Assembly: GCA_965655625.1 (NCBI GenBank)
Contig: CBFHHA010000002.1
Coordinates: 33,655 to 97,654 of the forward strand
Direction of reading: 5' to 3'
Source: Flavobacteriales bacterium
GTDB taxonomy: Bacteria > Bacteroidota > Bacteroidia > Flavobacteriales_D > CAJJDF01
Length of the DNA: 64,000 nucleotides
Positions 1 to 64,000 of this stretch are shown in pieces (the first letter of the stretch is position 1; every line of letters begins with the position of its first letter). A program made the translations under genes and the position numbers. Under the pieces are notes generated by a model that ran no database searches, was not told the origin of the DNA, and worked only from the letters and a program-made list of their open reading frames with translations.

Positions 1-1
1 A

Positions 2-874
2 CAAACTGAAATCACCAAAGCCCTCGGGTATTTTGATTTTTTTAAATTTCCTTTGACGATCGAAGAGATTCAAAATTTTTTGGAAATAAAAGTAGAGTTT
101 AATCGATTGAAAAAGGAACTAGCTGAGATGACAAGTAACGGAATCATATTTTGTTTTAAAAATTGTTTTCTTCTTCACAATCTGCCAGAAATGGTAGAAA
201 GGAAGTTACAAGGAATCGAGTATGCGCAAAAACGAATGAAAAGAGCTCATTTGATCGCTTCATTTATAATGGGGTTTCCCTTCGTGCGAATGGTGGCTAT
301 CTCTGGTTCGTTATCCAAGAATTATGCCGATAAAACTACGGATATAGACTTCTTCGTAATTACGACAGAAAACCAACTTTGGACAGCAAGAACGATACTT
401 CATCTACTGAAAAAACTGACGTTTCTTTTTCGGCTTCAACATAGTTTCTGTATGAATTATTTCCTTTCAGAAAATCATTTGAAAATAGAAGAGAAAAATT
501 ATTTTACAGCTGTAGAATTAGCTACTTTAATTCCGAAAAGAGGAGTGAATTATCATCAAGAATTAATTTCTCAAAATGATTGGATTCATTCTTTTTTACC
601 AAATTTCTGTTCCCAAAGCCAGTCTCAAGATATCCAACGTCCCAAACTAGTAAAAAGAGCCCTTGAATATGTTTTGAGCTCAAAAAAGCTGAATAATTTG
701 CTAATGAATGTTACTGATCGAAGATGGCGAAATAAATGGCAAAAAAAAGGGTATGATCACAAGGAGTATGAGTTAGCATTCAAAACCCAGCTCTATGTTT
801 CCAAGAATCATCCGGGAAATTATCAAAAGAAAATTTTGGATCACCGAAAAAATAATACAAACCAAACAAACTAA
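2..874 (+). CDS. Nucleotidyltransferase-fold protein, 5' end outside window
   Basis: The frame is open from base 2 (QTEITKALGYFDFFKFPL...), so the TTG at 53 in the ORF track is probably internal and the gene starts upstream of the window. ISGSLSKNYADKTTDIDFFVIT fits the G-S ... D-x-D signature of Pol-beta-superfamily minimal nucleotidyltransferases. Assignment is by motif only. Confidence 0.5.
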   Translation, partial: QTEITKALGYFDFFKFPLTIEEIQNFLEIKVEFNRLKKELAEMTSNGIIFCFKNCFLLHNLPEMVERKLQGIEYAQKRMKRAHLIASFIMGFPFVRMVAISGSLSKNYADKTTDIDFFVITTENQLWTARTILHLLKKLTFLFRLQHSFCMNYFLSENHLKIEEKNYFTAVELATLIPKRGVNYHQELISQNDWIHSFLPNFCSQSQSQDIQRPKLVKRALEYVLSSKKLNNLLMNVTDRRWRNKWQKKGYDHKEYELAFKTQLYVSKNHPGNYQKKILDHRKNNTNQTN

Positions 875-903
875 AACTACCAAGCACATTCACTATTAAA
901 CTT

Positions 904-2373
904 ATGATTGACGTATTATTTAGCCATAGTTATTATTATCAAATGGACTCCAAGCAATGGGATACAGGTATGCCTTATCCACCTTTGGGAACAATTTATG
1001 CCGCTGGGTTTTTAAGAGAAAATAACCTAAAGGTTAATTTGTTTGATGTAGGGTTAAGGAATAATCCCAAAGAAATTATGCCTGTTCTGAAAGAGTCGAA
1101 ACCTACTTTTTTGGTTCTTTACGATGATGGGTTTAATTACCTGACAAAAATGTGCTTAACTAATATGAGGGAAGCAGCATTTGAAATGATTCAAATGGCC
1201 AAATCCGAAGGCTGTAAAGTTATTGTTTCCAGTTCCGACTCCACCGACCATTTTGCTCAATATTTAGATAAAGGAGCCGATGTAGTGTTGCTCGGGGAAG
1301 GTGAAATTTCTTTGCTAGAAACAATTAATAAGATGATAGCCAATGGCTCATTGGAGGAAGTAAAAGGAATTGCTTTTGCACTAAAAGGAGAAATAAAGAA
1401 TAATGGAAGAAGGTCAGTAATTAGGGAATTGGATACTTTGCCACAACCGGCTTGGGATTTAATTGATGTTGAAGCATATAAGCAGGCTTGGACAAGTAGA
1501 CTTCCTTTCGCCTTAAATATCGCCACAACTAGAGGGTGTCCATACAAATGTAACTGGTGTGCAAAGCCAATTTATGGAAATCGGTATAATTCTAGATCTC
1601 CGGAGAGAGTTGTTCAAGAAATAAAGTACTTAGTAGAGACTTATGGAGTCAGCAACTTTTGGATGTGTGATGATATTTTTGGATTGAAACCAAATTGGGT
1701 GCAAGAATTTGACCTTTTACTTAAAAAGGAATCAATCAAAATAGGGTTTAAAATTCAAAGTCGTGCAGATTTATTACTCAAAGAAAATTCTATTGACGCT
1801 CTGGTGAGCTCTGGGTTAAAAGAGGTTTGGTTAGGAGCGGAAAGTGGCTCTCAATCCATTTTGGATGCAATGGATAAAGGCACAACGATTGAACAAATTG
1901 AAGAGTCAACCCGTCTCCTTCAGAGAAAAGGAGTAAGAGTGGCTTTCTTTATTCAATACGGTTATCTAGGTGAAACAAAAACAGATATAAACAAGACAAT
2001 CGATTTAATAAAACGAGCCAAACCTGATGATATAGGAATTTCAGTTTCTTATCCGTTGCCAGGCACAAAGTTTTATGAAACGGTAAAAACCCAACTAACC
2101 GGTAAAAAAAATTGGACTGATTCAAATGATTTGGCTATGATGTTTTCAGGGACTTTCAATCAAGAGTTTTACAAAAAGCTTCACAGCTATACTCACAAGA
2201 TTTTTCAAAGGACAAAAGGAATTCAAGCAGTGAAAAAGGTCTTTAAAAATCCATTGAAGGCGGATAGAGTTCAGTTAAAATTAATAGCCAAATTGCCTTA
2301 CTATTTGATTTTGGGAATGAAAGAAGAAAAGGAATTGGCTAAAATGGAGAACAGCAATGAAAACAAATTCTGA
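904..2373 (+). CDS. B12-binding-domain radical SAM protein (class B rSAM)
   Basis: An N-terminal Rossmann-like B12-binding-type region is followed by the cluster motif CPYKCNWC (CxxxCxxC, about nt 1536-1563) and a radical-SAM core (GAESGSQ..., YGYLGET). The ATG lies 29 nt after the upstream stop. Confidence 0.8.
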   Translation: MIDVLFSHSYYYQMDSKQWDTGMPYPPLGTIYAAGFLRENNLKVNLFDVGLRNNPKEIMPVLKESKPTFLVLYDDGFNYLTKMCLTNMREAAFEMIQMAKSEGCKVIVSSSDSTDHFAQYLDKGADVVLLGEGEISLLETINKMIANGSLEEVKGIAFALKGEIKNNGRRSVIRELDTLPQPAWDLIDVEAYKQAWTSRLPFALNIATTRGCPYKCNWCAKPIYGNRYNSRSPERVVQEIKYLVETYGVSNFWMCDDIFGLKPNWVQEFDLLLKKESIKIGFKIQSRADLLLKENSIDALVSSGLKEVWLGAESGSQSILDAMDKGTTIEQIEESTRLLQRKGVRVAFFIQYGYLGETKTDINKTIDLIKRAKPDDIGISVSYPLPGTKFYETVKTQLTGKKNWTDSNDLAMMFSGTFNQEFYKKLHSYTHKIFQRTKGIQAVKKVFKNPLKADRVQLKLIAKLPYYLILGMKEEKELAKMENSNENKF

Positions 2374-3145
2374 CAGCGTGGATAAAGGATTTTCCTCTAT
2401 TTATCAAGAGTATGAAGACTTAAACTTGGGGAATAATAAAACGGTGTGGCAACGTAAGTTGGTTTATCGTCATTTTCTTTCTTTTGCAAAGAAAGGGGGA
2501 AATATTTTGGAGATAAATGCAGGGTCAGGGATTGACGCTACGTATTTTGTCGAAAGTGGTTTTACTGTATTAGCAACTGATATATCAAAGGGTTCTGAGG
2601 TGTTTTTTCAAAAGAAACTCCTCTCATATGAATCTCAGGATAGGCTTACTTTCAAGAGACTTTCGTATGACTCTCTGCTTACACTAAAACCCCAAAAATA
2701 TAATCATATTTTTTCTAATTTTGGTGGACTTAATTGTATAGAAAATCCGGAGGAAGTGCTTAATTCTATTGTAGATCTGCTTCACGAAAACGGGAGGGTT
2801 TCAGTCGTTGTAATGCCACGATTATATCCCGGAGAATGGATACTCGGATTGAGAAACAGAAAAAAAGCTTTTCGAAGAATTACTAAAGGACCAATCATGG
2901 CAAATGTAGAAGGTGAAAAAATAGCAGTTTGGTATCATTCTTTGAAAAAATTGAAGGAAGATGTATCGCCTAAATATCAGTTTCTGCGAGCAGAAAGTTT
3001 GGGGGTTTTTCTCCCCCAAAATGACGATTTTGGATCTCGAAGACCTAAAATATTCAGTTTTATTTTGAAATTAAATTCTCTGCTCAAAAGATTTCTTCCT
3101 GCCGGAATAGGGGATTATTACATAGCCACTTTTCAAAAAAAATAA
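2357..3145 (+). CDS. Class I SAM-dependent methyltransferase
   Basis: SAM-binding motif I is ILEINAGSGID, and the size is typical. The ATG overlaps the rSAM gene end by 17 nt, suggesting translational coupling. Confidence 0.7.
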   Translation: MKTNSDSVDKGFSSIYQEYEDLNLGNNKTVWQRKLVYRHFLSFAKKGGNILEINAGSGIDATYFVESGFTVLATDISKGSEVFFQKKLLSYESQDRLTFKRLSYDSLLTLKPQKYNHIFSNFGGLNCIENPEEVLNSIVDLLHENGRVSVVVMPRLYPGEWILGLRNRKKAFRRITKGPIMANVEGEKIAVWYHSLKKLKEDVSPKYQFLRAESLGVFLPQNDDFGSRRPKIFSFILKLNSLLKRFLPAGIGDYYIATFQKK

Positions 3146-3148
3146 TAA

Positions 3149-3874
3149 ATGAAGTCGATTAAAGTTTTTACACCTGTTCAATCCAAATTTACGGATAGGT
3201 ATTTGGCTGTCAGAGAGAAGGAAGGATTTTTAATTTCGGATGAGGTTGTTCGATCACTTCCAAATCCTCCAAAGGGAATACCTCAATATGAGCAGTGGAA
3301 ACTAAGAGGGATTAATAGCAAACGGTTTTGCAGGTATGTAGAGGATAACAATTCGTTCCATCATATTTTAGAGTTGGGATGTGGCAATGGCTGGTTTGCA
3401 CATGAAATAGCGAAGGTTTCTTCGGCAAAAGTTTTGGGGTTAGACATTAATTTACCTGAGTTAGAACAAGCAAATAGAGTGTTTTCTCTCGAAAATTTAG
3501 AATTTGGAATTGGAGATATTTTTAACGCAACATTTGCCCAAAAGTTTGACCTTATTGTCTTGAATGCTGCTGTTCAATACTTCCCAAAATTTGATCAACT
3601 CATTGAGAGGTTGGAGAGTTTGATGAGTAATACAGGAGAAATCCATTTGCTGGACACACATTTCTATGCCAACAGCCAAGAGTCCAATAAAGCGAAATCA
3701 AGAACCGAAAAGTATTATGAAGATCTAAGCGAAGCTGAGATGAGTCCTCATTATTTTCATCACACAATGAATGATTTAAGAGATTTTGAGCTTATTAAAG
3801 GACCACCAAGAGTACTTCCAAACTTTTGGAAAAAGAAATCTCCTTTTGATTGGTATCGATTAAGACTTACTTGA
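3149..3874 (+). CDS. Class I SAM-dependent methyltransferase
   Basis: Motif I is ILELGCGNGWF, with a post-I acidic residue and DLIVLNAAVQYF. The gene starts 3 nt after the upstream stop. Confidence 0.7.
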   Translation: MKSIKVFTPVQSKFTDRYLAVREKEGFLISDEVVRSLPNPPKGIPQYEQWKLRGINSKRFCRYVEDNNSFHHILELGCGNGWFAHEIAKVSSAKVLGLDINLPELEQANRVFSLENLEFGIGDIFNATFAQKFDLIVLNAAVQYFPKFDQLIERLESLMSNTGEIHLLDTHFYANSQESNKAKSRTEKYYEDLSEAEMSPHYFHHTMNDLRDFELIKGPPRVLPNFWKKKSPFDWYRLRLT

Positions 3875-4781
3875 GAATAAATGCGGTAATTTCCATGCCC
3901 CAAGCCACACCCAAATGCACAATCAACCCGCCATAAATATTTTTTGATTCATAGGCCAAAACTCCTAATCCAAAACCACCAAAAACAGATCCTATAGTTT
4001 CCCACATGGGTTTGCCAAAGTGCAGAAATGCATAGCAAGCTACCATTGGCAGAATCGCATTTTTGCCTACATACTTTGAGAGCGCCACAACCATAAATCC
4101 TCGAAAAAATAGTTCGACTGAGAAAAAGTCAAACCCATAACAAAGTTCGTAAATAAGCACTGAAAATGATTGAGAATACCCCGCAGCTTGGGCAGCACGT
4201 GAGTTGTAGCTTGGGTAATAGGATAAAAAATCTGGATCAAAATAGGCTGAAAAGAAAACTAATGGAGCCATAAGTAAAATTAGTCCCAAGTAGGACTTTA
4301 AATTTGCTCCTTTTGGGTGTAACCCGTAAAATCCAGGTCTTAATTTTTTAACCAACAAATAAATCGTGAAAAGTGGAAGGATAATGGAAAATAAGCTCGC
4401 AATATTGGCAAGACATGAATAAACAAATCTGTTGATCTCAACAAATTCACTTAATAGTCTAATGAATTTGAGAATATAATAAGAGGCATCTATGGCGACA
4501 AAAAGTAGTCCGAAAGAACCCAATAATAGATAGCTGAGATTCGTTTTTTTGGCTTTGAAATTAAGTATTAAAAAGGGAATGAAAAACGCAAATCCGTACA
4601 TTCCCCATAACTTGATTACTCCAAATAAGTCGTAATTAGTAACCCTAAAATATGATGCATACAGGTTAAATCGATAGTTTAAGTAAATACAAATTGTAAT
4701 AAATAAACCAATAAGTACATGACTCAACAAACGAAAATCTTGAGTAAAATAGCGTTTGAAATAGCCTACAAATTGTTTCAT
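3867..4781 (-). CDS. CPBP-family (CAAX/Abi-like) intramembrane protease homologue
   Basis: Polytopic membrane protein with VELFFRGF (an ExxxR-type motif), FLHFG and HLGVAW histidine motifs near the C-terminus, as in the PF02517 family. Its 3' end overlaps the convergent methyltransferase by 8 nt. Confidence 0.6.
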   Translation of the reverse strand: MKQFVGYFKRYFTQDFRLLSHVLIGLFITICIYLNYRFNLYASYFRVTNYDLFGVIKLWGMYGFAFFIPFLILNFKAKKTNLSYLLLGSFGLLFVAIDASYYILKFIRLLSEFVEINRFVYSCLANIASLFSIILPLFTIYLLVKKLRPGFYGLHPKGANLKSYLGLILLMAPLVFFSAYFDPDFLSYYPSYNSRAAQAAGYSQSFSVLIYELCYGFDFFSVELFFRGFMVVALSKYVGKNAILPMVACYAFLHFGKPMWETIGSVFGGFGLGVLAYESKNIYGGLIVHLGVAWGMEITAFILK

Positions 4782-4891
4782 TATACTGTATGAAAAGTTA
4801 TGTCATTGTGGGGGGTTGACATCTTTTTTAAAAAAAAGAACAAGACTCAATAAAATTCCAAAATGGTAAAACTATCTTGTGAATAAAAGAG

Positions 4892-6142
4892 TTAGTCGTG
4901 TTTTTTGATGATAAGCGTAGCATTATGTCCTCCAAATCCAAATGTATTGGATAGAGCGTAATTCACTGTTTTTTCTTGGGCAGTATTAAATGTGAAGTTT
5001 AACTTTTCATCAAGTTCAGGATCTACTTCGGTGTGATTAATTGTAGGAGGTACAATATTTTCGGTTACGGCCATAATGCAAGCAAGTGCTTCAATCACTC
5101 CAGCTGCTCCAAGCAAATGACCAGTCATTGATTTGGTAGAACTAATATTTAAGTGGTAGGCATGTTCACCAAAAACCTGCTGAATTGCTTTGGCTTCAGC
5201 TATATCACCTAATGGTGTTGAAGTACCATGCACATTAATATAATCGATTGCAGTTGGTTCAATTCCAGCGTCTCTCAATGCTTCTTTCATGGCATTTCTC
5301 GCTCCCAAACCATCTGGATGTGGTGCGGTAATATGGTGAGCATCACCAGAAGCTCCACCGCCTACAACTTCCGCATATATTTTAGCACCTCGAGCTATTG
5401 CATGATCGTATTCTTCGAGCATTAGTGCACCGGCTCCTTCTCCCAGAACAAATCCATTTCGGTTTTTGTCGAAAGGGCGTGATGCTTTTTCAGGAGCATG
5501 ATTATCTTGCGACAAAGCATGTAAAGCATTAAATCCTCCAATTCCAGTTTCTGTAACGGCTGCTTCTGAACCTCCGGCAAGAATGGCATTTGCTTTTCCT
5601 AGCCTGATGTAGTTAAAGGCATCAATCAGCGCATTTGTTGAGGAAGCACAAGCAGAGACTGTAGCAAAGTTTGGCCCTCTAAAACCGTATTTTATTGAAA
5701 TATGACCTGCTGCTATATCAGCAATCATTTTTGGGATAAAGAATGGATTGAATTTGGGGGTTCCATCTCCTGCAAAGAAATTCTCGCATTCGTCCTGAAG
5801 TGTTTTAAGACCTCCAATTCCGGCTCCCCAGATAACTCCTATTCTGTCTGTATCGATTGTTTCAAGATTCATTCCAGAATCTTTCACAGCTTCTTCAGCT
5901 GTCACAAGTGCATACTGTGAAAATATATCAAGTCTCCGAGCCTCTTTTCGATCAATGTGGTCTTCAGCTTTGAAATTTTTAATTTCACAAGCAAATTGTG
6001 TTTTAAATTTGTCAGCGCTAAATTTTGTGATAGGTGCAGCACCAGACACCCCTTTTTTAAGGGAATCAAAATAATCAGCAGCACTATTCCCTATGGGCGT
6101 TAGTGCTCCGATTCCAGTTATGACAACTCTTTTTAATTCCAT
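4892..6142 (-). CDS. fabF: Beta-ketoacyl-ACP synthase II
   Basis: Active-site Cys context SACASSTNA, HGTSTPLGD and GHLLGAAG motifs, and 416 aa. It lies directly downstream of acpP. Confidence 0.95.
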   Translation of the reverse strand: MELKRVVITGIGALTPIGNSAADYFDSLKKGVSGAAPITKFSADKFKTQFACEIKNFKAEDHIDRKEARRLDIFSQYALVTAEEAVKDSGMNLETIDTDRIGVIWGAGIGGLKTLQDECENFFAGDGTPKFNPFFIPKMIADIAAGHISIKYGFRGPNFATVSACASSTNALIDAFNYIRLGKANAILAGGSEAAVTETGIGGFNALHALSQDNHAPEKASRPFDKNRNGFVLGEGAGALMLEEYDHAIARGAKIYAEVVGGGASGDAHHITAPHPDGLGARNAMKEALRDAGIEPTAIDYINVHGTSTPLGDIAEAKAIQQVFGEHAYHLNISSTKSMTGHLLGAAGVIEALACIMAVTENIVPPTINHTEVDPELDEKLNFTFNTAQEKTVNYALSNTFGFGGHNATLIIKKHD

Positions 6143-6156
6143 AGAGCGGCTAATGT

Positions 6157-6390
6157 TTATTTAGCGTCATTTATAAATGATACTGCATCTCCTACTGTTG
6201 CAATTTTTTCAGCCTGATCGTCTGGGATTGCAATGTTGAATTCCTTTTCGAACTCCATAATTAATTCAACAGTATCCAAAGAATCTGCTCCTAGATCGTT
6301 GGTGAAGTTAGACTCTAGAGTTACTTCTGATGCGTCAACTCCTAATTTATCAACGATTATCTCTACTACTTTTGACTGTATTTCTGCCAT
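6157..6390 (-). CDS. acpP: Acyl carrier protein
   Basis: 77 aa with the [14 protein letters not shown] phosphopantetheine-attachment motif. Confidence 0.95.
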
Positions 6391-6447
6391 TTTTTTATTT
6401 TTTTAATGTTTAGATTGTGCAAATAAAATTAATTTTCAGTTATAAAA

Positions 6448-6455
6448 CAAAAATA
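6448..6455 (-). promoter_or_regulatory. Candidate -7 box (TAtttTTG) upstream of acpP
   Basis: The minus-strand sequence tatttttg matches TAnnTTTG, about 58 nt upstream of the acpP ATG. Confidence 0.3.
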
Positions 6456-6495
6456 TATCCTTCACTTTGTACACAATCCAACGATTGTAACTAGT

Positions 6496-7236
6496 TTAAA
6501 TACTCGATTTTAAGAACTCTCTGTTCATTCTGGCGATATTGTCTAACGATATTCCTTTTGGACATTCAACTTCGCAAGCGCCTGTATTAGTGCAATTACC
6601 GAATCCTTCATTATCCATCTGGTTCACCATATTAAGCACTCTGTCTTTAGCTTCTACCCTTCCCTGCGGAAGTAAAGCATACTGAGAAACTTTTGCAGAA
6701 ACAAACAACATGGCTGATGAGTTTTTACAAGAAGCTACACAAGCACCACAACCAATACAAGTCGCTGCATCCATAGCCAAATCAGCATCAGCTTTTGGGA
6801 TCGGCAATGCATTTGCATCTTGCGTGTTTCCTGATGTGTTTACCGAAATATATCCTCCAGCTTGCTGGATTCTATCGAAAGCACTTCTGTCAACCATCAA
6901 ATCTTTTACTACAGGAAAAGAATTCGCTCTGAACGGCTCAATGTGAATTGTTTCTCCATCCTTGAACATTCTCATGTGCAATTGGCAAGTAGTAACTCTT
7001 CTATCTGGTCCGTGAGCTTCACCATTGATGTACATCGAACACATACCGCAAATTCCTTCTCTACAATCATGATCGAAGGCAACAGGCTCTTCTCCCTTTT
7101 CGATAAGTTCATCATTTAATATGTCCATCATTTCTAAAAAAGACATATGTCCTTCTATATTAGAAATTGGGTAAGTAACCATTTTTCCTGGTGATTTAGC
7201 GTCTTTTTGACGCCATATTTTTAGTGTTAAATTCAT
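6496..7236 (-). CDS. sdhB: Succinate dehydrogenase/fumarate reductase iron-sulfur subunit
   Basis: Cys clusters [16 protein letters not shown] and [12 protein letters not shown], and the last position in the sdhC-A-B order. Confidence 0.9.
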
Positions 7237-7242
7237 AGCGAT

Positions 7243-9258
7243 TTATTTGTAAGATCTTTGCTTTAACTCAATATTCTCGTATTTCAATTCTTCTTTGTGT
7301 AGCTTAGCTTCCGAAGGCAATCCTTGGAATTCCCAAGCCGAAACGAATGTGTAATTTTCATCATCACGTTTTGCTTCCCCTTTTTGTTCTCCGTCTAGCT
7401 CAACAGATTCTTCTCTAAAGTGACCTCCGCAAGATTCCTCTCTTGTCAAAGCATCTTGGGCAAATAGCTCTCCTAATTCAAGGAAATCAGCAACTCTCAA
7501 TGCTTTTTCTAATTCTCTGTTCACCTCGTTGGTGTTTCCAGGAACTCTTACGTTTTTCCAGAAATCAGCTCTCAATTCTTGAATCTCTTGAATTGCTTCT
7601 TTTAGTCCAGGCTCATTTCTTGACATCCCTACTTTATTCCACATGATAAGTCCAAGCTTTTTGTGGAAGTAATCTACGGGTTTTGTTCCGCCAGTTCCTA
7701 CTAACTTATCTAATGTTTCTTTTACTGAGTTTTCTGCTTCAGCAAATTCGGGTGTGTCAGTTGAAATTTTTCCTGTTCTAATGTCATTAGATAAATAATC
7801 TCCTATTGTGTAAGGTAACACGAAATATCCATCTGCAAGTCCTTGCATCAATGCCGATGCACCGAGTCTGTTTGCCCCGTGGTCCGAGAAATTCGCTTCT
7901 CCAATAGCGTAACAACCTTCAATTGTGGTCATTAAGTTGTAATCGACCCACAATCCTCCCATTGTGTAGTGAGTTGCAGGGTATATCATCATGGGAGTTT
8001 TATAAGGATTTTCGTCCACGATTTTTTCGTACATCTGGAATAAGTTCCCATACTTAGCTTCTACAATTGCTTTTCCTAAATCGTATATTCTTGCTGGAGA
8101 CGCATTTTCTTCATTGTGAATTTTTGCTTGTTCCTTTCCGTATCTTTCGATAGCTGCTTTAAAATCTAGGTAAACAGCTTCTCCCGTTTTATTTACTCCA
8201 AATCCAGCATCACATCTTTCTTTGGCAGCTCTCGAAGCAACATCTCTTGGTACAAGGTTTCCAAATGCAGGATATCTTCTTTCCAAGTAATAATCTCTTT
8301 CGTCTTCGCTTAATTCTGTTGGTTTTTTCTTTCCTTCTCTAATCGCTTGTGCGTCCTCAAGTGTTTTTGGCACCCAAATTCTTCCGTCATTTCTCAATGA
8401 CTCGGACATCAATGTAAGTTTTGATTGATAATCTCCCGATCTTGGAATACAAGTTGGGTGAATCTGTGTAAAACAAGGATTCGCAAAGTATGCTCCTTTT
8501 TTGTGTGTTTTCCATGCAGCGGTAACGTTACTTCCCATCGCATTGGTGGATAAGAAATAGACATTTCCGTATCCTCCAGATGCAATTACAACAGCGTGTG
8601 CCGAATGTCTTTCTAATTCCCCAGTAACTAGGTTTCTAGCAATAATTCCTCTCGCTTTCCCATTTACTTTTACTACATCCAACATTTCATGTCGGTTGTA
8701 CATTTCGATTTTTCCTCTCGCAATTTGTCTATTCATTGCTGAGTATGCACCAAGTAATAATTGTTGACCAGTTTGTCCTTTTGCGTAGAAAGTTCTTGAG
8801 ACCAAAACGCCTCCAAAAGATCTGTTATCCAGCAATCCTCCGTAATCTCTTGCGAATGGTACTCCTTGAGCTACACATTGATCAATGATGTTTACGGATA
8901 CTTCCGCAAGCCTATAAACGTTGGCCTCTCTCGATCTGTAATCTCCTCCTTTTACCGTGTCATAAAACAATCGGTAAGTAGAATCACCGTCTCCTTGGTA
9001 GTTTTTGGCTGCGTTTATTCCTCCTTGTGCTGCAATTGAGTGCGCTCTTCTTGGAGAATCTTGGTAGCAAAATGCTTTTACATTATACCCTTGTTCGGCA
9101 AGAGTAGCTGCGGCAGAACCACCAGCTAATCCCGTTCCAATAACAATCACATCAATGTGTCGTTTATTGGCAGGGTTTACCAAGTTAATTTTGTCTTTAT
9201 AAGTTGTCCATTTATCTTTTAATGGACCTTCTGGTACTCTAGAATCAAGTGTGCTCAT
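7243..9258 (-). CDS. sdhA: Succinate dehydrogenase/fumarate reductase flavoprotein subunit
   Basis: FAD fold [12 protein letters not shown], covalent-FAD His context [15 protein letters not shown], 671 aa. Confidence 0.92.
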
Positions 9259-9265
9259 ACTCTAA

Positions 9266-9922
9266 TTAATGTTGGATGTAATGAAAAATTGCGATAAATA
9301 CATACCCTGCTGGTACAGCAATAGCGAATATGTTACCAAACTTTTTGATGTTGTTTTTTCCTTTCGAAACTCCCACAGATTGAAAAGAAGATTGAAATCC
9401 GTGCAAAAGGTGTAACGCCAATAAAACAAAAGATACTACGTAAAGAATAACTCGAACTGGGTCAGCGAACTTTTCAACCAAATGGTGGTGAAAATCTTTG
9501 CCAATTTGACTGTCTCCTACAACGTACTTTTCTGTGATTTCAGGAATCCAAAAATCGTAGAAGTGTAACCCTAAAAATGCAAGGACCACAAGTCCTGAGT
9601 AAATCATGTTTCTCGAAACCCAAGAAGAATTTTCTCCCGGTTTGCTGTAAGCATATTTGATAGAACGTGCTCCTCTGTTTTTTGCTTCAAGAACAAATCC
9701 CATAATGAAATGGAAGAATACTGCAAAAATTAAAATAGGCTGTAAAGCGAATTGAACTACCGGGTTGTTTCCCATGAAGTATGATACTTCATTGAATGCA
9801 TCTACATTAATAACCGATAACAAGTTTATCGTTAAATGTTGCAGTAAGAAAAACATTAGAAAGAATCCGGAGAAAGCCATTAAAAATTTTCTACCTACGG
9901 TTGTAAATTTAGATTTAGACAT
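9266..9922 (-). CDS. sdhC: Succinate dehydrogenase/fumarate reductase cytochrome b subunit (Bacteroidota type)
   Basis: 218-aa, five-TM-like hydrophobic protein with conserved His residues, in first position of the sdhCAB operon. Confidence 0.8.
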   Translation of the reverse strand: MSKSKFTTVGRKFLMAFSGFFLMFFLLQHLTINLLSVINVDAFNEVSYFMGNNPVVQFALQPILIFAVFFHFIMGFVLEAKNRGARSIKYAYSKPGENSSWVSRNMIYSGLVVLAFLGLHFYDFWIPEITEKYVVGDSQIGKDFHHHLVEKFADPVRVILYVVSFVLLALHLLHGFQSSFQSVGVSKGKNNIKKFGNIFAIAVPAGYVFIAIFHYIQH

Positions 9923-9993
9923 GTTTGAGTTTAGTTTTTTTCTTTATGATCGTAAAAGTAATTCTTGCAATAATCTAAAGCAAGTATTGAATA

Positions 9994-10001
9994 CAAAAAT
10001 A
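9994..10001 (-). promoter_or_regulatory. Candidate Bacteroidota -7 box (TAtttTTG) upstream of sdhC
   Basis: The minus-strand sequence tatttttg matches the TAnnTTTG consensus, about 72 nt upstream of the sdhC start. Confidence 0.3.
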
Positions 10002-10045
10002 GCTTATTTATAAGTATTCTTGATAATTCATTTATCTTTATCTCC

Positions 10046-10567
10046 ATGAATTTTATGGATATTTTTATTGCCGCACTCTTGCTTTGGTTCGGCTACAAGG
10101 GTTTTAAGAAAGGATTGGTTTTTGAATTAGTAAGCATTGTGGCTCTTTCTTTAGGTATATATGGAGGGCTTAAGTTTTCCGATCGCACGGCAGAATACAT
10201 TATGGAACACGTAGATTCTCAATACTTGCCAATATTGGCATTTACACTTACGTTTTTAATTATTCTAGTATTAGTATTTGCAGCGGGTAAGGTTGTCGAG
10301 AGAATAGTGAATTTGGCTGCACTGAAATTAGTAAACAAATCTTTGGGTGCCGCTTTTGGTGTCTTAAAAACCTTGCTAATTTTGTCTGTCTTGATGGTGA
10401 TTATTGAATCGTATGACAAAAAGTTGGAGTTTATTCCAAAAGAGACAAAGAGCGGTTCTTTACTTTACTTTCCGTTGCTCGATTTTTCTAATAAAGTGTT
10501 ACCCGAAATCGAGAAAAACAACCTTTATAAAAATTTAACATCAAGTTCGGACCAAGAAAAAGAATAA
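10046..10567 (+). CDS. cvpA: CvpA-family membrane protein
   Basis: 173-aa protein with four TM-like segments and the N-terminus MNFMDIFIAALLLWFGYKGFKKGLV, typical of the CvpA/colicin V production family. Confidence 0.7.
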   Translation: MNFMDIFIAALLLWFGYKGFKKGLVFELVSIVALSLGIYGGLKFSDRTAEYIMEHVDSQYLPILAFTLTFLIILVLVFAAGKVVERIVNLAALKLVNKSLGAAFGVLKTLLILSVLMVIIESYDKKLEFIPKETKSGSLLYFPLLDFSNKVLPEIEKNNLYKNLTSSSDQEKE

Positions 10568-10597
10568 GTTAGGTTGTTTTTTGTAGATTTATGTTTC

Positions 10598-13500
10598 ATG
10601 AAAATCAAAGGATTTTATAATGTCGCTTTCTTTCTCTGCGGGTTGCTTCTATCCAAGCAATCTACAGCCCAATTTTACACAGGTTCGTTCCAAGAATTTG
10701 GTAAGAATAGAGTACAAGAAGTAACTTTTTTTTGGCAGTATTATGATTTTCAAAGATTCAGGGTGTTTTTTTATGGAAACGGGCAGGAACATGCCGAGTA
10801 TGTGGCTAAGTCCGTGCATAAAAACTTAAAAGAACTGGAAGGTTTTTTTGAAACAGAATTAGACGGGAAGCTCGATATTTTGGTTTTCAACAGGCAATCG
10901 GATTACAGGCAGAGCAATATTGGCCTTACCAATGAACTTTCTTCCAATGTTGGCGGTAAAAATAACATTGTTGGGAACAAAATGTTTGTATACTTCGAAG
11001 GAACTCACGATGCTCTTGATGAGCAGATTCGCGCTTCTTTGTGCGAAGTATTGGTGAATAAACTTGTGTACCAAGGTAACTGGAAAAAAGTAGTAAGAGG
11101 ATCCGCGAAAATTGACTTGCCAGCCTGGTTTGCAGAGGGGCTTTATTCCTATAAATCCAAAGATTGGAATGCCGAAGTCAGCACCTTTGTAAAGGATAAT
11201 GTGCTCAATGATAAATACAGCAGTTTGGGCCGGATAGAAAGTGACCAAGCTCAATATGCTGGTCATGCGCTGTGGAATTACATTGCTCAGGTTTATGGGA
11301 AAGAGGTGATTCCGCAGATAATTTATTTGGTGAGTATTTCGAGAAGTTTTGAGTCGAGTTTTCGTTTTGTATTAGGCAAAACAACCAAATCACTCAATGC
11401 CGACATGGTTCGTTATTACAAGAACCAATACAGCAAAGACGATGACGGCAAAAAAATGCCTTTTCAGGAAGAAATCAGATTGAAAAAAAGGAAAAGCAAA
11501 GGGGTAATTACTCAATACAAGTTGAGTCCCGATGGCAATAAGATTGCCTACACAACCAATGAATTAGGAAAGTATTATTTGTGGATTTATGATTTGAAAA
11601 AGGATAAATACACCAAAGTGCTTAAACGAGGTTATAAAATAGATAGAAAAGAAGACGAGTCTTTTCCCCTAATTGACTGGCACCCAAACAATAAAACTTT
11701 GGCTTACATTGAAGAAAGAGAAGGGGCTGTATTTTTCAATTTTTATAACCTAGAGGAAAAGTCCAGGTCTAAAATTCAGGTACAAAAAATAGACAAAATT
11801 ACCAGCTTCAGTTACAATCAAACGGGTACTCAGTTTGTATTTTCAGGAGTCCAAAATGGAAAGGTAGATTTGTTTCTTTACACCATTTTAGGGAATGGAT
11901 ACTTAAAACTTACCGATGATTTTTACGATGAGATTCATCCAAGTTTTATTGAGAATTCTACCAAAATTATATTCTCATCCAACAGGAAAACAGATTCTCT
12001 GTATACTGAGGAGAGTAAAATGCCAGAAGGTCAAACTTTTGACATTTTTATTTACGACCTCACCAATAAATTTCAGCGAAGACTCAAAAGAGTAACCAAT
12101 ACACCCAACTTATCAGAAGAATATCCTTTTGAATTGGCTTCAAAGGAGTTCACTTATATCGCAGATAATAATGGAATTAAAAACAGATATCTCGCTGTTT
12201 TTGATAGCACAATTAGTTCGGTAGATACAGTTATTTCGTACCGTTATTTTTCTAAAACTTCGCTTTTGACAGATTACAAGAGAAGTATTACGAAGTTGGA
12301 TTATAATCCCCGAACTAAAGAAGTGGGAATGATCTTGTATAACGAGGGTAAATACAGAATATACAAAGGAAACACGAGCTTGGATAAAATGATGTCTGGA
12401 AATTTACAAGAATCAGATTTTAACAAGCAAAACGAAGAATTCTGGAAAAATAAGAAAGAAAGTACCGTAGAAATTATTTCAGTTTCTCCCAATGTAGAGA
12501 AACAGAATAAGATTAATACGAAAAGCTATCAATTTGAAAGCGAAGAAAAAAAGGAACCCCCGAAAAAAGTGGAGCCTCCAGTTGAAAAGAATAATCCAAA
12601 CAAGAAAAAGGAGAATGAAATGGTGTTTATGAATCCAACCAATTCTATCTCGACAAAGAAATCTGTGGTGAGCAACCGTTTTGAGTTGCCAAATAGGAAA
12701 CTATACACGATTAATTTTACGCTAGATGAAGCGGTAAGCCAATTAGATAATAACTTCATTAACAACAGTTACCAAGTTTTTAATGCTTCTCAACCAGCCT
12801 TCAATAATCCAAGTGTGAATGTCTTTAATATGGTTCAAATGAAAGATTTGATGGAGGATTACAGACTGATTGGAGGGGTGAACTTGAGTTTTAATTTGCA
12901 AGACAATGATTACCTGCTTGCCTTTGAGGATTTGTCGCAACGAATTGATAAAAAATATATGTTTACCCGGCAAGTTTACACCAATGAAAGTGAGGTGTAT
13001 CCTCTAAGAACAATGATTCACGAATTAAAATACAGGCTCAAATATCCTTTTTCGGAAGTTTCTTCTTTGGGCATCACCTTTAATTTGCGAAATGATATGA
13101 CAATTGTTTCTTCTGTAAACAGAACTAGCTTAGAAAGTCCAGATACCTACCGAAACATGGGAGGAGTTAAGTTGGAGTATGTTTTTGACAATACTTTTGA
13201 TAGGGGACTCAACTTATATGAAGGAACCCGACTCAAGCTTTTTGGAGAGTTTTACAATGAACTTACCGAGAAGGAAACTGATTTTTTTGTTTTGGGAGCA
13301 GACATTCGTAATTACCAGAAAATTCATCGTGAATTGATTTTTGCGTCTCGATTTGCCGCAAGTACTTCCTTCGGAAATAGAAAGCTGGTTTACTACATGG
13401 GAGGTGTGGATGGGGGATTTGCTCCTCAATTTAATAACGACAATATAATCCCAACCGACCAAGGATTTGCGTTTCAAACGATTGCCACACCCATGAGAGG

Positions 13501-13885
13501 ATTTATTCAAAATACTAGATTTGGAAATAGTTTCGCGGTGATAAATACCGAAATGAGATGGCCAATTGTGAGGTATTTTAGCCAATATCCTGTTCAAAGC
13601 AAGTTTTTGTCTTCTTTCCAAATAGTGGGATTTGCCGATGCTGGAACCGCCTGGACCGGCCCAGATCCTTATTCGCTCGAAAATTCTTTCAACAAAAGAG
13701 AGGTAAGTCAAAAACCAATTACCGTAATAATCGAGAACCAAAGAGAGCCTATTATTTTTGGTTATGGATTTGGATTGAGAGCTGAGGTATTTGGTTACTT
13801 TGTGCGTTACGATTGGTCTTGGGGAATTGAGGACGGTGTAAACCAAGGGCGCATCAGTTACTTTTCGTTATCTTTGGATTTTTAA
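10598..13885 (+). CDS. Large outer-membrane protein: N-terminal gluzincin-like (degenerate) region, TolB/PD40-like beta-propeller, Omp85-like C-terminal barrel
   Basis: A signal peptide follows ATG 10598 (MKIKGFYNVAFFLCGLLLSKQSTAQ), so the TTG at 10574 is less likely. PD40-like repeats are present (SPDGNKIAYTTNELGKYYLWIYDL; DWHPNNKTLAYIEE; IFSSNRKTD...DIFIYDL), followed by a K/P/E-rich linker. The C-terminus ...YFSLSLDF ends in an aromatic residue, as in beta-barrel OMPs. Confidence 0.6.
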   Translation: MKIKGFYNVAFFLCGLLLSKQSTAQFYTGSFQEFGKNRVQEVTFFWQYYDFQRFRVFFYGNGQEHAEYVAKSVHKNLKELEGFFETELDGKLDILVFNRQSDYRQSNIGLTNELSSNVGGKNNIVGNKMFVYFEGTHDALDEQIRASLCEVLVNKLVYQGNWKKVVRGSAKIDLPAWFAEGLYSYKSKDWNAEVSTFVKDNVLNDKYSSLGRIESDQAQYAGHALWNYIAQVYGKEVIPQIIYLVSISRSFESSFRFVLGKTTKSLNADMVRYYKNQYSKDDDGKKMPFQEEIRLKKRKSKGVITQYKLSPDGNKIAYTTNELGKYYLWIYDLKKDKYTKVLKRGYKIDRKEDESFPLIDWHPNNKTLAYIEEREGAVFFNFYNLEEKSRSKIQVQKIDKITSFSYNQTGTQFVFSGVQNGKVDLFLYTILGNGYLKLTDDFYDEIHPSFIENSTKIIFSSNRKTDSLYTEESKMPEGQTFDIFIYDLTNKFQRRLKRVTNTPNLSEEYPFELASKEFTYIADNNGIKNRYLAVFDSTISSVDTVISYRYFSKTSLLTDYKRSITKLDYNPRTKEVGMILYNEGKYRIYKGNTSLDKMMSGNLQESDFNKQNEEFWKNKKESTVEIISVSPNVEKQNKINTKSYQFESEEKKEPPKKVEPPVEKNNPNKKKENEMVFMNPTNSISTKKSVVSNRFELPNRKLYTINFTLDEAVSQLDNNFINNSYQVFNASQPAFNNPSVNVFNMVQMKDLMEDYRLIGGVNLSFNLQDNDYLLAFEDLSQRIDKKYMFTRQVYTNESEVYPLRTMIHELKYRLKYPFSEVSSLGITFNLRNDMTIVSSVNRTSLESPDTYRNMGGVKLEYVFDNTFDRGLNLYEGTRLKLFGEFYNELTEKETDFFVLGADIRNYQKIHRELIFASRFAASTSFGNRKLVYYMGGVDGGFAPQFNNDNIIPTDQGFAFQTIATPMRGFIQNTRFGNSFAVINTEMRWPIVRYFSQYPVQSKFLSSFQIVGFADAGTAWTGPDPYSLENSFNKREVSQKPITVIIENQREPIIFGYGFGLRAEVFGYFVRYDWSWGIEDGVNQGRISYFSLSLDF

Positions 13886-13899
13886 ACAAATAATTTTAC

Positions 13900-14295
13900 A
13901 TGACTCTTGATTTTCAAACATTAATCATTCTCGTTTTAATCGGGATCACAGCTGGAATATTATCCGGATTTATCGGAATTGGAGGAGGAATCATCATTGT
14001 ACCCGGACTAATTTACCTGCTCGGATTTACCCAAATTCAGGCTCAAGGAACGAGTTTGGCACTCATGCTTCCTCCGATAGGAATATTGGCGTTTATGCAT
14101 TACTACAAAGCAGGAAATGTGGATTTGAAAGTTGCAGGTGTAGTTGCAGTTACTTTTGTAGTGGGAGGTTTTTTTGGAGCTAAATTGGCTCACAAATTAG
14201 ATCAGAATATCGTAAAAATCATCTTTGGAGCAATTATGTTGCTCATATCAATTAAGTTAATCGTAAGTGGATTTAAATTATATTTTGGAAAATAA
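13900..14295 (+). CDS. TauE/SafE (TSUP) family membrane protein, half-size
   Basis: 131 aa with about 4 TM segments and GIGGGIIIVPGLIYLLG, typical of the TSUP family. Confidence 0.65.
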   Translation: MTLDFQTLIILVLIGITAGILSGFIGIGGGIIIVPGLIYLLGFTQIQAQGTSLALMLPPIGILAFMHYYKAGNVDLKVAGVVAVTFVVGGFFGAKLAHKLDQNIVKIIFGAIMLLISIKLIVSGFKLYFGK

Positions 14296-15482
14296 TGGGC
14301 AACAAGATAATAGAGCAAATAAAACAATTAACAGCCAAAAATCACAATGAGGTTGTTGCTAATAGAAGATGGCTTCATCAAAATCCAGAACTTTCGTTTG
14401 AGGAAATTTACACCTCTGAATTTATTCAAGGAAAGTTGAAGGAATTAGGAATTGAGTTCACCACTGGAATAGTAAAAACTGGTGTAGTAGGTTTTGTAAA
14501 AGGAAGGAATCCAGAGAAAAAAACCATTGCATTGCGAGCAGATATGGATGCCTTACCCATTTTGGAAGAAAATAATATTCCCTACAAATCACAAAACGAA
14601 GGTGTCATGCATGCTTGCGGACATGACGTACATTCCGCTTCTTTATTAGGAGTGGCAGCTGTTGTTTCTCAATTAACAAATGAATTTGAGGGAACTGTAA
14701 AGTTGATTTTTCAACCAGGAGAAGAAAAATTACCGGGAGGAGCATCTCTGATGATCAAAGAAGGTGTTCTGGATAATCCTCGACCTCAATCCATATTGGG
14801 TCAACACGTATTTCCAGATTTGCCTGCAGGCAAAGTAGGATTTAGGCCTGGAATGTATATGGCTTCTTGCGATGAATTGTACCTTACGGTAAAAGCAAAA
14901 GGAGGTCATGCAGCATTGCCGCACAAATTTACCGATACGGTCTTAATAGCTTGTGAGATTATTAGTTCGCTGCAGCAAATTGTGAGCCGAAAAGCTCGTC
15001 CCGATATTCCTAGTGTCTTGTCATTCGGAAAGATTAATTCGACCGGAGGAGCAACAAACATCATCCCTGACGAAGTAAAAATAGAAGGGACTTTTAGAAC
15101 AATGAACGAGGAATGGAGAGCAGAAGCTCATGAGACTATGGTTGCTTTGGCCGAAGGAATTGCCAAGTCAATGGGAGGGACTTGCGATTTTGAGGTAAGA
15201 AAGGGGTATCCTTTTCTGAAAAATGATGAAACGATAACAAATGCGGCTATGGAAGCCGCAATTCAATTTTTGGGAAAAGAAAATGTGGTGGAGTTAGACT
15301 TAAGAATGACCGGAGAGGATTTTTCTTATTACACGCAGACAATTCCGGGCTGTTTTTATCGTCTGGGAACCGGTTCGAGCTCCGGATTGCATACATCAAA
15401 ATTCAATATTGACGAATCTGCCTTGGAATTGGGAGTGGGTCTTATGAGTTGGATTACAATAAATATGTTGAACGAACAATAG
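14295..15482 (+). CDS. M20-family amidohydrolase (N-acyl-amino-acid amidohydrolase/hippurate hydrolase-like)
   Basis: HACGHDVH metal-binding context, GEEKLPGGA, 395 aa. The ATG shares one base with the upstream TAA (TAATG). Confidence 0.8.
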   Translation: MGNKIIEQIKQLTAKNHNEVVANRRWLHQNPELSFEEIYTSEFIQGKLKELGIEFTTGIVKTGVVGFVKGRNPEKKTIALRADMDALPILEENNIPYKSQNEGVMHACGHDVHSASLLGVAAVVSQLTNEFEGTVKLIFQPGEEKLPGGASLMIKEGVLDNPRPQSILGQHVFPDLPAGKVGFRPGMYMASCDELYLTVKAKGGHAALPHKFTDTVLIACEIISSLQQIVSRKARPDIPSVLSFGKINSTGGATNIIPDEVKIEGTFRTMNEEWRAEAHETMVALAEGIAKSMGGTCDFEVRKGYPFLKNDETITNAAMEAAIQFLGKENVVELDLRMTGEDFSYYTQTIPGCFYRLGTGSSSGLHTSKFNIDESALELGVGLMSWITINMLNEQ

Positions 15483-15519
15483 ACGCACAGCAGTTGTCGT
15501 TCACAAAGAAATAAAACCT

Positions 15520-17859
15520 ATGAAGAGTAAAATTGTTTGGGGATTTTTGTTTGTGATAATTTCATTTGGTCAATTTGCCCAAGGAGTTCCTATTGGTCAA
15601 TGGAAGAGTTATTTTCCTTTTAATGATGTAATAGATATCACTTACAACAAAGGTGTGGCTTATGGAATTACGGAAAATGCTCTTATTATCCACGATTACA
15701 ACGAAAATTCAATTGAGCGACTTACGGAGGTAAATGCACTTTCAGACATTGGACTATCGGCTGTAGGCTTTAACTCAGCGAACAATGGACTGGTAATTGG
15801 ATATGAAAATGGAAACGTTGACTTGATTCAAGAAAATGAAACCATTAATTTATTTCAAATCAGAGAAAGTACCATAACCGGTGATAAAAAAGTGAACCAT
15901 ATTTACAACAAAGGTGACTTGGCCTATCTTTCATGTGGCTTTGGGATTGTGGTTTATAATATTAAAAAAAAGGAAGTGAAAGATACGTATGTTATCGGTC
16001 CGGGAGGTTCTCAGATAAGAATTAATCAACTTACGATACAAGGTGGTAAAATTTATGCAGCCACCGAAGCGGGACTATATTCGGCTGCGGAAAGCAGTGC
16101 TTTTTTGACAGACTTTAATTCCTGGTCGAAGGTCTCTTCATTTCCAAATTTCAATAATGAGGTAAAGCAAGTGGGAGGAACCCAAAACACATTGATTATG
16201 AATGTGATGCAATCTGGTGGCATTGATTCGGTGTATGTGTTCAAACAAGCAAATTGGATTTCGTTGCCCGTTTACGGAGGGCGATTAATCAACTCTGTTT
16301 CCGCATCAAACGGAAAATTAATGGTAAATCAGTTTGATACGATTTATGCGCTAGATACGGCATTAAGTGTAACTCACACCATGACCAATTATGACGGGTT
16401 TTGGAAGCCGCGTTGCAACAACATCACCTATGACGGAACTTATTTTTATATAGCCGACAAGCGGAATGCAAACGTTCGATTCAAAAATAATTTTGAGGCA
16501 AATTGGCAAACGCCCGAATTTATGTACAGCACAACAGTATTGGATATTGAAGTAGAAGACGGAAACTTATGGGGATCTACAGGTTCGCTTGTGGGAGGAG
16601 GATGGAACAAAACCTACAACAATGATGGAGCTTTTCATTACGATATCAGAGAAGACAAATGGAGAATTTACAACGCGGCATATCAATACAACGGGTATAA
16701 TTTCTCCAACGGAAGCATGAATGATTTTGTGGGAATGGTGGTAAATCCAACTGAACCAACAAAAGGTTATGTGTGCACATTTTCGGCAAAAGGAGTAGCC
16801 GAATTGTTCAATAATCAAGTAGGCACAGCGTATGATACCTCTAATTCTCAGTTGAGAATAAGCACTTCGCACAACGACAGAATAGCGGTGAAAGACGGTG
16901 ATTTTGATGAAAATGAGAATTTATGGCTAGCCAACTCTTGGGTAAGGAATCCGTTGGTGTTAAAAACAAAAAGTGGCACATGGAAATCGTTTTTTTGCGG
17001 TTCTGATTTTCAAAATAGATTGACTGCCTCCGTCACAGTTGATGAACAGAACGGATACAAGTGGATGGTATTTAAGGATTACAAAGTTCTTGTATACAAT
17101 GACAATGGGACTGTTTTGGATGAAACAGACGATCAATACAAAGAGATTTCTAACGGAGCGGCAAATGGAAACTTGAACAGTACACCGATTTGTATTACCG
17201 AAGATAATGATGGGGAAATATGGATTGGAACAGACGAAGGAATTTACGTTTTTTATTCTCCATCCGAATTGTTTACCTCCCCTAGTTTCGAAGTTCAAAA
17301 AATTAAGGTAACGCTAGATGGAAACGTAGAACTGCTCCTAGAAAGTGAGCGAGTAACCTGCATAACTATTGATGGCGCAAATCGAAAATGGATAGGAACG
17401 GAAGGAGCCGGGATTTTTGTATTGTCTTCTGACGGAACAGAGCAAGAATTGGGTTTTACTGAAGAAAATAGTCCTTTGCTTTCTAATAATATTAACGACA
17501 TAGCGATTGATGGCGAAACAGGCGAAGTTTTTATTTCCACAGACAGAGGCTTAATTTCATACAAAGGAGAAGCTACCCAGGGGAAGCCAGCTTTTGTAGA
17601 TGTGTATGCTTATCCAAATCCGGTGCCTCCGGGATATCAGGGAAAAATTGCCGTGACAGGATTGGTGGCAGACTCCGAAGTGAGAATTACAGATATTGCC
17701 GGAAATGTAGTATTTACCTCAAAATCAACTGGAGGTCAAGTAATTTGGGAGGGTAATAACCTGAATGGAGAGCGTGTTAGTTCCGGAATATATTTGGTGT
17801 TTATGACATCTCCAGAAGGCGCTTCTTCTCATGTGAGCAAAATTCTTTTCATGAAATAG
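15520..17859 (+). CDS. T9SS-associated double beta-propeller protein with C-terminal sorting domain (PorZ-like)
   Basis: Signal peptide MKSKIVWGFLFVIISFGQFAQG. Repeated two-component-regulator-propeller-type motifs (IWIGTDEGIYVF, KWIGTEGAGIFVL, VFISTDRGLISY). The C-terminus YAYPNPV...GIYLVFM...KILFMK resembles a T9SS CTD. The 779-aa size and architecture match what I recall for PorZ. Confidence 0.5.
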   Translation: MKSKIVWGFLFVIISFGQFAQGVPIGQWKSYFPFNDVIDITYNKGVAYGITENALIIHDYNENSIERLTEVNALSDIGLSAVGFNSANNGLVIGYENGNVDLIQENETINLFQIRESTITGDKKVNHIYNKGDLAYLSCGFGIVVYNIKKKEVKDTYVIGPGGSQIRINQLTIQGGKIYAATEAGLYSAAESSAFLTDFNSWSKVSSFPNFNNEVKQVGGTQNTLIMNVMQSGGIDSVYVFKQANWISLPVYGGRLINSVSASNGKLMVNQFDTIYALDTALSVTHTMTNYDGFWKPRCNNITYDGTYFYIADKRNANVRFKNNFEANWQTPEFMYSTTVLDIEVEDGNLWGSTGSLVGGGWNKTYNNDGAFHYDIREDKWRIYNAAYQYNGYNFSNGSMNDFVGMVVNPTEPTKGYVCTFSAKGVAELFNNQVGTAYDTSNSQLRISTSHNDRIAVKDGDFDENENLWLANSWVRNPLVLKTKSGTWKSFFCGSDFQNRLTASVTVDEQNGYKWMVFKDYKVLVYNDNGTVLDETDDQYKEISNGAANGNLNSTPICITEDNDGEIWIGTDEGIYVFYSPSELFTSPSFEVQKIKVTLDGNVELLLESERVTCITIDGANRKWIGTEGAGIFVLSSDGTEQELGFTEENSPLLSNNINDIAIDGETGEVFISTDRGLISYKGEATQGKPAFVDVYAYPNPVPPGYQGKIAVTGLVADSEVRITDIAGNVVFTSKSTGGQVIWEGNNLNGERVSSGIYLVFMTSPEGASSHVSKILFMK

Positions 17860-17913
17860 GAATTAGGATCGGATAAAATCTTGTAAGTTAGTGCCCAATT
17901 AGAGTACACAAAC

Positions 17914-19719
17914 ATGAATCATTTCCTTTCACATTTTAACACCTCCTTGTCTTTCAAGATACTGTTGACATTGTGTGCGCTTATTTTGGTTTTCAGAGCC
18001 TCTACTATCTCCGAAAAGGAAACCTCTTGGGATGTACTTGGGTATTATCTTCCACTACCGGCTACTTTTATTTACGAGGATCCTCTAATGAAAGACAGAA
18101 CATGGATTGAACGAGTGAATGAAGATAAAAAATTCACTGATACATTGTATCAAATTTCCACCGCACCCGATGGAAGCCCCATGTATTTCTTCTTGCTCGG
18201 AATGGCTATGTTATTTCTCCCCTTCTTTTGGTTGGGACACGGTTTGGCTTTTCTCTTAGACTATCCCATGGATGGATTCAGTATGCCGTATCAAATTGCG
18301 ATGGTAATAGGAGGATTGGTTTATACATTTATTGGGTTAATCTATCTTCGCAAAATTTTACTTCATTTTTTTACCGAGAAACTCACCTCATTGGTCTTGC
18401 TAATTATGGTGCTCGCCACAAATTATTCTCACCATTTAACCCTAAAGAATCTCGAAACCGTGAACGTGTTGTTTATGTTTGTGGCTGTGCTCATTTGGAA
18501 TACCCTACAATGGCATAAAACACAAAAGTTGATCAATGTATTGGCGATAGGAATTTCGATTACGTTCATGTCTTTAGTTAAGCCTAGCGAAGTTTTAATT
18601 GTCTTTCTTCCAATTTTTTACGGAGTGTACAACCAAGAATCTTTATTCATTAAATGGAAGTTAATACAAGCAAATCGAACTCAATTTTTTTGGACTTTTT
18701 TAGTATGTCTTCTCCTTGCTTTGCCTCAAATGAGTTATTGGTATAGTCGGACCGGAAGTCTTTTTTATGATAGTTATATAAATCCAGGAGTAGGCCTAGA
18801 TGTCTTGTCTCCTTATGTTTTCGAATCTCTTTTTAGTTTCAAAAAAGGTTGGTTCCTCTACACACCTGTCATGATTTTGGCAGTTTTGGGCTTTTACTTT
18901 TTTTTCAAGAAAAAGAGAGAAATAGCTCTGTCTTTTTTCCTTTATGTTCTATTTACCTCCTACATTATTTTTAGCTGGACCGAGTGGTGGTATGGCGCAG
19001 CATTTTCCAATCGACCTTTGATTACTGTCTACCCAATTTTTGCTATTTCGCTTGGGTTTTTTCTGCAATTTATTGGTGAGAAAAGAAGAATAACAAAACT
19101 GTTTGTGTTGGTATTTATTCTTGGAGCCACTTTTTTGAATCAATTTCAATGGTGGCAACTGAGAGAAGGAATACTCGATCCTTACAGGATGACGAAGGAA
19201 TATTACCTGGCTACTTTTCTTAAAACGTCAGCCACCGAAGCAGATAAAAAACTCTTGTCTGTGTACAGAAATTTTGACGGATCTCATCAATTTACAAACA
19301 AAAGTGACTATACATTGAAATCCACCTTTTTAGTTTCCCCTTCCGATACGAGCCCTTCATTTTTGTTAACCTCGAGCGAGGAGTTTTCACCCGTGTTTGA
19401 GAAACCATTTGAATCTCTAACCGAAAAGGATCATATTTGGGCTGAGGTGATGGTAACTTACACAAATTCAAGTATGAGTAAATCAAAACTTCCTTTGGTT
19501 GTGGCCCACATGAACAGGAAAGAGGGAGCTTACGGATATTCTAGCTCGCAGTTATCGGTTTGGTCAGATTCTTCTCAAAATGAATTGGTTCACAAGAGTT
19601 TTTATATGACTCCAAATGTAAGAAACAGTCAAGACGGATTGAAGATTTACCTCTGGAATAACAGCCAAGCGGAAATGAAAATAGAACGAATGGAAGTAAA
19701 AATCTATGAACCAAAATAA
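17914..19719 (+). CDS. Polytopic membrane protein, GT-C/GT39 (ArnT/PMT-like) glycosyltransferase candidate
   Basis: 601 aa with more than 10 TM-like segments in the N-terminal two thirds, acidic residues in the first loop (EKETSWDVLGYY), and a soluble C-terminal third. Confidence 0.45.
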   Translation: MNHFLSHFNTSLSFKILLTLCALILVFRASTISEKETSWDVLGYYLPLPATFIYEDPLMKDRTWIERVNEDKKFTDTLYQISTAPDGSPMYFFLLGMAMLFLPFFWLGHGLAFLLDYPMDGFSMPYQIAMVIGGLVYTFIGLIYLRKILLHFFTEKLTSLVLLIMVLATNYSHHLTLKNLETVNVLFMFVAVLIWNTLQWHKTQKLINVLAIGISITFMSLVKPSEVLIVFLPIFYGVYNQESLFIKWKLIQANRTQFFWTFLVCLLLALPQMSYWYSRTGSLFYDSYINPGVGLDVLSPYVFESLFSFKKGWFLYTPVMILAVLGFYFFFKKKREIALSFFLYVLFTSYIIFSWTEWWYGAAFSNRPLITVYPIFAISLGFFLQFIGEKRRITKLFVLVFILGATFLNQFQWWQLREGILDPYRMTKEYYLATFLKTSATEADKKLLSVYRNFDGSHQFTNKSDYTLKSTFLVSPSDTSPSFLLTSSEEFSPVFEKPFESLTEKDHIWAEVMVTYTNSSMSKSKLPLVVAHMNRKEGAYGYSSSQLSVWSDSSQNELVHKSFYMTPNVRNSQDGLKIYLWNNSQAEMKIERMEVKIYEPK

Positions 19720-21148
19720 GATGAAACATTTTCTGCAATCATATTGGGAATTTCTGGCTATGTCCCTTGGATTAAGCTTGTTAGTTTTGTTCTCGTTGGA
19801 TCATATTTTTTTTTGGGACACGGTCCAGCTAGGCGCTAAGCATGCTACTTTTTTTTATGAGAATGAGATGGCTTTGCAATTTTTACCCAATGAAATAGAC
19901 AGCGGTCACATTCCCACCTTTGGATATTTATTAGCTCTGCTCTGGACAATTTTTGGAAAAAGCCTGTGGATAAGTCACTTGCTTATTTTGCTATTCGCAT
20001 TGGGTATAGCTTGGCAGCTCAATAAGTTGGCTTTGCGTTTTTTTCAGAAAAAACACGTTTTTTGGGTGTTGCTAATAATCTTGTTAGATACAACAATCCT
20101 AAGTCAAATAAGTTTGGTGTCACCAGATGTGCCGTTACTGTTTTTCTTTCTCTTGGCTATTAATGCTATTTTAAAACAAAACAAATGGCTGATTGCGTTG
20201 GCTTTTGGTTGCTTGTTTCTCATTAGTTTGAGAGGAATGATTCTCACTGTTCCTTTGTTTTTGTTCGAAATTATGGGGCTTTGGAAGAGGAATACGAATT
20301 GGAAAAATAAGCTCATGCAGTTAGTAAAAACAGGAATTCCCTACTTGCCTGCCGCGCTTATTTTTATTGTATTTAGCTATTATCATTACACGCAGAAAGG
20401 TTGGATTGGCTATCATGAAAACTCACCCTGGGCGGTATTTTTCGAAAAAGTAAATTTCCAGGGAATGGTAAAAAACACGCTAATTTATGGGTGGCGAATT
20501 CTAGATTTTGGTCGATTGTTTATTTGGTTTGTGGGAATAGTCTCCTTAGTTTTTATAGGTTTTAGTCAAGCCAAAAAATCAGTGAAATTTAACCAATTGC
20601 TTCTATTGTTTGTGTTGATTGTAAGTTTCTTGGCAATTCCGGCCGTGTTGTACACCGATTTAAAAGGACACCGATATTTCATGCCTGTTTACCTCTCTTT
20701 TTCTTTGTTGGTTCTTTTCGTGTTGCTCGAGATGAATCGATCAGAAAAATGGAAAAAAATGGGACTCTCAATCGCAATCATTGGGTTGGTTTCCGGAAGT
20801 TTTTGGGTGTATCCCAAAAGGATAGCTCAGGGATGGGATTCCACTCTGGCTCACTTTCCTTATTACTCAATGCGCCAATCAATGATTCATTTTATGAATG
20901 AAAATAAACTGGACAAAGAACAAATAGGTTTTGATTTCCCAGGAGCATACCCACAAAAATTTATAGACCTTTCTGAAGAGGAATGGTCTTTTCCCGAGGT
21001 GGATTTTAAGTCTCAAAAGTACATTCTTTATTCGAATGTTGTGAATGAATTTACGGATGAAGAGTTGGTAGAGTTAGAGAAAAACTGGCAAGTTATTCAT
21101 CAAGAAACAAGCTTAACAGTTGAAATGATATTGTACAGAAGAAATTAG
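19706..21148 (+). CDS. Polytopic membrane protein, GT-C/GT39-like glycosyltransferase candidate
   Basis: 480-aa multi-TM protein with an FFWDTVQLG first-loop motif. The ATG overlaps the upstream gene by 14 nt; an alternative ATG lies at 19721. Confidence 0.45.
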   Translation: MNQNKMKHFLQSYWEFLAMSLGLSLLVLFSLDHIFFWDTVQLGAKHATFFYENEMALQFLPNEIDSGHIPTFGYLLALLWTIFGKSLWISHLLILLFALGIAWQLNKLALRFFQKKHVFWVLLIILLDTTILSQISLVSPDVPLLFFFLLAINAILKQNKWLIALAFGCLFLISLRGMILTVPLFLFEIMGLWKRNTNWKNKLMQLVKTGIPYLPAALIFIVFSYYHYTQKGWIGYHENSPWAVFFEKVNFQGMVKNTLIYGWRILDFGRLFIWFVGIVSLVFIGFSQAKKSVKFNQLLLLFVLIVSFLAIPAVLYTDLKGHRYFMPVYLSFSLLVLFVLLEMNRSEKWKKMGLSIAIIGLVSGSFWVYPKRIAQGWDSTLAHFPYYSMRQSMIHFMNENKLDKEQIGFDFPGAYPQKFIDLSEEEWSFPEVDFKSQKYILYSNVVNEFTDEELVELEKNWQVIHQETSLTVEMILYRRN

Positions 21149-21220
21149 AAAAAAGAGTGTCAGGTACTTACGTCTTTTTTTTGTATTTTTATTGGATTAA
21201 AATATTTAGTGCTCAAACAA

Positions 21221-21952
21221 ATGGATAGACTTATTTCTTGCATAATTGTAGATGATGATGAAACTTCGAGGTTCGTCTTGTCGAATCTCGTTAAAAAAAA
21301 CGGCTCACTCAATTTGTTAAAAGCTTGCTCAAACGCAATTGATGCTAGAGATGTTGTGAATAAGATGGAAGTAGATCTTATGCTGTTGGACATTGAAATG
21401 CCCTATGAAAACGGTTTGGATATGTTGGAGAAAATGAAAACTAGGCCCCATATAATTTTTATCACGTCTAAAACCAATCATGCCATCAAGGCATTTGAAT
21501 TTGATGCAGTTGACTACATTGTAAAACCAGCCACATTCGGAAGATTAAATAGTGCTGTAGAAAAAGTAAAAAGAAGGGTATTTAGTACACAAGTTAATGA
21601 GTCGTTGGAGTCGGATGATGAATTTATTTTAATTAAAAAAAATAGAGAAACTCAAAAAATTCCCTACCGAAATGTTGAATATATTGAAGGTTCGAGCAGT
21701 TATATAACTTATTTCAGGACAGATGGTAAAATGACCACCACCGGAATATTAAAACAAATAGAAGAGACACTAGATTCAGATGTTTTTACAAGAATTCATA
21801 GATCTTTTATCGTTAACATAAGAAAGGTAAGTAAACTTACCGCCCAACAAGTGTTTATTAGAGATAAAAAACTGCCTCTTTCGAGAAAATATAAAAAAGT
21901 AGTAAAAGAACTTTTTGAAAAACATAATGGTCTAAAAATTGGGGATGAATGA
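21221..21952 (+). CDS. LytTR-family response regulator (REC + LytTR)
   Basis: The receiver has DDD, LLDIEMP (phospho-acceptor Asp), ITS and YIVKP. The C-terminal LytTR-type region contains FTRIHRSFIVNI. ATG 21221 is preferred over the GTG at 21209. Confidence 0.85.
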   Translation: MDRLISCIIVDDDETSRFVLSNLVKKNGSLNLLKACSNAIDARDVVNKMEVDLMLLDIEMPYENGLDMLEKMKTRPHIIFITSKTNHAIKAFEFDAVDYIVKPATFGRLNSAVEKVKRRVFSTQVNESLESDDEFILIKKNRETQKIPYRNVEYIEGSSSYITYFRTDGKMTTTGILKQIEETLDSDVFTRIHRSFIVNIRKVSKLTAQQVFIRDKKLPLSRKYKKVVKELFEKHNGLKIGDE

Positions 21953-22037
21953 AAGTAGAATTAGCTGACAAATTATGTAAATTTACACGTTCAATTCGCA
22001 GTTAATTGGGAATTTCAGTACAGATTGTTCGGATGCA

Positions 22038-22391
22038 ATGGACAGTATTAAAGTAGAACTCATGATTAAGAAAAGTGTAGAAAAAGAATTGAGCAGTGAT
22101 ATTTTTGTGCAGGCACTTGAGATATTCTTGAGTAATGCTGAAAAAGATTTTGTTTTAATGAATTTATACATTGAAGCTCAAGACTATTTGAATGCTAAAG
22201 AGTTGAGCCATAAATTGATAGGGAGTTGTGAGGCGGTAGGAATTAAAAAACTACCTAAATTATTAAGAGAGTTAGACACCAATTTAAAGACGCGATATGT
22301 CCGAAAGGATATGTTAGGAGCCATTAATGACGTTTACGAGGAAGTAAAATCCTTTCTTAAGAAGGAATATTTAATCGAAATTCAGGATTAA
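22038..22391 (+). CDS. Stand-alone Hpt (histidine phosphotransfer) domain protein
   Basis: 117-aa helical protein with SHKLIGSCEAVG, matching the Hpt H-x-L-K-G-S signature. The His codon is at 22209-22211. Confidence 0.6.
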   Translation: MDSIKVELMIKKSVEKELSSDIFVQALEIFLSNAEKDFVLMNLYIEAQDYLNAKELSHKLIGSCEAVGIKKLPKLLRELDTNLKTRYVRKDMLGAINDVYEEVKSFLKKEYLIEIQD

Positions 22392-22449
22392 TTTGGAAAC
22401 CAACCCATAAAATTTTAGTTACTTTGAATTGAAAAATTCATCAACCACT

Positions 22450-23418
22450 ATGGCAAGAATACTTACCGGAATACAAAGCACAGGAACACCACATCTTGGA
22501 AATTTGTTGGGAGCTATCATTCCAGCAATTGAAATGGCAAAAAATGAAGAAAATGAATCTTTTTTGTTTATTGCGAATTTGCATACACTCACCCAAATAA
22601 AAGAGGGAGAAACATTAAAAAACAATACATTAGAAACTGCTGCTGCCTGGTTAGCTTTTGGGTTGGATGTAAACAAAACGGTGTTCTATCGCCAAAGTGA
22701 TATTCCTCAAGTAACCGAACTTACTTGGTATCTCAATTGTTTTTTTCCGTATCAAAGACTCAAATTGGCTCATTCGTTCAAAGATAAAGCCGACAGATTA
22801 GAGGACGTAAATGCAGGTTTGTTTGATTATCCTATGTTGATGGCAGCAGATATCTTAATGTATGAAGCAGAAATTGTTCCGGTAGGTAAAGATCAAATGC
22901 AGCACATAGAAATCACAAGAGATGTCGCTAGCCGATTCAATAATCAAATGGGAGAAACACTTGTTCTGCCTCAAGGAAAAGTAAGTGAAAATACCATGCT
23001 TGTACCCGGAACAAATGGAGGGAAAATGAGCAAGTCTCAAGGCAACATTATCAATATTTTCTTGGCAGATAAGAAGTTACGAAAACAAATTATGACCATC
23101 GAAACGGACAGCACACCGCTAGAGGATCCAAAAAATCCTGATACATGTAATTGTTTTGCGATATATAAATTACTGGCAAACGAAGAGCAAACAGCAGAAA
23201 TGCGAAAAAACTACGAGTCTGGTGGTTACGGTTACGGACATGCAAAACAAGCTTTATTTGAATTGATTGTAGAAAAATTTAAAACCGAAAGAGAGCAGTT
23301 TAACTACTACATCGACAATCCACATTTGGTGGAAGAGCAACTAATGATTGGGGCGGAAAAAGCAAGAAAAATCGCCAATGAAGTTTTGGCGAATGTGAGA
23401 GTTAAGTTGGGGTATTAA
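22450..23418 (+). CDS. trpS: Tryptophan--tRNA ligase
   Basis: TGIQSTGTPHLGNLLGA (HIGH-like) and GGKMSKSQGN (KMSKS). ATG 22450 is preferred over TTG 22429. Confidence 0.92.
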   Translation: MARILTGIQSTGTPHLGNLLGAIIPAIEMAKNEENESFLFIANLHTLTQIKEGETLKNNTLETAAAWLAFGLDVNKTVFYRQSDIPQVTELTWYLNCFFPYQRLKLAHSFKDKADRLEDVNAGLFDYPMLMAADILMYEAEIVPVGKDQMQHIEITRDVASRFNNQMGETLVLPQGKVSENTMLVPGTNGGKMSKSQGNIINIFLADKKLRKQIMTIETDSTPLEDPKNPDTCNCFAIYKLLANEEQTAEMRKNYESGGYGYGHAKQALFELIVEKFKTEREQFNYYIDNPHLVEEQLMIGAEKARKIANEVLANVRVKLGY

Positions 23419-23429
23419 TTTATACTTTT

Positions 23430-23712
23430 CCTTCTTGAGAGCTTCTCCCGACCTGTCTTTCGGGAAGGGTAAGAGAGGTGACTTTTATCTGTCATTCCCC
23501 ACTTGATGCGGAATCTAAAGTTGATACAGATGAAGTTATTACACAACAAATTCTAAATCAAGTTCAGGATGACTGCCTTTCTCTTATTTACTTGTGAACT
23601 ATCCTTGTTTTAAAATTCCCGCTTTCGCGAGAATGACAAATTCTTTGTTTCAATATACTGACAAACCTGAACCCTGAATTCAGCCAAAGGAAGAGCATCG
23701 AACGGGTGACTT
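23430..23712. repeat. Composite array of GC-richer hairpin (REP/MITE-like) elements in the convergent trpS/rnhA gap
   Basis: Hairpins: 23446-23465 (TCCCGA/TCGGGA), 23494-23514 (ATTCCCC-ACTTGAT-GCGGAAT), 23615-23634 (ATTCCCGC-TTTC-GCGAGAAT), and the perfect palindrome CTGAATTCAG at 23674-23683. The 8-mer ggtgactt occurs at 23477 and 23705. Confidence 0.6.
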
Positions 23713-23715
23713 AAT

Positions 23716-24195
23716 TTAAAACAATCCTTTCTCCTCTTTCTGAGAATCTTCGTACCCTTTGTCAACTAATAAGTCTGTGCCATGGGCTGCAGAAACAGCC
23801 AATTGATCGCATACTTCGTTATACCTGTTTCCGGCATGACCTTTTACCCAGATGAATTCAACGTGGTGTTTGGGATAAATTTCTAAAAAACGCTTCCATA
23901 AATCCGCATTTTTTTTCCCTTTGAAGTTCTTTTTTACCCAGCCAAACACCCATTTTTTTTCTACTGCATCCACCACATACTTACTGTCAGAATAAATTTT
24001 GACCGAATATCCAGGTTTTTTTAGTTTTTCTAACCCAACAATTACACTGAGTAATTCCATTCTATTGTTGGTGGTATGTCGGTATCCTTCTTTAAATTCC
24101 TTGTAGTGTTTTCCCGCCATGAGAACAATTCCGTAACCTCCTGGACCCGGGTTTCCCAAAGCCGAACCATCTGTATACATTTTTATGTGACTCAT
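23716..24195 (-). CDS. rnhA: Ribonuclease HI
   Basis: MYTDGSALGNPGPGGYG N-terminus, 159 aa. The start overlaps the purN stop by 4 nt. Confidence 0.9.
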   Translation of the reverse strand: MSHIKMYTDGSALGNPGPGGYGIVLMAGKHYKEFKEGYRHTTNNRMELLSVIVGLEKLKKPGYSVKIYSDSKYVVDAVEKKWVFGWVKKNFKGKKNADLWKRFLEIYPKHHVEFIWVKGHAGNRYNEVCDQLAVSAAHGTDLLVDKGYEDSQKEEKGLF

Positions 24196-24764
24196 TCGGC
24201 AAGTAATTGATCTATAACTTCTGTAAAATGCTCGCGTTCAAGTTTTTGAATTTTTGCTTGTAAATCCTCCCAAGAATCTGTAGGCGATACAAGGCAATCG
24301 AATTGAGCAATAATATTGCCTTCGTCATAGTGTTCGTTCACGTAATGAAATGTAATACCCGATTTACTCTCCCCGGCTTCAATTACTGCCTTATGCACAT
24401 GTTTTCCGTACATTCCCTTTCCACCAAATTTGGGAAGAAGCGCAGGATGAACATTTATTATTTTATTTTGGAATGTGACTGTGAGTGATTTCGGAATTTT
24501 TATTAAAAATCCCGCTAACACAATAAGGTCTGGGTTTAGCAACGAAGCTAATTCCTCTACTCGGCCATTTTCCAATTCCTCTTTGTTGAATGAGACTGTA
24601 TTTACTCCAGCTTTTTGTGCGTTTTCAATTGCCAAGCATTTTTCCTTATTCGAGAAAACAGCCTCAATCGACACATCTGAACGAGAATCAAAATGGGAAA
24701 TAAGATTGCTCATATTCGAGCCATTTCCGGAGACAAAAATGAGGATGTTTTTCGCTTTTTTCAT
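24192..24764 (-). CDS. purN: Phosphoribosylglycinamide formyltransferase
   Basis: VSGNGSNMSNLI and NVHPALLPKFGGKGMYG motifs, 190 aa. Confidence 0.9.
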   Translation of the reverse strand: MKKAKNILIFVSGNGSNMSNLISHFDSRSDVSIEAVFSNKEKCLAIENAQKAGVNTVSFNKEELENGRVEELASLLNPDLIVLAGFLIKIPKSLTVTFQNKIINVHPALLPKFGGKGMYGKHVHKAVIEAGESKSGITFHYVNEHYDEGNIIAQFDCLVSPTDSWEDLQAKIQKLEREHFTEVIDQLLAE

Positions 24765-24802
24765 GAAATTTTGACTAGAAAAAGGATTTTTAGAATAGGG
24801 AG

Positions 24803-24810
24803 TATTTTTG
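24803..24810 (+). promoter_or_regulatory. Candidate -7 box (TAttTTTG) upstream of yebC-family gene
   Basis: tatttttg matches TAnnTTTG, 70 nt upstream of ATG 24881. Confidence 0.3.
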
Positions 24811-24880
24811 TAACTTTATCGCCCAAAGATAAGGGATTATTCACATTCTGCCTAAGGTCAGATTATAAATAAACAGAAAG

Positions 24881-25642
24881 ATGTCAGGACACAGTAAATG
24901 GTCAACCATTAAGCACAAAAAAGGAGCGAAAGATGCGAAGAGAGGAAAAATTTTCACTCGGATTATCAAAGAAATTACTATCGCAGCGAGAGATGGCGGT
25001 GCAGATCCTGATACAAACCCTTCATTAAGAGTAGCAATACAGAATGCCAAAGGAGCCAACATGCCCAAAGACACAATGGAGCGTGCGATCAAAAAAGGTT
25101 CTGGTGACGATGCAGCCGATCTGCAAGAATACACGTTTGAAGGATATGCATCCAACGGAATTGCGGTATTTGTAGAAGCAACTTCCGATAATAACAACAG
25201 AGTAGTGGCAAATGTAAGGGCGGTTTTTAGCAAATATGGCGGGGAACTCGGGACACACGGTTCTCTTTCATTCATGTTCGATAGAAAAGGAGTATTTACA
25301 ATCGACAAGGAGCTCCTCAAAGATTGGGAGCTAGAAGATTTAGAATTTGAATTGATTGATGCAGGCTTGGAAGAAATAGATGTGCAAGAGGAAGATGCAT
25401 TGATTTACACCTCGTTTGATAGTTATGGAGACATGCAAAAAAAGTTGGACGAAATGAAGATTGAAGTGAAGACAACTGAGCTTCAACGAATACCAACAAC
25501 CACGATGGCTTTGGACGTAGAAAAAGCAAAATCTGTTTTAAAACTAATCGAGAAAATGGAGGAAGATGACGATGTGAATGTGGTGTACCACACCCTAGAA
25601 ATGACAGATGAATTAGCTGCTGCTTTGGAGGCGGAGGGTTGA
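24881..25642 (+). CDS. YebC/PmpR-family DNA-binding transcriptional regulator
   Basis: MSGHSKWSTIKHKKGAKDAKRGKIFT N-terminus is diagnostic of the family; 253 aa. Confidence 0.92.
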   Translation: MSGHSKWSTIKHKKGAKDAKRGKIFTRIIKEITIAARDGGADPDTNPSLRVAIQNAKGANMPKDTMERAIKKGSGDDAADLQEYTFEGYASNGIAVFVEATSDNNNRVVANVRAVFSKYGGELGTHGSLSFMFDRKGVFTIDKELLKDWELEDLEFELIDAGLEEIDVQEEDALIYTSFDSYGDMQKKLDEMKIEVKTTELQRIPTTTMALDVEKAKSVLKLIEKMEEDDDVNVVYHTLEMTDELAAALEAEG

Positions 25643-25662
25643 TTTATTTCTTAAACATTAAA

Positions 25663-25938
25663 ATGAAACCGATTAGAGAATTTCCAATGAGTATTATTTG
25701 CTCCTATAAAGGAGAAAGTAATCTGGATGAAACATTAGATGATCATATCACATGTCTAATCGGGAAGTATTTCTGTGAAAACAAAATTGAATATAAAATT
25801 TTGGATTTGAATTGTGTGAAACCAAGGCCAAATATTAATGATGAACTTATTCAATATAAAGTAGAAATGAATGTGAATTTAATTGATGTTAAAATTGATT
25901 CGATTCAAAAAGAATTAGAAAACTTTAAAAGAGGATGA
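25663..25938 (+). CDS. Hypothetical protein (orphan-looking)
   Basis: An ORF of 91 codons from ATG 25663 (the track starts at TTG 25639, overlapping the yebC-family stop). I recognise no motif. A hairpin terminator lies about 150 nt downstream. Confidence 0.3.
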   Translation: MKPIREFPMSIICSYKGESNLDETLDDHITCLIGKYFCENKIEYKILDLNCVKPRPNINDELIQYKVEMNVNLIDVKIDSIQKELENFKRG

Positions 25939-26030
25939 ACGATAAAATTTGGAAGATCATAAAATTTTATGTGCTGATGAATTCACTGCGGATATCTTAT
26001 GTCGTGGAAAAATAAATAAAAAATAGCAGG

Positions 26031-26109
26031 CATTTCGCACTTGATGCGGAACCTGTCAACAGGTATTGAACCCATTTGTAAAAAGACCCTGAATCATGTT
26101 CAGGGAGTC
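26031..26109. repeat. Second hairpin-repeat cluster; shares a 24-nt core with 23493-23516
   Basis: 26031-26054 (catttcgcacttgatgcggaacct) versus 23493-23516 (cattccccacttgatgcggaatct) is 21 of 24 identical. The cluster also has the palindrome CCTGTCAACAGG and the hairpin GACCCTGAA-tcatg-TTCAGGGAGTC at 26085-26109. Confidence 0.6.
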
Positions 26110-26121
26110 TAAGTTTTTTTT
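26085..26121 (+). terminator. Rho-independent terminator candidate (hairpin plus T-run)
   Basis: The CCCTGAA/TTCAGGG stem is followed by T8 at 26114-26121. Confidence 0.5.
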
Positions 26122-26135
26122 ACTATTTATAAAAG

Positions 26136-27320
26136 CTACTGAACCCCATCAAAAACCTCACGAATAACCTCGCAAACCTCTCTAATTTCCTTCATAGAAA
26201 TAGTAAGCGGAGGAGCTAAGCGGAAACTCGCTGGGCAAGACAAAAACCAAAAAGTGATAATGCCTTTTTCCATGCAGGCCTCTACGACTTTCTGAGTAAT
26301 TTCTTCACTTTCGAGGTCAATCGCAAACATCAATCCTATTTGCCTAATTTCTTTTACCAAGGAATGAACCAGCAGTTCTTTCATCAAAGCTCCCTTTTTG
26401 TGCACGTCAGTCACCAGATTTTCTTCCTGAATTACTTCAATATTAGCAACCGCAGCAGCACAATTTACTGGGTGCCCGCCAAAAGTGGTAATATGACCCA
26501 GCATAGGATTATTGGTCAAACAATCCATAATTTCTTTACTCGAAACGAACGCCCCAATGGGCATTCCGCCACCAAGCGCTTTGGCAATTACCAAAATATC
26601 AGGGGCAATTCCATATTGCTCAAAAGCAAAAAAGCTTCCTGTTCGTCCAAACCCAGTTTGGATTTCATCCAGAATTAATAAAGTTCCAGTTTCGGTACAT
26701 TTTTCTCTCAATCTTTGGAGGTAACACAATTCGGGAATTCGAACTCCAGCATCGCCTTGCACGGTTTCGATAATGACACAAGCTGTTTTTTTAGTAATCT
26801 TATCTAAATCAGCCAATTCATTGAAGGTAATAAAGTTTACTTCTGGCAAAAGCGGTTTAAAAGCAGATTGCTTCACCGGATTTCCTGAAACAGAAAGTGC
26901 TCCATGCGTGCTTCCATGATACGATTTGTGGCAGGCGATTATTTCTTTTCTTCCTGTATGTCTTTTAGCCAATTTAAGAGCGCCTTCCACAGCTTCGGCT
27001 CCCGAGTTTACGAAATAACTAGTAGTTAAATTATCGGGTAAGATTTCATTTAATTTTTCCGCTAACTTTAGTTGCGGAGTTTGAATAAATTCCCCGTAAG
27101 GCATTACGTGTAAGTGGGTATCAACTTGTTTTTTTATCGCCTCAATTACTTTGGGATGTCGGTGCCCTATGTTCGTTACAGCCAATCCCGAAACTAAGTC
27201 ATAGTAAGTTTTTCCTTGTGTGTCGTAAATGAACAAACCTTCCGCACTTTCTATTTCCAAACCAATAGGAAACGGAGTTGTCTGTGCTTGTAACAAATGG
27301 AAAATTTCTTTGTTCTTCAT
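26136..27320 (-). CDS. Class III (acetylornithine/ornithine-type) PLP aminotransferase
   Basis: DEIQTGFGRTGSFFAFE and the lysine context VIAKALGGG. The internal ATG 27320 (MKNKEIFHLLQ...) is preferred, because the longer ORF to 27380 would start only 12 nt from the upstream terminator. Confidence 0.85.
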   Translation of the reverse strand: MKNKEIFHLLQAQTTPFPIGLEIESAEGLFIYDTQGKTYYDLVSGLAVTNIGHRHPKVIEAIKKQVDTHLHVMPYGEFIQTPQLKLAEKLNEILPDNLTTSYFVNSGAEAVEGALKLAKRHTGRKEIIACHKSYHGSTHGALSVSGNPVKQSAFKPLLPEVNFITFNELADLDKITKKTACVIIETVQGDAGVRIPELCYLQRLREKCTETGTLLILDEIQTGFGRTGSFFAFEQYGIAPDILVIAKALGGGMPIGAFVSSKEIMDCLTNNPMLGHITTFGGHPVNCAAAVANIEVIQEENLVTDVHKKGALMKELLVHSLVKEIRQIGLMFAIDLESEEITQKVVEACMEKGIITFWFLSCPASFRLAPPLTISMKEIREVCEVIREVFDGVQ

Positions 27321-27391
27321 GGAGTAAAAGTAGAACATATTTTTAAAATCAGGAGGTTTTTCAATTCCATTTTCGAGCAAGAAAATTGGAT

Positions 27392-27428
27392 AAAAAAATC
27401 CCTTTTAGCTATTTCAAACCAAAAGGGA
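27392..27428 (-). terminator. Rho-independent terminator of the ECF sigma operon
   Basis: On the minus strand, TCCCTTTT-(14 nt)-AAAAGGGA is followed by T7, beginning about 20 nt after the stop at 27449. Confidence 0.6.
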
Positions 27429-27448
27429 GATTGTTTCTTTGTTTTTAC

Positions 27449-27904
27449 TTACCTGTTAGGATTTTTATCTGTTCTTTTGTGTTCACTTTTTTTTCGTTTA
27501 AAAAGCCTTTTTTCCATGTGGTAAAATTTGGCCAATTTCTTCATCGGAAGTACTTTTTTGAACTTTTCATGATAGTTTTTTTGCAACGTTAAATCTGCCT
27601 GTTTAAACTCAAACCTTTTTTGGATAACTTCCTCTAATTCTTGGTCTGATAACTCGTCCATCCTCTTTTTTGCTTTTCTTTCGGAGGGGAGGTGTTTTTT
27701 TCTGTTTTCTTTTTTGTCTTTTACAAACTGATGATAAAGGGGCAAAAATGCGCTCTGTTCAGCATCGGTTAGTTCCAGTTTTACAATTAAAATACTGTCA
27801 GCTTTTGCAAGCCGATGATTGATATCACGATTTTGTTTTTGAGACATTCCTGTTACTCCAATTAGAGTAAATATTCCTAGTAAGGCTATTTTTATTGTGT
27901 TCAT
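27449..27904 (-). CDS. Secreted helical protein, Spy/CpxP-like candidate, third gene of the ECF sigma operon
   Basis: Signal peptide MNTIKIALLGIFTLIGVTGMSQ, an LELTDAEQSAF motif resembling LTxxQ-type proteins, and a very basic C-terminus. Confidence 0.4.
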   Translation of the reverse strand: MNTIKIALLGIFTLIGVTGMSQKQNRDINHRLAKADSILIVKLELTDAEQSAFLPLYHQFVKDKKENRKKHLPSERKAKKRMDELSDQELEEVIQKRFEFKQADLTLQKNYHEKFKKVLPMKKLAKFYHMEKRLFKRKKSEHKRTDKNPNR

Positions 27905-27936
27905 GTTGATTGATTTTAAGATGAGTATTCATGTTC

Positions 27937-28302
27937 TTATTGATTCTTTGTCGTCATAACAATTTCGTCAAATTCCAGCGACTCTTCTAGTTCCAAATCT
28001 ACCTCCGCAATATCCTCAAAGTATTCGCTTACAGTTAGTTCATCAAATTCATCTTGGGTAGATTGATCATTTTCTCCAAAGAAGACGATAGAAGAAGCAA
28101 TTGCAATAGCGGCAACAGATGCTGCGTACCTGAATACTTTCCCAATCGAAAATACTTTCGTGTTGTTCGATTCATCAACCTTGTTCAGAATTGAATTTTC
28201 TAAAGAGTCAAAGTAGTCAGTTGGCACAGAGAATCCATTTTTACCTTTCAGCCTTGTGAGGTAAGGAAAAGTATCTTCGGTATGTGTTTGTGTCGGTTTC
28301 AT
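27937..28302 (-). CDS. Single-TM protein, possible anti-sigma factor
   Basis: It lies immediately downstream of the ECF sigma gene, with one TM segment (FRYAASVAAIAIASSIVFFG) and an acidic C-terminal tail. There is no zinc anti-sigma motif. Confidence 0.35.
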   Translation of the reverse strand: MKPTQTHTEDTFPYLTRLKGKNGFSVPTDYFDSLENSILNKVDESNNTKVFSIGKVFRYAASVAAIAIASSIVFFGENDQSTQDEFDELTVSEYFEDIAEVDLELEESLEFDEIVMTTKNQ

Positions 28303-28340
28303 TGTAATGTGTTTCTATGACAGTTATTTTGAGTAATGGT

Positions 28341-28880
28341 TTAATCGTGGTTCGATAAATACGATTCAATTTTTTTGTGTGCATGATGATAAGAAGCTTT
28401 CAAAGAGCCAACAGAACCCCCCAGTATTTCTGCCATTTCATTGTAAGTTAAATCATTAAAGTATTTCATGTGAAATACTAATTTTTGTTTCTGGGGCAAA
28501 GTCGAAATTGCTTTGTACAGTTTCGCTTCAATTTCTTCACCCGAAAAAAACGATTCTTCCGATCGGTTATCCAATTGAATATCTTCTATCGATTGTGCAA
28601 TTCTCTTTTTGTTAGCTTGAATAAAATTAAGCGCCTCATTGGTGGCTATTCTATAAATCCAGGTATAGAGGTTAGATTCTCTTTTGAATTTTGGCAAACC
28701 TCGCCAGATTTTAATAAAGGTATTTTGGGTAATATCGTTGGCATCTTCATGATTGAGAACCATTTTTCGTACGTGCCAATAAACTCTCTCTTTGTACTCA
28801 GAAACCAATCTGCCGAAAGCTATTTCCTCTTTTCCTGAAGTATAATACTGAGTTAATATATCTTGGTCGATAAGTTTCAT
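28341..28880 (-). CDS. RNA polymerase sigma-70 factor, ECF subfamily
   Basis: Region 2 (DITQNTFIKIWRGLPKF, YTWIYRIATNEALNF) and region 4 (LTYNEMAEILGGSVGSLKASYHHA), 179 aa. Confidence 0.88.
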   Translation of the reverse strand: MKLIDQDILTQYYTSGKEEIAFGRLVSEYKERVYWHVRKMVLNHEDANDITQNTFIKIWRGLPKFKRESNLYTWIYRIATNEALNFIQANKKRIAQSIEDIQLDNRSEESFFSGEEIEAKLYKAISTLPQKQKLVFHMKYFNDLTYNEMAEILGGSVGSLKASYHHAHKKIESYLSNHD

Positions 28881-29009
28881 GAATTCTGTTTGAACGAGAG
28901 GTCAATGCTTAGACCATAGAAAAGGGAAAAGGTTTAAACAAGATTAATTTCTTAGTTAGATATACTAAACTAAAACTACGGTCGTTATATTGAAAAATAA
29001 ACAAAATAT

Positions 29010-29216
29010 ATGGATAAAAAGACTACTCTTGATGACTTGTCAAACTTTTATAACAATGAAAAGAAACTTTCGCAATTTTTAGTGGATATGGAAGATTCCC
29101 CTTCATTTTCGGAAGAGATAAGTCCTTGTACAATTTCTAACATTTTAGCTTATTCAAAAGTTTTGAGTATTAGAGACACAACTTATTTAGGGAAAATTGA
29201 TTTCGTATTAAATTAA
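29010..29216 (+). CDS. Small hypothetical protein (68 aa)
   Basis: ATG ORF divergent from the sigma gene and followed by a strong terminator (29240-29274). I recognise no motif. Confidence 0.4.
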   Translation: MDKKTTLDDLSNFYNNEKKLSQFLVDMEDSPSFSEEISPCTISNILAYSKVLSIRDTTYLGKIDFVLN

Positions 29217-29239
29217 ATTTTCTTTAGCCCCACTAACTT

Positions 29240-29274
29240 AGAGCGTTTCTATTTTTTAGATACGCTCTTTTTTT
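29240..29274 (+). terminator. Rho-independent terminator
   Basis: AGAGCGT-T-TCTA ttttt TAGA-T-ACGCTCT, followed by T7. Confidence 0.7.
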
Positions 29275-29291
29275 GTTAACCTTGTACTTAA

Positions 29292-30527
29292 ATGAACGCA
29301 ATTTACACTTTTTCTATTCGGCTATACTCAGTCGCTATTTGGCTGGTTTCTTTTTGGAACCCGAAAGCAAAACTCTGGAGAGAAGGCAGAAAAAACTGGG
29401 CAGAAAAGCTAAGTTTGTCTCTGGCGGGAAAACAAAATATATATTGGTTTCATTGTGCTTCGCTGGGTGAATTTGAGCAAGCTCGACCATTAATTGAGAA
29501 AATAAAACACCAGAAACCATCTGTTCTTATTTTAGTCACTTTTTTTTCGCCTTCAGGATACCAACAAAGAAAAAACTACAAGATGGCCGACTACGTTTGC
29601 TACCTTCCGTTGGATACAAAATCCAACGCCAAGCATTTCCTTTCTCTCGTTTCTATTTCCAAAGCTTATTTTGTAAAGTATGAAGTTTGGCCCAACTTTT
29701 TTCAAGAATTAAAACGAAAGGAAATTCCGTTTTATTTGCTTTCGGCTACCTTCCGAGAAGGTCAAATATATTTCAATTCATTGGGCAAATGGTTCAAATC
29801 AATTTTGGCTTTGACTACCCACATTTTTGTGCAAGAAAAAGCTTCGCAAGAGTTGCTTGCTAGTCACGGAATAGCCTCAATTGTTTCGGGAGATACGCGA
29901 TTCGATCAGGTGGCCAAAACTGCCAAAACTGCTGTTCCGAACAAAGTGATTGAGGAATTCTCAAGAGGTAAATTTACGCTTGTAGCAGGCAGTTGTTGGG
30001 AAAAGGAAGAAGGTTTTATTGCAGCGTTTCTTTCTCCTGCTTCCACCATAAAAGTTATTTTTGCTCCACACGATGTTAGTGAAAATCATGTAAAGGCATT
30101 GCTTGCTCGGTTGAAACCAGAGATAAGCTGTATTCGATATTCGCAGTTTGAAAAGGACGTAAATTTACAGGATTTTCAGGTGTTAATTTTAGATAATATT
30201 GGACTGCTTTCTAATGCTTATCAATATGGATCTGTGGCATTTGTGGGAGGTGGATTTACCAATGCTCTTCACAATATTTTGGAGCCAGCGACTTTTGGTC
30301 TCCCGGTTTTTTATGGCGACAATCACCCCAAATTTCCCGAAGGCGAAGAAATGGAAAATCACGGAGCAGGATTTTCGATAGATAGTTTCGGCCGATTTCA
30401 AAGCCAATTGCTTTCGTTGATTTATTACGAAGGCGAATTGGAACGTTATTCTCAAAAAAATACAGATTTTATACAGTCAAGAACGGGTGCAACCGAACTT
30501 GTGTATAGCCATACCATTGATTCCTAA
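29292..30527 (+). CDS. waaA: 3-deoxy-D-manno-octulosonic acid (Kdo) transferase
   Basis: WFHCASLGEFEQARPLIEKIK, typical of KdtA/WaaA; GT-B size of 411 aa. Confidence 0.85.
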   Translation: MNAIYTFSIRLYSVAIWLVSFWNPKAKLWREGRKNWAEKLSLSLAGKQNIYWFHCASLGEFEQARPLIEKIKHQKPSVLILVTFFSPSGYQQRKNYKMADYVCYLPLDTKSNAKHFLSLVSISKAYFVKYEVWPNFFQELKRKEIPFYLLSATFREGQIYFNSLGKWFKSILALTTHIFVQEKASQELLASHGIASIVSGDTRFDQVAKTAKTAVPNKVIEEFSRGKFTLVAGSCWEKEEGFIAAFLSPASTIKVIFAPHDVSENHVKALLARLKPEISCIRYSQFEKDVNLQDFQVLILDNIGLLSNAYQYGSVAFVGGGFTNALHNILEPATFGLPVFYGDNHPKFPEGEEMENHGAGFSIDSFGRFQSQLLSLIYYEGELERYSQKNTDFIQSRTGATELVYSHTIDS

Positions 30528-30609
30528 ATCGTATAAAAATTAGAATTATTCGTTTTCATTGTCGGTGAAACTTTCTTACATTCACACTTCCAAAAATAAT
30601 CACAATTCA

Positions 30610-32925
30610 ATGAAGAATTTTTTAACAATTCTAACCGCGTTATTTTTAGCGTCAAGTATATTTTCTCAGACTGGAACCGTAAAAGGTTTTGTGTACGATA
30701 AAGAATCTGGTGAGCCAGTAATGTTTACTACGGTTCAGTTAAAAGGAACCTCAATGGGAATTACCACTGACGTAAATGGTTATTACAGCATTACACAGAT
30801 TCCTCCAGGAGAATATGTATTAACCGTATCGAACCTTTCTTATGCTAAATTTGAAGAGAAATTAACGGTGACAAAAAACCGAGTAATTTCCAAGAACATT
30901 TACTTGATAGAAGACACAAAGACCCTGAGAGTTTTTGATGTAAATGGGGAAGCTCAAGAAGCAAAAACGGAGGTTAAAATGTCGATAATAAAGGCAACTG
31001 GAGACGACATAAAGCAAATACCAGCAATAGGTGGAGATGCAGATATTGCCACTTATTTTCAAACAGTTCCGGGTGTGGTTACCACCGGTGACCAAGGAGG
31101 ACAAATGTACGTGCGAGGTGGTTCGCCTATCCAAAACAAAGTGATGATGGATGGAATGGTGATTTACAACCCTTTTCACTCGATTGGTTTTTTCTCTGTA
31201 TTTGAAACGGAAATTATTCGGAATGCTGATATTTACACGGGTGGATTTAACGCAGAGCACGGAGGTAGAATTTCTTCCATTATGGATATCACAACTAGAG
31301 ATGGAAATCCAAATGGATTGAAAGGAAGGGTTTCTGTTTCGCCATTTATGGCCAAAGCCTTGATTGAAGGACCGTTGATGAAACCAAAGAAAGAAGGAGA
31401 CGGAAGTATTTCATTTATCCTTACCGGAAAGCACTCCTATTTGGATGAGTCCTCAAAAGTATTGTATCCCTACATTGATACAACCGGAGAGGGACTGCCT
31501 TTTGGTTTTACTGATTTGTACGGGAAGCTCACGTTTAAAGGAAGAAATGGAAGTAAGTTTAATCTATTCGGTTTCAATTTTCAAGACAACGTAAACTACC
31601 AAGCAATCTCTGATCTTAGCTGGAATAGTTGGGGAGTAGGTTCAAATTTCTTGCTAGTTCCGGGTACTTCCAAAGTATTGATTGAAGGAAAGTTTTCTGT
31701 GTCGGATTACAAAATAAGATTGCTGGAAGAAAACGGACAAGAGAGAACGAGTGGAGTGAACAGCTTCAATTTTGGTTTTGATTTTAAATATTTCATCAAA
31801 GAAAATGAATTGAAATATGGAATCGAAGTATCTGGTTTTGGAACTGACTTTAGTTATATAAACTCCACAAACAGAAGAATTGAGCAGAATGAAAACACAA
31901 CAGAACTTGGTTCTTATATTTCTTACCGAATTGTAAAACCACTGTTGGTAATCGAGCCAAGCTTCAGGATGCAGTATTACGCAACACTCAAGACTTTTTC
32001 ACCGGAGCCAAGATTGGGGCTGAAATACAATTTGAGCGAAAATGTGAGGCTTAAGTTAGCAGCTGGAATTTACTCTCAAAACCTTATCAGTGCCAATTCT
32101 GATAGAGATGTAGTGAACTTATTTTACGGATTTTTGTCTGGACCAGATAATTTGCAAGACCAATTTACTGATGAAGACGGCAACACAAGAGACGTAACAC
32201 ACTCCTTGCAAAAAGCCAATCATTTAATTGTAGGAACCGAGTTTGATATTACGCGAAATATTAGTTTAAATGTGGAAGGATATTACAAGCGATTTACACA
32301 GCTTACTAACATCAACCGAAACAAAATATTTGATGAAAACGATGATGTGGACGCTCCCGATATCTTAAAAAAAGATTACGTGGTAGAAACTGGAGACGCT
32401 TTTGGGGTAGACTTTGTGGCAAAATACACGAACAAAAAGTGGTATTTGTGGGGAGTTTATTCTTTAGGAAAAGTTACAAGATGGGATGGTGTGCGAACGT
32501 ACGCTCCTGTTTTTGATAGAAGGCATTCGGTGAACTTATTGGCAACATATAAATTTGGTAAAAAGGATAGCTGGCAGCTTAATGCTCGATGGAATTTTGG
32601 TTCTGGATTGCCTTTTACGCAAACTCAAGGTTACTATCAAAAAATAGACTTTACCGAAGGTACCGGAACCGATATTACTCAAGCAAACGCGAATGAATTA
32701 ACAGCTGTGTACGCAGGTCTAAATGAAGGAAGATTGCCTACTTATCACCGATTTGATGTGAACATCAAGAAAATCGTGAAATTCAAGACTTCTGAACTTG
32801 AAATGAACTTTGGAGTAACCAATATTTACAACAGAGAGAATATATTTTATGTAGATCGTGTTACGGCCGAAAAAGTATATCAGTTGCCAATACTTCCGAG
32901 TTTAGGTCTTGCTTGGAGTTTCTAG
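30610..32925 (+). CDS. TonB-dependent receptor with N-terminal carboxypeptidase-regulatory-like domain
   Basis: Signal peptide from ATG 30610 (MKNFLTILTALFLASSIFSQ), a CarbopepD_reg-like segment TGTVKGFVYDKESGEPV...TDVNGYYSI, a plug region, and a barrel ending in LGLAWSF. Confidence 0.8.
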   Translation: MKNFLTILTALFLASSIFSQTGTVKGFVYDKESGEPVMFTTVQLKGTSMGITTDVNGYYSITQIPPGEYVLTVSNLSYAKFEEKLTVTKNRVISKNIYLIEDTKTLRVFDVNGEAQEAKTEVKMSIIKATGDDIKQIPAIGGDADIATYFQTVPGVVTTGDQGGQMYVRGGSPIQNKVMMDGMVIYNPFHSIGFFSVFETEIIRNADIYTGGFNAEHGGRISSIMDITTRDGNPNGLKGRVSVSPFMAKALIEGPLMKPKKEGDGSISFILTGKHSYLDESSKVLYPYIDTTGEGLPFGFTDLYGKLTFKGRNGSKFNLFGFNFQDNVNYQAISDLSWNSWGVGSNFLLVPGTSKVLIEGKFSVSDYKIRLLEENGQERTSGVNSFNFGFDFKYFIKENELKYGIEVSGFGTDFSYINSTNRRIEQNENTTELGSYISYRIVKPLLVIEPSFRMQYYATLKTFSPEPRLGLKYNLSENVRLKLAAGIYSQNLISANSDRDVVNLFYGFLSGPDNLQDQFTDEDGNTRDVTHSLQKANHLIVGTEFDITRNISLNVEGYYKRFTQLTNINRNKIFDENDDVDAPDILKKDYVVETGDAFGVDFVAKYTNKKWYLWGVYSLGKVTRWDGVRTYAPVFDRRHSVNLLATYKFGKKDSWQLNARWNFGSGLPFTQTQGYYQKIDFTEGTGTDITQANANELTAVYAGLNEGRLPTYHRFDVNIKKIVKFKTSELEMNFGVTNIYNRENIFYVDRVTAEKVYQLPILPSLGLAWSF

Positions 32926-33383
32926 TCTTCCAAGTTTTTAAAAATATCGCTAAACTCATTCCAAAAATCGTGAGCCGCCACTATGTTTTTTTCCAAGAAA
33001 GGAAATACATCATGCCAGTCGTTCTTATTGAAAACAGAAACGCCCTCTAGCTCGACAAATATTTTGGCTGAGGTGCCAAACTCTGTTTCGTGCACGGGTA
33101 GCCAAGTAAGTTCGTTTTCAAAACTATCTGTTAGGACCGCTTTTAACTCCGTAAACTGCTCGTAGAACAACTCTCTCAATCCCTCATCGCGATGTTGTAA
33201 GTCAAAAGAAAAGGAAGCCTTTTTTTTGTTTACATCCAACCGAAAGTAAATATCCTTGCACTTTGTGTTGTAATTTACCCAATTGATTTTTCCTTGGTAA
33301 ACTTTATTGTACTTTTTCATGTATACTCCAAAGGAGGTCCAAAACTCTTTTCTCAACAATCTCGATTCTTCTTTTGAATACAT
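32922..33383 (-). CDS. Conserved hypothetical cytoplasmic protein (possibly DUF4268-like)
   Basis: 153-aa ORF with coding-like composition. The family name is from memory only (EFWTSFGVYM... N-terminus). Confidence 0.4.
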   Translation of the reverse strand: MYSKEESRLLRKEFWTSFGVYMKKYNKVYQGKINWVNYNTKCKDIYFRLDVNKKKASFSFDLQHRDEGLRELFYEQFTELKAVLTDSFENELTWLPVHETEFGTSAKIFVELEGVSVFNKNDWHDVFPFLEKNIVAAHDFWNEFSDIFKNLED

Positions 33384-33576
33384 GCTTTTTTCTTTTTTGT
33401 AAAGAAACTAATTTTTTTGAAAACGAGAGCAAACCAAGTTTTGAACTCAAACAACGAGAGGTTTAATACACAAAACATACCGAAGAATCAAAATAACCAA
33501 CACTTGAGCCAACTATTCGTGTCAAATCCATATACTTTCATTAATTTGAGATGTAATCACCAAAACTGCGTGCCTT

Positions 33577-34311
33577 ATGAAACTAACGACCATTATTATA
33601 GATGACGAACCCAATGCCCGCGAAAATCTTCAAATTCTTATTGAGCAATATTGTCCAGATTTGAATGTAGTGGGAATGGCGGCAAATAGTAAGCAAGGCA
33701 AAATATTAATTAATGAATACGAACCCGATTTGGTGTTTTTGGATATTGCAATGCCGGGTGGAGACGGATTTGAGTTATTAAAGGAATTTGAGGACAGAGA
33801 TTTTTCGGTAGTATTTATCACGGCACACTCGGAGTTTGCGCTCAAAGCTTTTAAGGCAGATGCGATAGATTATCTCGAAAAGCCAATCGATATTGAGGAG
33901 CTACAAAAGGCGCAAGACAAAGCAATGAAGTTTTCTTATGCCGATAATTTGATCCAAAAGTCTGAGAAGGTAACGATGGAAGATGAAATCGAAAAAATAG
34001 CTATTCCTACTCGAAGCGGTTACATATTTATCGAAAACAAAGATATTCTATATTTCAAGGCAGATGAGAACTATACCGAGTTGTACCTAGCTGATGGGTC
34101 TAAAATACTGAGCAGTAAAACAATAAAACGATACGAAGAAAAAGTAAATTCTCATATATTTTATCGAGTTCATAAATCTTACATTATCAATAAGCACAAT
34201 CATTTAAAAGAATTGTCTCGACAAATGGGAAATTTTGCCGTGATGAGCAATGGAGATAACATTCCCATTGCACGAAGAAGGTTGTCGGATTTTATGAAGC
34301 AAATTGCCTAA
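33577..34311 (+). CDS. LytTR-family response regulator (REC + LytTR)
   Basis: IIIDDEPNARE, VFLDIAMPGGDG, FITAH and DYLEKP in the receiver; FYRVHKSYIINK in the LytTR region. Confidence 0.85.
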   Translation: MKLTTIIIDDEPNARENLQILIEQYCPDLNVVGMAANSKQGKILINEYEPDLVFLDIAMPGGDGFELLKEFEDRDFSVVFITAHSEFALKAFKADAIDYLEKPIDIEELQKAQDKAMKFSYADNLIQKSEKVTMEDEIEKIAIPTRSGYIFIENKDILYFKADENYTELYLADGSKILSSKTIKRYEEKVNSHIFYRVHKSYIINKHNHLKELSRQMGNFAVMSNGDNIPIARRRLSDFMKQIA

Positions 34312-34322
34312 TTCAATCAAAG

Positions 34323-36239
34323 TTATTTCTGAATTAAAAACAACTCGTTTTTATCGTTGTAATTCATTGTGTTCTCATCCAGTTTCCATTGGATAACTTG
34401 CAGGATTTCGTCTTGGTTAAAATCGGGTAGGAGTTGAACAAGTTGAGAAAGTCTCATAGGATTTTGGTCTATTTGCTGCTTTATTTTTTGCTCTATTAAT
34501 GAGAACTGTTCACTGCTTAGTTCTTTTTTCTTTCTTGACAAACAGATGTCGCAAGTTCCGCAATCTACAAATTCGGTTTCATCGAAATAAGAAAGTAATA
34601 GTTTGGATCGGCAAGTTGTATCCGATTCGCAATACCGAATCATAAAATCCAGCTGCTCTTTTTTCACGGTTTTTCTGTCGAGATATATGGCTTTCGCAAA
34701 TTTCAATCGATCCTCGTGCATGCGGTCAACAGTGTAAGTAAGCACAGGCTGATTGGAGGTTGGTAGAAACTCCAAAATCCCAAATGATTTAAGTTTGTGA
34801 AGAATCATTTCAATTTCCTTGGCGCTTTTCTTGAGTGAATCCCCTATGCTGGTGAGATTTATTCCTGTTAGATTGTCAAAAATTCCTTCGTTTTTTCTGA
34901 GCAATAGTTGAATCAACCCTTCGTGTTCGGGATGTTTTATTTGGTAGTTGTACAATTCGTTATTTCCTACTTCAAACTTCACTCGGTTTGGCCGAGTGAT
35001 GGCTTCGGATAAATGAATGTACCCAGCCAACCCAAGAATAGATAGGCAATGATGAGTTGTGATTACCTCAAAATTAAATTTAGTTGAGAAATCAATGATA
35101 TCAAATTCATAATTTGAGTTTTCGCCTCCTCCTATGGCTAACCTAAAATAATTACCGAGTGCATTGTACACTTTTTTTATTTGCGAGGTGTCGGGAAATT
35201 CAAGCTCGTGAAATCGCTCTAACGTAGATTTGTCGCTTGGCTTGTAAAGCAAAACCGCAAAAGATTTTTTTCCGTCTCTCCCACCTCTTCCAGCTTCCTG
35301 AAAATAAGCTTCTGGCGATGCAGGTGGTTCCATGTGAACCACTACCCGAACATCTGGTTTGTCAATTCCCATCCCAAATGCATTGGTTGCAACAATTAGT
35401 TGAGTTTTATTCTGAATCCAGTTTTCTTGCCTCTTGTCTCGATCTTCTTGCGACAATCCACCGTGGTAGTATTCGGCAGTGATGTTGTTTTGCCGCAGGT
35501 ACTCAGCAATTTCCTTCGTTTTTCTTCTGGTATTTACGTACACAATTCCACAATTTCCTGTTTTTCTTATGATTTGAATAAGTCGTTGCTTTTTGTTCTC
35601 CTCTTTCAATACCAGATATCCCAATTTCTCCCGCGCAAAGCTCTGTTTAATTATGTGCTCCGGTTCTATCGAAAGTTGTGCAGCAATATCTTGAATCACT
35701 CGCGTGTTGGCTGTGGCGGTTACAGCCAAAAAAGGAATAGATTGATCAATGATATCCCGAATTTCTTTTATTTTTTGGTAAGCAGGCCTAAAATCATGAC
35801 CCCACTGAGAAATACAGTGAGATTCATCTACCGCAATTAAGTTTACCTTCATTTTGGCAAGTCTCACCTTAAAAATTTCTGTCTGAAGCCTTTCTGGTGA
35901 AACATATAAGAATTTGTAATTGCCATACACGCAGTTATCTAGCGCAATGTCAATTTCTCTTTTGTTCATCCCCGAGAAGATAGCCAAAGCTTTAATTCCT
36001 CGCTTTTGTAAGTTTTCAACTTGATCTTTCATCAGGGCAATAAGAGGAGAAACCACAATGCAAATTCCCTCGTTTACAAGTGCCGGAACTTGGTAGCAAA
36101 TAGATTTTCCTCCGCCAGTTGGCAAGAGTGCCAACGTATTGTTATCGTCCAACACCGAATTGATAATCGCCTCTTGCGAATCACGAAAAGAATCGTACCC
36201 CCAATACTGCTTTAATATGTCTTGAATTGTTTGGCTCAT
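34323..36239 (-). CDS. recQ: RecQ-family ATP-dependent DNA helicase
   Basis: LLPTGGGKS (Walker A), AVDESHCISQWGHDFRPAY (DExH), TNAFGMGIDKPDVR, QEAGRGGRDG, and the Zn-binding Cys cluster CRSKLLL...CGTCDIC. Confidence 0.85.
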   Translation of the reverse strand: MSQTIQDILKQYWGYDSFRDSQEAIINSVLDDNNTLALLPTGGGKSICYQVPALVNEGICIVVSPLIALMKDQVENLQKRGIKALAIFSGMNKREIDIALDNCVYGNYKFLYVSPERLQTEIFKVRLAKMKVNLIAVDESHCISQWGHDFRPAYQKIKEIRDIIDQSIPFLAVTATANTRVIQDIAAQLSIEPEHIIKQSFAREKLGYLVLKEENKKQRLIQIIRKTGNCGIVYVNTRRKTKEIAEYLRQNNITAEYYHGGLSQEDRDKRQENWIQNKTQLIVATNAFGMGIDKPDVRVVVHMEPPASPEAYFQEAGRGGRDGKKSFAVLLYKPSDKSTLERFHELEFPDTSQIKKVYNALGNYFRLAIGGGENSNYEFDIIDFSTKFNFEVITTHHCLSILGLAGYIHLSEAITRPNRVKFEVGNNELYNYQIKHPEHEGLIQLLLRKNEGIFDNLTGINLTSIGDSLKKSAKEIEMILHKLKSFGILEFLPTSNQPVLTYTVDRMHEDRLKFAKAIYLDRKTVKKEQLDFMIRYCESDTTCRSKLLLSYFDETEFVDCGTCDICLSRKKKELSSEQFSLIEQKIKQQIDQNPMRLSQLVQLLPDFNQDEILQVIQWKLDENTMNYNDKNELFLIQK

Positions 36240-36648
36240 TGCGCGGATAAAAATAAGGCATAAAGATTTTAAAAAGAATTTAGTAAAGCTTTTTATTTAA
36301 GGGAAGACTCAACTATCTATTTGTAACAGCCTATTTTCGGCCTTGTTTTATGGAGCGATTTTGAGGCAGTATTTTTCGTTAATGAAGGAAGAAGTTCCGG
36401 AGCTTGAGAAGGAAATCACTGACTGAATCGAAAAACACAAGTTAAAATTGCGGAGTAAAATGAAGCCTAGATTTTTTTGGCTTGGTTTACACTGAGAGGA
36501 GTCGAAGTGTTTTTGATCAATGAAAAAAATGAATAAGAGTTTTATAAACTGCAATTTAGAATTTTTATGAATTCAACTTATAAATTGATATTCTAAAAAA
36601 GTAAATTTTCTTCTTTCCTTCTTATCTTCGTACAAACAAACTAAAATT

Positions 36649-37542
36649 ATGCTTACAATTGATCCAAAAGAAATCCCTGTTCCAAAATTACATCATTACT
36701 TGTTGGGAGCAGTAGGGCCTCGTCCCATAGCTTTTGCGAGTACTATCGACAAAGAGGGAAACAGAAACTTAGCTCCGTTTAGTTTTTTTAATGTGTTTTC
36801 GGCCAATCCGCCCATTATGGTTTTTTCACCAGCCCGAAGCGGACGAACCAATACAACCAAAAACACGTTTGATAATGTGAAAGAGGTAGCAGAGGTAGTA
36901 ATTAATATTGTGAATTACAACATAGTTGAGCAAATGTCTTTAGCCAGTTCTCCTTTTGATGCTGATGTAGATGAGTTTGTAAAATCTGGATTGACTCCAA
37001 TAGCCTCCGAAACTGTCAAGCCTTTTAGAGTAAAAGAATCGCCAGTGCAATTTGAGTGTAAGGTAAATGAAGTGGTAGAGCTAGGAACAGAAGGCGGAGC
37101 CGGAAACTTGGTGATTTGTGAAGTGACAAAAATTCATATCAACGAAGCAGTATTGGATGAAAACGGAGCGATTGACCAGCATAAAATTGATTTGGTATCG
37201 CGAATGGGAGGAAACTGGTATTGCCGAGCGAATGCCGATTCTATGTTCGAAATCAAAAAACCCATTATGACTGTTGGAATTGGCTATGAGGCGATTCCAG
37301 AAGATATCCGGAATAGTAAATTTCTCTCAGGAAATGATTTAGGGAAGTTGGGAGGAATAGAAGACCTGCCAAATGAAACAGACGTAAACGACCACAAGTT
37401 ATTTGAGTTGAGCGAATTGTTTGTAGAGTTAGAAGACGAACAAGAAAAACTAGAAGAAGAATTACACAAGAGAGCTAAAGAAGAATTAAAAGAAGACAAG
37501 TTAAAAGAAGCTTGGATGACGCTGTTGGCTTTTAATGAATAG
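36649..37542 (+). CDS. Flavin reductase-like (FMN-binding split-barrel) protein with acidic coiled C-terminal extension
   Basis: PRPIAFASTIDKEGNRNLAPFSFFN is typical of the flavin reductase family; 297 aa. Confidence 0.7.
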   Translation: MLTIDPKEIPVPKLHHYLLGAVGPRPIAFASTIDKEGNRNLAPFSFFNVFSANPPIMVFSPARSGRTNTTKNTFDNVKEVAEVVINIVNYNIVEQMSLASSPFDADVDEFVKSGLTPIASETVKPFRVKESPVQFECKVNEVVELGTEGGAGNLVICEVTKIHINEAVLDENGAIDQHKIDLVSRMGGNWYCRANADSMFEIKKPIMTVGIGYEAIPEDIRNSKFLSGNDLGKLGGIEDLPNETDVNDHKLFELSELFVELEDEQEKLEEELHKRAKEELKEDKLKEAWMTLLAFNE

Positions 37543-37652
37543 TAGGCTCGACACAGTTGTTGTTTCCTTCTTTTGGGGGTCTTTTCATGAGTATTTGATT
37601 GAGTAAATTGAATGAAACTAAAACAAAGAAGAGAATATTTAGTGTATTTTAA

Positions 37653-37660
37653 TACCTTTG
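37653..37660 (+). promoter_or_regulatory. Candidate -7 box (TAccTTTG)
   Basis: Exact TAnnTTTG match 30 nt upstream of ATG 37691. Confidence 0.4.
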
Positions 37661-37690
37661 CATAATCTTTAATAATATAAAAAATAAGTA

Positions 37691-38059
37691 ATGGAATTAG
37701 CAGGAAAAGTAAAAGTGATATTTGACAAACAAACGTTTGGAAGTGGATTTGAAAAAAGAGAGATAGTAGTTACAACTGCCGAACAATATCCTCAAGACAT
37801 TAAATTTGAAGTGTACAAAGAAAAGTGTGCAATGCTGGATAATTTTAAAGTCAACGATGAGGTAAATGTTCACTTTAATCTAAGAGGAAATGAATACAAC
37901 GGAAAGTATTTTGTAAACCTAAATGCTTGGAAAATAGACAAAGGGGCAGGAGCAGCACCAGGAGCAAATGTAGTTCCGGATAATGCCGCGCCATTGCCAA
38001 CTTCTGAGTCTCCGTTTGATTCAGGAAGCGACTTTGAAGGAGACGATTTACCGTTTTAA
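37691..38059 (+). CDS. DUF3127-like OB-fold protein
   Basis: MELAGKVKVIFDKQTFGSGFEKREIVV...QYPQDIKFEVYKEK...NLRGNEYNGKYFVNLNAWKI matches my recollection of the DUF3127 family. Confidence 0.55.
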   Translation: MELAGKVKVIFDKQTFGSGFEKREIVVTTAEQYPQDIKFEVYKEKCAMLDNFKVNDEVNVHFNLRGNEYNGKYFVNLNAWKIDKGAGAAPGANVVPDNAAPLPTSESPFDSGSDFEGDDLPF

Positions 38060-38080
38060 GTAACCAAAACGAATCAACTA

Positions 38081-38112
38081 AAAAGGTGGGCACGAAAGTG
38101 TCCACCTTTTTT
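38081..38112. terminator. Bidirectional rho-independent terminator
   Basis: AAAA-GGTGGGCAC-GAAA-GTGTCCACC-TTTTTT, lying between convergent genes. Confidence 0.75.
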
Positions 38113-39130
38113 ATTTCTTTATGTTTTTGATGAAATTATATTGAGTTCGATAGTAGTTCTTTAGCACAAGGAAAGGAATTCTGGCACCAATGATTTTTGA
38201 ACTATTTAAGATCTTTAGAAGTAGATCTCTTTTGACGGAAAACGCAACAGAATGTTTGCTGGCTTCTCTCTTGATTTTAGCTAAATCTCTGTGGAATATT
38301 GACAAAATATCTCTTTTTGGAATAACTTTTCTATCCATCCAAATCATCAAAAAAATATCGACCATGATGTTGAGTTGATAAACAAACGATAGGCGCAAAG
38401 TTTCTCTATCTTGGTGTGTCGATATAAGAGTTTCTAATTCTTCGAAATAGGAGGTCGTGCTATCCGAGATCCGTTTCGCAGTAAGAGTGCTTCTCGTGAT
38501 GGAATTTGGATTTGCATAATGGAGGTATAGGTTTCTTGATCCCACAAATACCTGTTTGGTTTTTAAGAATAGTTCCACCATAAATGGTTTGTCCTCGAAT
38601 ACAAAGCCAACTGAAAACTTTTGATTACTTAGTAAGTTGACAGAAAAAAGCTTTCCCCAAACAGACGGAATAATCTCATAGGAATACATGTTGAGTAAGG
38701 CTTCCTGTCCAGAAATTATTTGAGCACTTTCATTTTTCTTTTTTGTGATTTCTTCACCTTCCGTATTAAATACTTTGGTTCCAAAAACTGCAATGTCACA
38801 ATTAAACTCTATTAGTTTTTGAAGACACACCTCCACAAATTCCGGAGCTAATTGATCATCAGCATCCAGGAAAGCACAATAGTGTCCAGTCATTAATTCA
38901 AGCGCTTTGTTGCGGGCAAAGCCAACTCCCTTCTTGTTCCCTTTTGCTAATTTAATTTTGTTGGAATGAAAGGACTTAATGATTTCGACAGATCTATCTG
39001 TAGAGAAATCATCTACTAAAATAATTTCAATGTTCTTGTAGGTTTGATTCAAACAAGACTGAATAGCATTTTGGATAAATGCCTCTTCATTAAAAAAAGG
39101 AATAAGGATGGATACGTGTGGTTGTGTCAT
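38111..39130 (-). CDS. Family 2 glycosyltransferase
   Basis: VSILIPFFNEE...VDDFSTDRS and FLDADD (DxD) motifs. Confidence 0.85.
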   Translation of the reverse strand: MTQPHVSILIPFFNEEAFIQNAIQSCLNQTYKNIEIILVDDFSTDRSVEIIKSFHSNKIKLAKGNKKGVGFARNKALELMTGHYCAFLDADDQLAPEFVEVCLQKLIEFNCDIAVFGTKVFNTEGEEITKKKNESAQIISGQEALLNMYSYEIIPSVWGKLFSVNLLSNQKFSVGFVFEDKPFMVELFLKTKQVFVGSRNLYLHYANPNSITRSTLTAKRISDSTTSYFEELETLISTHQDRETLRLSFVYQLNIMVDIFLMIWMDRKVIPKRDILSIFHRDLAKIKREASKHSVAFSVKRDLLLKILNSSKIIGARIPFLVLKNYYRTQYNFIKNIKK

Positions 39131-39198
39131 GGGAGTAATCTACCGACAAGGTAAGCATTTTCTTTTTTTATAGGATTGTATTATCCTCGACAAAACAC

Positions 39199-39206
39199 TA
39201 TCTTTG
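39199..39206 (+). promoter_or_regulatory. Candidate -7 box (TAtcTTTG)
   Basis: Exact TAnnTTTG match 20 nt upstream of ATG 39226. Confidence 0.35.
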
Positions 39207-39225
39207 CCACCAAATTCAAAGCACT

Positions 39226-40287
39226 ATGGAGAAAATAATCAGTGGAATTCAACAGATGGGAATTGGAGTACCAGACGTAGAAAAAATGTTCGCTTGGTAC
39301 CGTGAAATGTTTGGTATGGATATTAAAGTTTTTGAAGAAGCGGCTGAAGCTCCTTTAATGACTGAGTACACCGGAGACAAGGTTCAGAGCAGAACAGCTA
39401 CGCTTGCTCTGAGTATGGAAAGTGGAGGAGGTTTCGAAATTTGGCAATATACCAGTCGAAACACAGAGAAAGCCGAATTTGATATCCAGTTAGGTGACTT
39501 AGGGATTTATAGCTGTAAAATAAAATCGAGAGACGTAAAAGCAACGTTCAATTTTTTAACCAAAAAAGGAGCAGAAATACTAGGAGATTTGACAAAGAAC
39601 CCGGCAGGCGAAGATAATTTTTTTGTGAAAGACCCAAACGGAAATATTTTTAATGTAATAGAAGGAAAAGAATTTTTTGTGGACACAAAACATCCAGCAA
39701 AAACTGGAGGAGTGGCAGGAGCTATTTTGGGTGTATCCAACATGGAAAAGTCTCTTGAGTTGTATCAAAAAGTATTGGGATATGAAACAATCGATTTTGA
39801 TGAAACGGCAGAGTTTGCTTGTTTCAAGGGATTGCCTTCTGGCGGTAAAACCTTCAGAAGAGTGCAATTGTCGCACAAGAAACCGAGAGTAGGAGCTTTT
39901 GCCCAATTACTAGGACCCACAACCATCGAATTGGTTCAGGAAATAGGAGGGAATCCAAGAAAGATTTTTGAAAATAGATTTTGGGGAGATTGGGGATTTA
40001 TTCATTTGTGTTTTGACGTTCAGCGAATGCACGCATTGAAAGAAGAATGCCAAAAGGCAGGATTTCCTTTCACAGTGGATAGTGATAATTCGTTTGACAT
40101 GGGAGAAGCAGCGGGAAGATTTTCGTACATCGAAGATCCAGATGGCGCGTTAATTGAGTTTGTAGAAACCCATAAAGTCCCTTTGATGAAAAAAATTGGG
40201 TGGTATATCAATCTAAAGAAAAGAAACCCAGAAAAAAGCTTGCCGACCTGGATGTTGAAAGCAATGAAAATGAGTCGTGTGAAGTAG
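39226..40287 (+). CDS. VOC-family (glyoxalase/dioxygenase-fold) protein
   Basis: Tandem beta-alpha-beta-beta-beta-like modules (GIQQMGIGVPDVEKMFAWY...; VAGAILGVSNMEKSLELYQKVLGY...), 353 aa. Confidence 0.55.
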   Translation: MEKIISGIQQMGIGVPDVEKMFAWYREMFGMDIKVFEEAAEAPLMTEYTGDKVQSRTATLALSMESGGGFEIWQYTSRNTEKAEFDIQLGDLGIYSCKIKSRDVKATFNFLTKKGAEILGDLTKNPAGEDNFFVKDPNGNIFNVIEGKEFFVDTKHPAKTGGVAGAILGVSNMEKSLELYQKVLGYETIDFDETAEFACFKGLPSGGKTFRRVQLSHKKPRVGAFAQLLGPTTIELVQEIGGNPRKIFENRFWGDWGFIHLCFDVQRMHALKEECQKAGFPFTVDSDNSFDMGEAAGRFSYIEDPDGALIEFVETHKVPLMKKIGWYINLKKRNPEKSLPTWMLKAMKMSRVK

Positions 40288-40458
40288 GCTTGAACAGAGA
40301 GCCAGGCCGTTTTTGTTGAAATACAAAATGAAAAGTGAGTTAGTTCGAGGAATTTTATAAAGAGGTATCGCTGCAAAAATATTTCGAGGACAGAACGAAA
40401 ATTAAAGTTAAAATCAATTTATCCCAATCATCTTGGGAACCTATAAAAGACAAAAAAC

Positions 40459-41970
40459 ATGTCAGAAAAAGTAAGAGTAAGATTTGCGCCAAGTCCAACA
40501 GGGCCATTGCATATTGGAGGAGTAAGAACAGCGTTGTTCAATTATTTATTTGCCAAGAAACACGGAGGTGATTTTATCTTGAGAATAGAAGATACGGATC
40601 AAAAGAGATTTGTAGAAGGTGCCGAAGAGTATGTGATAGAGTCGCTCAAGTGGGCAGGAATCCCTCACAATGAAGGTCAAGGTGTAGGCGGAGAATTCGG
40701 TCCTTACAAGCAAAGTGAAAGAATGCACTTGTACAAAGAGTATGCAGATTTTTTGTTGGAGAACGACAAGGCATATTATGCATTTGACACCTCAGAAGAA
40801 TTGACCGAAGCTAGAGAAAGCAGTCAAAAAGAAGGGAAAACTTTCGCGTATGATGCAATTACGAGGCAATATTTGAAAAACTCAACAAGTTTGTCTGCAG
40901 ACGAAGTAGCCCAGCGAATAGAGAGTGGGGAACCGTATGTTATTCGAATGAAATTACCAAGAAACGAAGAGGTGCGATTTCATGATGAAATTAGAGGATG
41001 GGTAGTAGTAAACACGGCCAACATGGATGATAAAGTTCTCTATAAATCTGATGGATTGCCAACTTACCACTTAGCCAATATTGTAGATGATCATTTGATG
41101 CAAATTACGCACGTGATTAGAGGAGAAGAGTGGTTGCCAAGTGCACCACTTCATGTTTTGTTATACAAGTATCTTGGTTGGGAGGATACCATGCCAAAGT
41201 TTGCTCATTTACCTCTTATCTTAAAGCCAGACGGAAAAGGTAAATTAAGCAAAAGAGATGGCGTGAAAGGAGGATTTCCAGTGTTTCCTCTTGAGTGGAA
41301 AGATCCCGCTAGTGGAGAAATTTCTGCTGGGTATCGAGAAGACGGATATTTCAAAGAAGCATTTGTTAATATGCTCGCTTTCTTGGGTTGGAATCCGGGA
41401 ACTGAGCAAGAATTATTTAGTTTGGAAGAGTTGATTCAAGCTTTTTCTTTGGAAAGAGTAGGGAAATCAGGAGCGAAATTTGACCCTGTAAAAACGAAGT
41501 GGTACAACGAACAGTTTTTGAGGATGAAATCCAATGAGGAATTGGCAGTACTGCTGAAACCGATACTAAGTTTTAAAGTGGAAGATGACTACTTGGTAAA
41601 AGTAACAGAACTGTTAAAGGAAAGAGCTGTATTTGTAGCCGACATGACTGAAGATGACTTTTATTTTCAACCCCCAACTACTTTTGATGAAAAGACAATA
41701 AAGAAAAAGTGGAAAGAAGGAACTCCTGCAATTATTGAAGCAATGATTGAGAAATTTGATAAAATTCAAGAGTTCTCGACTGAAAACGTGGAGACTGCAT
41801 TCAAAACTTATCTTTCTGAAAATGAACTTGGGATGGGAGCTGTGTTGCCGAACTTCAGAGTGCTAGTAACGGGGAAAGGAATGGGACCTTCTATGTTTCA
41901 AATTGCCGCAATCCTTGGTAAGGAAGAAACACTAAACAGACTGAAACAAGGTCTAGAAAAGATGAAATAA
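40459..41970 (+). CDS. gltX: Glutamate--tRNA ligase
   Basis: RFAPSPTGPLHIGGVRTAL (HIGH) and GKLSKRDG (KMSKS-like), 503 aa. Confidence 0.93.
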   Translation: MSEKVRVRFAPSPTGPLHIGGVRTALFNYLFAKKHGGDFILRIEDTDQKRFVEGAEEYVIESLKWAGIPHNEGQGVGGEFGPYKQSERMHLYKEYADFLLENDKAYYAFDTSEELTEARESSQKEGKTFAYDAITRQYLKNSTSLSADEVAQRIESGEPYVIRMKLPRNEEVRFHDEIRGWVVVNTANMDDKVLYKSDGLPTYHLANIVDDHLMQITHVIRGEEWLPSAPLHVLLYKYLGWEDTMPKFAHLPLILKPDGKGKLSKRDGVKGGFPVFPLEWKDPASGEISAGYREDGYFKEAFVNMLAFLGWNPGTEQELFSLEELIQAFSLERVGKSGAKFDPVKTKWYNEQFLRMKSNEELAVLLKPILSFKVEDDYLVKVTELLKERAVFVADMTEDDFYFQPPTTFDEKTIKKKWKEGTPAIIEAMIEKFDKIQEFSTENVETAFKTYLSENELGMGAVLPNFRVLVTGKGMGPSMFQIAAILGKEETLNRLKQGLEKMK

Positions 41971-42075
41971 TTAAGATGTTTTTTTCATTTGTTAAAATTT
42001 AATAACTTTCATTAAAAGGCAGCAATATTTTATTTTTTTTGACGTAATTATAAGTGTAATCAAAAAAATAAAGTC

Positions 42076-42258
42076 ATGTTAGAATTTTGTAAAACTGTTC
42101 TAGGTAAAATAAGTTTCGACAAGTATTTATTTAAAAAAGAATTGCAAAAAGCCAAAAGATGGCTAAAACCAAAGGATGCTTTGATTCTCAAAGTATGGTG
42201 TTTGGCCCAGTTCGGTCATTTATACAAAGACGTTATCCTAGAAGTATTTGAATCATAA
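42076..42258 (+). CDS. Small hypothetical protein (60 aa)
   Basis: ATG ORF followed within 17 nt by a strong bidirectional terminator. Confidence 0.4.
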   Translation: MLEFCKTVLGKISFDKYLFKKELQKAKRWLKPKDALILKVWCLAQFGHLYKDVILEVFES

Positions 42259-42274
42259 TAAACTTACAAGACAA

Positions 42275-42309
42275 TAAAAAAGCCGATTGGAACCCAATCG
42301 GCTTTTTTT
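42275..42309. terminator. Bidirectional rho-independent terminator
   Basis: A6-AGCCGATTGG-aac-CCAATCGGCT-T7, lying between convergent genes. Confidence 0.8.
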
Positions 42310-42326
42310 GTTGCTTAAAAAACTTG

Positions 42327-44387
42327 TTATTGAATGATGAGTTTTTCTATTTTTCTATTTCCGTCCAGCTCCACCGATAAGAAATAAACGCCAGGCGATA
42401 AATTTCCTTTTTCAACCACCATTGTGTGCTCACCTTGGCTAAGTGGTGCCTTGTTCGATATGTTTTGAATAGTTTGACCTAATGTGTTCAATAACTGAAC
42501 ATTCACTTTACTTTCTTTGCTTAGACTAAGCGCTATGGTTGCTCGATCGTTCATCGGATTTGGATAGAGACTAAGATTAGTCAACCCCTCTATTTCTTCC
42601 ATTCCTACTGTGTTGTTGATATTAATGTCATCAATAAAAAAGTTGTTACCATTCCCGTTAATTACTTTTATCTTAAACCTGAAATTCGAAGTGAAAAATG
42701 AATTATTTATTGAAATGTTTTGAGTTCCCCATTGATTGGAAGCGGGAAAAAACTCTGAGTTGGTAGAAGCAGCAGTTGGGTTTAATCCTCTCGCTATTAC
42801 CCAACTGGCTCCGCAATTATTTGAAATCAAGAATTGAACGGACTCACCGGTCGTTGTAGTTTTTCTAGCGTACGCGTATTTAAATGAAATATTCACAGCG
42901 GTATTGCCGGTCAAGTTAAGTGATGGGCTGATAATCTCACTTTCTAATCCATCGCTGATTGAATAATTTCTTAGCATAGCACTATTGGAACCACTAAAAT
43001 TAGCTGAATTCAATGACCAAGAATTCGTATCAATAGCTATTGTTTCCCAGCTATCCTCAAATTGCTTGATAGTTCCTTCAAAACCCTCTGAATAGGGCAA
43101 CGCTAATCCCCAATCTGGTAAAACTCTCATGTACTGAGTTTTCGAAACAGTTTTAGTTCCACTAGCGTTAGTCACTGTTAAAGAAACATTGTGCCTGCCC
43201 GGGCTGTTGTATGTGACAACCGGGTTTTCTAAATTAGAGGAAGAAGGTGTTCCGCCAGGGAAACTCCAGGACCAGCTAGTTGGATTGTGGTAAGAGTTAT
43301 CATAAAATTGGATGGGTGTGTTTTGACATACAGATTCATTTTCTGCTTCAAAGTCAGCGCTACAAATAATGTCATCGAATATGCCTGTTGCCGAATGATT
43401 TCCTGCCGTTATCAAATTGTTTCTTCCACCAATTACCGAGGTTGCAGCCGCCCGCATTCTTGTTCTTTGTCCATTTGTAAACATTTTAGAGCAATAAGAG
43501 TATTCCATAATGTTTTCTACGTTGTCAAGAGTTCCGCAAGAAACTCCTGCTGTGTTACAAAAAGTCCAGCCAATGCTGTTTGGCGTATCTGATATCCCAT
43601 CATCTCCTGAGCAGTTCGATGCTAGGCCAGGGTTGTTCGAATTTCCCCAAAGGTGAGCTAAATTAAGCCAATGTCCTGCTTCGTGAGCAAGCGTTGTGTT
43701 GTATCCCGTTTGTGAAGAAGTTCCTATGTTTCCTACGTATGTGTGTAACACATGTATTCCATTTCTCATATCGGAATAAAAAGGAGGGCCAGGTCGGTAT
43801 GTATAACCGGCCGCACCTCCAATATCCTTGGCAATATAAATATTCATGTATTTGTTTCCTGGAAAATCTCCGTGCGCTAATTTTACCGCATTGGCTGCCG
43901 CATTGCCACCTGTGTTGGTTGCAGAAGAGTAAGTTCTTGTAATTCCGCTAAAGCAGGTTCCGTCATTTTTCTTTTGTGCTAAACGAAACTCTATTTCTAC
44001 ATCGGCAGAAATACCTTGAAAAGCAGGGTTGACTGCAGTTACGTTTGCATTCCTTTTTCTGTAAGAATCATTTAGATCGTTTAAGTCACTTTTTATTTGT
44101 GCATCAGAAATATTTTCAACTCCTCCTTCGTGCAGAATATGATACACAACAGGAATGTAGTAAATTGTTCCAGACCTATTTGAGCTTTCTTTGTAGGCAG
44201 CTAAATGGGCGTTTTGAATTTGTTCCACAGAATCTACTTCTCTTGCAAATTTTGAATCCGTTTGAATTCTTTGGTATAAATCGTGGTCATGAGCACAAAA
44301 TTTATCTCTATCTACGCTTCCTTGAGACAAAGCTAAACCAGCCCCAAGTATAAAAGCAAAAGTTGTTTGTAATCTGTTTATAATCAT
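42327..44387 (-). CDS. Secreted zinc metalloprotease (M43/pappalysin-cytophagalysin-like) with PKD-like and beta-sandwich domains and a T9SS C-terminal sorting domain
   Basis: HEAGHWLNLAHLWG zinc motif, PKD-like FPGGTPSSS...PGRHNVSLTVTNASG, and the C-terminus LSLYPNPMNDRATIAL...GVYFLSVELDGNRKIEKLIIQ (Por_Secre_tail type). Confidence 0.75.
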   Translation of the reverse strand: MIINRLQTTFAFILGAGLALSQGSVDRDKFCAHDHDLYQRIQTDSKFAREVDSVEQIQNAHLAAYKESSNRSGTIYYIPVVYHILHEGGVENISDAQIKSDLNDLNDSYRKRNANVTAVNPAFQGISADVEIEFRLAQKKNDGTCFSGITRTYSSATNTGGNAAANAVKLAHGDFPGNKYMNIYIAKDIGGAAGYTYRPGPPFYSDMRNGIHVLHTYVGNIGTSSQTGYNTTLAHEAGHWLNLAHLWGNSNNPGLASNCSGDDGISDTPNSIGWTFCNTAGVSCGTLDNVENIMEYSYCSKMFTNGQRTRMRAAATSVIGGRNNLITAGNHSATGIFDDIICSADFEAENESVCQNTPIQFYDNSYHNPTSWSWSFPGGTPSSSNLENPVVTYNSPGRHNVSLTVTNASGTKTVSKTQYMRVLPDWGLALPYSEGFEGTIKQFEDSWETIAIDTNSWSLNSANFSGSNSAMLRNYSISDGLESEIISPSLNLTGNTAVNISFKYAYARKTTTTGESVQFLISNNCGASWVIARGLNPTAASTNSEFFPASNQWGTQNISINNSFFTSNFRFKIKVINGNGNNFFIDDININNTVGMEEIEGLTNLSLYPNPMNDRATIALSLSKESKVNVQLLNTLGQTIQNISNKAPLSQGEHTMVVEKGNLSPGVYFLSVELDGNRKIEKLIIQ

Positions 44388-44571
44388 TATTTTGTTTTAA
44401 AAAAGTCTTGGTTTCATTACCGCGACAACCGTAAATGTAAGGATTAAAATAGTTAAATTCCAACGTTTGTTTCTTAAATTTATCCATATCTGAGTTTAGG
44501 AATGTATAGAAAATACGTTAATTAATACCAAAATCAATCCGCTTTCTCTCTATTAATAAATAAGAATTGTG

Positions 44572-44579
44572 TACATTTG
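44572..44579 (+). promoter_or_regulatory. Candidate -7 box (TAcaTTTG)
   Basis: Exact TAnnTTTG match 29 nt upstream of ATG 44608. It lies inside the 5' extension proposed by the ORF track (44569), which supports the shorter gene model. Confidence 0.4.
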
Positions 44580-44607
44580 CAGTTCGAAAAACATCACGTT
44601 AAAAGAT

Positions 44608-45393
44608 ATGGCAAAAAAAATTCAAACAGTTGAAGATAAATTAAGAGGTATTTATACACTTCAATTAATCGACTCGAATATTGATAAAATCAGAACAATT
44701 AGAGGTGAATTACCTTTGGAAGTTCAGGATTTGGAAGATGAAATAGCGGGACTTACTACAAGAAAAGAGAACATTGAGGCTGAGATTTCTGAGTTGGACA
44801 CCAAAGTATCTGACAGGAAGAACATGATGGTAGATGCGAATGAAATTATTCAAAAATACAAAGAGCAGCAGGGAAATGTTAGAAATAACAGAGAGTTTGA
44901 TTCGCTTTCGAAAGAAATTGAATTCCAAGAATTAGAGATTCAATTGTGCGAAAAGAAAATCAAAGAGTTTAAATTCAAATCTGAAAGTAAGAAAGAAGTA
45001 CTAGAGGAGGCAACAGCAAGAGTTCAAGAGAAGCAAGATTTACTGGATCAAAAGAACAAAGAGCTGAATGAAATTATTTCTGAAACAGAAAGTGAGGAGG
45101 CTATTTTGACAGAGAGATCTGAAAAAGAAGCAAAAAAGATTGACGAAAGATTGTTGAGAGCTTACAAAAGAATAAGAGGAGGAGCAAAGAATGGATTAGC
45201 GGTTGTGCCTGTGGAAAGAGGTGCATCGGGTGGTTCATTTATCAGCATCCCACCGCAAAGGCAAATTGAAATTGCTTCAAGAAAAAAAATCATTTACGAT
45301 GAGCACAGTGGAAGAATCTTAATAGACGCTGAAATGGCGGAGGAGTTGAATGAAGAAGTAACAAAAATGATTGGAAAATTATTGAAGAAATAA
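44608..45393 (+). CDS. COG1579-like coiled-coil protein with a C-terminal zinc-ribbon-type region lacking all four Cys
   Basis: A long coiled coil is followed by LLRAYKRIRGGAKNGLAVVPVERGASGGSFISIPPQRQ...IIYDEHSGRILI. The family pattern I recall has Cys at the four S/S/D/S positions. Confidence 0.6.
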   Translation: MAKKIQTVEDKLRGIYTLQLIDSNIDKIRTIRGELPLEVQDLEDEIAGLTTRKENIEAEISELDTKVSDRKNMMVDANEIIQKYKEQQGNVRNNREFDSLSKEIEFQELEIQLCEKKIKEFKFKSESKKEVLEEATARVQEKQDLLDQKNKELNEIISETESEEAILTERSEKEAKKIDERLLRAYKRIRGGAKNGLAVVPVERGASGGSFISIPPQRQIEIASRKKIIYDEHSGRILIDAEMAEELNEEVTKMIGKLLKK

Positions 45394-45416
45394 TACAGGT
45401 TATGAAACGGTTAAGG

Positions 45417-45451
45417 AATGGCTAGCTTTGTAAAAGGTTAGCCATTTTTTT
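45417..45451 (+). terminator. Rho-independent terminator
   Basis: AATGGCTA-(14 nt)-TAGCCATT followed by a T-run. Confidence 0.7.
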
Positions 45452-45473
45452 ATTAATTTTATAAAAAAGAATT

Positions 45474-48014
45474 TTGGGAGAAAAACTTGCACAATTTATA
45501 CTAAATTTTAGAATTAAAATCTTATTGGTTTTAACTTTAATCACTTCATTTTTTGGTTACTATGCCACAACAGTAGAGCTCGATTATGAAATGCCAAAGC
45601 TGCTTCCCCAAGACCATCCAGACTATGTGGCTTACGAAGAGTTTAAGGAGATGTTTGGGAATGATGGGTTTAATATTCTGATAGGTGTACAAGATCCTGA
45701 ATTTTATTCGGTTGAGAAATTTAATAAATGGAAAGAATTAGGAAATGAACTTTCGCGAGTTCAGGGGATAGACTCTTCCTTTTCAGAAGCCAATTTTTAC
45801 ACGATTGAGAAGCCGGATAGCACTGCCCCATTTACCATAGTTCCTATTTCGCCCAATAAAATTGAAAGCCTGGCGGAATTAGAGGTTATCAAGAAGAAAA
45901 TCAGAACTTTACCTTTTTACAAAGGAACGGTCTTTAATGACAAAGAGAATTTTCACGCCATGATGCTCATGGTAAATTCAGAATTCTTTAACTCCAAAGA
46001 GAGAGGCAGATTTGTTGAGGAGATCAGAACAATTGGATCGAAATTCGAAAATGAGTTTCAAGGAGAATTTTATTACACCGGTTTGCCGTTTATTAGGGCA
46101 ACAAATATGTTGAAAATTAGATCTGAGTTAGCCAAGTTCATGATGCTTTCACTACTTGCCACAGTCCTTGTTCTCTTTTTCTTCTTTCGTTCAGTAAGGG
46201 TGGTTGCAATCTCAGTACTTATTGTGTTGATTGGTGTTACCTGGACAATGGGAATTGTGGGGATTTATGGGTATAAACTTACTGTTATTATGGGGTTGCT
46301 ACCTCCTCTAATTATCGTAATTGGGATTCCCAATTGTGTATACCTTATCAATAAATATCAGCAACTTTATTTAGACTCTCAGGACAAAGAATATGCATTG
46401 AAAAATGTAATTAAAAAAATTGGCCACATCACCTTTCTGACGAATGTTACGACTGCATTTGGTTTTGGAACTTTTATTTTTACCAATAGTATGTTGTTAT
46501 TCGAATTCGGTTCTGTTGCATTTTTTAGTATCATTTTGCTGTTTCTTCTTACTACTGTTCTTATTCCTATCTTATTTAGTTTCCTGAATCCGCCAAAAAA
46601 AAGGCACATGAAGCACCTAGAGAAGAACTGGATAGGAAAGCTCCTATCTATTTTGAGACATACCGTGAGACACAAAAAGAAATTGGTATTTAGGGTAGCG
46701 GCAATTGTTGTGATCATTTGTGTTTATGGAATAACTTTCTTGAAACCTTCGGGTAAAATGGTAGATGATTTGCCAAATGGAGATAAAGTGAAAACGGATT
46801 TAGTCATGTTTCAAGATCACTTGGCGGGAACAATGCCTTTTGAGATTGTATTGGATGTAAAGAACAAAAGAAATCGATTTAGAAGAAACGTACTAGAAAA
46901 AATAGATAGTGTTCAACGCTATTTAGAATCCTATCCGGTAGTATCGCGAACAACCTCGCTTGTAGATGCGCTTAAATTCGTAAATCAATCCGTAATTTAC
47001 AAAGGAGCACCAAGCGATTACCAAATTCCTGAGACCAAGTATTTGAGAAAAATAGCCAGAAAACTAGAAGAAGATACCATCACAACTGTAGGGATTTCGC
47101 TCAATATGTTTATGGATTCTTCGGGTACAAAAACCAGAATTACTTCCCAAATTTATGACATGGGGGTAGATAAACTAGATAGCTTAATCGAGAAGGTGAA
47201 ACCAGAAGTTGATGAAATATTAAACCCCGATAAAAAAGAAATCTCTAGGATATTGGCAAAAATTGAATCGACTGAAAAAGAAGAAAGCGAGGCTTACCTA
47301 GATTCGTTATTGGCTGAATTTCCATATATTGAGTTTGCCTACCTTGCTCATCTGAGAGAAATCAATTCCAATAAATACGATGAGTACGATATGAATGGAC
47401 TGAACTACCAGGAAATCGTATCAACCGATTTGAAGGGGCTGAATGCAGCGATTGATTATACTTATATCGGCAATCAAGTGACCGGATTTACCGTTCCATT
47501 TGCCAAAGGAACCAAGTATTTAATTATTAACTTACTCATTAGTTTGATGTTTGCGATTATCGGAATAGCGCTACTTATGGCTTTCCTCTTCCGCTCTTTT
47601 TGGATTGTATTAATTTCAATTATTTCCAATATTATCCCACTCCTGTTTACTGCCGGCCTCATGGGATACTTTGGCGTAGACCTAAAACCATCCACTATTT
47701 TGGTGTTTAGTATATCCTTGGGTATTGCAGTAGATGATGCAATCCATTTTTTAGCCAAGTTTAAGCAAGAGCTAAAATTACATAACAAGGATATAGGTGT
47801 GGCAGTTTACAACGCCTTGCGCGAAACGGGCGTCAGTATGTTTTACACCTCCATTATTTTGTTTTTTGGCTTCTCCATCTTCATTGCTTCCAGTTATGGA
47901 GGCACACAAGCATTAGGGATTTTGGTTTCAATTACCCTGTTAGTAGCTATGTTGTGTAACTTAGTTTTACTTCCATCCTTATTGCTCAGATTCAAAAATC
48001 GAATAGAACGTTAA
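45474..48014 (+). CDS. MMPL/RND-superfamily membrane transporter
   Basis: 846 aa with two 5-6-TM bundles, each preceded by a large soluble loop, and a GxxxD-type motif (SLGIAVDDAIHF). The TTG start is inferred. Confidence 0.7.
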   Translation: MGEKLAQFILNFRIKILLVLTLITSFFGYYATTVELDYEMPKLLPQDHPDYVAYEEFKEMFGNDGFNILIGVQDPEFYSVEKFNKWKELGNELSRVQGIDSSFSEANFYTIEKPDSTAPFTIVPISPNKIESLAELEVIKKKIRTLPFYKGTVFNDKENFHAMMLMVNSEFFNSKERGRFVEEIRTIGSKFENEFQGEFYYTGLPFIRATNMLKIRSELAKFMMLSLLATVLVLFFFFRSVRVVAISVLIVLIGVTWTMGIVGIYGYKLTVIMGLLPPLIIVIGIPNCVYLINKYQQLYLDSQDKEYALKNVIKKIGHITFLTNVTTAFGFGTFIFTNSMLLFEFGSVAFFSIILLFLLTTVLIPILFSFLNPPKKRHMKHLEKNWIGKLLSILRHTVRHKKKLVFRVAAIVVIICVYGITFLKPSGKMVDDLPNGDKVKTDLVMFQDHLAGTMPFEIVLDVKNKRNRFRRNVLEKIDSVQRYLESYPVVSRTTSLVDALKFVNQSVIYKGAPSDYQIPETKYLRKIARKLEEDTITTVGISLNMFMDSSGTKTRITSQIYDMGVDKLDSLIEKVKPEVDEILNPDKKEISRILAKIESTEKEESEAYLDSLLAEFPYIEFAYLAHLREINSNKYDEYDMNGLNYQEIVSTDLKGLNAAIDYTYIGNQVTGFTVPFAKGTKYLIINLLISLMFAIIGIALLMAFLFRSFWIVLISIISNIIPLLFTAGLMGYFGVDLKPSTILVFSISLGIAVDDAIHFLAKFKQELKLHNKDIGVAVYNALRETGVSMFYTSIILFFGFSIFIASSYGGTQALGILVSITLLVAMLCNLVLLPSLLLRFKNRIER

Positions 48015-48015
48015 T

Positions 48016-49602
48016 ATGGCAAAGCGATTTCTACTTTCTGTTTCAACTGGTTTGCTTCTTGGTTTCAGCTGGGTAGAAATTACAGGTTTCTTTCCTTTAA
48101 TTTTTGTTTCCCTCGTTCCCTTTCTTTTTTTAGAAAATCAAATATTGGAAAACAAATTATCCGCAACTAAAGTATATGTCCATGCATTTGTCGTGTTTTC
48201 GGTGTTCAATATCGTGACAACTTGGTGGATTTATCACGCAACTCTTTCAGGAGCGCTCATGGCTTTTTTCTTCAGCGCAGTGCTGGTGGCATTCCCATTT
48301 TGGTTTTTTCATCTTACACGAAAGTATGTAGGCAATAAAGAGGGTTATATTGCTTTTGTAGTCAATATCTTGGCTTTCGAGTGGTTGGACTATAATTGGC
48401 CTCTCTCACACCCTTGGCTTCCTTTCGGAAATGTGTTTGCGGCTGCGCCCGATACCGTACAATGGTATGAATTTACGGGAGTATCTGGCGGTTCGTTATG
48501 GATTCTGGTGGTAAATTTACTGGTGTATTTTGGATATAAAAAATACAAGGAAACCAAACAATTTAAGCCAACAAGAAGTTACCTTGTCTCGATAGCGATT
48601 ATCGTTTTCGTGCCTCTTTCATTTTCATTTTTGCTTAAACAAGCTGTACAAGTAGGTGAACACAATAAGAAACTTGAAATAGTGCTTTCCCAGCCAAATG
48701 TAGATCCATATCAAAAGTTTGACGGAGCGCTTTCTTCCATTGAACAAGTGGATAAGATGATGCAGATTACGAGAGAGGTAATGACTCAGAACACACGACT
48801 TGTATTGACACCAGAAACAGCCCTGAGTTCTTCGTTAGAGGAGAGTATGATGAGTTATTCTGATGAAATAAGAAGGATTAAAAAATTCTTGAAAGACTAC
48901 CCCAACGCCAAAGTGATAACCGGAGCTTCTACGCATGCTTTTTTTGATGAGGAACATTCAATTGCATCGCGAGAACTAAAATCTGGAGGATTTTGGGAAG
49001 CTTATAATTCTACACTTCTTATTGATACGTCCATTTCCATTGATACATATCACAAAATGAAATTGGTATTGGGTGTAGAGACTTTGCCGTTTCAGTTTAT
49101 TACAAAACCCTTAGAGACTTTATTTGACCTGGGCGGCACAAGTGGCACATTGGGCAGAGAAAAGTCGCCAAAAAACTTTGACGTATCCGGAACATTAATA
49201 GCGCCTACCATCTGTTATGAGTCAATTTATGGCGAGTTTATGGGCCAGTTTTGTGTAAAGGGCGCAAAAATAATTGCTGTAAGTACAAATGATGCTTGGT
49301 GGTACGACACTCCTGGATACAAGCAGTTATTAGCTTATACACAGCTCAGAGCAATTGAGAATCGTAAGTGGATTGCTCGATCGGCTAATACAGGAATTTC
49401 TTGCTTTATAAATCCAAAAGGTGAAATTATAAAAAAGACCAATTGGGAAGAAACCACAGCTATATCGATGCAGGTCCCAGAAATGGAGAGAGTAACCTTC
49501 TATGCGAAGCATGGAGATTACCTTGCGAGAATAGCGCTATTCATCGCTCCGTTACTGATTTTACTCACTTTTGTAAGAAGATTCAAAAACAAAGAAGTTT
49601 AA
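48016..49602 (+). CDS. lnt: Apolipoprotein N-acyltransferase
   Basis: An N-terminal polytopic membrane domain is followed by a nitrilase-fold domain with the catalytic Cys context PTICYESIYGEF. The ATG lies 1 nt after the upstream TAA. Confidence 0.8.
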   Translation: MAKRFLLSVSTGLLLGFSWVEITGFFPLIFVSLVPFLFLENQILENKLSATKVYVHAFVVFSVFNIVTTWWIYHATLSGALMAFFFSAVLVAFPFWFFHLTRKYVGNKEGYIAFVVNILAFEWLDYNWPLSHPWLPFGNVFAAAPDTVQWYEFTGVSGGSLWILVVNLLVYFGYKKYKETKQFKPTRSYLVSIAIIVFVPLSFSFLLKQAVQVGEHNKKLEIVLSQPNVDPYQKFDGALSSIEQVDKMMQITREVMTQNTRLVLTPETALSSSLEESMMSYSDEIRRIKKFLKDYPNAKVITGASTHAFFDEEHSIASRELKSGGFWEAYNSTLLIDTSISIDTYHKMKLVLGVETLPFQFITKPLETLFDLGGTSGTLGREKSPKNFDVSGTLIAPTICYESIYGEFMGQFCVKGAKIIAVSTNDAWWYDTPGYKQLLAYTQLRAIENRKWIARSANTGISCFINPKGEIIKKTNWEETTAISMQVPEMERVTFYAKHGDYLARIALFIAPLLILLTFVRRFKNKEV

Positions 49603-49636
49603 TGAAATAAAATTTTTTGATTTATTATAAAAAGTA

Positions 49637-49644
49637 TATATTTG
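49637..49644 (+). promoter_or_regulatory. Candidate -7 box (TAtaTTTG) for tRNA-Phe
   Basis: Exact TAnnTTTG match 14 nt upstream of the mature tRNA 5' end. Confidence 0.45.
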
Positions 49645-49658
49645 CACCCTGTTAAGGA

Positions 49659-49731
49659 GGTTCCTTAGCTCAGTTGGTAGAGCAATGGACTGAAAATCCA
49701 TGTGTCCCCGGTTCGAATCCGGGAGGAGCCA
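49659..49731 (+). tRNA. tRNA-Phe (anticodon GAA)
   Basis: Hand-folded cloverleaf: acceptor GGTTCCT/AGGAGCC (one G-U pair), D arm GCTC-AGTTGGTA-GAGC, anticodon stem ATGGA/TCCAT with loop CTGAAAA, T arm CCCGG-TTCGAAT-CCGGG, discriminator A. CCA is not encoded. Confidence 0.93.
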
Positions 49732-49740
49732 CTAACAAAT

Positions 49741-49774
49741 AAATCCCTTCCACGAAAGTAGGAGGGATTTTTTA
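49741..49774 (+). terminator. Rho-independent terminator after tRNA-Phe
   Basis: AAATCCCTTCCAC-GAAA-GTAGGAGGGATTT (two imperfect pairs) followed by a T-run. Confidence 0.65.
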
Positions 49775-49855
49775 ATTTAATCAAGTTTTATTTCGGGATA
49801 TTCTGTGTTCAAATCAATGAACAGATACGGTATTATTTCTTAGCTAGATCCCCCA

Positions 49856-49893
49856 GCAGATTGACATTTGAGCTTTAGCGGTAATGGCAATCG
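49856..49893. repeat. Left REP-like palindromic hairpin flanking the Y1 transposase
   Basis: gcaGATTGACATTtgagctttagcggtAATGGCAATCg has arms that pair at 9 of 10 positions. It is the inverted counterpart of 50558-50593. Confidence 0.75.
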
Positions 49894-50000
49894 GTTTACT
49901 TGCACTAACCTACTAAAACTACCTAAATAAGTTTAATTTTCAAAATCCCCAATTCTCCTGCATAATATTTAGCACTCGAATAAATATATTCTTCAGGTCT

Positions 50001-50477
50001 TTATACAATTCCTGCTTCTACAGGATTGTTATGTATATAATTCAATTTTTGTTTTGTCGTCTCAGGTTTGTATAGCTCAATAGGATGATTGTCATTTCTC
50101 CAAAGTTGGTAAGTTTGCTTTTTACTATTTTTTTTTCCTGCTTCTAGCACCACAGAAAGCAACCATTCTTTTTTACTCTCATTACTTTCTTGAATCGTTT
50201 TCAATATCTGTTTACTGGTATGTTTTTTCATATCTCGTATAATCGCAGATAGCTTATAATCTTCTTTTGCTCTTGCCAACATATGAATGTGATTACTCAT
50301 TATTACAAATCCATAAAGCTCCAATCCTTTTTCTTCTTGGCAATATCTCAAACTTTCAACAACTATATCTCGGTAGTTCTTTCCTGAAAATACATCTATC
50401 CAATTTACTGTACTGAATGTTAAAAAGTATAATGCATTTTCTTTTACTATCCTATAACTGGTTGTTCCTTTGCTCAT
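50001..50477 (-). CDS. IS200/IS605-family Y1 (HUH) transposase, RAYT-like; truncated by an in-frame TAA
   Basis: HUH motif SNHIHML and catalytic-Tyr motif LNYIHNNPVEAG. The frame continues for 25 sense codons beyond the TAA, to TAG at 49923-49925. Confidence 0.8.
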   Translation of the reverse strand: MSKGTTSYRIVKENALYFLTFSTVNWIDVFSGKNYRDIVVESLRYCQEEKGLELYGFVIMSNHIHMLARAKEDYKLSAIIRDMKKHTSKQILKTIQESNESKKEWLLSVVLEAGKKNSKKQTYQLWRNDNHPIELYKPETTKQKLNYIHNNPVEAGIV

Positions 50478-50557
50478 AGTGCTAATTTAAGTCTCTGCTA
50501 TGCCAATTACAAATTGGCTCTAACGTTTGAGCTTTTAATCATAGACTGCTTGTGGTA

Positions 50558-50593
50558 CGATTGCCATTACGCTGTCGCTAAATGTCAATCTGC
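50558..50593. repeat. Right REP-like palindromic hairpin (inverted copy)
   Basis: Its reverse complement, gcagattgacatttagcgacagcgtaatggcaatcg, shares the first 14 and last 12 nt exactly with the left copy. Confidence 0.75.
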
Positions 50594-50632
50594 AATTTAT
50601 TTATTTATATGGCAAGGTGCGGGGATTATTTT

Positions 50633-53600
50633 TTATTGAAATAAATTCACTCGAATCGCAAACCCAACATTCTGATTCATCGTAGGGAAGGAAGTAGAGA
50701 TGTATGGATTCGTCATTACTCGGTCGTAATAGAATCGCAGAGTAAATTGTTTGTTCAGTACATAATCGGCCGATCCTTTGATGGCAATGTAACGTTGTCC
50801 CGCAGTCAGTTGATTCTGATTCTGGTCTATTTTTCGGATAATGGTTTTGTTGTCTCTTAGCGATACATCCAGTCGTGCATTGATGTCGCTAATTGGTGTT
50901 TTCTTTCCTATTTTGATTGGAAATTTTACATTCTGAAAACGATATCCTGTTCCAATTGTAATTTCCGTTCCTTTCAATTCGGTAATTTGATTGTTAGCCA
51001 AACTCAGTGAAATGTTCCTGTTCGATCTGTATTCAAATTTTGTGATTAAGCTGTTTTGCCAAGTTGCGTCAACTTTAAAAAGTGGATTAAACTGTTCAGT
51101 AATAGCAACGGCCATTACTTGTTGTTCGGGTCTTATATTTCCGCTTTCGTCTCGGGTCTGGCTATTGCCATTTTCGTCTACCACTGCTTCCAAATCTGTA
51201 TTGAAAGAAGCCACAGTAAATGTGGAATTGTAAGCATGCGAAAAGACAATACTTCGGAAAAGTTTCCGAATAGCGGGCATTCTATTGAGTCCATCAATCG
51301 TTACTCTCCAATTTAAATTGGGCAGTGCGCTAAGCGGATTTAACGTCTTTTTGGTTAAGTTTTTTCCTGAATAGGCCGCAATAAAAGAAGCCATTACAAC
51401 TTCTTGCTGGGAAGCACCGTAACCATCATAGAATCCATCTGCATCAAGAGCTTGGGCCGAATAAGGGTTTTCCGAATTCAATAGGGCAGAGGCTTGTTTT
51501 CTGTTCTCGAGCAAATCGGTGAATAGTTTGGAATTCCCGTTTGTGTCGTCTTTCACAAAGGCAGTTCGTATGGAGTTAAACGAATAGTTGTAATTCCCAA
51601 CTCTCATTGTATTAAAATTTTGATAAGTTCCCAGAGAGTCATCCCAAATGAAATTCTCATTCATGTTTTCAGAATAAATGTAGTTTGCTGTAAGTTCTAC
51701 TCTAATTCCTTTAAATGGCTCAAATGTAGCTCTTGAGTTAAAATTTTTGCTGTGATTCGTGGTTCTTTGCGTATTGATGAATCTGCTTGATGGCCCAACC
51801 AGCCAGCCATTTTGAGCGGAAGTTACAGCGAAGTCATTCCCAGTTTCTCTTCCAAAAAAGTCTCTTTCTTGTTCTCCACCAAATACAAACCCTATACCAG
51901 GAGTGGTGAACCCATTGGTCATTCCAAAATATTCCGATCTTAGTTTGTATCCCGGCAATAATTGCCCATCAATTGTACTGTAACTGAAAGTCACGTTTTG
52001 CAACGACATCAATATTTTGGCCAATCCATCGCCAAAAGTAAGGGCATTTGGGTCTTTCTTTTTCGATTTTCCTTTTCTCTTCCCTTTGTCATCCTTGTCA
52101 TCTTGCTTGCCGTCATCGCTTTCGAGCTTTCCAGATTTTATTCTGCTTGTAGCAGATCTACGCGAGTTATTTCGTGACTTTTGATTCACTTTCTTAAAAT
52201 AAGGCACCTTATTGTACAAGTTTTTCATATTAAAACTTCCGTTCCATGCTATGTTTCTTGAGTTTTGGATTGTATTTCCTAATGAATCTTGCGACAAGGG
52301 CGCTCTTTGCCAGTCGTAAGTAGCTTGGTATTTTGTGGTCAAATTCACAAAACTTAGTACAGGTATTTTCTTAAATGGCCATGTGTAAGTGACGTTGGTC
52401 GATTGCAAAAAATGATTGTTTTCACCGAAATTTCCGAAACTTTTAAGCACACTGTCGCGGTTCATTTGAAATTCGTCAGGATAAAGAGTTTTATCAACTT
52501 TTAAATCACCAGGTTCTCGAATGAGACCTTGGTTGTTCGCGTTGTAATTTATCCTCAAACCTTCCATGATATTCCAGTTCAGGTTGTAGTTTCTGTCCCA
52601 AGTAAAAGTTTTGGAGAATTGAGGAATAATTAAGGCATTTCCGGTAATATCTCGTGCTTTACTTTCTGAGTAAGTCCTATCGATATTAGTGGTGAATGCT
52701 AGTTGTTTGGGCAGAGGGTTTATGTTAATGTCTCTAATAATTCTAAACCACTGCGAAGACCTAAGCAATTTACTATTCCGGAAAGGAGTAAACGGCTTCA
52801 TATTGGTTTGGTAAGTATAGTTTAGCGCCCCGTTGTAAGTTCTGTTTGTGTTATATTCTGTTTGAATATCTCTGCGGTAAAGTTCGTTGTAGGCATAAGT
52901 AAAACCAAAGTTCTTCAAATCCCAGGGATACATATTAGTCGAACGTTTTTTAGGTGACAAACGAACGTTTGTAAAGTTGATACTTCGCCTAACGGTAATG
53001 TCTCTTGCATCCTTGATTCGCTGTTGCTGCTCCTCTATTGATACGTCAGAAATAGATTGGTCAAATTCAATGTCGGGATTCAGTGGATCGAATTGTGGAT
53101 CGATTATTCCTTCCGAAAAACCAAGGAAGAGAGGGAATTGTAGCCCTACATTTTTTCCAAAGAACTTTCCCAATTGAATACTGGTTGCTGCATCCACTTG
53201 GCGAATAGTTTCCCTCTGTCGTTCGCTTACTCTTTGTTCTATTCCACCAAATCCTGGTGTACTAATTTGTCCTGCCAAAGAAACAGTGGCAAAGTCAGCT
53301 AGGGTTGTTTGCACTCTTGACTGGGCAGCCCATCCACCTGAGTTTTCAAAATCAGCCATTCTCAGTTCGTTCACCCATACTTTTACACACTTCTCTCTTC
53401 CATCATCTGGTTGCCAAGGATGCGCTTTGTCTTTGTTTGGGTTTCTTACCCCAATCATAATAGTTTTAAGATCTCGTAGGTTTGGATTACCAATAACCTT
53501 TATGATGTGATCGGTTTTTCCCGGTACTGTTTGTTCAAAAATAGAGAGAATGGAGGCGTTCACGCCCAGCGAATTATTCCTGGCAACTTTTAAGTTTTTT

Positions 53601-56600
53601 AAGTCTTGTAAAATTATTTCTAAGTTATTCGCTTCTGGCCAAACATCAGCTTCCGATACTGCACCGTATGCCGTCATTTTTATAGGCATTTCATATTCGT
53701 AATAGTTGAACTGAAAATCGGTTCCAATTCTAACAAAAATTGTTACATCATCATCTTGAACAGGATCGTTGGTAATAGTGTGTTGCTCACCGTGCACAAA
53801 CATTTTGATTTTCTTGTAGTTCAATACATCAAAATCAACACTTCTGAAAGCGGCCTTGGCTACACCATCTTTCAGTCCACATAGTTCCATCTCAAGTGAT
53901 TGCTCGTTCAGATATGCCTGTACAGCGGAGTTGGGATTAATTTCTCTTTGAAAATTGGGTGGTATCGTGTAGTTAATTGGATCTCTTTCAGAATTTTCTT
54001 CAATATTCACAGCGGAGATATTAAAAATTGTTCCCGAAGGATCGGATTGTATATATTCTCCATCGTCCACTATATCTTTCTCATACCTTCTCCAAGTCCC
54101 TCTCAATAGTTCTAATCTGGCAAAACGAAGTATAACGGGTTGTTGGAAGTTTTTCATGAATATTCTCATAAAACGAATAGATCTAAAGTCTTGAATTCCG
54201 TTTACCACTTTGTTTGGCTCACGAACAGGCACACGATATTGGTACCAGGTGACTTGTTTTCCTGATGCTTTGTGTGTTCGTACAACTTTATCAACGATAT
54301 AGTTCTTACCCACTTCCATTTCACCAGGTTTCATGTTAATTTTGTATTGATAGTAACTTTCTGTTTCATTCAAGTTATTATCTCTATTGATGTCTTCCAA
54401 ATCTGGCAAAGTAGTTTTAGAAGTTGGGTATCCTTGGGCATTTATTGACTGAGATTGTTCGTCAGTTGCCGAGTTTCCTTCCAGTCCGTTGAATCTCTTG
54501 TATCGAGCAATAATATTTGCTGTTCGGCTGTCATAAACATCATTACGGTAGAACGTGTAGTCATCTCCTGCAGGGTCGCTAAGTAAAGCAGATTTTGCGG
54601 TTGGTGAAAGTGAAGAAGTGTTTACCCAATTTAGGTAATCCGAAAAGAATGCTTGCTCTTGACTACTTGAAAGCCCGTCCAATCCAACATCTTGGAATAT
54701 TCTACTTGCAGGTGTATTATCAAAGGCAGTAATAATTTGTTGAACAGTCGGAACTCTTCCCCAAGCTGTTGAAGTGAGGGTAGAAGGGTCAAATACACCA
54801 TCGGTAGGAAGTCCATTTTCAAATGTTTTGATTCCATCTCGCAATATGTCCTCAGAAACGTTCCCTAAATTAATATAAAGTTCACCCCCTGTCGAGTTTG
54901 GTGAGTCGTCATTATCACCACCCCCTGTCGAGTTGAAAGGTTCCATTATCCAGAATTGAATGTATTCTATGTTTGCATTTTCAAAATCATTCGTTTGAAG
55001 TTGCCTCATGATGCCACCCCATCTTGAGCTTGGGTCGTTCAATAAACCATTATTTGCTAGTCCTCTCGAAATAGAAGAAGGATCAGTATCAAAGTTATAA
55101 GGTCCTCTTTCTGAAGGGAAAAAGGCTAAGTTAAACATGGCAATTCGGTCAATTTGACCAGCCGTAGGATCTATACTTCTGTTTGGGAAAAGTTCACTCT
55201 CCTGAACAAGTCTCATGGTGTGGTTATGCTGAATTGCATCAGCCTCCACGTAACCCGGAACCAATCCTCTTTCTTCGTAAAAAACAGAAGGATCGTAAAC
55301 ATTCCAGTTCATTAACGCTCTGTTTTTTCCATAGTTCAGGTTGTTAATTAAATCTGCTTCTGGAAATAAATCGGGTTGACCTTGCGGTACACTTGCAATT
55401 ACCCATGTATTAAAGGAACGGATATCAATCGCAGATTGACTTCCTTCAAAATCATCGATAAACGATTGTCCTTCATCTCCAATTGCTGGATTGTGGCCTG
55501 GAATAAGGTAGGCGGCTTCTACCGATGCAGTAATACTTGATTTTTCTTTGGTGTTGATAAAAGGAATTCGATCTACCAATTTGGTTAAAAATGGCGCGTC
55601 TTGCTGGAAATTACCATTTATTCCGAGCATGGTGTTTCGAACAGGCTCATCCCCAATGTTTACTTTTTGCGTCATCGGTTTTTCTGATAACCTGAGCATG
55701 GTTGCACCTAAGTTGAAATTTTTATTGAATTGGTAATCAAAATGGGTACCAATCATTGTTTTTTGTATCGAGGTAAAGAGCGAGTTACTCTCCAATGATA
55801 TTTTAATGGGAGTTCCCGAGTTCAATACACCATCATTTAATATTTTCACTCTTCCGATATTGTAATCAACGGTGTAGTCTTGGTTTTCCACTAACCGAAC
55901 CCCTCCGGCAGTTACGGTTACAGATCCCTGAGGAATGTTAAATGCGTTTAATGATATTTCTGAGCTATTTGCTGATTCATAGGTTCCCTTTATTTTGAAT
56001 CGGTTTAGCTCTGGAAACTGGAGAGCGATGGTTTGGGTACTGTCATATAATTCGTTGTAGGCAATTGTATTCACCACTGCGGGGGAAACCCCTGCATTGG
56101 TAAGTTGTTGCTCTAGATAAGAACCAAAGGGTTCTACTTTACTAAAAATAATTCGTCCGTTCTGTGGGTTGATTGTTCCCCCATTATCTACTTTATTACC
56201 AATGTATTGTAGAGGGATAAAATCAAAGACTCCATCGGCATACGATTGTTGTTGTTGATTAATAATATCCGACCCAATAAGTTGAAGGACCAATTTATTA
56301 TCTACTCCAGGTTGGGGTATGTAGTTGATTTCAACCCCAGTTTTTGGATTGTTGTACCAAATGTCTAGCTTAAAGTTTTCTTGGTTTATCTGGTACGCAC
56401 CAATCGAATAGATGTTTTTCATCATCAAGTCCCACACTTTGTTTTGGGGTGAGTTGACTGTTCCTTTTAGCATTTTTACAAATAAGGCATCATTTCCTTT
56501 GATTCCGTCCGTGGAGAATTCACCTATCTGAAATGTTTTTCCTTGATAGGTATATTGGTAGGCCACACCGAGAATCTCGTCATTATTCAAGGGTTGATTC

Positions 56601-57991
56601 AATGAGATATAACCGAGAATAGAATTGTAATTATATTCCGAAACGGCTAGTAATCTGGCGTTTTCAAGTTTTTCGTAGTGTTTGCTTTGTACAAGTGGTC
56701 CTGGTGCTCCTACAACAGAATTCAAGGTAGAAGTAACGGTACTTAAATTTCTCGCTCCTGCAGCTTGAGATAAGAATCCATATAATCCGTTAGCGCTGTT
56801 AGAAGGAACATCATTGGGGTTGGAAATTCCTTGAGGATTTCCCTCCAAGACTTTCGTTTCACCTAAATCAGAGAAAGCGACAATGTTCCTTGTGTCATCA
56901 AAATCATTGACTCTATTAGTTACCCAAACTTCAATCTTAGTAATCCTTACTTGAGAAGAAACATTGGGCAAAGAAGCCATTGCTTTGTCGTAGTTGTCTC
57001 TGTGGTAATGGTTTAAAAAATAGTGGCGATTCGCTTCGTAATTGTTGATCGGGAGCTCATACTCTTTTTGTTGCGCTCCGTTTTTAATATTGATTTCCTT
57101 TCTTTCTCCTCGGTTTTGAGAAACAACCGTAGAAATATTTAGTTTTCCAAATTTTAGATCTGTTCTAAGTCCAAATAAACTTTGACTTCCTTGAATTAAA
57201 CTATTTTGAATGGGATAGGTAACATTCCCGGCTTCAATTTTTTGTAAAATTTGATCTTCGTTGCCCTCGTAAGCAAGTTTGGTTTGATTTTCAAAATCAA
57301 AGGTAGCTTCCGTATTATAATTGAAATTTAATTTAAATTTATCGCAAATACTCCCTTGAACATTAAGTTGTATTTGTTGATCAAAGTCAAAAGTAGTCAG
57401 TTGTCTTTGCTTTACTGGAATAGCAGGATTTTCCGTCCTTGTTGTATTCAATCCAAATCGCAATTCGGCTGAACCTTGCGGGTTAATTTCAATCAATTTA
57501 CCTTCGCAAATATCTCCAAACTCTCTGTTCTTTTGATCCAATTTTGGAACAAAGCTCCCTGTGTTTGTGCTGTTATCTTCGGCAATTTTTTCTTTCCAAT
57601 ACTCTTCTTGAGCTTTTTGTTCTTGGTATTTTCTATACTCTTCCAACGACATGGTAGACGGGAGGTATAAACTATTGCTATCCCCCAATGTTGTAACGAA
57701 CTCATATCGCCCAGTTTGGGAATTATATCTGGTTTTTCGTTTGATATTGAGCGGGTCTTCTAACCCTAGAATACTGGATTTCGAACGAAATTGGTTATTG
57801 GTGTTTGTATAGGGATACTGAAGTTCGATATCGGGCGAATCTACCTCGATTGGAACTAATAGTTTATTTGAATTTTCTAGGTATTTCTTTCCAAGATTGA
57901 CGTCATCCCTCAAAGAATATCCTGCAAAAAACAAAGAGGACAATCCAATTATTAGAATTACACGTATTGATATGTTCGCTTGTGGGTTCAA
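50633..57991 (-). CDS. sprA: T9SS translocon / cell-surface protein SprA (Sov)
   Basis: 2452 aa with a hydrophobic N-terminal signal-like segment, giant beta-barrel-like composition throughout, and an LQYPYTN...LGLEDPLNIKRKTRYNSQTGRYEF N-terminal region as in SprA. It lies immediately downstream of ruvA. The TTG start is inferred. Confidence 0.88.
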   Translation of the reverse strand: MNPQANISIRVILIIGLSSLFFAGYSLRDDVNLGKKYLENSNKLLVPIEVDSPDIELQYPYTNTNNQFRSKSSILGLEDPLNIKRKTRYNSQTGRYEFVTTLGDSNSLYLPSTMSLEEYRKYQEQKAQEEYWKEKIAEDNSTNTGSFVPKLDQKNREFGDICEGKLIEINPQGSAELRFGLNTTRTENPAIPVKQRQLTTFDFDQQIQLNVQGSICDKFKLNFNYNTEATFDFENQTKLAYEGNEDQILQKIEAGNVTYPIQNSLIQGSQSLFGLRTDLKFGKLNISTVVSQNRGERKEINIKNGAQQKEYELPINNYEANRHYFLNHYHRDNYDKAMASLPNVSSQVRITKIEVWVTNRVNDFDDTRNIVAFSDLGETKVLEGNPQGISNPNDVPSNSANGLYGFLSQAAGARNLSTVTSTLNSVVGAPGPLVQSKHYEKLENARLLAVSEYNYNSILGYISLNQPLNNDEILGVAYQYTYQGKTFQIGEFSTDGIKGNDALFVKMLKGTVNSPQNKVWDLMMKNIYSIGAYQINQENFKLDIWYNNPKTGVEINYIPQPGVDNKLVLQLIGSDIINQQQQSYADGVFDFIPLQYIGNKVDNGGTINPQNGRIIFSKVEPFGSYLEQQLTNAGVSPAVVNTIAYNELYDSTQTIALQFPELNRFKIKGTYESANSSEISLNAFNIPQGSVTVTAGGVRLVENQDYTVDYNIGRVKILNDGVLNSGTPIKISLESNSLFTSIQKTMIGTHFDYQFNKNFNLGATMLRLSEKPMTQKVNIGDEPVRNTMLGINGNFQQDAPFLTKLVDRIPFINTKEKSSITASVEAAYLIPGHNPAIGDEGQSFIDDFEGSQSAIDIRSFNTWVIASVPQGQPDLFPEADLINNLNYGKNRALMNWNVYDPSVFYEERGLVPGYVEADAIQHNHTMRLVQESELFPNRSIDPTAGQIDRIAMFNLAFFPSERGPYNFDTDPSSISRGLANNGLLNDPSSRWGGIMRQLQTNDFENANIEYIQFWIMEPFNSTGGGDNDDSPNSTGGELYINLGNVSEDILRDGIKTFENGLPTDGVFDPSTLTSTAWGRVPTVQQIITAFDNTPASRIFQDVGLDGLSSSQEQAFFSDYLNWVNTSSLSPTAKSALLSDPAGDDYTFYRNDVYDSRTANIIARYKRFNGLEGNSATDEQSQSINAQGYPTSKTTLPDLEDINRDNNLNETESYYQYKINMKPGEMEVGKNYIVDKVVRTHKASGKQVTWYQYRVPVREPNKVVNGIQDFRSIRFMRIFMKNFQQPVILRFARLELLRGTWRRYEKDIVDDGEYIQSDPSGTIFNISAVNIEENSERDPINYTIPPNFQREINPNSAVQAYLNEQSLEMELCGLKDGVAKAAFRSVDFDVLNYKKIKMFVHGEQHTITNDPVQDDDVTIFVRIGTDFQFNYYEYEMPIKMTAYGAVSEADVWPEANNLEIILQDLKNLKVARNNSLGVNASILSIFEQTVPGKTDHIIKVIGNPNLRDLKTIMIGVRNPNKDKAHPWQPDDGREKCVKVWVNELRMADFENSGGWAAQSRVQTTLADFATVSLAGQISTPGFGGIEQRVSERQRETIRQVDAATSIQLGKFFGKNVGLQFPLFLGFSEGIIDPQFDPLNPDIEFDQSISDVSIEEQQQRIKDARDITVRRSINFTNVRLSPKKRSTNMYPWDLKNFGFTYAYNELYRRDIQTEYNTNRTYNGALNYTYQTNMKPFTPFRNSKLLRSSQWFRIIRDININPLPKQLAFTTNIDRTYSESKARDITGNALIIPQFSKTFTWDRNYNLNWNIMEGLRINYNANNQGLIREPGDLKVDKTLYPDEFQMNRDSVLKSFGNFGENNHFLQSTNVTYTWPFKKIPVLSFVNLTTKYQATYDWQRAPLSQDSLGNTIQNSRNIAWNGSFNMKNLYNKVPYFKKVNQKSRNNSRRSATSRIKSGKLESDDGKQDDKDDKGKRKGKSKKKDPNALTFGDGLAKILMSLQNVTFSYSTIDGQLLPGYKLRSEYFGMTNGFTTPGIGFVFGGEQERDFFGRETGNDFAVTSAQNGWLVGPSSRFINTQRTTNHSKNFNSRATFEPFKGIRVELTANYIYSENMNENFIWDDSLGTYQNFNTMRVGNYNYSFNSIRTAFVKDDTNGNSKLFTDLLENRKQASALLNSENPYSAQALDADGFYDGYGASQQEVVMASFIAAYSGKNLTKKTLNPLSALPNLNWRVTIDGLNRMPAIRKLFRSIVFSHAYNSTFTVASFNTDLEAVVDENGNSQTRDESGNIRPEQQVMAVAITEQFNPLFKVDATWQNSLITKFEYRSNRNISLSLANNQITELKGTEITIGTGYRFQNVKFPIKIGKKTPISDINARLDVSLRDNKTIIRKIDQNQNQLTAGQRYIAIKGSADYVLNKQFTLRFYYDRVMTNPYISTSFPTMNQNVGFAIRVNLFQ

Positions 57992-57998
57992 AGATTTC

Positions 57999-58586
57999 TT
58001 AGAAAGTTTTCAAACTTTTTTTAATTAATTCTTCAACGTTTGTAATATTAGGTTCTTTTAACAAAATCTTCGTTAAAGCAGATTCGGCCATTTTTTTATC
58101 AAATCCTAAAACTACAAGAGCAGATAACGCTTCATTTTTAATAGTATTGTTCATTAATCCTGATTTATTATCTAGGGTATCAGATGTCTTCAAGATTTTA
58201 TCTTTCAGGTCTAATATGATACGTTGAGCGGTTTTCCCACCTATTCCTTTTATGCTTGTTAATGAGGTTACATTGTTGGAGGCTATAGAAGAAACCAACT
58301 CACTTGAAGTCATAGAAGAAAGCATCATTCTTGCCGTGTTTGTTCCAACTCCAGAAACCGAAATTAATTGTTTAAACAGTTCTCTTTCTTGAATATCAGC
58401 AAAGCCATAAAGCGTATGAGAATCTTCCTTAATAGAAAGGTAGGTGTATATTTTACAGATTTCTTGATTCCCTATTTTGGAATATGTTTGCAAAGATATG
58501 TGAACGTAATATCCGATTCCGTTGCACTCAAGGATAACGTTTGCCGGATTTTTTTCTACTAATTTTCCGTTCAGGTAAGTGATCAT
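57999..58586 (-). CDS. ruvA: Holliday junction branch migration complex subunit RuvA
   Basis: MITYLNGKLVEKNPANVILECNGIGYYVHISLQTY N-terminus and helix-hairpin-helix motifs (GVGTNTARMML, IKGIGGKTAQRIILDLK). Confidence 0.92.
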   Translation of the reverse strand: MITYLNGKLVEKNPANVILECNGIGYYVHISLQTYSKIGNQEICKIYTYLSIKEDSHTLYGFADIQERELFKQLISVSGVGTNTARMMLSSMTSSELVSSIASNNVTSLTSIKGIGGKTAQRIILDLKDKILKTSDTLDNKSGLMNNTIKNEALSALVVLGFDKKMAESALTKILLKEPNITNVEELIKKSLKTF

Positions 58587-58660
58587 TTATTTGATAAATT
58601 TTATGAAAGCGATAAATATAAGGATTTATCAAGTATTTCAACTACTTGCTGTTTATATTT

Positions 58661-58692
58661 CAAAAAAAAAGAGGAGCCAATTTAGCTCCTCT
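58661..58692 (-). terminator. Rho-independent terminator (usable in both directions)
   Basis: A9-AGAGGAGC-caattta-GCTCCTCT-TTTT. On the minus strand it follows the stop at 58714 and ends in T9. Confidence 0.75.
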
Positions 58693-58713
58693 TTTGCTTC
58701 TTTTTATTTGCTT

Positions 58714-59466
58714 TTATTTCGTAATGACAATTTTTTCAGTCTGTACTGCTTTGTTGCCAGCTCTTACCGAAACAAAATATATTCCCGGTTTGAAATCTCT
58801 GGTATTAATTTTAAAGTTAGCAGATTCATTCGGGATGATTTTTGTGAAAACTTGTTTGCCTAAAAGATCAATGATTTCAATTCTTTTGTTGTTTTCATTC
58901 GAATTCAGCCTAACAGTTAATTCTGTGGTTGCTGGGTTGGGAAAAAGGGCTAAAGTCGTTTCCTTTTTTACCTCATCAATACTAACCATATTTGGGTTAG
59001 TGATATTAAAGGTAACATCAACCCATGTACTATCCGTTGTGTTGGCTACATTATAAAACACATATCGAAATACGCTAGTTCCGTGGTCTAGTTTTGGGTA
59101 TAAATGCCCTGAATATAGTACCGTAGCTCCTGCGTTTATTGGAGAAGGATCACTTATCACAGTTGGTTGGGTTCCCCAAACCACACCAATTGTACAAAGC
59201 CCCCAACAAATTGCGTTTTCTGACAAAGGCGCAGTCGAAGTTTTTTCAATTTTTTTGACTCTTAATGTTTTGGTAGTCGAGTAAAGACTCTTTACATCAA
59301 TTTCCACAGGAACATCTTGGTTCATGTCGTTTACCAAAGCTGCATTTACATTGATGTTGGTTTCGTTGATTAAGGCAGTCCCCCCGTTGTGCGTTCTTAA
59401 CTCAATTTGAGTATAAGAAACTGTAAAAGAAGTGATTAGACTGAGTGCAAGTAGATTTTTTTTCAT
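58714..59466 (-). CDS. Secreted protein with T9SS C-terminal sorting domain
   Basis: Signal peptide MKKNLLALSLITSFTVSYTQ and the C-terminus LALFPNPATTELTVRLN...GIYFVSVRAGNKAVQTEKIVITK. Confidence 0.75.
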   Translation of the reverse strand: MKKNLLALSLITSFTVSYTQIELRTHNGGTALINETNINVNAALVNDMNQDVPVEIDVKSLYSTTKTLRVKKIEKTSTAPLSENAICWGLCTIGVVWGTQPTVISDPSPINAGATVLYSGHLYPKLDHGTSVFRYVFYNVANTTDSTWVDVTFNITNPNMVSIDEVKKETTLALFPNPATTELTVRLNSNENNKRIEIIDLLGKQVFTKIIPNESANFKINTRDFKPGIYFVSVRAGNKAVQTEKIVITK

Positions 59467-59567
59467 GTCATTTTCGGTTATATAAATGTTAATCGGTGAA
59501 ACCAGCTAGTTTTTGGCACAGTTATTTGTATCTTCACCAAGAGTAAAAATACAAAAAAAAGTTCAAA

Positions 59568-60071
59568 ATGACTAAAACAATTAAATTTTCAATCTTGATA
59601 GCGCTTGGAACATTGGCGTTTTCTTTTACGAATGGCAACGGAAAAACAGTTCCATCGGTGAACATTAAAACGCTGACAGGTAAAACGATTAACACATCGG
59701 AGCTTTCAAATGATGGAAAGCCAATGGTTATTTCGTTTTGGGCGACTTGGTGTAGCCCTTGTAAAAAAGAATTGAATAATATTTCGGAGCTTTACCCAGA
59801 TTGGCAAGATGAAACAGGAGTAAAGGTGGTGGCTATCTCTATTGATGATGCCAGAAATAAGCACAAAGTAAAGCCATATGTAGATTCAAAAGCTTGGGAC
59901 TTTGAAGTGTATTTAGATGCAAATCAAGACTTAAAAAGAGCGATGAATGTAAACAATGTGCCGTATACATTTTTGGTAGATGGTAGTGGAAAAATTGTCT
60001 ATGAACACAACAATTACGTACCAGGTGATGAGAAAAAATTATACAAGAAGATTCAAGAATTGACGAAATAA
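59568..60071 (+). CDS. TlpA/redoxin-family thiol-disulfide oxidoreductase
   Basis: Signal peptide plus the FWATWCSPC active site; 167 aa. Confidence 0.85.
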   Translation: MTKTIKFSILIALGTLAFSFTNGNGKTVPSVNIKTLTGKTINTSELSNDGKPMVISFWATWCSPCKKELNNISELYPDWQDETGVKVVAISIDDARNKHKVKPYVDSKAWDFEVYLDANQDLKRAMNVNNVPYTFLVDGSGKIVYEHNNYVPGDEKKLYKKIQELTK

Positions 60072-60103
60072 TTAAAGAGAGGTTATTTTCTCAACTAATG
60101 AAA

Positions 60104-60133
60104 AGCGAAGTTTATGAATACTTCGCTTTTTTT
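60104..60133 (+). terminator. Rho-independent terminator
   Basis: AGCGAAGT-ttatgaat-ACTTCGCT followed by T6. Confidence 0.75.
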
Positions 60134-60179
60134 ATGCACTTTATTCTTACATTTGTTTTAAATAGATTAATCAAAAATT

Positions 60180-60383
60180 ATGAATTCATTCGTGTTTTTA
60201 GCCATCGGAGGTTATCAAATTGTACTTATCGTAGTAGTTGTACTTTTGTTGTTTGGAGGAAAGAAAATTCCAGAACTAATGAAAGGACTAGGAAGTGGAA
60301 TCAAAGAATTTAAAGATGCTTCTAAAGGAGAAGAATCAGATTCAAAGAAAGACTCAATAGACAACGTATTAGAAGACAAATAA
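60180..60383 (+). CDS. tatA: Twin-arginine translocase TatA/TatE-family subunit
   Basis: 67 aa with a single N-terminal TM, then [24 protein letters not shown]. Confidence 0.88.
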
Positions 60384-60395
60384 ATCACTCTTAGT

Positions 60396-61814
60396 TTGTA
60401 TAAAAATTATCCTCAACTCCTTGCAGATTTAACGAGCAAATCCACCACCTGTGTTCAAGTGGTAAAGGATTACATGAAACGAATCGAAGAGAGAAAAAAA
60501 TTAAATACATTTCTTGAAGTATTTGAGTCCAGTGCTTTGAAAAAAGCGAAAGAAGTGGACGAGAAAATTACAAAAGGAACAGCGGGTAAACTAGCCGGTT
60601 TTGTTATTGGGATTAAAGATAATATATGTTACGAAGGACATAAAGTGTCGGCTTCCTCAAAAATTCTTGAAGGATTTGAATCCTTGTATTCAGCTACTGC
60701 TGTAAAACGATTGTTGGAGGAAGATGCAATCATTATAGGAAGACTGAACTGTGATGAGTTTGCTATGGGAAGTTCTAATGAGAACTCCTCAAAGGGGAAT
60801 GTATTAAACCCAATTCAAGAAGATAAAGTGCCAGGAGGTTCTTCGGGAGGTTCTGCTGCGGCAGTAGCTGCGGGGTTATGTTTGGCTAGTTTAGGGTCCG
60901 ATACGGGAGGTTCTATTCGTCAGCCTGCTTCGTTTTGCGGAGTGGTTGGAATGAAACCTACTTATGGAAGAGTTTCTAGATGGGGATTACTGGCATACGC
61001 TTCGTCATTTGACCAAATAGGTCCTTTTACCCACTCAGTTGAGGATGCTGCTCTACTCACGCAAGTAATGGCTGGAAAAGACGAAATGGATAGTACGTCT
61101 TCGTCTTTGGAAGTGAATGATTACCTGAAACAAAGTAGTAAGAAAAAACGAAGAATTGGAATTCCCAAGGAAGTGATAGAAAGCGAAGGATTGAACCCCG
61201 AAATCAAAGTGAAAGTGTTGGCTTTGGCCGAAGCTCTTAAAGCTAAAGGACATGAAGTAGAAACTTTTGATTTTCCTTATTTGGATTACATGGTACCAAC
61301 TTATTATGTATTGACCACGGCAGAAGCTTCTTCAAATTTTTCTCGCTACGATGGAATTCACTTCGGTTACAGAAGCGAAAATGCAAAAGACATTGATTCA
61401 ACTTACGTTTTGTCTAGAACTGAGGGGTTTGGAGAAGAGGTAAAAAGAAGGATTATGTTAGGAACCTTTGTGTTGAGTTCTGGTTATTACGATGCGTATT
61501 ACACAAAAGCCATGAAGGTAAGGCGGGTGATTCAGCAAAAAACAGAAGAAGTTTTTCAAAAATTTGACATTATTTTGGGCCCTACCGCCCCAGATACTGC
61601 ATTTAAGATTGGAGAAAATGTGAAGGACCCAATTACGATGTACCTGCAAGATATCTTTACAGTCCATGCTAATATTGCTGGAAATCCAGCAATTTCTTTG
61701 CCGCTTGGTACTCATTCTAATGGTCTGCCATTTGGGATTCAGCTGATGACCAAACCTTTTGATGAAGCGTTGTTATTTGATTTTTCTAAAGAACTAATGA
61801 ACAACAAAAACTAG
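60396..61814 (+). CDS. gatA: Asp-tRNA(Asn)/Glu-tRNA(Gln) amidotransferase subunit A
   Basis: Amidase signature GGSSGGSAAAVAAG...GSDTGGSIRQPA, 472 aa. The TTG start is inferred because no upstream ATG is in frame. Confidence 0.9.
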   Translation: MYKNYPQLLADLTSKSTTCVQVVKDYMKRIEERKKLNTFLEVFESSALKKAKEVDEKITKGTAGKLAGFVIGIKDNICYEGHKVSASSKILEGFESLYSATAVKRLLEEDAIIIGRLNCDEFAMGSSNENSSKGNVLNPIQEDKVPGGSSGGSAAAVAAGLCLASLGSDTGGSIRQPASFCGVVGMKPTYGRVSRWGLLAYASSFDQIGPFTHSVEDAALLTQVMAGKDEMDSTSSSLEVNDYLKQSSKKKRRIGIPKEVIESEGLNPEIKVKVLALAEALKAKGHEVETFDFPYLDYMVPTYYVLTTAEASSNFSRYDGIHFGYRSENAKDIDSTYVLSRTEGFGEEVKRRIMLGTFVLSSGYYDAYYTKAMKVRRVIQQKTEEVFQKFDIILGPTAPDTAFKIGENVKDPITMYLQDIFTVHANIAGNPAISLPLGTHSNGLPFGIQLMTKPFDEALLFDFSKELMNNKN

Positions 61815-62638
61815 TTTGAGATTACGGAGAGAGGTAAGCTCTCACCTTTGTACCAAACTTGAAGAAGTAGTGTTGTATCAGTAGAAGAACCCAATTTCGA
61901 TCCTCTTTCGACAAACTTTCCAATTACATTTTTAGAACCAGAAACTCCGTAGAAAACTGTCACTATATCGTGTTCATGCTGCAGTGTAATCGTGTTTTCT
62001 TGATAGGAAACAATAGTGCCATCCATAACAGAGGTTATAGGCTCTAACTTCTTACAAGAAAATTGTAAATTAATAGTTCCTTCACTTTCCAACTCTTGGG
62101 GCTCTTTCTCTAAGGGCATCTCAAAGTACAGCGCTTCTTTAAGAATTGTATTTGCCATCGTAAAACGACCTGTTACCACGAAATTCTTCATTTTCTTTCT
62201 CAATGAAGAGTCTTGTTCTGTTCTCTCAAAAATGATGGATTTATAGTCGAAATTAGAATCTGTTTGGAGGGATTCATTCAAAGTATTTATCGAAATAGAA
62301 TCAGAATGTGAAAGGATGGATTGAAGGTTTTTTATCCACAAATCTCGACTGGTATTTTCTAGAGTCAATTCATGTAATTTGAGCTGATTCTCTTTGTCAA
62401 TTTTGTACAATTCAGAACCTTTGCTTGGGTAGCCAGGAACAAAGTTTTTGAGTGAGGTAAAGGAGATGATTGAAAATATGATTCCACCAAAAATTAAGGT
62501 ACATCCAACCAACACCAAAATAGTATTTTGCTTGGTTAAGGTAATTGAAAATTTTTGCTGAAAGGAAATGGGATTCTGAATAATGAATCGATTTTTTTCT
62601 TTCAGGTGTTTTTTCAATTTACTGAACCAATTTTTCAT
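61811..62638 (-). CDS. Membrane-anchored M23/LytM-domain protein with degenerate active site
   Basis: An N-terminal TM (ILVLVGCTLIFGGIIFSIISF) and a C-terminal region with the M23 layout (SVMDGTIVSY...ITLQHEHDIVTVFYG...VERGSKLG...LLLQVWYKGESLPL), but without the HxxxD and HxH residues. Confidence 0.55.
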   Translation of the reverse strand: MKNWFSKLKKHLKEKNRFIIQNPISFQQKFSITLTKQNTILVLVGCTLIFGGIIFSIISFTSLKNFVPGYPSKGSELYKIDKENQLKLHELTLENTSRDLWIKNLQSILSHSDSISINTLNESLQTDSNFDYKSIIFERTEQDSSLRKKMKNFVVTGRFTMANTILKEALYFEMPLEKEPQELESEGTINLQFSCKKLEPITSVMDGTIVSYQENTITLQHEHDIVTVFYGVSGSKNVIGKFVERGSKLGSSTDTTLLLQVWYKGESLPLSVISN

Positions 62639-62775
62639 AGGTGTTTTTTTATTTTCTTAGCAAGAATAAAGGTTTAAAGATAAAATATTTTAATTTATTA
62701 TTAGTTATAGGCTCAGTTTATTGATTAATTTTTACTTTTATCGCCTAGCATACAATTCAACTGGGCTATTTACTT

Positions 62776-64000
62776 ATGAAAATCCATTTAACATATTTTA
62801 TTGTACTTCTGCTTTTCAGCTTGTTGGCAGGCTGTTCCACAGAGAAAGATAAGCGATTAAATAGGTTTTATCACAATACAACTGCCTATTACAACGGTTA
62901 TTTTAATGCCAGAGAGATAATAAAAGTATCTCACAAGGATTATTCAAAAAACGTTCCTGAAGATTTTACTTTGCTCATTCCAGTAAACCGATATCCAAAC
63001 GAGGAGGAGTCAAAGAGTTTTTTTCCTGAAATGAATCGTGCCATTGACAAAACTTCTACTGTAATAGGTAAGCATGCAATGCCAAACGTAAAAAAGGGAA
63101 GAGTCGCCAAAGAGGAATACGGGAAATGGATGGATGAGAACTGGTTGGTTATGGGGATTAGCTATTTCTATAAGCGCGAATATGACGAGGCGATTGAAAA
63201 GTTCAAGTACATTGTAAAAATGTATCCGAAAGACAAGTCTAAGTACTACGCTAAAATTTGGCTAGCCAAAACCTACATTGAATTGGGTGATTTTCCCGAA
63301 GCATTGAAATACATCAATGAAATTGAGGTAGAAAAACAGGCGAAAAAGATTAAAGAAACTAAGCAAAAAAAGACGAAAGAAAGGCGAAAGAAATACAAAA
63401 AGAGACGGAGGAAAAAGATGAACCGTAGGTCCAGTATCAAACGAACTAAAAAACGAGAGGAAGTAAAAGAAGAACGGTCTTTTTTAGTGGAGTTTCCGGA
63501 AAAAATGAATGCTGATTATTTTGCTACTCAAGCAGATTTTTACCTCAGAAGAAATGATTTTACGCAATCTATAGAATTATTAGATAGTGCCATTCATTAT
63601 GAAAAATCGAAGAAACTAAGGGTGAGATATCACTTTATTCAGGCTCAACTTAATCAAGAATTAGGCAACTTACCTCAAGCTTCGGTAAAGTATTCGTATG
63701 TGATTAAGAAAAGCTCGTCCTACCAATTAGTTTTTTATTCCAAAATAAACAGGGCTTTAGTTGCGAGTAGTAAAGACAGAGGAGCGCTGAAAGAAGAGCT
63801 ACTAGACTTGGCAAAAGACGAAAAATACATTGAATTCAGAGACCAAATATATTATGCTTTGGCGGATATCGAATTACAGGAATACAACAAAAGTCAAGGG
63901 ATTGTTTATCTTGAAATATCGGCTGCTTCTGCTCCTTCCAACGAGAAACAAAAAGCCAAAACATTTAAACGTTTGGCAGACGTTTATTTCGAGGATAAAG
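62776..64000 (+). CDS. sprE: TPR lipoprotein, SprE/PorW-like (T9SS); 3' end outside window
   Basis: This ORF is not in the supplied track and is open from ATG 62776 to the window edge. It has a lipoprotein signal with lipobox LLAGC, then CSTEKDKRLNRFYHNTTAYYNGYFNA, which resembles the SprE/PorW N-terminal motif I recall, followed by TPR-like repeats. Confidence 0.55.
   Translation, partial: MKIHLTYFIVLLLFSLLAGCSTEKDKRLNRFYHNTTAYYNGYFNAREIIKVSHKDYSKNVPEDFTLLIPVNRYPNEEESKSFFPEMNRAIDKTSTVIGKHAMPNVKKGRVAKEEYGKWMDENWLVMGISYFYKREYDEAIEKFKYIVKMYPKDKSKYYAKIWLAKTYIELGDFPEALKYINEIEVEKQAKKIKETKQKKTKERRKKYKKRRRKKMNRRSSIKRTKKREEVKEERSFLVEFPEKMNADYFATQADFYLRRNDFTQSIELLDSAIHYEKSKKLRVRYHFIQAQLNQELGNLPQASVKYSYVIKKSSSYQLVFYSKINRALVASSKDRGALKEELLDLAKDEKYIEFRDQIYYALADIELQEYNKSQGIVYLEISAASAPSNEKQKAKTFKRLADVYFEDK

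Follow-up and report, generated by a model that had tools for sequence, protein, structure and literature searches.

The closest described relatives of the system reported here are the TnpA-Y1 proteins of subclass 2.6 (Quentin et al. 2018, PMC6006769), which correspond to Group 5 of the RAYTs (Bertels et al. 2017, PMC5581495). According to the subclass description, these proteins occur mostly in Bacteroidetes, have a median length of 179 aa, and carry a HuH motif NH[LIV]H and a Y motif YIH[QN]NP with a HuH-Y spacing of about 82 (PMC6006769, Table 1). A 21-aa helical insertion is placed between alphaC and beta4, and the C-terminal tail contains SS (PMC6006769). Genes are present at a mean of 1.8 copies per genome, with 40.7% identity (PMC6006769). 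The flanking structures were described as atypical and weaker, lacking GT[AG]G, with copies elsewhere in the genome, and the REP feet given in Table S1 include GCTG, GCTA and CCCC-GCTAG (PMC6006769). For Group 5, flanking 16-mers were reported to occur about 31 times per replicon (PMC5581495). The second reference point is E. coli TnpA-REP (RayT/YafM), a member of subclass 2.2 / Group 2. It is described as a monomeric HUH/Tyr nuclease that binds single-stranded REP hairpin DNA and needs a mismatch in the stem. A3 and G4 of the GTAG foot select the CT cleavage site, and the C-terminal tail is auto-inhibitory, so that its deletion raises cleavage (PMC3479197).

The locus examined here very probably belongs with these systems. 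It consists of a 775-bp unit, or REPtron, in which a RAYT gene, probably of subclass 2.6 / Group 5, lies between two inverted cognate REP-like hairpins (Table 1). The unit was found in a 64-kb stretch of DNA, referred to below as the window, and is arranged in the order C-run, 3'-side hairpin, RAYT gene, promoter region with a palindrome, 5'-side hairpin and half-REP leader. A preliminary description of this DNA had presented a RAYT/REP system in Bacteroidota as a novelty. That view is out of date, since subclass 2.6 was described in 2018 (PMC6006769); systems of this kind are known, and automatic annotation would give this one its name. The new elements are local: a premature stop, parallel nonsense alleles in a sister assembly, exact unit boundaries, a conserved mismatch backed by covariation, a site that is empty in a relative, and, in another, units that are multicopy and clustered.

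Table 1. Features of the REPtron, numbered from the first position of the window.
Feature	Position	Strand	Remarks
Whole unit (REPtron), 775 bp	49850..50624	-	Homology with related loci begins and ends at C-runs
Outer C-run (CCCCC, then A)	49850..49855	+	Directly 5' of GCAG foot
Hairpin on 3' side of gene	49856..49893	+	GCAG foot; loop GAGCTTTAGCGG (type C)
Stem of 3'-side hairpin	49859-49868 / 49883-49892	+	A.G mismatch 49864/49887
Ancestral RAYT reading frame, 184 codons	49923..50477	-	One in-frame stop; aligned to 184-aa homologues
Present ORF, 158 aa	50001..50477	-	Catalytic core complete, C-terminal tail missing
Nonsense codon TAA, codon 159	50001..50003	-	GAA (Glu) in homologues and in sister assembly L084
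Palindrome GCCAATT-aca-AATTGGC	50502..50518	.	Between 5'-side hairpin and start codon
Promoter-side hairpin	50558..50593	-	GCAG foot 50593-50590; loop AGCGACAGCG (type A)
Stem of promoter-side hairpin	50590-50581 / 50568-50559	-	Contains A.G mismatch
Leader CCCCGCACCTTGCCAT	50609..50624	-	Same-orientation copy: C-run, foot and left arm

Analysis of the present ORF showed that both motifs attributed to it in the preliminary description were in place, namely the HUH motif SNHIHML and the catalytic-Tyr motif LNYIHNNPVEAG. NHIH occupies residues 62-65 (HUH 63-65), and the catalytic Tyr147, in YIHNNPVEAG, follows His65 by 82 residues. Both motifs were invariant in a 37-sequence alignment. The Pfam Y1_Tnp domain, which had been suggested as a check, was found with a score of 44.7 bits. 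The NCBIfam model REP_Tyr_transpos (NF047646) scored 98.6 bits, above its cut-off of 80, and the IS200 equivalog model (NF033573) scored 36.1 bits, below its cut-off of 55. Homologues (n = 1582) were nearly all 178-186 aa in length; many bear the JGI label 'REP element-mobilizing transposase RayT', and one from Tenacibaculum bears the NCBI label 'REP-associated tyrosine transposase'. No exact match to the window protein was on record.

Structural comparison pointed in the same direction. A profile search of the PDB ranked E. coli TnpA-REP (4ER8) first; a single-sequence search (phmmer) returned weak IS200-like matches only and missed 4ER8. An AlphaFold model of P0002, a full-length relative with 91% identity to the window protein, had a pLDDT of 91.7. 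The best PDB match to this model, as found by Foldseek, was 4ER8 (E = 2.7e-8, TM 0.63/0.69), with 182 columns aligned, including the C-terminal tail. IS200/IS605 TnpAs matched at E = 7e-6 or weaker, over ~135 columns. The likeness to E. coli TnpA-REP thus takes in a monomer-type Y1 core and a C-terminal extension, before which the window protein is truncated. Sequence identity over the structural alignment was, however, about 15%, and the P0002 model has an extra helix (residues 103-116) between alphaC (76-97) and the next strand.

That helix matches the alphaC/beta4 insertion of subclass 2.6, and further features agree with the published account of the subclass: NHIH, YIHNNP (YIHQNP in P0041 and P0043), the spacing of 82, an ancestral length of 184 aa, the SS tail, a Bacteroidetes host, weak and atypical flanking hairpins, and feet of the GC[TA]G type. 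The locus departs from that account in several respects. The W motif is an invariant WR (W126-R127), whereas the MEME consensus printed in Table 1 has WQ (PMC6006769). The window copy is truncated by a nonsense codon before the SS tail, and in a close relative several units share one and the same coding sequence. The subclass description, as consulted here, makes no mention of a C-run, a conserved N.G mismatch or a half-REP leader (PMC6006769).

Alignment to homologues showed that the window protein ends 26 residues early. A translated search of the window with P0002 (tblastn) covered positions 49926-50477, and the next 25 codons beyond the stop read RPEEYIYSSAKYYAGELGILKIKLI*. As TAA stands where homologues have GAA, and the frame remains open downstream, the ancestral coding sequence extends from 50477 to 49923. 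The CDS drawn in the preliminary description is therefore the present ORF, but it ends early with respect to the gene. The Y-YSS tail is nearly invariant among homologues, and the window encodes IYSS in frame after the premature stop. Helix alphaD, bearing Tyr147, spans residues 138-154 in the P0002 model, so the stop at codon 159 is predicted to remove only the C-terminal tail.

Comparison with a second assembly of the same species (L084) identified 61 differing positions in 13.6 kb. Seven of the differences fall in the unit, six of them in the 555-nt gene, and neither hairpin differs between the assemblies. L084 retains GAA at codon 159, but carries the nonsense changes G56* and Q96*. Together with the TAA of the window, three of the six coding differences are thus nonsense, all at different positions, which amounts to three independent nonsense codons across two assemblies of the species. 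The RAYT system is decaying in this genome, with its hairpins intact. As read from their codons, the L084 alleles are certainly null. The 158-aa product of the window retains the core and could be inactive, unstable or deregulated. By analogy with the Delta152 form of E. coli TnpA-REP, the tail-less protein may be a deregulated and more active enzyme.

Two related hairpins of 36-38 nt had been reported to bracket the Y1 gene, and this was confirmed. The left hairpin reads GCAGATTGACATTT-GAGCTTTAGCGG-TAATGGCAATCG, and the right hairpin, read on the minus strand, GCAGATTGACATTT-AGCGACAGCG-TAATGGCAATCG. Their arms of 14 and 12 nt are identical, their loops differ, and their orientation is inverted, as originally proposed. 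A repeat search returned the arm pairs between the two hairpins as 14 nt and 13 nt, each 100% complementary. Each copy is also an imperfect palindrome, as had been suggested, and folds as single-stranded DNA into a stem of 5 bp + 4 bp around a central A.G mismatch. The folding energies were weak, at -6.1 kcal/mol (z -1.7) and -8.1 kcal/mol (z -2.9), so that energy alone would be insufficient to single the hairpins out. Chance is excluded instead by their conservation around homologous genes and by their recurrence. Within the 64-kb window, neither the 14-mer nor the 12-mer arm had an exact copy elsewhere, and no further family members were found by looser motif searches or by a whole-window repeat search. 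The sequence GCAGATTGAC at 55431, inside sprA, was considered as a family member and taken for a chance match. Outside this lineage, the Pedobacter saltans REP listed for subclass 2.6, TGCTGTTTGAGATGTTAGCATAGCGCATCTCGAAC, resembles the window hairpin in stem and loop (PMC6006769, Table S1).

The surroundings of homologous genes were compared for hairpins of the same family. Contigs encoding P0002 displayed the same hairpin at both ends of the unit, inverted, and similarity among them ended just outside the C-run, where one flank reads CCC(C)N-GCAG and the other CTGC-NGGGG. Inverted hairpin pairs were present around P0002, P0009 (73% identity), P0018 (71%) and P0105 (60%). For P0008 (72%), the downstream hairpin alone lay on the contig, which ends at the expected upstream copy, and for P0043 (69%) the upstream copy alone was seen. 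The homologues share one plan, in which the hairpins are inverted and each is built from a GC[AT]G foot, a basal stem and an apical part that varies from 14 to 48 nt. The foot is GCAG (GCTG in L016), and not the GT[AG]G of the RAYT class. The basal two stem pairs are GA/TC in the window, GG/CC for P0105, GC/GC for P0009 and P0018, and AG/CT for P0043. A, G and T all occur opposite the G of ATG-G-CAA, but C never does, so that the mismatch is always kept. These compensatory stem changes, together with the constant mismatch, indicate that hairpin and mismatch are under selection and co-vary with the protein.

GTDB representative genomes and metagenomes, a collection that does not include the host genome itself, were scanned for further copies. 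In the GTDB representatives, the pattern ATTGACATTT-N6-16-AATGGCAATC returned 31 stretches, about 26 of which were singletons in unrelated taxa. Two Flavobacteriales MAGs supplied the real matches. FRAM18_bin198 has 6 hairpins, spread over 3 contigs, which is a small per-genome count, and AGTU_80_bin_7 has one hairpin 96% identical to the left copy of the window. In the metagenomes, 17 of 23 stretches were real and the other six were singletons in unrelated taxa. Singleton matches of this kind were discarded as chance; those checked (n = 3) lay inside ORFs. None of the 17 real metagenome stretches contained an intact RAYT gene, and three contained 31-residue N-terminal fragments.

Across the related marine Flavobacteriales MAGs and metagenomes, the hairpin occurred in ~30 distinct extragenic contexts, many with no RAYT gene within kilobases, and family copies in distinct contexts lay outside long open frames in 30 of 30 cases. 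Three types could be told apart. Type A copies are promoter-side and are followed by the RAYT promoter region; type B copies are the 3'-side hairpins of P0002-type units; in type C copies the loop is GAGCYTTAGCGG, as in the left hairpin of the window, and the tail that comes next, GGTTTAGWAAGATRAAC, bears no relation to the gene. At least 9 distinct outer contexts hold a solo type C hairpin, and the type also occurs in same-orientation clusters. One locus (L057) holds three hairpins, two of type C and one of type A, within 1.5 kb. Most non-flanking copies of types A and B carry adjoining unit-derived sequence, some with truncated genes, and may be decayed units rather than independently spread REPs. 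Overall, the distribution in these relatives argues for REP/BIME-like behaviour at low copy number. As in E. coli, the gene lies between inverted REPs, and REPs are clustered in arrays like BIMEs; E. coli, however, has hundreds of REPs per genome, as against the handful seen here.

Comparison of related loci also defined the ends of the unit. The hairpin-gene-hairpin core of the ~740-bp unit first described was retained, but the repeated unit is larger and extends outward to the C-run and the leader. Almost every family copy has CCC(C)N ahead of its foot. One exception is the promoter-side hairpin of the window, where the C-run is placed further out, within the leader. In the leader (CCCC-GCACCTTGCCAT, 50624-50609 on the minus strand), C replaces the mismatched A, producing a perfect complement of ATGGCAA. 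L073 and L078 keep the leader upstream of their promoter-side hairpin, and L001, L035 and L019 have it as a 'type D' element. The palindrome reported in the putative promoter region is present in the sequence and folds at -6.0 kcal/mol (z -5.0), which is good for its size. The form GCCAATT-NNN-AATTGGC is conserved in P0002 loci, and both sides are altered in L016 (GGTAATT..AATTGCC). It is possible that this palindrome serves as an operator or promoter element. Bacteroidota promoters differ from the sigma-70 consensus.

In the window, the REPtron is positioned between tRNA-Phe (49659-49732) and the end of sprA, a SprA-type ORF of 2452 aa that ends at 50633. An Rfam scan near the unit identified tRNA-Phe only, and Rfam gave no matches on four loci carrying solo hairpins. 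The rest of the 64-kb window yielded neither another RAYT gene nor a further dispersed repeat. A related genome (L085, GCA_965660305.1; Lnt 77% identical) has the same order, Lnt - tRNA-Phe - SprA, without the unit, and its tRNA-Phe/sprA intergenic region of 310 bp represents an empty site. The unit is a lineage-specific addition at this position. No target site was definable from the empty site of L085, as its intergenic DNA is too diverged from the window.

The unit might also be viewed as an autonomous insertion sequence, in which case the whole 775-bp unit would copy itself and the solo hairpins would be decay products of former copies, not a REP population kept up by a domesticated gene. 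In the P0002-bearing organism, at least 5 different upstream contexts share a 555-nt coding sequence that is 100% identical, contigs break inside this coding sequence, and the 116 nt from hairpin to ATG vary by up to 12 positions. Three loci (L001, L003 and L004) contain parts of two units each, ~1 kb apart. The unit is clearly multicopy in this relative, although retrieval by exact protein and metagenome assembly through collapsed repeats may exaggerate the identity of the copies. The preliminary description had taken many identical copies of the unit as the mark of an ordinary insertion sequence; one unit was found in the 64-kb window, and several, identical in coding sequence, in one relative. 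A common downstream flank with different upstream flanks in L001, L003 and L005 was considered as a rearrangement and dropped, being possibly a chimeric assembly through an identical repeat. The empty syntenic site in L085, the nonsense decay in this species, and truncated genes or end remnants with inner-flank sequence (L019, L034, L047, L054, L058 and L062) are likewise what such an element would leave. HUH/Tyr single-strand chemistry, recognition of subterminal hairpins, and unit mobility and decay would be shared with IS200/IS605 elements (IS608, ISDra2), as read here from sequence. The hairpins are inverted, however, and not in the same, direct orientation as in those elements; there is no tnpB partner; the IS200 model scored below its cut-off; and the fold match to IS200/IS605 TnpAs was weaker and confined to the core, whereas fold and C-terminal tail agree with TnpA-REP. 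Moreover, P0105 and P0043 are each found at one conserved locus across many assemblies, and type C hairpins stand alone, with their non-RAYT tail, in those nine or more contexts. The family is also rare on plasmids (5 distant matches) and had no close match on viral contigs, and a plasmid or phage vector is accordingly unsupported. On balance, we consider an autonomous insertion sequence rather unlikely. A narrower version, in which the REPtron of this marine Flavobacteriales clade is still autonomous, the RAYT gene moving as one piece with both inverted hairpins, the C-runs and the half-REP leader, inserts beside earlier copies to form clusters among small variable genes, and is repeatedly inactivated by nonsense mutations, is put forward tentatively and must be regarded as doubtful.

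It would seem far less probable still that the hairpins are regulatory structures of sprA, tRNA-Phe or the Y1 gene, with an incidental link to Y1. They are extragenic and lie at gene ends, and known REPs can act as terminators or stabilisers (PMC3479197). Neither hairpin is followed by a T-run, however, and their folding energies are weak. The hairpin sequence accompanies the Y1 gene into neighbourhoods that are unrelated to one another and varies in step with the protein lineage, and it is missing at the empty site though tRNA-Phe and sprA are unchanged.

For the preferred reading, a RAYT gene with its cognate hairpins, a mechanism may be proposed by analogy with E. coli TnpA-REP. A monomeric HUH/Tyr enzyme would bind the hairpin in single-stranded DNA, reading the non-Watson-Crick stem position (TTG-N-CAT / ATG-G-CAA) and the 5' GCAG foot. 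Single strands would then be cut and rejoined near the foot, at or beside the C-run. Through this cutting and joining, copies of the hairpin would be dispersed or rearranged, as would the entire unit in some lineages. The junction of C-run and foot is where similarity among loci ends, and it is also the exact position of a 62-nt indel that distinguishes L003 from L047; this points to strand breakage and joining nearby. The hairpins share with E. coli REPs an imperfect stem, a mismatch that E. coli TnpA-REP requires, and AG at foot positions 3-4, in a foot that is GCAG here and GTAG in E. coli. To our knowledge, TnpA-REP biochemical activity has been shown for E. coli only, and we know of no member of subclass 2.6 for which the enzymatic step has been demonstrated.

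The RAYT/REP interpretation of the preliminary description is thus upheld by the REP_Tyr_transpos score and the failed IS200 model, the 4ER8-like fold, the conserved inverted hairpins, and the solo extragenic copies in relatives. The current picture of RAYT/REP systems is unchanged by it. The locus provides a well-resolved example for a little-studied RAYT subclass, and its GCAG foot, constant mismatch and defined boundaries are concrete substrates for asking how non-GTAG RAYTs recognise their hairpins. It also offers a natural case for the question of whether RAYTs are domesticated or still selfish. If the REPtron were indeed autonomous, it would be a surviving link between elements of the IS200 type and RAYTs that have been domesticated as single copies.

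Three distinct nonsense codons were found in the REP-associated tyrosine transposase (RAYT) gene across two assemblies of the same species, the window and L084 (table), and these accounted for three of the six coding differences between the two copies. SNP density was approximately 1.1% in the gene and approximately 0.4% in the surrounding 13.6 kb, and both flanking hairpins were without change.

In a close relative, RAYT units were arranged in the same orientation at a spacing of approximately 1 kb, separated by small genes without a Pfam match, one of which encodes a 240-aa protein with a lipoprotein-like N-terminus. The coding sequence of the units was identical throughout the copies, and the 116 nt upstream varied by no more than 10%. 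Comparison of two of these loci showed 62 nt more in L003 than in L047, 3′ of the same 240-aa gene in both. The extra stretch has CCCT directly on one side and the GCAG foot of the hairpin directly on the other. This indel falls at the presumed cleavage junction. A tandem pair of different RAYT genes, encoding 178 and 183 aa, was found in L078. The second gene has its own, unrelated flanking hairpin type, GTCC[TG]TAGT...ACTA[AC]GGAC, which is similar to a Pedobacter saltans REP given in Table S1 of PMC6006769.

Variable regions often adjoined RAYT units of the window's family; among the examples were an RHS/SpvB/TcdB-type toxin with many small ORFs after it, T9SS-sorted proteins, a zeta toxin and IS1595 transposases. 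Outside the RAYT unit in the window, a G+C-rich stem and T-run, likely a terminator, directly follow tRNA-Phe and are kept in L085, the relative with an empty site, and in L086.

Solo hairpins of type C, with the loop of the window's left copy, were followed by a conserved tail, GGTTTAGWAAGATRAAC, and often then by GTGAG.... Past the tail, several loci shared approximately 150 nt of further sequence (ATTCTATGAAAGG.ATA....GGTATTC...); the repeat may be longer than hairpin and tail, or its neighbour may be conserved. Rfam gave no family match to the solo hairpin and tail sequence.

A half-REP leader, CCCC-(G)CACCTTGCCAT, was present upstream of the promoter-side hairpin. The leader could replace the mismatched left arm and form a fully matched duplex with ATGGCAA, the right arm, which suggests two alternative structures.

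Features in the window, in a second assembly of its species (L084) and in other loci (further L numbers)
Feature	Locus and positions	Remark
Half-REP leader	window 50609-50624 (-); L073 9870-9890; L078 9885-9900; L035 5445-5520	
Solo type C hairpin and tail	L035 5403-5900; L057 6900-7320; L050 5300-5696; L067 2400-2792	
RAYT gene	window 50001-50477	E159*
RAYT gene	L084 7986-8462	G56*, Q96*
Clustered RAYT units	L001 343-2316; L003 1-1607; L004 1-1871; L047 5681-6728	close relative
Small gene between units	L047 5786-6508	240 aa
62-nt indel	L003 815-880; L047 6505-6520	
Tandem RAYT genes	L078 10001-11454	
Variable regions	L010 107-9867; L047 1758-5564; L048 1-20561	
Stem and T-run	window 49741-49775
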